Origin: a virus
Taxonomy: Duplodnaviria > Heunggongvirae > Uroviricota > Caudoviricetes
Length of the DNA: 8,443 nucleotides
Reading direction: 5' to 3' (one strand)
Virus record (IMG/VR): IMGVR_UViG_2671180680_000013
A model generated the notes under the pieces. That model was not told where the DNA came from. It did no database searches and saw nothing but the letters and a program-made list of their open reading frames with translations. The position numbers and the translations under genes were made by a program. Shown here piece after piece: positions 1 to 8,443 of this stretch (positions within the stretch are counted from its first letter, which is position 1; the number at the start of each line of letters is the position of its first letter).

Positions 1-2940
1 GTATTAAGACTATCACTTATTTAAGTGATACTGGTTGTCTGGAGATTCAGGGGGCCAGTCTAATTGCCGACGGAAAAACGCTGGTTATTGGCAATACAGA
101 GAATGACGGAGCTGTTGACTCTATTGCTGGTACCGGGTTGATCACCAAAACAGGTTCCGGCGATCTGGTACTTAATGCAGATAACAATGACTTTACTGGT
201 GAGATGCAGATTGAAAACGGTGAAGTTACCCTGGGCCGCAGCAACTCCCTGATGAATGTCGGCGATACGCATTGCCAGGACGATCCGCAAGACTGCTACG
301 GTCTGACGATAGGGAGTATTGATAAGTACCAGAATCAGGCAGAGCTAAACGTTGGCTCCACCCAACAAACCTTTGTGCACTCATTGACGGGCTTTCAGAA
401 TGGCACTTTAAATATCGATGCTGGTGGCAATGTTACTGTTAATCAAGGCAGTTTTGCTGGCACCATCGAAGGTGCTGGTCAGCTCACCATTGCGCAAAAC
501 GGCAGCTACGTGCTGTCGGGGGCGCAGTCGATGGCGCTAACCGGCGATATAGTCGTTGATGATGGTGCGGTGCTTTCGCTGGAAGGCGACGCGGCAGATC
601 TCGCCGCTCTCCAGGACGATCCGCAGTCGATCGTGTTAAACGGCGGTGTGCTCGATCTCTCTGATTTCTCCACCTGGCAGAGCGGCACATCATACAATGA
701 TGGCCTTGAAGTCAGTGGCAGCAGCGGAACGGTTATCGGCAGTCAGGATGTGGTAGATCTTGCAGGTGGCGACAATTTGCATATCGGCGGCGACGGGAAA
801 GATGGCGTCTACGTGGTGGTCGATGCGAGCGACGGGCAGGTAAGTCTGGCAAANNNNNNNNNNNNNNNNNNNNNNNNNNNNNNNNNNNNNNNNNNNNNNN
901 NNNNNNNNNNNNNNNNNNNNNNNNNNNNNNNNNNNNNNNNNNNNNNNNNNNNNNNNNNNNNNNNNNNNNNNNNNNNNNNNNNNNNNNNNNNNNNNNNNNN
1001 NNNNNNNNNNNNNNNNNNNNNNNNNNNNNNNNNNNNNNNNNNNNNNNNNNNNNNNNNNNNNNNNNNNNNNNNNNNNNNNNNNNNNNNNNNNNNNNNNNNN
1101 NNNNNNNNNATGGCTGACAGCAGCGGGCAGCATCAGGATGAGGGTAGCACATTTACTAAAACGGGGGCGGGTACGCTGGAGCTGACCGCCAGCGGTACAA
1201 CGCAGTCGGCAGTACGTGTCGAAGAAGGCACCCTGAAAGGCGATGTTGCGGATATCTTTCCTTATGCTTCGTCACTGTGGGTCGGTGATGGGGCGGCGTT
1301 CGTTACTGGCGCGGATCAGGATATTCAGTCTATCGATGCTACTTCCAGCGGCACTATCGATATCAGCGATGGTACGGTTTTGCGTCTGACCGGGCAGGAT
1401 ACTTCCGTCGCCCTTAATGCCTCATTGTTTAACGGCGATGGGACGCTGGTGAATGCTACCGATGGCGTGACGTTGACAGGTGAGCTTAATACCAACCTTG
1501 AAACTGACAGCCTGACCTATCTTGCCGACGTGACGGTTAATGGTGATCTGACCAATACGTCCGGTGCGGTTAGCCTGCAAAATGGCGTCGCTGGCGATAC
1601 GCTGACGGTAAACGGTGATTATACCGGCGGCGGTACGCTACTGCTCGATAGCGAATTAAACGGCGATGACTCGGTAAGCGATCAATTGGTGATGAACGGT
1701 AATACTGCTGGCAATACCACGGTGGTGGTTAACTCTATTACAGGGATTGGTGAGCCGACATCGACAGGCATTAAAGTGGTTGATTTCGCAGCTGATCCCA
1801 CGCAGTTTCAAAACAATGCGCAGTTCAGTCTGGCAGGCAGCGGCTACGTCAATATGGGAGCGTATGACTACACGCTGGTGGAAGATNNNNNNNNNNNNNN
1901 NNNNNNNNNNNNNNNNNNNNNNNNNNNNNNNNNNNNNNNNNNNNNNNNNNNNNNNNNNNNNNNNNNNNNNNNNNNNNNNNNNNNNNNNNNNNNNNNNNNN
2001 NNNNNNNNNNNNNNNNNNNNNNNNNNNNNNNNNNNNNNNNNNNNNNNNNNNNNNNNNNNNNNNNNNNNNNNNNNNNNNNNNNNNNNNNNNNNNNNNNNNN
2101 NNNNNNNNNNNNNNNNNNNNNNNNNNNNNNNNNNNNNNNTGTTATCGGCGGACGTTATCATTACACGGCGGCAGGGCAACTGGCTNNNNNNNNNNNNNNN
2201 NNNNNNNNNNNNNNNNNNNNNNNNNNNNNNNNNNNNNNNNNNNNNNNNNNNNNNNNNNNNNNNNNNNNNNNNNNNNNNNNNNNNNNNNNNNNNNNNNNNN
2301 NNNNNNNNNNNNNNNNNNNNNNNNNNNNNNNNNNNNNNNNNNNNNNNNNNNNNNNNNNNNNNNNNNNNNNNNNNNNNNNNNNNNNNNNNNNNNNNNNNNN
2401 NNNNNNNNNNNNNNNNNNNNNNNNNNNNNNNNNNNNNNNNNNNNNNNCGCGTGGTTTAGCAATGATGTTTCTGAACATGAAGATGGCACAGATCATTACC
2501 ATTCGTCGGGGATTATCGCCTCGCTGGAAGCCGGGTATCAGTGGTTACCGGGGCGTGGTGTGGTGATTGAACCGCAGGCGCAGGTGATTTATCAGGGCGT
2601 GCAGCAGGATGATTTTACCGCCGCTAACCATGCGCGCGTGTCACAATCGCAGGGGGATGATATTCAGACGCGGCTGGGTTTACACAGCGAATGGCGTACC
2701 GCGGTTGGTGTCACACCAACATTAGATCTGAATTATTATCACGATCCCCATGCGACGGAAATTGAAGAAGATGGCAGCACTATCAGTGACGATGCGGTGA
2801 AGCGACGGGGTGAAATAAAAGTGGGAGTCACGGGCAATATCAGTCAGCGAGTGTCCCTGCGCGGCAGCGTGGCGTGGCAGAAAGGGAGTGATGATTTTGC
2901 CCAGACGGCAGGGTTTTTGTCGATGACGGTGAAATGGTAA
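1..2940 (+). CDS. yfaL: AIDA-I-type autotransporter adhesin (YfaL/EhaC-like), 5'-truncated by the window edge; passenger domain plus C-terminal beta-barrel translocator
   Basis: Frame +3 is open from the window edge to 853 and again 1110-1886. The product is Gly/Thr/Asp/Asn-rich with recurring NGD/TLTG-type motifs typical of beta-helical passenger domains, and ends with a junction-like GAYDYTLVED (1857-1886). After the masks, 2449-2937 (frame +1) reads AWFSNDVSEHEDG...GFLSMTVKW with a terminal Trp, as in autotransporter beta-barrels; stop TAA at 2938-2940. Gene name comes from the recalled locus order yfaL-ubiG-gyrA. The unmasked segments sit in different frames (+3; the 2140-2185 island reads best in +2; then +1), so I cannot assert the gene is intact. 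Confidence 0.8.
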
Positions 2941-2962
2941 TCGCTGTCTGACCATCACAATT

Positions 2963-3045
2963 GCCGGATGCGGCGTAAACGCCTTATCTGGCCTACGGAG
3001 AGCATTTGTAGGCCTGATAAGACGCTGCAAGCGTCGCATCAGGCA
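2963..3045. repeat. BIME: two inverted REP (repetitive extragenic palindromic) units between the convergent yfaL and ubiG 3' ends
   Basis: 2963-2996 gccggatgcggcgtaaacgccttatctggcctac and 3008-3045 gtaggcctgataagacgctgcaagcgtcgcatcaggca are each imperfect palindromes matching the enterobacterial REP consensus (GCC[G/T]GATGCG...GGCCTAC), arranged head to head and separated by about 11 nt. Confidence 0.75.
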
Positions 3046-3067
3046 TTGGCGCGGCCAAACATCAACC

Positions 3068-3811
3068 TCACTTATTCTGCGTGTGCAGCATATAGTTCAC
3101 ATCCACGCCGGGGCCGAGCTTAAAGGAATTAGTGATCGGGTTGTAATGTAGCCCGGTTATATGTCGCTCTTTTAAACTGGTCTGATCCACCCAGCCAAGC
3201 AGCTCTGCCGGTTTAATAAACTTCTTCACATCATGCGTACCTTTGGGCACCATGCGCAAAATATATTCCGCGCCAACCACCGCCATCAGCCATGACTTGC
3301 CGTTGCGGTTAAGCGTCGAGAAAAAGACATCGCCGCCTGGTTTCACCAGTTGCGCACAGGCTCTGACCACTGACTGCGGATCGGGTACGTGCTCCAGCAT
3401 CTCCATGCAGGTCACCACATCATACTGCCCGGCATGTTTTGCCGCGTGCTCTTCCACGGTTNNNNNNNNNNNNNNNNNNNNNNNNNNNNNNNNNNNNNNN
3501 NNNNNNNNNNNNNNNNNNNNNNNNNNNNNNNNNNNNNNNNNNNNNNNNNNNNNNNNNNNNNNNNNNNNNNNNNNNNNNNNNNNNNNNNNNNNNNNNNNNN
3601 NNNNNNNNNNNNNNNNNNNNNNNNNNNNNNNNNNNNNNNNNNNNNNNNNNNNNNNNNNNNNNNNNNNNNNNNNNNNNNNNNNNNNNNNNNNNNNNNNNNN
3701 NNNNNNNNNNNNNNNNNNNNNNNNNNCCCACCAGCGGGAGGCGACGGCTTCAAATTTAGCGATCTCTTCGTGGTCTACGTTATGGTTTTCCGGCGATTTT
3801 TCGGCATTCAT
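3068..3811 (-). CDS. ubiG: bifunctional 3-demethylubiquinone-9 3-O-methyltransferase / 2-polyprenyl-6-hydroxyphenol methylase (ubiquinone biosynthesis)
   Basis: Minus-strand ORF with N-terminus [28 protein letters not shown] and C-terminus ...[19 protein letters not shown]...[20 protein letters not shown]...NYMLHTQNK, matching UbiG including the post-I class I SAM-methyltransferase motifs. Start ATG is the complement of 3809-3811, with GGAG 11 nt upstream on the coding strand. The ORF-track start at 3859 adds 16 residues with no ribosome-binding site and is not used. Stop TGA is the complement of 3068-3070. The SAM-binding glycine-rich motif lies inside mask 3462-3726. Confidence 0.92.
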
Positions 3812-3845
3812 TGGCACTTCTACTCCGTAATTGGCAAGACAAACG

Positions 3846-3874
3846 AGTATATCAGGCATTGGATGTGAATAAAG
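3846..3874 (-). promoter_or_regulatory. candidate sigma70 promoter for ubiG (-10 TATACT, weak -35 CTTTAT, 17-nt spacer, read on the minus strand)
   Basis: The reverse complement of 3846-3851 is TATACT and of 3869-3874 is CTTTAT; the spacer is 17 nt and the -10 lies about 35 nt upstream of the ubiG start. Pattern match only. Confidence 0.25.
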
Positions 3875-3882
3875 CGTATAGG

Positions 3883-3913
3883 TTTACCTCAAACTGCGCG
3901 GCTGTGTTATAAT
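3883..3913 (+). promoter_or_regulatory. gyrA promoter: -35-like TTTACC (3883-3888) and extended -10 TGtTATAAT (3905-3913)
   Basis: A perfect TATAAT at 3908-3913 is preceded by TG at 3905-3906 (extended -10), about 45 nt upstream of the gyrA ATG. TTTACC lies 19 nt upstream of the -10. Shine-Dalgarno GAGGG at 3943-3947 sits 10 nt before the ATG. The gyrA promoter is known to be induced by DNA relaxation, with the -10 region the key determinant. Confidence 0.55.
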
Positions 3914-3957
3914 TTGCGACCTTTGAATCCGGGATACAGTAGAGGGATAGCGGTTAG

Positions 3958-6645
3958 ATGAGCGACCTTGCGAGAGAAATTACACCGGTCAACATTGAGG
4001 AAGAGCTGAAGAGCTCCTATCTGGATTATGCGATGTCGGTCATTGTTGGCCGTGCGCTGCCGGATGTCCGAGATGGCCTGAAGCCGGTACACCGTCGCGT
4101 ACTTTACGCCATGAACGTACTAGGCAATGACTGGAACAAAGCCTATAAAAAATCTGCCCGTGTCGTTGGTGACGTAATCGGTAAATACCATCCCCATGGT
4201 GACTTGGCGGTTTATGGCACGATCGTCCGTATGGCGCAGCCATTCTCGCTGCGTTACATGCTGGTAGACGGTCAGGGTAACTTCGGTTCCATCGACGGCG
4301 ACTCTGCGGCGGCAATGCGTTATACGGAAATCCGTCTGGCGAAAATTGCCCATGAACTGATGGCCGATCTCGAAAAAGAGACGGTCGATTTCGTTGATAA
4401 CTATGACGGCACGGAAAAAATTCCGGACGTCATGCCAACCAAAATTCCTAACCTGCTGGTGAACGGTTCTTCCGGTATCGCCGTAGGTATGGCAACCAAC
4501 ATCCCGCCGCACAACCTGACGGAAGTCATCAACGGTTGTCTGGCGTATATCGATGATGAAGACATCAGCATTGAAGGGCTGATGGAACACATCCCGGGGC
4601 CGGACTTCCCGACGGCGGCAATCATTAACGGTCGTCGCGGTATTGAAGAAGCTTACCGTACCGGTCGTGGCAAGGTGTACATCCGCGCCCGTGCTGAAGT
4701 GGAAGTCGACGCCAAAACCGGGCGTGAAACCATTATCGTCCACGAAATTCCGTATCAGGTAAACAAAGCGCGCCTGATCGAGAAGATTGCGGAACTGGTA
4801 AAAGAAAAACGCGTGGAAGGCATCAGCGCGCTGCGTGACGAGTCTGACAAAGACGGTATGCGCATCGTGATTGAAGTTAAACGCGATGCGGTCGGTGAAG
4901 TTGTGCTCAACAACCTCTACTCCCAGACCCAGTTGCAGGTTTCTTTCGGTATCAACATGGTGGCATTGCACCATGGTCAGCCGAAGATCATGAACCTGAA
5001 AGATATCATCGCGGCGTTTGTTCGTCACCGCCGTGAAGTGGTGACCCGTCGTACTATTTTCGAACTGCGTAAAGCTCGCGATCGTGCTCATATCCTTGAA
5101 GCACTAGCCGTGGCGCTGGCGAACATCGACCCGATCATCGAACTGATCCGTCATGCGCCGACGCCTGCAGAAGCGAAAACTGCGCTGGTGGCTAATCCGT
5201 GGCAGCTGGGCAACGTTGCCGCGATGCTGGAACGTGCTGGCGACGATGCTGCGCGTCCGGAATGGCTGGAGCCAGAGTTCGGCGTGCGTGATGGTCTGTA
5301 CTACCTGACCGAACAGCAAGCTCAGGCGATTCTGGATCTGCGTTTGCAGAAACTGACCGGCCTTGAGCACGAAAAACTGCTCGACGAATACAAAGAGCTG
5401 CTGGATCAGATCGCGGAACTGTTGCGTATTCTTGGTAGCGCCGATCGTCTGATGGAAGTGATCCGTGAAGAGCTGGAGCTGGTTCGTGAACAGTTCGGTG
5501 ACAAACGTCGTACTGAAATCACCGCCAACAGCGCAGACATCAACCTGGAAGATCTGATNNNNNNNNNNNNNNNNNNNNNNNNNNNNNNNNNNNNNNNNNN
5601 NNNNNNNNNNNNNNNNNNNNNNNNNNNNNNNNNNNNNNNNNNNNNNNNNNNNNNNNNNNNNNNNNNNNNNNNNNNNNNNNNNNNNNNNNNNNNNNNNNNN
5701 NNNNNNNNNNNNNNNNNNNNNNNNNNNNNNNNNNNNNNNNNNNNNNNNNNNNNNNNNNNNNNNNNNNNNNNNNNNNNNNNNNNNNNNNNNNNNNNNNNNN
5801 NNNNNNNNNNNNNNNNNNNNNNNNNNNNNNNNNNNNNNNNNNNNNNNNNNNNNNNNNNNNNNNNNNNNNNNNTCGTCAACCTGCTGCCGCTGGAGCAGGA
5901 CGAACGTATCACCGCGATCCTGCCAGTGACCGAGTTTGAAGAAGGCGTGAAAGTCTTCATGGCGACCGCTAACGGTACTGTGAAGAAAACCGTCCTCACC
6001 GAATTCAACCGTCTGCGTACCGCCGGTAAAGTGGCGATCAAACTGGTTGAAGGCGATGAGCTGATCGGCGTTGACCTGACCAGCGGCGAAGACGAAGTAA
6101 TGCTGTTCTCCGCCGAAGGTAAAGTGGTGCGCTTTAAAGAGTCTTCTGTCCGTGCGATGGGCTGCAACACCACCGGTGTTCGCGGTATTCGCTTAGGTGA
6201 AGGCGATAAAGTCGTCTCTCTGATCGTGCCTCGTGGCGATGGCGCAATCCTCACCGCAACGCAAAACGGTTACGGTAAACGTACCGCAGTGGCGGAATAC
6301 CCAACCAAGTCGCGTGCGACGAAAGGGGTTATCTCCATCAAGGTTACCGAACGTAACGGTTTAGTGGTTGGCGCGGTACAGGTAGATGACTGCGACCAGA
6401 TCATGATGATCACCGATGCCGGTACGCTGGTACGTACTCGCGTTTCAGAAATCAGCATCGTGGGCCGTAACACCCAGGGCGTGATCCTCATCCGTACTGC
6501 GGAAGATGAAAACGTAGTGGGTCTGCAACGTGTTGCTGAACCGGTTGACGAGGAAGATCTCGATACCATCGACGGCAGTGCCGCGGAAGGGGACGATGAA
6601 ATCGCTCCGGAAGTGGACGTTGACGACGAGCCAGAAGAAGAATAA
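3958..6645 (+). CDS. gyrA: DNA gyrase subunit A, carrying QRDR substitutions S83L and D87G
   Basis: The ORF translates to [53 protein letters not shown]... with catalytic-region sequence ...[19 protein letters not shown]... and the acidic tail ...[11 protein letters not shown], matching E. coli GyrA as I recall it. Codon 83 (4204-4206) is TTG (Leu) and codon 87 (4216-4218) is GGC (Gly). The GyrA-box region is hidden in mask 5559-5872. ORF length is 895 codons against 875 for K-12; the excess falls inside the mask. Confidence 0.97.
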
Positions 6646-6664
6646 TTTTACTTCTTCATGCCAA

Positions 6665-6687
6665 AAGGGAGCTATCTCCCTTGTTTG
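6665..6687 (+). terminator. possible hairpin just downstream of gyrA stop (7-bp stem AAGGGAG/CTCCCTT, loop CTAT, followed by GTTTG)
   Basis: Perfect inverted repeat 6665-6671 / 6676-6682 with a 4-nt loop; the downstream U-tract is short (GUUUG), so it is weak as a terminator on its own. Confidence 0.3.
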
Positions 6688-6693
6688 AATTGA

Positions 6694-6722
6694 AAAGTCC
6701 AGGCTGCAAAGTCTGGGCTTTT
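6694..6722 (+). terminator. rho-independent terminator candidate for gyrA
   Basis: Stem 6694-6702 aaagtccag pairs with 6713-6721 ctgggcttt (one G-U wobble), with a 10-nt loop gctgcaaagt; the 3' arm runs into TTTT (6719-6722). It lies about 50 nt past the gyrA stop. Confidence 0.5.
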
Positions 6723-6793
6723 GTCGTATTAGGGCACGGTAAAGTTTGGCTGTGCCCGTAAAAAATGGCTGGCTATACACAAGGAATGTGGCA

Positions 6794-8382
6794 ATGAGTG
6801 GTGAAAAAAAGCGAAAGGCTGGCGGTTCTATGGTCTTGTAGGTTTTGGCGCAATAGTACTGCTTTCCGCTGGTGTCTGGGCGTTGCAATATGCTGGCAGT
6901 GGGCCAGAAAAAACGTTGTCGCCGCTGGTGGTGCACAACAATCTGCAAATCGATCTCAATGAGCCGGACCTCTTTCTCGACAGCGACTCTCTGAGCCAGC
7001 TTCCCAAAGATCTCCTCACCATTCCGTTTCTCCACGATGTTCTGAGTGAAGATTTCGTTTTCTATTATCAGAATCATGCCGATCGTCTGGGCATTGAAGG
7101 CAGCATTCGTCGCATTGTCTATGAACACGATCTCACGCTGAAAGATAAACTCTTTTCGTCACTCTTAGATCAGCCCGCGCAGGCTGCGCTATGGCACGAT
7201 AAACAAGGCCATCTTTCACATTACATGGTGCTGATCCAGCGCAGTGGTTTAAGCAAACTGCTGGAGCCATTGTTGTTTGCCGCTACCAGCGACAGCCAGT
7301 TAAGCAAAACGGAAATCAGTAGCATCAAGATAAATAGTGAAACTATTCCTGTTTATCAGTTGCGCTATAACGGCAATAACGCCCTGATGTTCGCGACTTA
7401 TCAGGACAAGATGCTGGTGTTTTCCAGCACGGATATGTTGTTTAAAGATGATCAGCAGGATACCGAAGCCACGGCGATCGCAGGTGATTTGTTGAGCGGC
7501 AAAAAACGCTGGCAAGCAAGCTTTGGCCTGGAAGAGCGTGCTGCTGAAAAAACGCCAGTACGCCAGCGCATCGTGGTCAGCGCCAGGTTGCTGGGTTTTG
7601 GCTACCAGCGGTTAATGCCTTCTTTTGCTGGCGTACGCTTCGAAATGGGTAACGACGGCTGGCACAGTTTTGTGGCGTTAAATGATGAATCCGCCAGCGT
7701 AGATACCAGTTTCGATTTTACGCCGGTCTGGAACAGTATGCCTGCCGGGGCCAGCTTCTGTGTGGTGGTGCCGTATTCACACGGTATTGCCGAAGAGATG
7801 CTTTCGCACATCAGCCAGGAAAACGACAAGCTGAATGGGGCGTTAGACGGTGCCGCGGGGCTGTGCTGGTATGAAGACTCAAAATTGCAAACCCCGCTGT
7901 TTGTCGGTCAGTTTGATGGCACTGCCGAACAGGCGCAATTGCCAGGGAAACTGTTTACGCAAAATATTGGTGCGCACGAAAGCAAAGCGCCAGAAGGTGT
8001 TTTGCCGATAAGCCAGACTCAGCAGGGCGAAGCGCAAATCTGGCGTCGCGAAGTGAGTTCCCGATACGGTCAGTATCCGAAAGCGCAGGCGGCGCAACCC
8101 GATCAATTAATGTCGGATTATTTTTTCCGCGTGTCGCTGGCGATGCAAAACAAAACGCTGCTTTTCTCCCTCGATGACACGCTGGTTAATAACGCCCTGC
8201 AAACACTGAATAAAAACCGCCCGGCAATGGTGGATGTAATACCCACTGATGGCATCGTTCCGCTCTATATCAATTCACAAGGCGTGGCGAAACTGCTGCG
8301 TAACGAAACGTTGACCAGTCTGCCGAAGAATCTCGAACCGGTTTTTTATAACGCCGCACAGGTGATGCTGCCAACTTACTGA
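6794..8382 (+). CDS. yfaA: DUF2138-family exported protein (YfaA-like); reading frame interrupted at an A7 tract (6804-6810) immediately after the start codon
   Basis: ATG at 6794 with AAGGA (6781-6785) 8 nt upstream opens frame +2 (MSGEKKRKAGGSMVL, stop at 6839-6841). From 6805 frame +1 is open to TGA at 8380-8382 and begins KKAKGWRFYGLVGFGAIVLLSAGVWALQYAGSG, a classic signal-peptide or signal-anchor n/h/c pattern. There is no ATG or GTG in frame +1 before TTG at 6883 (the ORF-track start). An eighth A in the tract would join the ATG to the long ORF, giving about 529 aa. Gene name is from the recalled position downstream of gyrA. Confidence 0.6.
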
Positions 8383-8390
8383 TTTAGTGT

Positions 8391-8443: not shown

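Follow-up and report, generated by a model that had tools for sequence, protein, structure and literature searches.

Five N-runs in a Shigella sonnei yfaL-ubiG-gyrA contig are almost certainly scaffold gaps of estimated size

The stretch of DNA analysed here (8443 bp, hereafter the window) raises a simple question: why do two intact genes, gyrA and ubiG, read 20 and 7 codons too long, and why does a third, yfaL, change its reading frame twice, each time across a run of Ns? A sequence-only reading had proposed that the Ns are a mask whose runs were not kept at native length. There are five N-runs (1350 Ns in total, with 7093 bases visible), and the positions and sizes reported for them, 256, 253, 262, 265 and 314 nt, are exact. 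The part of the proposal that concerns length holds, since all five runs are too long, whereas the part that concerns masking does not, since the Ns are in the deposit itself. The N-runs are almost certainly scaffold gaps of estimated size in a public draft assembly of Shigella sonnei, and the gene oddities are artefacts of these estimates (Table 1).

The origin of the window is clear from the public record: the whole 8443-bp contig CWUQ01000165.1 (GCA_001258355.1, S. sonnei; locus L008) is identical to it byte for byte, Ns included. The best whole-window identity among E. coli genomes is about 98.8%, and none of 5,426 complete E. coli genomes carries the same insertions at the window's two IS junctions, which together pointed away from E. 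coli proper; a scan of species-representative genome contigs likewise gave no exact match to the IS2/yfaL junction. The finished genome of S. sonnei Ss046 matches the window at 7092 of the 7093 visible bases, the sole SNP being gyrA D87G. The locus used for this comparison (L005) is nrdA-yfaL::IS2-ubiG-gyrA-yfaA'-IS1 at 2397233-2418732 of CP000038.1, an accession whose identity as Ss046 is confirmed in PMC6562246. Apart from that SNP, the six visible segments of the window are exact matches to the Ss046 locus in the same order and on the same strand, and the two share the IS2 and IS1 junctions as well as the frameshift in yfaA; the window differs in the additional D87G and in its five gaps. 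The closest relative, a sister draft contig (L012), shows no difference from the window over the 7011 positions that both have, and its gyrA genotype is the same. Another contig (L006) has two small deletions near its start, which are irrelevant to the window.

Both ends of the window lie inside insertion sequences. Bases 1-62 match at 100% the sequence that directly precedes, on the 5' side, the IS2 transposase genes annotated in many E. coli genomes, and Ss046 has at the same site a 1331-bp IS2 with a 5-bp target duplication (ATTGC). Bases 8361-8443 match at 100% an annotated IS1 end in locus L002; in L004 and L005 the transposase of IS1 comes next. Short reads cannot resolve such repeats, which explains why this contig of a short-read draft ends in IS2 on one side and in IS1 on the other. 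Next to IS1, the yfaA remnant leaves a 499-aa ORF (6883-8382).

Table 1. Features of the 8443-bp window, with the N-runs listed as the scaffold gaps that they almost certainly represent
Feature	Position	Strand	N-run length	True length and excess	Position in L005	Remark
IS2, terminal 62 nt	1-62	-				inserted in yfaL; contig end inside repeat
yfaL/ehaC autotransporter remnant	63-2940	+				5' end cut by IS2; three N-runs inside
Scaffold gap 1	854-1109		256 N	250 nt, +6	4081-4330
Scaffold gap 2	1887-2139		253 N	248 nt in S. sonnei, +5	5108-5355
46-nt island between gaps 2 and 3	2140-2185	+			5356-5401	exact match to L005
Scaffold gap 3	2186-2447		262 N	245 nt, +17	5402-5646
ubiG	3068-3811	-				apparent 247 codons, true 240
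Scaffold gap 4	3462-3726		265 N	244 nt, +21	6661-6904
gyrA	3958-6645	+				apparent 895 codons, true 875
Scaffold gap 5	5559-5872		314 N	254 nt, +60	8737-8990
yfaA pseudogene	6794-8360	+				A8 to A7 frameshift at about 6805-6811; 3' end cut by IS1
IS1 copy, first 83 nt	8361-8443	+				contig end inside repeat

The check proposed by the earlier reading concerns the distance between the flanks of each N-run, which was compared with E. coli references and then with S. sonnei, namely Ss046, one other long-contig assembly, and the sister draft contigs with real bases at these places. Every N-run exceeds the true stretch, as the earlier reading had expected for gyrA and ubiG, and the distances of 250, 248, 245, 244 and 254 nt are found in every same-lineage sequence with real bases across the gap. 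These native lengths are those of the isolate's lineage rather than of its own bases. At gaps 1, 3, 4 and 5, L012 has real bases throughout, of native length and with the sequence of Ss046; at gap 2 only 81 of the 248 bases are present in it, so that the native length there has to come from lineage members other than the closest relative. Under all five gaps there are no SNPs among the lineage members. The E. coli references had suggested an excess of +23 at gap 2, which is wrong for this lineage: E. coli EC38 has a flank distance of 230 nt there, as its yfaL allele is 18 nt shorter than that of S. sonnei, and the frame arithmetic is the same (+2 mod 3) with +23 or with +5. The earlier reading had also held that flank distances equal to the N-run lengths would make the differences real indels, a muddled statement given that equal distances would mean no discrepancy at all, and the conclusion is unaffected.

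These distances account for the gene oddities to the nucleotide. The claim that 60 extra nt lie within the N-run in gyrA and 21 within that in ubiG proved exact: the reference proteins in both E. coli EC38 and S. sonnei are 875 aa for GyrA and 240 aa for UbiG, and these lengths are found in L004, L005 and L009-L013 wherever they are ungapped. The apparent gyrA ORF has X at residues 534-639, and gap 5 covers residues 534-619 of GyrA, and with them the GyrA box QRRGGKG (residue 560). Read from MNAEKSP, with its ATG at 3811, ubiG is interrupted by gap 4, under which lie residues 29-110 of UbiG and, among them, the SAM motif VLDVGCGGG (residue 60). Thus, both motifs do lie under N-runs, as had been supposed. 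In yfaL, the visible pieces are collinear, ungapped matches to annotated yfaL. Those at 63-853 and 1110-1886 are stop-free in frame 3 only, and that at 2448-2940 is stop-free only in frame 1, its terminal stop aside. For the 46-nt island, frame 2 gives VIGGRYHYTAAGQLA; all three frames are open there, and the true one comes from the reference alignment. The +3, +2, +1 succession described earlier was therefore correct, and both shifts are +2 mod 3, exactly as the excesses of gaps 2 and 3 give. Filling the gaps from Ss046 yields 8334 bp with an 875-aa GyrA, a 240-aa UbiG and a single 969-codon open frame for yfaL. The changes of frame in yfaL are almost certainly artefacts, and the underlying gyrA, ubiG and yfaL are ordinary, with nothing of unusual biology under the Ns.

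The behaviour of sister assemblies fits gaps of estimated size. In seven to eight sister scaffolds the N-runs lie at positions different from those in the window, their lengths are in error by -16 to +111 nt relative to the true length, and small islands of 6, 48, 71 and 112 nt lie between gaps. Placement is thus assembly-specific and length inexact, which argues for estimated gaps rather than real indels. On this reading the assembler linked six sequence pieces by read pairs, with the N-runs estimating the unsequenced distance between them, and the five overestimates create 20 phantom codons in gyrA, 7 in ubiG and two frame shifts in yfaL. The software was probably a pipeline of the Velvet/SSPACE/GapFiller type, a combination exemplified for short-read draft assembly by Page et al. 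(2016, PMC5320598). The prefix CWUQ01 and those of the sisters were not found in the accessible part of the supplement of that paper, and a literature search returned no paper naming CWUQ01 or sister accessions. As in short-read scaffolds of that kind, the N-runs of the window are approximate and join collinear pieces, errors of both signs, tiny islands and scaffold ends in IS elements occur across its batch, and gap places vary among assemblies of near-identical isolates. The batch differs from typical scaffold gaps in that its true gap sizes are unusually uniform, near 250 nt (14 of 17 in 241-263), and that the same hot spots, overlapping and slightly GC-rich, are hit by gaps repeatedly. This clustering is not explained by simple random coverage loss. 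GC content is 0.557 in gaps vs 0.532 (p about 0.007, the gaps not being independent), a modest enrichment that is suggestive of a contribution but not explanatory.

One may argue, following the literal wording of the earlier reading, that downstream data preparation masked known sequence with N-runs whose length was not kept. True hidden lengths near 250 nt, together with four sister N-runs of exactly 250, do look designed, and the genome contig collection is described as having some masked stretches. Nevertheless, the NCBI-sourced copy of the contig has identical Ns at 8443 bp, and the gene calls of the collection break at the N-runs. Moreover, the submitter's own truncated proteins start at N-run edges and have public accessions, namely a 239-aa GyrA product (CSG71513.1, S. 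sonnei) and a 129-aa UbiG product (CSG71486.1, S. sonnei, on an 8443-bp contig), so the Ns belong to the deposit. In addition, Ns are placed differently in identical sister contigs, and none occur in 21.5 kb of either the finished Ss046 genome or AKNE01000052.1, an assembly from another project; with such placement across identical sequences, neither a content-based nor a uniform random mask fits. The window resembles length-preserving hard masking in having N runs within otherwise normal sequence, but its run lengths depart from the native ones at all five places and its Ns were already public. Masking during data preparation, with lengths not kept, is very unlikely.

Less probable still, and scarcely credible, is that the N-run lengths are right and that the isolate has real insertions of 20 codons in gyrA, 7 in ubiG and 2 in yfaL, along with two yfaL frameshifts. 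The two intact genes and gap 1 have excesses divisible by three, and yfaL is already a pseudogene in which frameshifts cost nothing; however, multiples of three in both intact genes would arise by chance about 1/9 of the time, which makes this weak evidence. Against real insertions, L012 shares the gyrA genotype and has native lengths at the four gaps that it spans, the remaining lineage members agree on these lengths, the extra bases between flanks are absent from all same-lineage sequences compared, and the +60 in gyrA is within the ordinary error of sister N-runs. Five independent indels, each exactly at an unsequenced stretch and none in the visible bases, are implausible. A variant in which the GCA_001258355.1 isolate has a real in-frame 60-nt insertion beside the GyrA box together with a 21-nt one in UbiG, the assembler having failed because reads disagreed with the expected sequence, is equally hard to credit.

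The case serves only as a caution. With gap sizes being estimates, ORF lengths and frames across N-runs in draft assemblies are meaningless, and automated scans should set N-spanning genes aside as unassessable instead of calling them variants. For the 1241 nt under the Ns, Ss046 and the sister contigs allow imputation with high confidence. As a separate observation, gyrA carries the substitutions S83L (TTG at 4204-4206) and D87G (GGC at 4216-4218), a combination known as a quinolone-resistance genotype, which the isolate thus has.

Exactly five N-runs, 1350 N altogether, interrupt the window (table), and the genes that span them have unexpected lengths. Translated across the Ns, gyrA (3958-6645) has 895 codons against 875 aa in reference GyrA, and ubiG, on the minus strand from the ATG at 3811 (MNAEKSP start), has 247 codons against 240 aa in reference UbiG. 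In the visible pieces of yfaL, frame 3 alone is open to 1886 and frame 1 alone from 2448, and the 46-nt island between the yfaL gaps, VIGGRYHYTAAGQLA, reads in frame 2. The sequence-only reading had described all of this correctly, from the positions and lengths of the N-runs to the codon counts, the yfaL frames and the reference lengths of 875 and 240 aa.

N-runs and IS ends in the window; the true distance is that between the flanks in S. sonnei, and the excess is N-run length minus that distance
Feature	Window position	Length	True distance	Excess
Gap 1	854-1109	256 N	250 nt	+6
Gap 2	1887-2139	253 N	248 nt	+5
Gap 3	2186-2447	262 N	245 nt	+17
Gap 4	3462-3726	265 N	244 nt	+21
Gap 5	5559-5872	314 N	254 nt	+60
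IS2 end (one end of window)	1-62	62 nt		
IS1 end (other end of window)	from 8361	83 nt		

The window matches the E. coli yfaL-ubiG-gyrA-yfaA region, and its six visible segments are collinear and ungapped in BLAST alignments to the annotated E. coli loci L001 and L002, where the flanks lie 250, 230, 245, 244 and 254 nt apart, each less than the corresponding N-run. With exact 40-mer flanks as anchors, Shigella sonnei Ss046 (finished genome CP000038.1; PMC6562246), AKNE01000052.1 and all sister contigs with real bases over the gap agree on distances of 250, 248, 245, 244 and 254 nt. The comparison of flank distances with N-run lengths that had been proposed from the sequence, run on both E. coli and S. 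sonnei, thus finds all five N-runs too long, with a summed excess of 109 nt over Ss046. At gap 2 (5108-5355 in the Ss046 locus, L005, versus 4319-4548 in L001), this passenger-domain stretch of yfaL measures 248 nt in S. sonnei against 230 nt in E. coli EC38 and UTME-9, a difference of 18 nt or 6 codons, and an E. coli reference therefore gives an excess of +23 there, not +5.

The 7093 visible bases equal Ss046 exactly, save one SNP at window 4217. Filled in from Ss046, the window measures 8334 bp and encodes a GyrA of 875 aa, a UbiG of 240 aa and a yfaL remnant in one unbroken 969-codon frame. A draft locus of the same gyrA genotype (L012), identical to the window at 7011/7011 shared positions, has complete real sequence under gaps 1, 3, 4 and 5, with 0 differences from Ss046.

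The window is byte-identical, Ns included, to an S. sonnei contig, CWUQ01000165.1 (GCA_001258355.1, 8443 bp). Gene calls on this contig break at the N-runs, and the truncated UbiG (129 aa) and GyrA (239 aa) are public accessions named Shigella sonnei (CSG71486.1 and CSG71513.1); therefore, the Ns were already in the record at the submitter's annotation. Sister scaffolds have N-runs at other positions, with length errors of -16 to +111 nt and islands of 6, 48, 71 and 112 nt, whereas 21.5 kb of the finished genome and of AKNE01000052.1 are free of Ns. Because the sister N-runs lie elsewhere and are inexact, gene calls break at the Ns and truncated products are accessioned, the five N-runs are scaffold gaps with estimated lengths rather than masks over known sequence. 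The sequence-only reading, which preferred masking, was right that the lengths are not native, as the flank distances show, but the Ns stand in the public deposit itself, as the assembler's estimates of gap size. A downstream masking step that altered lengths is contradicted by this provenance and by gap positions that differ by assembly in otherwise identical sequences. Real indels in gyrA, ubiG and yfaL of the isolate are contradicted by every member of the lineage and would have to number five, each exactly on an unsequenced stretch, with 0 in 7093 visible bases; that the gyrA and ubiG excesses are both multiples of three is expected by chance about 1 time in 9 and is not informative. Neither the N-run lengths nor the frame shifts are a biological feature.

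Page et al. 2016 (PMC5320598) describe a pipeline of Velvet, SSPACE joins leaving gaps of unknown N count, and GapFiller, and their accession table includes 299 S. sonnei assemblies under neighbouring prefixes. Because CWUQ01 was not found in the examined portion of their accession table, we only infer the specific software behind its gaps. Of 17 missing stretches measured, 14 have true sizes within 241-263 nt, N-runs of exactly 250 occur four times among the sister loci (L006-L013), and the gaps of independent assemblies overlap at common hot spots (about 4009-4482, 5026-5646, 6597-6904 and 8670-8990 in L005) that are slightly GC-rich (0.557 vs 0.532, p ~0.007). Such recurrent, roughly uniform gaps point to a technical and systematic origin, perhaps coverage dips together with a size range beyond the reach of gap-filling but within the read-pair span; the clustering leaves the verdict of scaffold gaps unchanged. 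In CXCJ01000184.1 (L006 85-98), 16 and 14 nt are missing relative to Ss046 near the contig start, probably through local misassembly close to the contig end.

Among 5,426 complete E. coli genomes, the highest whole-window identity is only ~98.8%; none of them shares the IS2 and IS1 junctions, and a junction scan of species-representative genomes gave no match. The frameshift in yfaA (A8 to A7) and the fusion of this gene to the IS1 end create a lineage-specific 499-aa ORF free of Ns. By exact-protein look-up, this ORF is common to 16 contigs, including CWUQ01000165.1 (gene at 6883-8382), CP000038.1, AKNE01000052.1 and seven draft contigs from sister assemblies, between 8315 and 8654 bp long.

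GyrA in the window carries S83L (TTG, 4204-4206) and D87G (GGC, 4216-4218), a double QRDR genotype named for ciprofloxacin-resistant S. sonnei (PMC4970813, PMC6811581). In 8.3 kb compared across nine sequences of this lineage, variation is limited to gyrA codon 83 position 2 and codon 87 positions 1 and 2, the position 1 variant being D87Y in one draft locus (L010). Variation confined to these two codons cleanly marks convergent quinolone selection, which is known biology.

The IS2 and IS1 termini are typical for a short-read contig of an IS-rich genome. The IS2 in yfaL is a simple 1331-bp insertion that duplicated 5 bp of its target site, ATTGC (window 1-67; L005 1954-3294), and Ss046 keeps the 5' 908 nt of the gene upstream of it. 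yfaA (window 6794-8443; 10001-13962 in L005 and in L004, a same-lineage locus) is doubly inactivated, by the homopolymer frameshift at ~6805-6811 and by IS1 at 8361. In Ss046, IS1 directly abuts the 3' part of the alpha-2-macroglobulin gene; the deletion therefore takes in the 3' end of yfaA, yfaT and the 5' portion of that macroglobulin gene, and this inactivation with its adjoining deletion is typical of Shigella genome decay.

Follow-up and report, generated by a model that had tools for sequence, protein, structure and literature searches.

The window analysed here, that is, the whole stretch of DNA of 8,443 nucleotides, follows the gene order of the E. coli locus, namely yfaL, ubiG (on the opposite strand), gyrA and yfaA, and is bounded at its two ends by pieces of insertion sequences. 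The features are located as follows, in coordinates of the window:

1-62, reverse orientation: terminal piece of an IS2 copy; E. coli genomes contain multiple copies of the identical 62-mer
854-1109, 1887-2139, 2186-2447, 3462-3726 and 5559-5872: five runs of N, each between 253 and 314 bases long, together making up 16% of the window
3958..6645, plus strand: coding sequence of gyrA (DNA gyrase subunit A), with ATG at 3958 and the stop codon ending at 6645
4156..4275, plus strand: quinolone-resistance-determining region (QRDR), codons 67-106, with codon positions read directly
4204..4206, plus strand: codon 83 of gyrA, TTG, Leu (S83L); TCG in K-12
4216..4218, plus strand: codon 87 of gyrA, GGC, Gly (D87G); GAC in K-12
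4321..4323, plus strand: codon of the catalytic Tyr122, TAT, intact, as read from the sequence and its translation
6049..6051, plus strand: codon 678 of gyrA, GAA, Glu (D678E), in the C-terminal domain, from the comparison with K-12
8361-8443: left end of IS1, 83 bases starting GGTGATGCTGCCAACTTACTG, multi-copy and overlapping IS1 annotations in E. coli

The gene at 3958..6645 had been named gyrA in the first-pass annotation, and this identification is borne out by annotated E. coli genes, by synteny, by protein profiles and by solved structures. The open reading frame matches the gyrA annotated in complete E. coli genomes in 5426 cases out of 5426, with a top identity of 99.0%, and its chromosomal placement between ubiG and yfaA is that found in E. 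coli. In the comparison with TIGR01063, the equivalog profile of GyrA, residues 1-533 score 869.2 bits over profile positions 1-492, and the last 256 residues of the open reading frame score 270.6 bits over positions 579-799; with the middle of the protein masked by N, the whole-protein cut-off of 877 is exceeded only by the sum of both fragments. When the Gram-negative ParC profile is applied to the same two fragments, it gives 524 and 25 bits, which is far below TIGR01063. In addition, the product contains the breakage-reunion domain (PF00521, 540.6 bits) and the C-terminal beta-pinwheel repeats (PF03989, 180 bits in four stretches), and the solved structures of E. coli GyrA (6rks, 3nuh and 1ab4) are matched from residue 1 of the protein. 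Tyr122, whose codon is intact, is the catalytic tyrosine of GyrA. The run of N at 5559-5872 (314 bases) masks approximately codons 534-619, that is, about 85 codons, and the position of the GyrA-box (QRRGGKG, approximately residues 560-566 in the C-terminal domain) falls within this run.

The runs of N also affect the apparent lengths of the genes. Between two of them only an island of 46 bases of real sequence is left (2140-2185), and compared with the stretches of K-12 that they replace, the runs are longer by 6, 5, 17, 21 and 60 bases. Two runs break the frame of yfaL, which is therefore split across two frames, and in gyrA the run has 314 bases compared with 254 in E. coli, with the frame kept and the open reading frame extended to 895 codons compared with 875. 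Since all five runs are too long and two of them are out of frame in yfaL, their lengths are almost certainly not faithful, and the lengths of the open reading frames of yfaL, ubiG and gyrA are almost certainly false. Read literally, the run in gyrA would correspond to an in-frame insertion of 20 codons at or close to the GyrA-box in the C-terminal domain, besides the changes in the QRDR; this is considered highly improbable, and a real insertion of 60 bases in gyrA was rejected on the same grounds of excess length and broken frame.

At the left end of the window, the 62-mer of IS2 is found in multiple copies on both chromosomes and plasmids of E. coli, where it directly adjoins an annotated IS2 transposase gene, and IS2 interrupts yfaL near nucleotide 903 of that gene. 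At the right end, the terminal stretch, which from its first letters we take to be the left end of IS1, interrupts yfaA 121 bases ahead of its stop codon. Not one of 5426 complete genomes of E. coli contains the junction between yfaA and IS1; the only full-length matches in them are unrelated IS1 ends with 86-91% identity. Within yfaA itself (ATG at 6794), one base is deleted at 6810/6811 after a run of seven A residues, relative to both K-12 and FDAARGOS_1248, and the frame is shifted at about codon 6; the gene may truly be decayed here, or the deletion may be a sequencing error at the homopolymer. The best identity over the whole window among complete E. coli genomes is 98.8%. As for the single genes, the fragment of yfaL (EhaC autotransporter) at 63-2940 is by far the more divergent, with 94.5-98% identity to E. 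coli references, compared with 99% for gyrA and 98.5% for yfaA.

Codons 83 and 87 of gyrA and their frequency in E. coli

The gyrA of E. coli K-12 MG1655, taken from NC_000913.3, was used as the susceptible reference for the codons. The first-pass annotation had placed the QRDR at residues 67-106 (nucleotides 4156-4275) and had read codon 83 as TTG and codon 87 as GGC; the edge codons agree with these limits, codon 67 being GCC (Ala) at 4156-4158 and codon 106 being CAG (Gln) at 4273-4275, and the bases at 4204-4206 and 4216-4218 confirm the two readings. MG1655 has TCG and GAC at the two codons, by which both changes are established: each consists of a single transition in the middle base of the codon, C>T at 4205 for S83L and A>G at 4217 for D87G. 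Codons 67, 81, 82, 84 and 106 are of the wild type in the window. The gene belongs to the class of QRDR double-mutant alleles, with Leu83 and Gly87 in place of Ser and Asp.

Over the 2374 visible bases of gyrA, there are 30 differences from K-12, of which 27 are silent and 3 are replacements; in the 789 visible codons the replacements are S83L, D87G and D678E only. The protein with D678E that is otherwise of the wild type is found on at least 1000 public contigs, and D678E is a common natural polymorphism. According to our own arithmetic, the odds that three random replacements would cover codons 83 and 87 are 6/(789*788), or about 1e-5; that two of the three should fall exactly on these codons is therefore more than chance.

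The frequency of the alleles was counted in 5426 complete E. coli genomes with 30-base queries, by megablast with an exact 28-base word. Every such 28-base word spans codons 83, 85 and 87, so that exact alleles only are counted, and alleles with GTC and with GTT at codon 85 are counted separately:

Wild type, S83/D87: 639 genomes with GTC and 2014 with GTT, 2653 in total
S83L/D87N: 331 genomes with GTC and 1371 with GTT, 1702 in total
S83L/D87G: 1 genome with GTC and 5 with GTT, 6 in total

The other approximately 1065 genomes carry different alleles or different silent variants, which were not broken down. TCG/GAC, and not TTG/GGC, is thus the wild type and the commonest state in E. coli; because TCG/GAC predominates in these counts, S83L/D87G is a derived allele, and the wild-type codons are those of Ser and Asp. 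The statement of the first-pass annotation that D87N is a commoner partner of S83L in E. coli than D87G is supported by 1702 genomes against 6, and S83L is only rarely paired with D87G in this species. The window's own 30-mer of the QRDR is present in 5 complete E. coli genomes. When 185,579 species-representative genomes were searched, no exact match was found either for a 29-mer of the QRDR with S83L/D87G or for an 87-mer with four lineage-specific silent variants. Separately, it was observed that a gyrA with S83L/D87N is present on one plasmid-labelled record in the collection of complete E. coli genomes; this replicon has probably been given the wrong label or been assembled incorrectly.

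Quinolone resistance and the explanations of the double change

Biochemical work on E. coli gyrase has led to the conclusion that a water-metal ion (Mg2+) bridge sets the position of the quinolone, with residues 83 and 87 as the anchors of this bridge. On this basis, the two point mutations on helix 4 of GyrA, Ser83 to Leu and Asp87 to Gly, would have been selected for the following effect: Leu and Gly would be unable to supply the anchors of the water-Mg2+ bridge in the cleavage complex, and gyrase lacking both anchors would be poisoned only inefficiently by nalidixic acid or fluoroquinolones. From the genotype S83L + D87G alone, resistance to nalidixic acid and lowered susceptibility to ciprofloxacin are predicted, and high-level resistance to ciprofloxacin would require an altered topoisomerase IV besides the changes in gyrA. 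It has already been said in the first-pass annotation that this mechanism is not novel, which is judged to be right: S83L + D87G is an already known resistance allele with an already known mechanism.

The contribution of each step has been measured in isogenic strains of MG1655 (PMC2714960), for which the following ciprofloxacin MICs were reported:

Wild type: 0.016 ug/ml
gyrA S83L: 0.38 ug/ml
gyrA S83L + D87N (the partner being D87N, not D87G): 0.38 ug/ml
gyrA S83L + parC S80I: 1 ug/ml
gyrA S83L + D87N + parC S80I (again D87N, not D87G): 32 ug/ml

For S. sonnei, MICs of 0.25 for S83L alone and of 8 for the triple mutant S83L/D87G/parC S80I have been reported (PMC6811581), and the order of mutations inferred for Shigella is S83L, then parC S80I, then D87G/N (PMC6811581, PMC5989582). 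Among 6715 S. sonnei genomes, 61 were S83L + D87G double mutants and D87G was present in 30.8%, and genotype 3.6.1.1 was the only one with triple mutants, which have parC S80I in addition (PMC8113504). The claim that a change at residue 87 is the standard second step towards ciprofloxacin resistance needs correcting in this light: by itself it brings no gain (0.38 to 0.38 in isogenic MG1655 with D87N), and parC S80I is needed. Since the residue-87 change brings no gain without it, parC S80I is likely to be present elsewhere in the source genome. The occurrence of S83L + D87G in fluoroquinolone-resistant Shigella, which had been described as well documented, is indeed so for S. sonnei, S. flexneri and S. 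dysenteriae 1 (PMC6811581, PMC5989582, PMC8113504).

It is very probable that the gyrA of the window is the chromosomal gyrA of an Escherichia/Shigella strain in which S83L and D87G have been selected, and in which the poisoning of gyrase by quinolones is reduced. The many lineage-specific silent differences of the allele from K-12, together with the neutral-looking D678E, could also be brought under the explanation that S83L and D87G are neutral lineage polymorphisms of gyrA, unrelated to drug selection. However, TCG/GAC is carried by 2653 of the 5426 E. coli genomes, and almost every other genome that was counted has a known resistance allele; moreover, two of the three replacements sit on the two bridge-anchor residues, for which the chance was given above (about 1e-5), and both S83L and D87G are established resistance mutations, so that neutrality is hardly conceivable here. 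It is likewise very unlikely that either codon change, or both, arose from faulty sequencing or assembly of a draft contig. The window does resemble a short draft contig, and the one-base deletion of yfaA beside its A7 run is possibly a homopolymer error, but the changes at codons 83 and 87 are substitutions outside homopolymers and coincide precisely with the two hot spots, the identical 30-mer recurs in 5 complete E. coli genomes, and a matching full-length GyrA protein is present on 514 public contigs.

More weight is given to the explanation that the allele is real but belongs to a gyrA-only double mutant, perhaps selected in the laboratory, with a wild-type parC, whose susceptibility to ciprofloxacin would be modestly lowered without clinical resistance; even this is considered improbable. 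In isogenic E. coli, S83L with a residue-87 change and without a parC change gave an MIC of 0.38 ug/ml (PMC2714960), and such double mutants do exist, as in the 61 of 6715 S. sonnei genomes (PMC8113504). In Shigella, however, the residue-87 change normally comes after parC S80I (PMC6811581, PMC5989582), and these 61 doubles stand against a D87G that is carried by 30.8% of the S. sonnei genomes (PMC8113504). Under the preferred explanation, namely a gyrA selected by quinolones in an Escherichia/Shigella strain, the source may reasonably be regarded as a clinically relevant resistant isolate, as was first proposed; what the window alone establishes is the gyrA genotype, not high-level resistance.

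Source lineage and resemblance to known resistant clones

The ends in IS2 and IS1 suggest that the window is the whole of a short-read contig from an IS-rich, Shigella-like genome. Because this short contig ends in copies of IS2 and IS1 and contains a decayed yfaL and yfaA, the source is most likely a Shigella, for which S. sonnei is the best guess. In order to compare the protein with public records, the full GyrA was rebuilt as that of K-12 with S83L, D87G and D678E, the hidden codons being assumed equal to those of K-12. The rebuilt GyrA has an exact public-protein match on 514 contigs, which is named from Shigella sonnei, has S. flexneri as its UniRef representative, and is also labelled MULTISPECIES Enterobacteriaceae. 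The GyrA with S83L/D87G and without D678E occurs on 171 contigs, with E. coli as its named source. Ciprofloxacin-resistant Shigella, and S. sonnei genotype 3.6.1.1 above all, is characterised by S83L/D87G as its gyrA allele.

The allele is useful for surveillance and annotation, as it flags the source genome as quinolone-non-susceptible; if parC S80I is present too, as is likely, this would point to resistance to ciprofloxacin, and perhaps to a Shigella clone that is spreading worldwide. The gyrA allele of the window brings nothing new on the mechanism, on the gene family or on its evolution; it is clinically relevant and scientifically ordinary.

Among the known systems, the fluoroquinolone-resistant E. 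coli with S83L + D87N (clinical UTI, LM625/LM693) has changes at the same residues, with the same mechanism and the same stepwise path through parC S80I, but residue 87 is Asn there, whereas it is Gly in the window. In fluoroquinolone-resistant S. dysenteriae type 1, in which gyrA carries S83L/D87G or S83L/D87N, the QRDR profile is as in the window. The fluoroquinolone-resistant S. flexneri clone, characterised by gyrA H211Y, S83L and D87G/N together with parC S80I (PMC5989582), has S83L and D87G in common with the window; as the source of the window this H211Y clone was rejected, codon 211 of the window gyrA being His, not Tyr. Ciprofloxacin-resistant S. sonnei (Central Asia III, or genotype 3.6.1.1, 'CipR') is defined by GyrA S83L + D87G and ParC S80I (PMC8113504), of which the window covers the GyrA pair only, since parC and the lineage SNVs lie outside it. 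With this S. sonnei clone the window shares gyrA S83L + D87G; it is likewise IS-rich with decayed genes, and its rebuilt GyrA is named by NCBI from S. sonnei.

Follow-up and report, generated by a model that had tools for sequence, protein, structure and literature searches.

A one-base deletion in the first codons of yfaA and the probable pseudogenisation of the gene in Shigella sonnei

Genes and reading frames at the yfaA locus

The window (the whole analysed stretch of 8,443 nucleotides) is byte-identical to contig CWUQ01000165.1 of a Shigella sonnei draft assembly (GCA_001258355.1). It carries yfaL, ubiG (on the minus strand), gyrA and yfaA, in this order, and is flanked by insertion sequence copies, with an IS2 end at 1-62 and an IS1 end at 8361-8443. 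Positions 5873-8443, yfaA included, are 100% identical to CP000038.1, the finished genome of Shigella sonnei Ss046 (PMC6562246). At the other end, the alignment of the window to E. coli yfaL begins at base 63. The S. sonnei loci L014 and L015 have an rve-domain transposase gene just upstream, and the copy in L014 scores as IS2 TnpB (NF006918, 728 bits). The window also contains 1,350 N bases in five runs, whose lengths are not divisible by three and differ from those of the true sequence in their place. Two further apparent lesions, the 895-aa gyrA and a yfaL split by a second frameshift into ORFs 138..2459 and 1747..2940, were considered and rejected as artefacts of these runs. The features relevant to yfaA and to the contig boundaries are as follows.

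1-62, plus strand: IS2 end at the left contig boundary; truncates the 5' part of the autotransporter gene yfaL
6665-6682, plus strand: terminator-like hairpin 3' of gyrA, between gyrA and yfaA
6781-6786, plus strand: Shine-Dalgarno-like AAGGAA, read in the sequence, with 7-nt spacing to the yfaA ATG at 6794-6796
6794-6841, plus strand: residual yfaA start frame, ATG and 14 codons, reading MSGEKKRKAGGSMVL, then TAG (6839-6841)
6804-6811, plus strand: A7-G tract, site of the one-base deletion (A7 is 6804-6810)
6805-6811, plus strand: A_AAA_AAG heptamer in phase with the ATG frame (zero-frame codons GAA AAA AAG)
6805-8360, plus strand: body of yfaA (DUF2138) in the -1 frame, corresponding to residues 5-522 of the 562-aa protein
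6826-6882, plus strand: hydrophobic N-terminal segment FYGLVGFGAIVLLSAGVWA (residues 12-30, hydropathy scan)
8361-8443, plus strand: IS1 left end, a 100% match to the IS1B end in UTME-9; cuts yfaA after codon 522

The original prediction for this DNA stated that ATG 6794, preceded by a ribosome-binding site, opens a 15-codon frame which ends at 6839-6841. Re-reading AAGGAA and the TAG gave the same result. The A7 run spans codons GAA AAA AAG of this frame. Only the first 6 codons are authentic YfaA and the remaining ones are out of frame.

Offset by one base, the long frame runs uninterrupted from 6805 for 525 codons, ends with the stop at 8380-8382 and starts with KKAKGWRFYGLVGFGAIVLLSAGVWALQ. 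There is no ATG or GTG near its beginning, and the earliest canonical start is TTG 6883. Re-read coordinates agree with the prediction on the position of this frame after the A7 run and on its lack of an ATG or GTG of its own. One correction applies to the 525 codons: the frame is open throughout, but it exits yfaA sequence at 8360/8361 and enters the IS1 terminal repeat, so that the last 6 sense codons and the stop (8361-8382) belong to IS1.

The frame-restored product is a DUF2138/YfaA protein (Pfam PF09909, E = 1e-266, profile positions 2-522 of 560 on residues 15-522). Compared with E. coli UTME-9, the body of yfaA has 4 amino-acid substitutions in 522 residues and is otherwise intact. Since the long frame is homologous to a 562-aa protein which has the same ATG in E. 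coli K-12 (b2230), the frame pattern, judged by homology, is not a chance one.

At the N-terminus, basic residues K5, K6, K8 and R11 precede the 19-residue hydrophobic stretch FYGLVGFGAIVLLSAGVWA, which ends in V-W-A and thereby matches the -3/-1 rule. The sequence KKAKGWR-FYGLVGFGAIVLLSAGVWA-LQ, previously called a textbook signal peptide, was found unchanged, and it fits a predicted signal peptide or signal anchor. As the Pfam profile begins at residue 15, the hydrophobic segment is part of the conserved DUF2138 family. It had been noted that reference YfaA proteins might begin at the TTG or later and lack this segment. They do not: the annotated intact genes of K-12 (b2230, 562 aa), UTME-9, O55:H7 DEC5A and SS17 start at the equivalent ATG, with the hydrophobic segment included.

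Ancestral tract, allele distribution and origins

Alignment with intact E. coli places the lesion between two conserved motifs. Intact relatives read GGTG-AAAAAAAGG-CGAAAGG and the window reads GGTG-AAAAAAAG-CGAAAGG, that is GAAAAAAAGGCG in the relatives versus GAAAAAAAGCG in the window. The ancestral tract between GGTG and CGAAAGG is A7-GG, 9 nt long, and UTME-9, DEC5A and K-12 have an intact yfaA with this A7GG. All outgroup tracts are 9 nt as well: A7GG in E. ruysiae, A6GGG in E. albertii and AAAGAAAGG in Escherichia sp. MOD1-EC7003. E. ruysiae and K-12 were used for the tract and annotation only, and E. ruysiae aligned poorly across the 2.5-kb comparison.

With 9-nt outgroup tracts and intact genes sharing the ATG, the ancestral state is in frame. 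By the alignment, the window still has the seven A's of the ancestral run, and what is missing on balance is one G of the GG. The alternative of two steps, in which the G first became A and the resulting A8 then lost one A, would be less parsimonious than loss of the G. Formally, the gene would indeed be restored by one extra A, as stated earlier, and the same protein would even result because AAG to AAA is synonymous, but the base lost according to the alignment is a G.

The S. sonnei loci were retrieved via an exact-protein match of the 499-aa TTG-started product (16 contigs). Because this search protein starts downstream of the tract, agreement at the tract among the loci is an independent observation. 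A7G was present in 8/8 S. sonnei loci, namely finished Ss046, a 475-kb contig and 6 further drafts. Neither Ss046 nor the 475-kb contig contains any N, and both are A7G. The isolates with A7G represent four GyrA genotypes (wild type, S83L, D87Y and S83L+D87G), and the allele is thus common to distinct S. sonnei sublineages. The comparison of tract length across related genomes, proposed with the prediction, returned A7GG in the intact genes and the same A7G in every S. sonnei locus.

Shifted alleles are also found in E. coli. A census was made of 5,390 complete genomes with the locus, using allele queries of 81-83 nt and counting exact matches only.

A7GG, in frame (ancestral): 3,227 complete E. 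coli genomes, exact
A7G, -1 frame: 319 complete E. coli genomes, exact match to the 81-nt sequence of the window
A6GG, -1 frame: 64 complete E. coli genomes
A8GG, +1 frame: 2 complete E. coli genomes
A8G, in frame: 1 complete E. coli genome (O157:H7 strain SS17)

Carriers of A7G include O157:H7 Sakai, EDL933, EC4115 and TW14359, together with some ETEC strains. In an evenly spaced sample of the full ranking, 4/60 genomes were one base short and the other 56 had normal length. About 7% of E. coli genomes are frameshifted at the yfaA tract and ~93% are unshifted. A hidden tract allele was suspected in the 90-95% band, where one query placed 466 genomes and the other queries ~1,069. In the evenly spaced sample the genomes of this band (ST131 and others) had the wild-type length, and the difference in numbers came from end-trimming of alignments.

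The deletion arose more than once. Over 2,466 positions, O157:H7 Sakai (A7G) and O55:H7 DEC5A (A7GG) differ at 2, the indel included. The O157:H7 lineage has its closest relative in O55:H7, and such near-identity indicates that the O157 A7G arose in place, independently of S. sonnei. The ETEC genomes with A7G have the local haplotype of intact UTME-9. The haplotype nearest to that of S. sonnei belongs to ABWA45, which is intact at the tract and has a separate frameshift further into yfaA. Judging from these haplotypes, A7G has at least two and probably three origins. The firmly independent one is that of O157 only; the S. sonnei and ETEC alleles could share an origin, although this would require a recombination breakpoint within 47 nt (6811-6857).

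For A6GG the haplotypes support at least one origin. Two or more were initially considered, based on haplotypes 17 differences apart over 2.5 kb, and this was rejected: one haplotype is shared within ~500 nt of the tract, which makes a single origin with recombination equally possible. SS17, the carrier of A8G, has the O157 haplotype, and its YfaA is identical to that encoded by DEC5A. Either a genuine reversion by +A or a misread homopolymer could account for this allele.

Compared in this way, the 9-nt tract is a recurrent indel hotspot across E. coli, with alleles fixed within lineages. The simplest reading would be an ordinary slippage-prone site in a weakly selected gene. Other decay in the operon fits this reading, as the yfaS of K-12 is annotated as a pseudogene and ABWA45 has its own yfaA frameshift.

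The IS1 deletion and probable loss of yfaA function in S. sonnei

YfaA is encoded by the first gene of the alpha-2-macroglobulin operon yfaA-yfaT-yfaS-yfaQ-yfaP. When Ss046 was mapped against the intact operon of UTME-9, a 768-bp IS1 was found in place of 3,563 bp. The missing part comprises the last 121 nt of yfaA, the whole of yfaT and the first 2,799 of the 4,515 nt of yfaS (62%), and distal yfaS directly adjoins the IS1. A profile search returned an IS1 transposase hit (NF033558). No target-site duplication was found at the IS1 junctions. The junctions thus point away from a simple insertion and towards either an adjacent deletion mediated by IS1 or recombination of one IS1 copy with another. 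On comparison with the intact operon, the IS1 deletion is a second, irreversible lesion, independent of A7G. If the frame were restored in S. sonnei, YfaA would still lack its last 40 residues, and on/off switching would be moot with yfaT and most of yfaS gone.

The frame break is most probably an inherited one-base deletion and yfaA a multi-hit pseudogene in a decaying S. sonnei operon (a probability of about 90%). The proposed course of events begins with a deletion at the short A7GG tract, probably by replication slippage at an ordinary rate, followed by fixation in the lineage. The vertically inherited change from A7-GG to A7-G lies in codons 6-7 of yfaA. Ribosomes starting at ATG 6794 would then stop after 15 codons, leaving the remaining 518 YfaA codons, predicted export signal included, without a usable start. 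A separate IS1-mediated deletion took the 3' end of yfaA, yfaT and most of yfaS. Function of yfaA has in all likelihood been lost in S. sonnei. The nearly undamaged ORF (4 substitutions in 522) fits a recent lesion and would leave room for residual expression.

What is expected of a pseudogene was found here: an intact ancestral ORF, a lesion with an early stop, heritability over multiple assemblies and a further lesion in the operon. Pseudogenisation was one of the explanations offered in the original prediction and is the one borne out, the organism being S. sonnei, A7G being fixed there and an IS1 deletion lying in the same operon. Shigella genomes undergo reductive evolution and decayed genes are typical of them. 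Like other such pseudogenes, yfaA combines a fixed one-base deletion with insertion sequence damage, by IS1 in the operon and by IS2 in neighbouring yfaL. Nothing essential differs; what is unusual is only that E. coli lineages acquired mutations in this tract independently. This kind of feature is already known and the lesion was visible in finished Ss046 all along. A literature search on yfaA and frameshift found nothing relevant, and in one on yfaS and yfaT a functional study was not found.

Other readings of the tract and the meaning of the locus

The A7G allele might be leaky and not null, with -1 frameshifting or RNA polymerase slippage yielding YfaA of wild-type sequence at a low level. 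The heptamer A_AAA_AAG is in the correct phase for this. A -1 slip on it makes GCG (6811-6813) the next codon, which belongs to the long DUF2138 frame, and the product would have the wild-type sequence MSGEKKAKGWRF... (MSGEKKAKGWR...). One A inserted by RNA polymerase (A7 to A8) would act likewise. The long frame is open in all A7G carriers examined. Such rescue would matter mainly in E. coli carriers, e.g. O157:H7.

Published data bear on this reading from both sides. A_AAA_AAG ranks with the most shift-prone heptamers of E. coli (PMC4066793; PMC6924986) and is found in 68 of its genes (PMC9307594). In one vector context, C_AAA_AAA near a start codon brought the rescue of one-base deletions to as much as 60% (PMC1851650). 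However, frameshifting on A_AAA_AAG is much lower without the dnaX stem-loop (PMC6924986), and for the three best V_VVA_AAG heptamers the figures are ~0.3% when stimulators are absent and no more than ~3.7% when the 3' context is optimal (PMC4066793). Transcriptional slippage typically shows signs of being selected against when a run reaches 9 A/T (PMC1088944), and the A-run here has 7.

No stimulator was seen at the heptamer. The downstream 79 nt fold at -17.2 kcal/mol and their shuffles at -21.3 kcal/mol on average (z = +1.6), so that the native sequence folds no better. No SD-like element lies 10-14 nt upstream of the heptamer; the only one, at a distance of 18 nt, is the SD used for initiation. 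As the frame is unshifted in the ancestral state and in the outgroups, the two-frame arrangement is derived, not conserved. The likeness to dnaX-type -1 frameshifting therefore extends to the identical in-phase heptamer and the long -1 ORF. It ends with the SD-like stimulator and hairpin, both lacking in yfaA, with the lineage-specific arrangement and with an expected efficiency below a few per cent.

Slippage-rescued frameshifts (C_AAA_AAA in pDEST17, compensated indels, poly(A) slippage) resemble the present case in having a one-base deletion near the start beside an A-rich run. They differ in that rescue of yfaA is hypothetical and its A-run is below 9 nt. In S. sonnei rescue would also be pointless, with the downstream operon deleted and the product lacking its last 40 residues. 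Low-level slippage at the heptamer is thus physically plausible yet would be irrelevant in S. sonnei and of minor interest at best in E. coli carriers whose operon is intact, and as an account of the allele recoding is considered unlikely.

An extension of the same idea is that in E. coli with an intact operon (O157:H7, some ETEC) A7G is a 'leaky-off' state, the most frequent mutant allele of the hotspot at codons 4-7, which a +A could revert, perhaps as in SS17. This is quite improbable. If true, leaky-off A7G would cut expression of a component of the alpha-2-macroglobulin operon by at least 2 orders of magnitude without abolishing it. Should rescue be measurable, the locus would be a natural example of a leaky frameshift allele, with a small expected effect.

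Slipped-strand phase variation, in which the tract would act as a contingency locus and turn an exported protein on and off in a reversible way, is very unlikely. The tract does lie within the first codons of a protein with predicted export, five alleles (A7GG, A7G, A6GG, A8GG and A8G) cover both frames at the species level, and the A8G of one O157:H7 genome (SS17) restores the frame on the O157 haplotype. Contingency loci of Neisseria, Haemophilus and Campylobacter likewise have a homopolymer in early codons, one-base toggling of the frame and several tract lengths within a species. Yet the yfaA tract is short (A7 and GG) and its alleles are lineage-stable, with the deletion in the GG and not in the A-run. 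A run of seven bases is shorter than the tracts of proven contingency loci and short for high-frequency slippage.

Variation in tract length within a lineage was not found, as 8/8 S. sonnei loci across four gyrA genotypes are A7G, and tract lengths for both frames occur at the species level only. In the census 319 genomes with A7G stand against 1 with A8G, and the extra A of SS17 could be a homopolymer read error. A restored S. sonnei frame would still be truncated, with yfaT and most of yfaS deleted. The allele comparison (8 S. sonnei loci and the E. coli census) gave no sign of reversible high-frequency switching at the tract. The switching explanation put forward in the original prediction is not supported, given the ancestral length of the A-run, the invariant S. 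sonnei allele and the ratio of A7G to A8G.

An N-terminally shortened, functional YfaA made from a downstream start is highly unlikely. It is suggested by public annotation: PGAP places the start of yfaA in A7G and A6GG alleles at a non-canonical ATA (window-equivalent 6853; IALLSAGVWA...) and reports an 'intact' protein of 542 aa, and the Sakai record starts yfaA at a downstream GTG. A protein made from either start would be without the charged N-terminus and would keep at most part of the hydrophobic segment. Initiation at ATA is very inefficient, and no SD-like sequence was found upstream of it. The missing segment belongs to the conserved DUF2138 profile and export would probably be lost. 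The choice of ATA looks like an annotation-pipeline fallback. Public annotation masks the frameshift, and ~7% of E. coli yfaA genes would therefore be misclassified in pseudogene counts and pan-genome analyses.

A homopolymer sequencing or assembly error with an intact true start, also among the original explanations, has a negligible chance of being right: although the draft sequence of the window is of low quality (five runs with 1,350 N in total) and some public assemblies are indel-rich at the locus (L006, L008, L011, L012), the same tract is found in all 8 S. sonnei loci, finished Ss046 and the 475-kb contig included, exact A7G is present in 319 complete genomes of E. coli that many different laboratories contributed, and the absent base is a G in a tract where the A-run has normal length.

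Pseudogenisation by an inherited one-base deletion remains the preferred reading. The yfaA locus is one more decayed gene of S. sonnei, consistent with the reductive evolution of Shigella. The recurrent hits in the tract and the yfaS pseudogene of K-12 indicate that the yfa alpha-2-macroglobulin operon is often dispensable.

Sequence quality of the contig and the compared records

The deposited draft contig is interrupted by five N stretches that together cover 1,350 bases:

854-1109, N run
1887-2139, N run
2186-2447, N run
3462-3726, N run
5559-5872, N run

The lengths of these runs are not multiples of three and do not equal those of the real sequence they replaced. The frames of yfaL, ubiG, and gyrA are therefore spuriously split, and the 895-aa gyrA ORF in the window is an example of this artefact.

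Four species-representative Shigella/E. coli chromosomes (L006, L008, L011, and L012; CP182557, CP182556, CP178302, and CP178308) differ from other genomes by dozens of small indels over a few kb. They look like uncorrected long-read assemblies and the tract lengths in them are therefore unreliable; an A6GG tract in L011 is among these indels. In the search of complete E. coli genomes, the gyrA-yfaA junction was found in ~5,390 copies, one of them on a plasmid-labelled record; this replicon may have been wrongly labelled or wrongly assembled.

gyrA genotype and the gyrA-yfaA intergenic region

The GyrA protein of the window isolate carries S83L (TTG, 4204-4206, codon 83) together with D87G (GGC, 4216-4218, codon 87), the classic double substitution of quinolone resistance. 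S. sonnei Ss046 possesses S83L alone. D87Y was detected in one other S. sonnei draft, and three further ones are wild type.

A terminator-like element directly follows gyrA:

6665-6682, + strand, terminator-like hairpin AAGGGAGCTATCTCCCTT, then a T-rich tail

The stretch from this hairpin to yfaA showed no consensus sigma-70 promoter.

IS elements and other lesions in the yfa operon and yfaL

In Ss046 (L015) a 768 bp IS1 (11479-12246) stands in place of 3,563 bp of the intact operon of E. coli UTME-9 (L023, 1801-5363). The displaced sequence comprises the 3' end of yfaA, yfaT, and 62% of yfaS; yfaQ and yfaP are still present downstream. The IS1 junctions lack a target-site duplication. A further IS-disrupted gene within the same 8 kb as yfaA is yfaL, which encodes an AIDA-type autotransporter adhesin:

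1-62, IS2 end, adjoining yfaL at 62/63

As the IS2 end abuts the gene, S. sonnei yfaL lacks its 5' part.

Independent lesions are found elsewhere in the operon: E. coli ABWA45 has a one-base deletion deeper in yfaA (about window-equivalent 7313), and K-12 yfaS (b4500) is an annotated pseudogene. These suggest that the yfa operon is often dispensable.

The A8G allele and public annotation of yfaA

Among complete E. coli genomes, the A8G tract is found in O157:H7 SS17 (L022, 2524-2560) alone. There the yfaA frame is restored on the O157 haplotype, and the encoded protein is the same as that of O55:H7 DEC5A. Either SS17 has truly reverted by +A, or its extra A is an error in reading the homopolymer.

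Frameshifted yfaA is recorded as intact in five PGAP-annotated E. coli loci (L002, L003, L004, L026, and L028; 542 aa, from a non-canonical ATA start) and in O157:H7 Sakai (from a downstream GTG). Such annotation masks the frameshift in ~7% of complete E. coli genomes.
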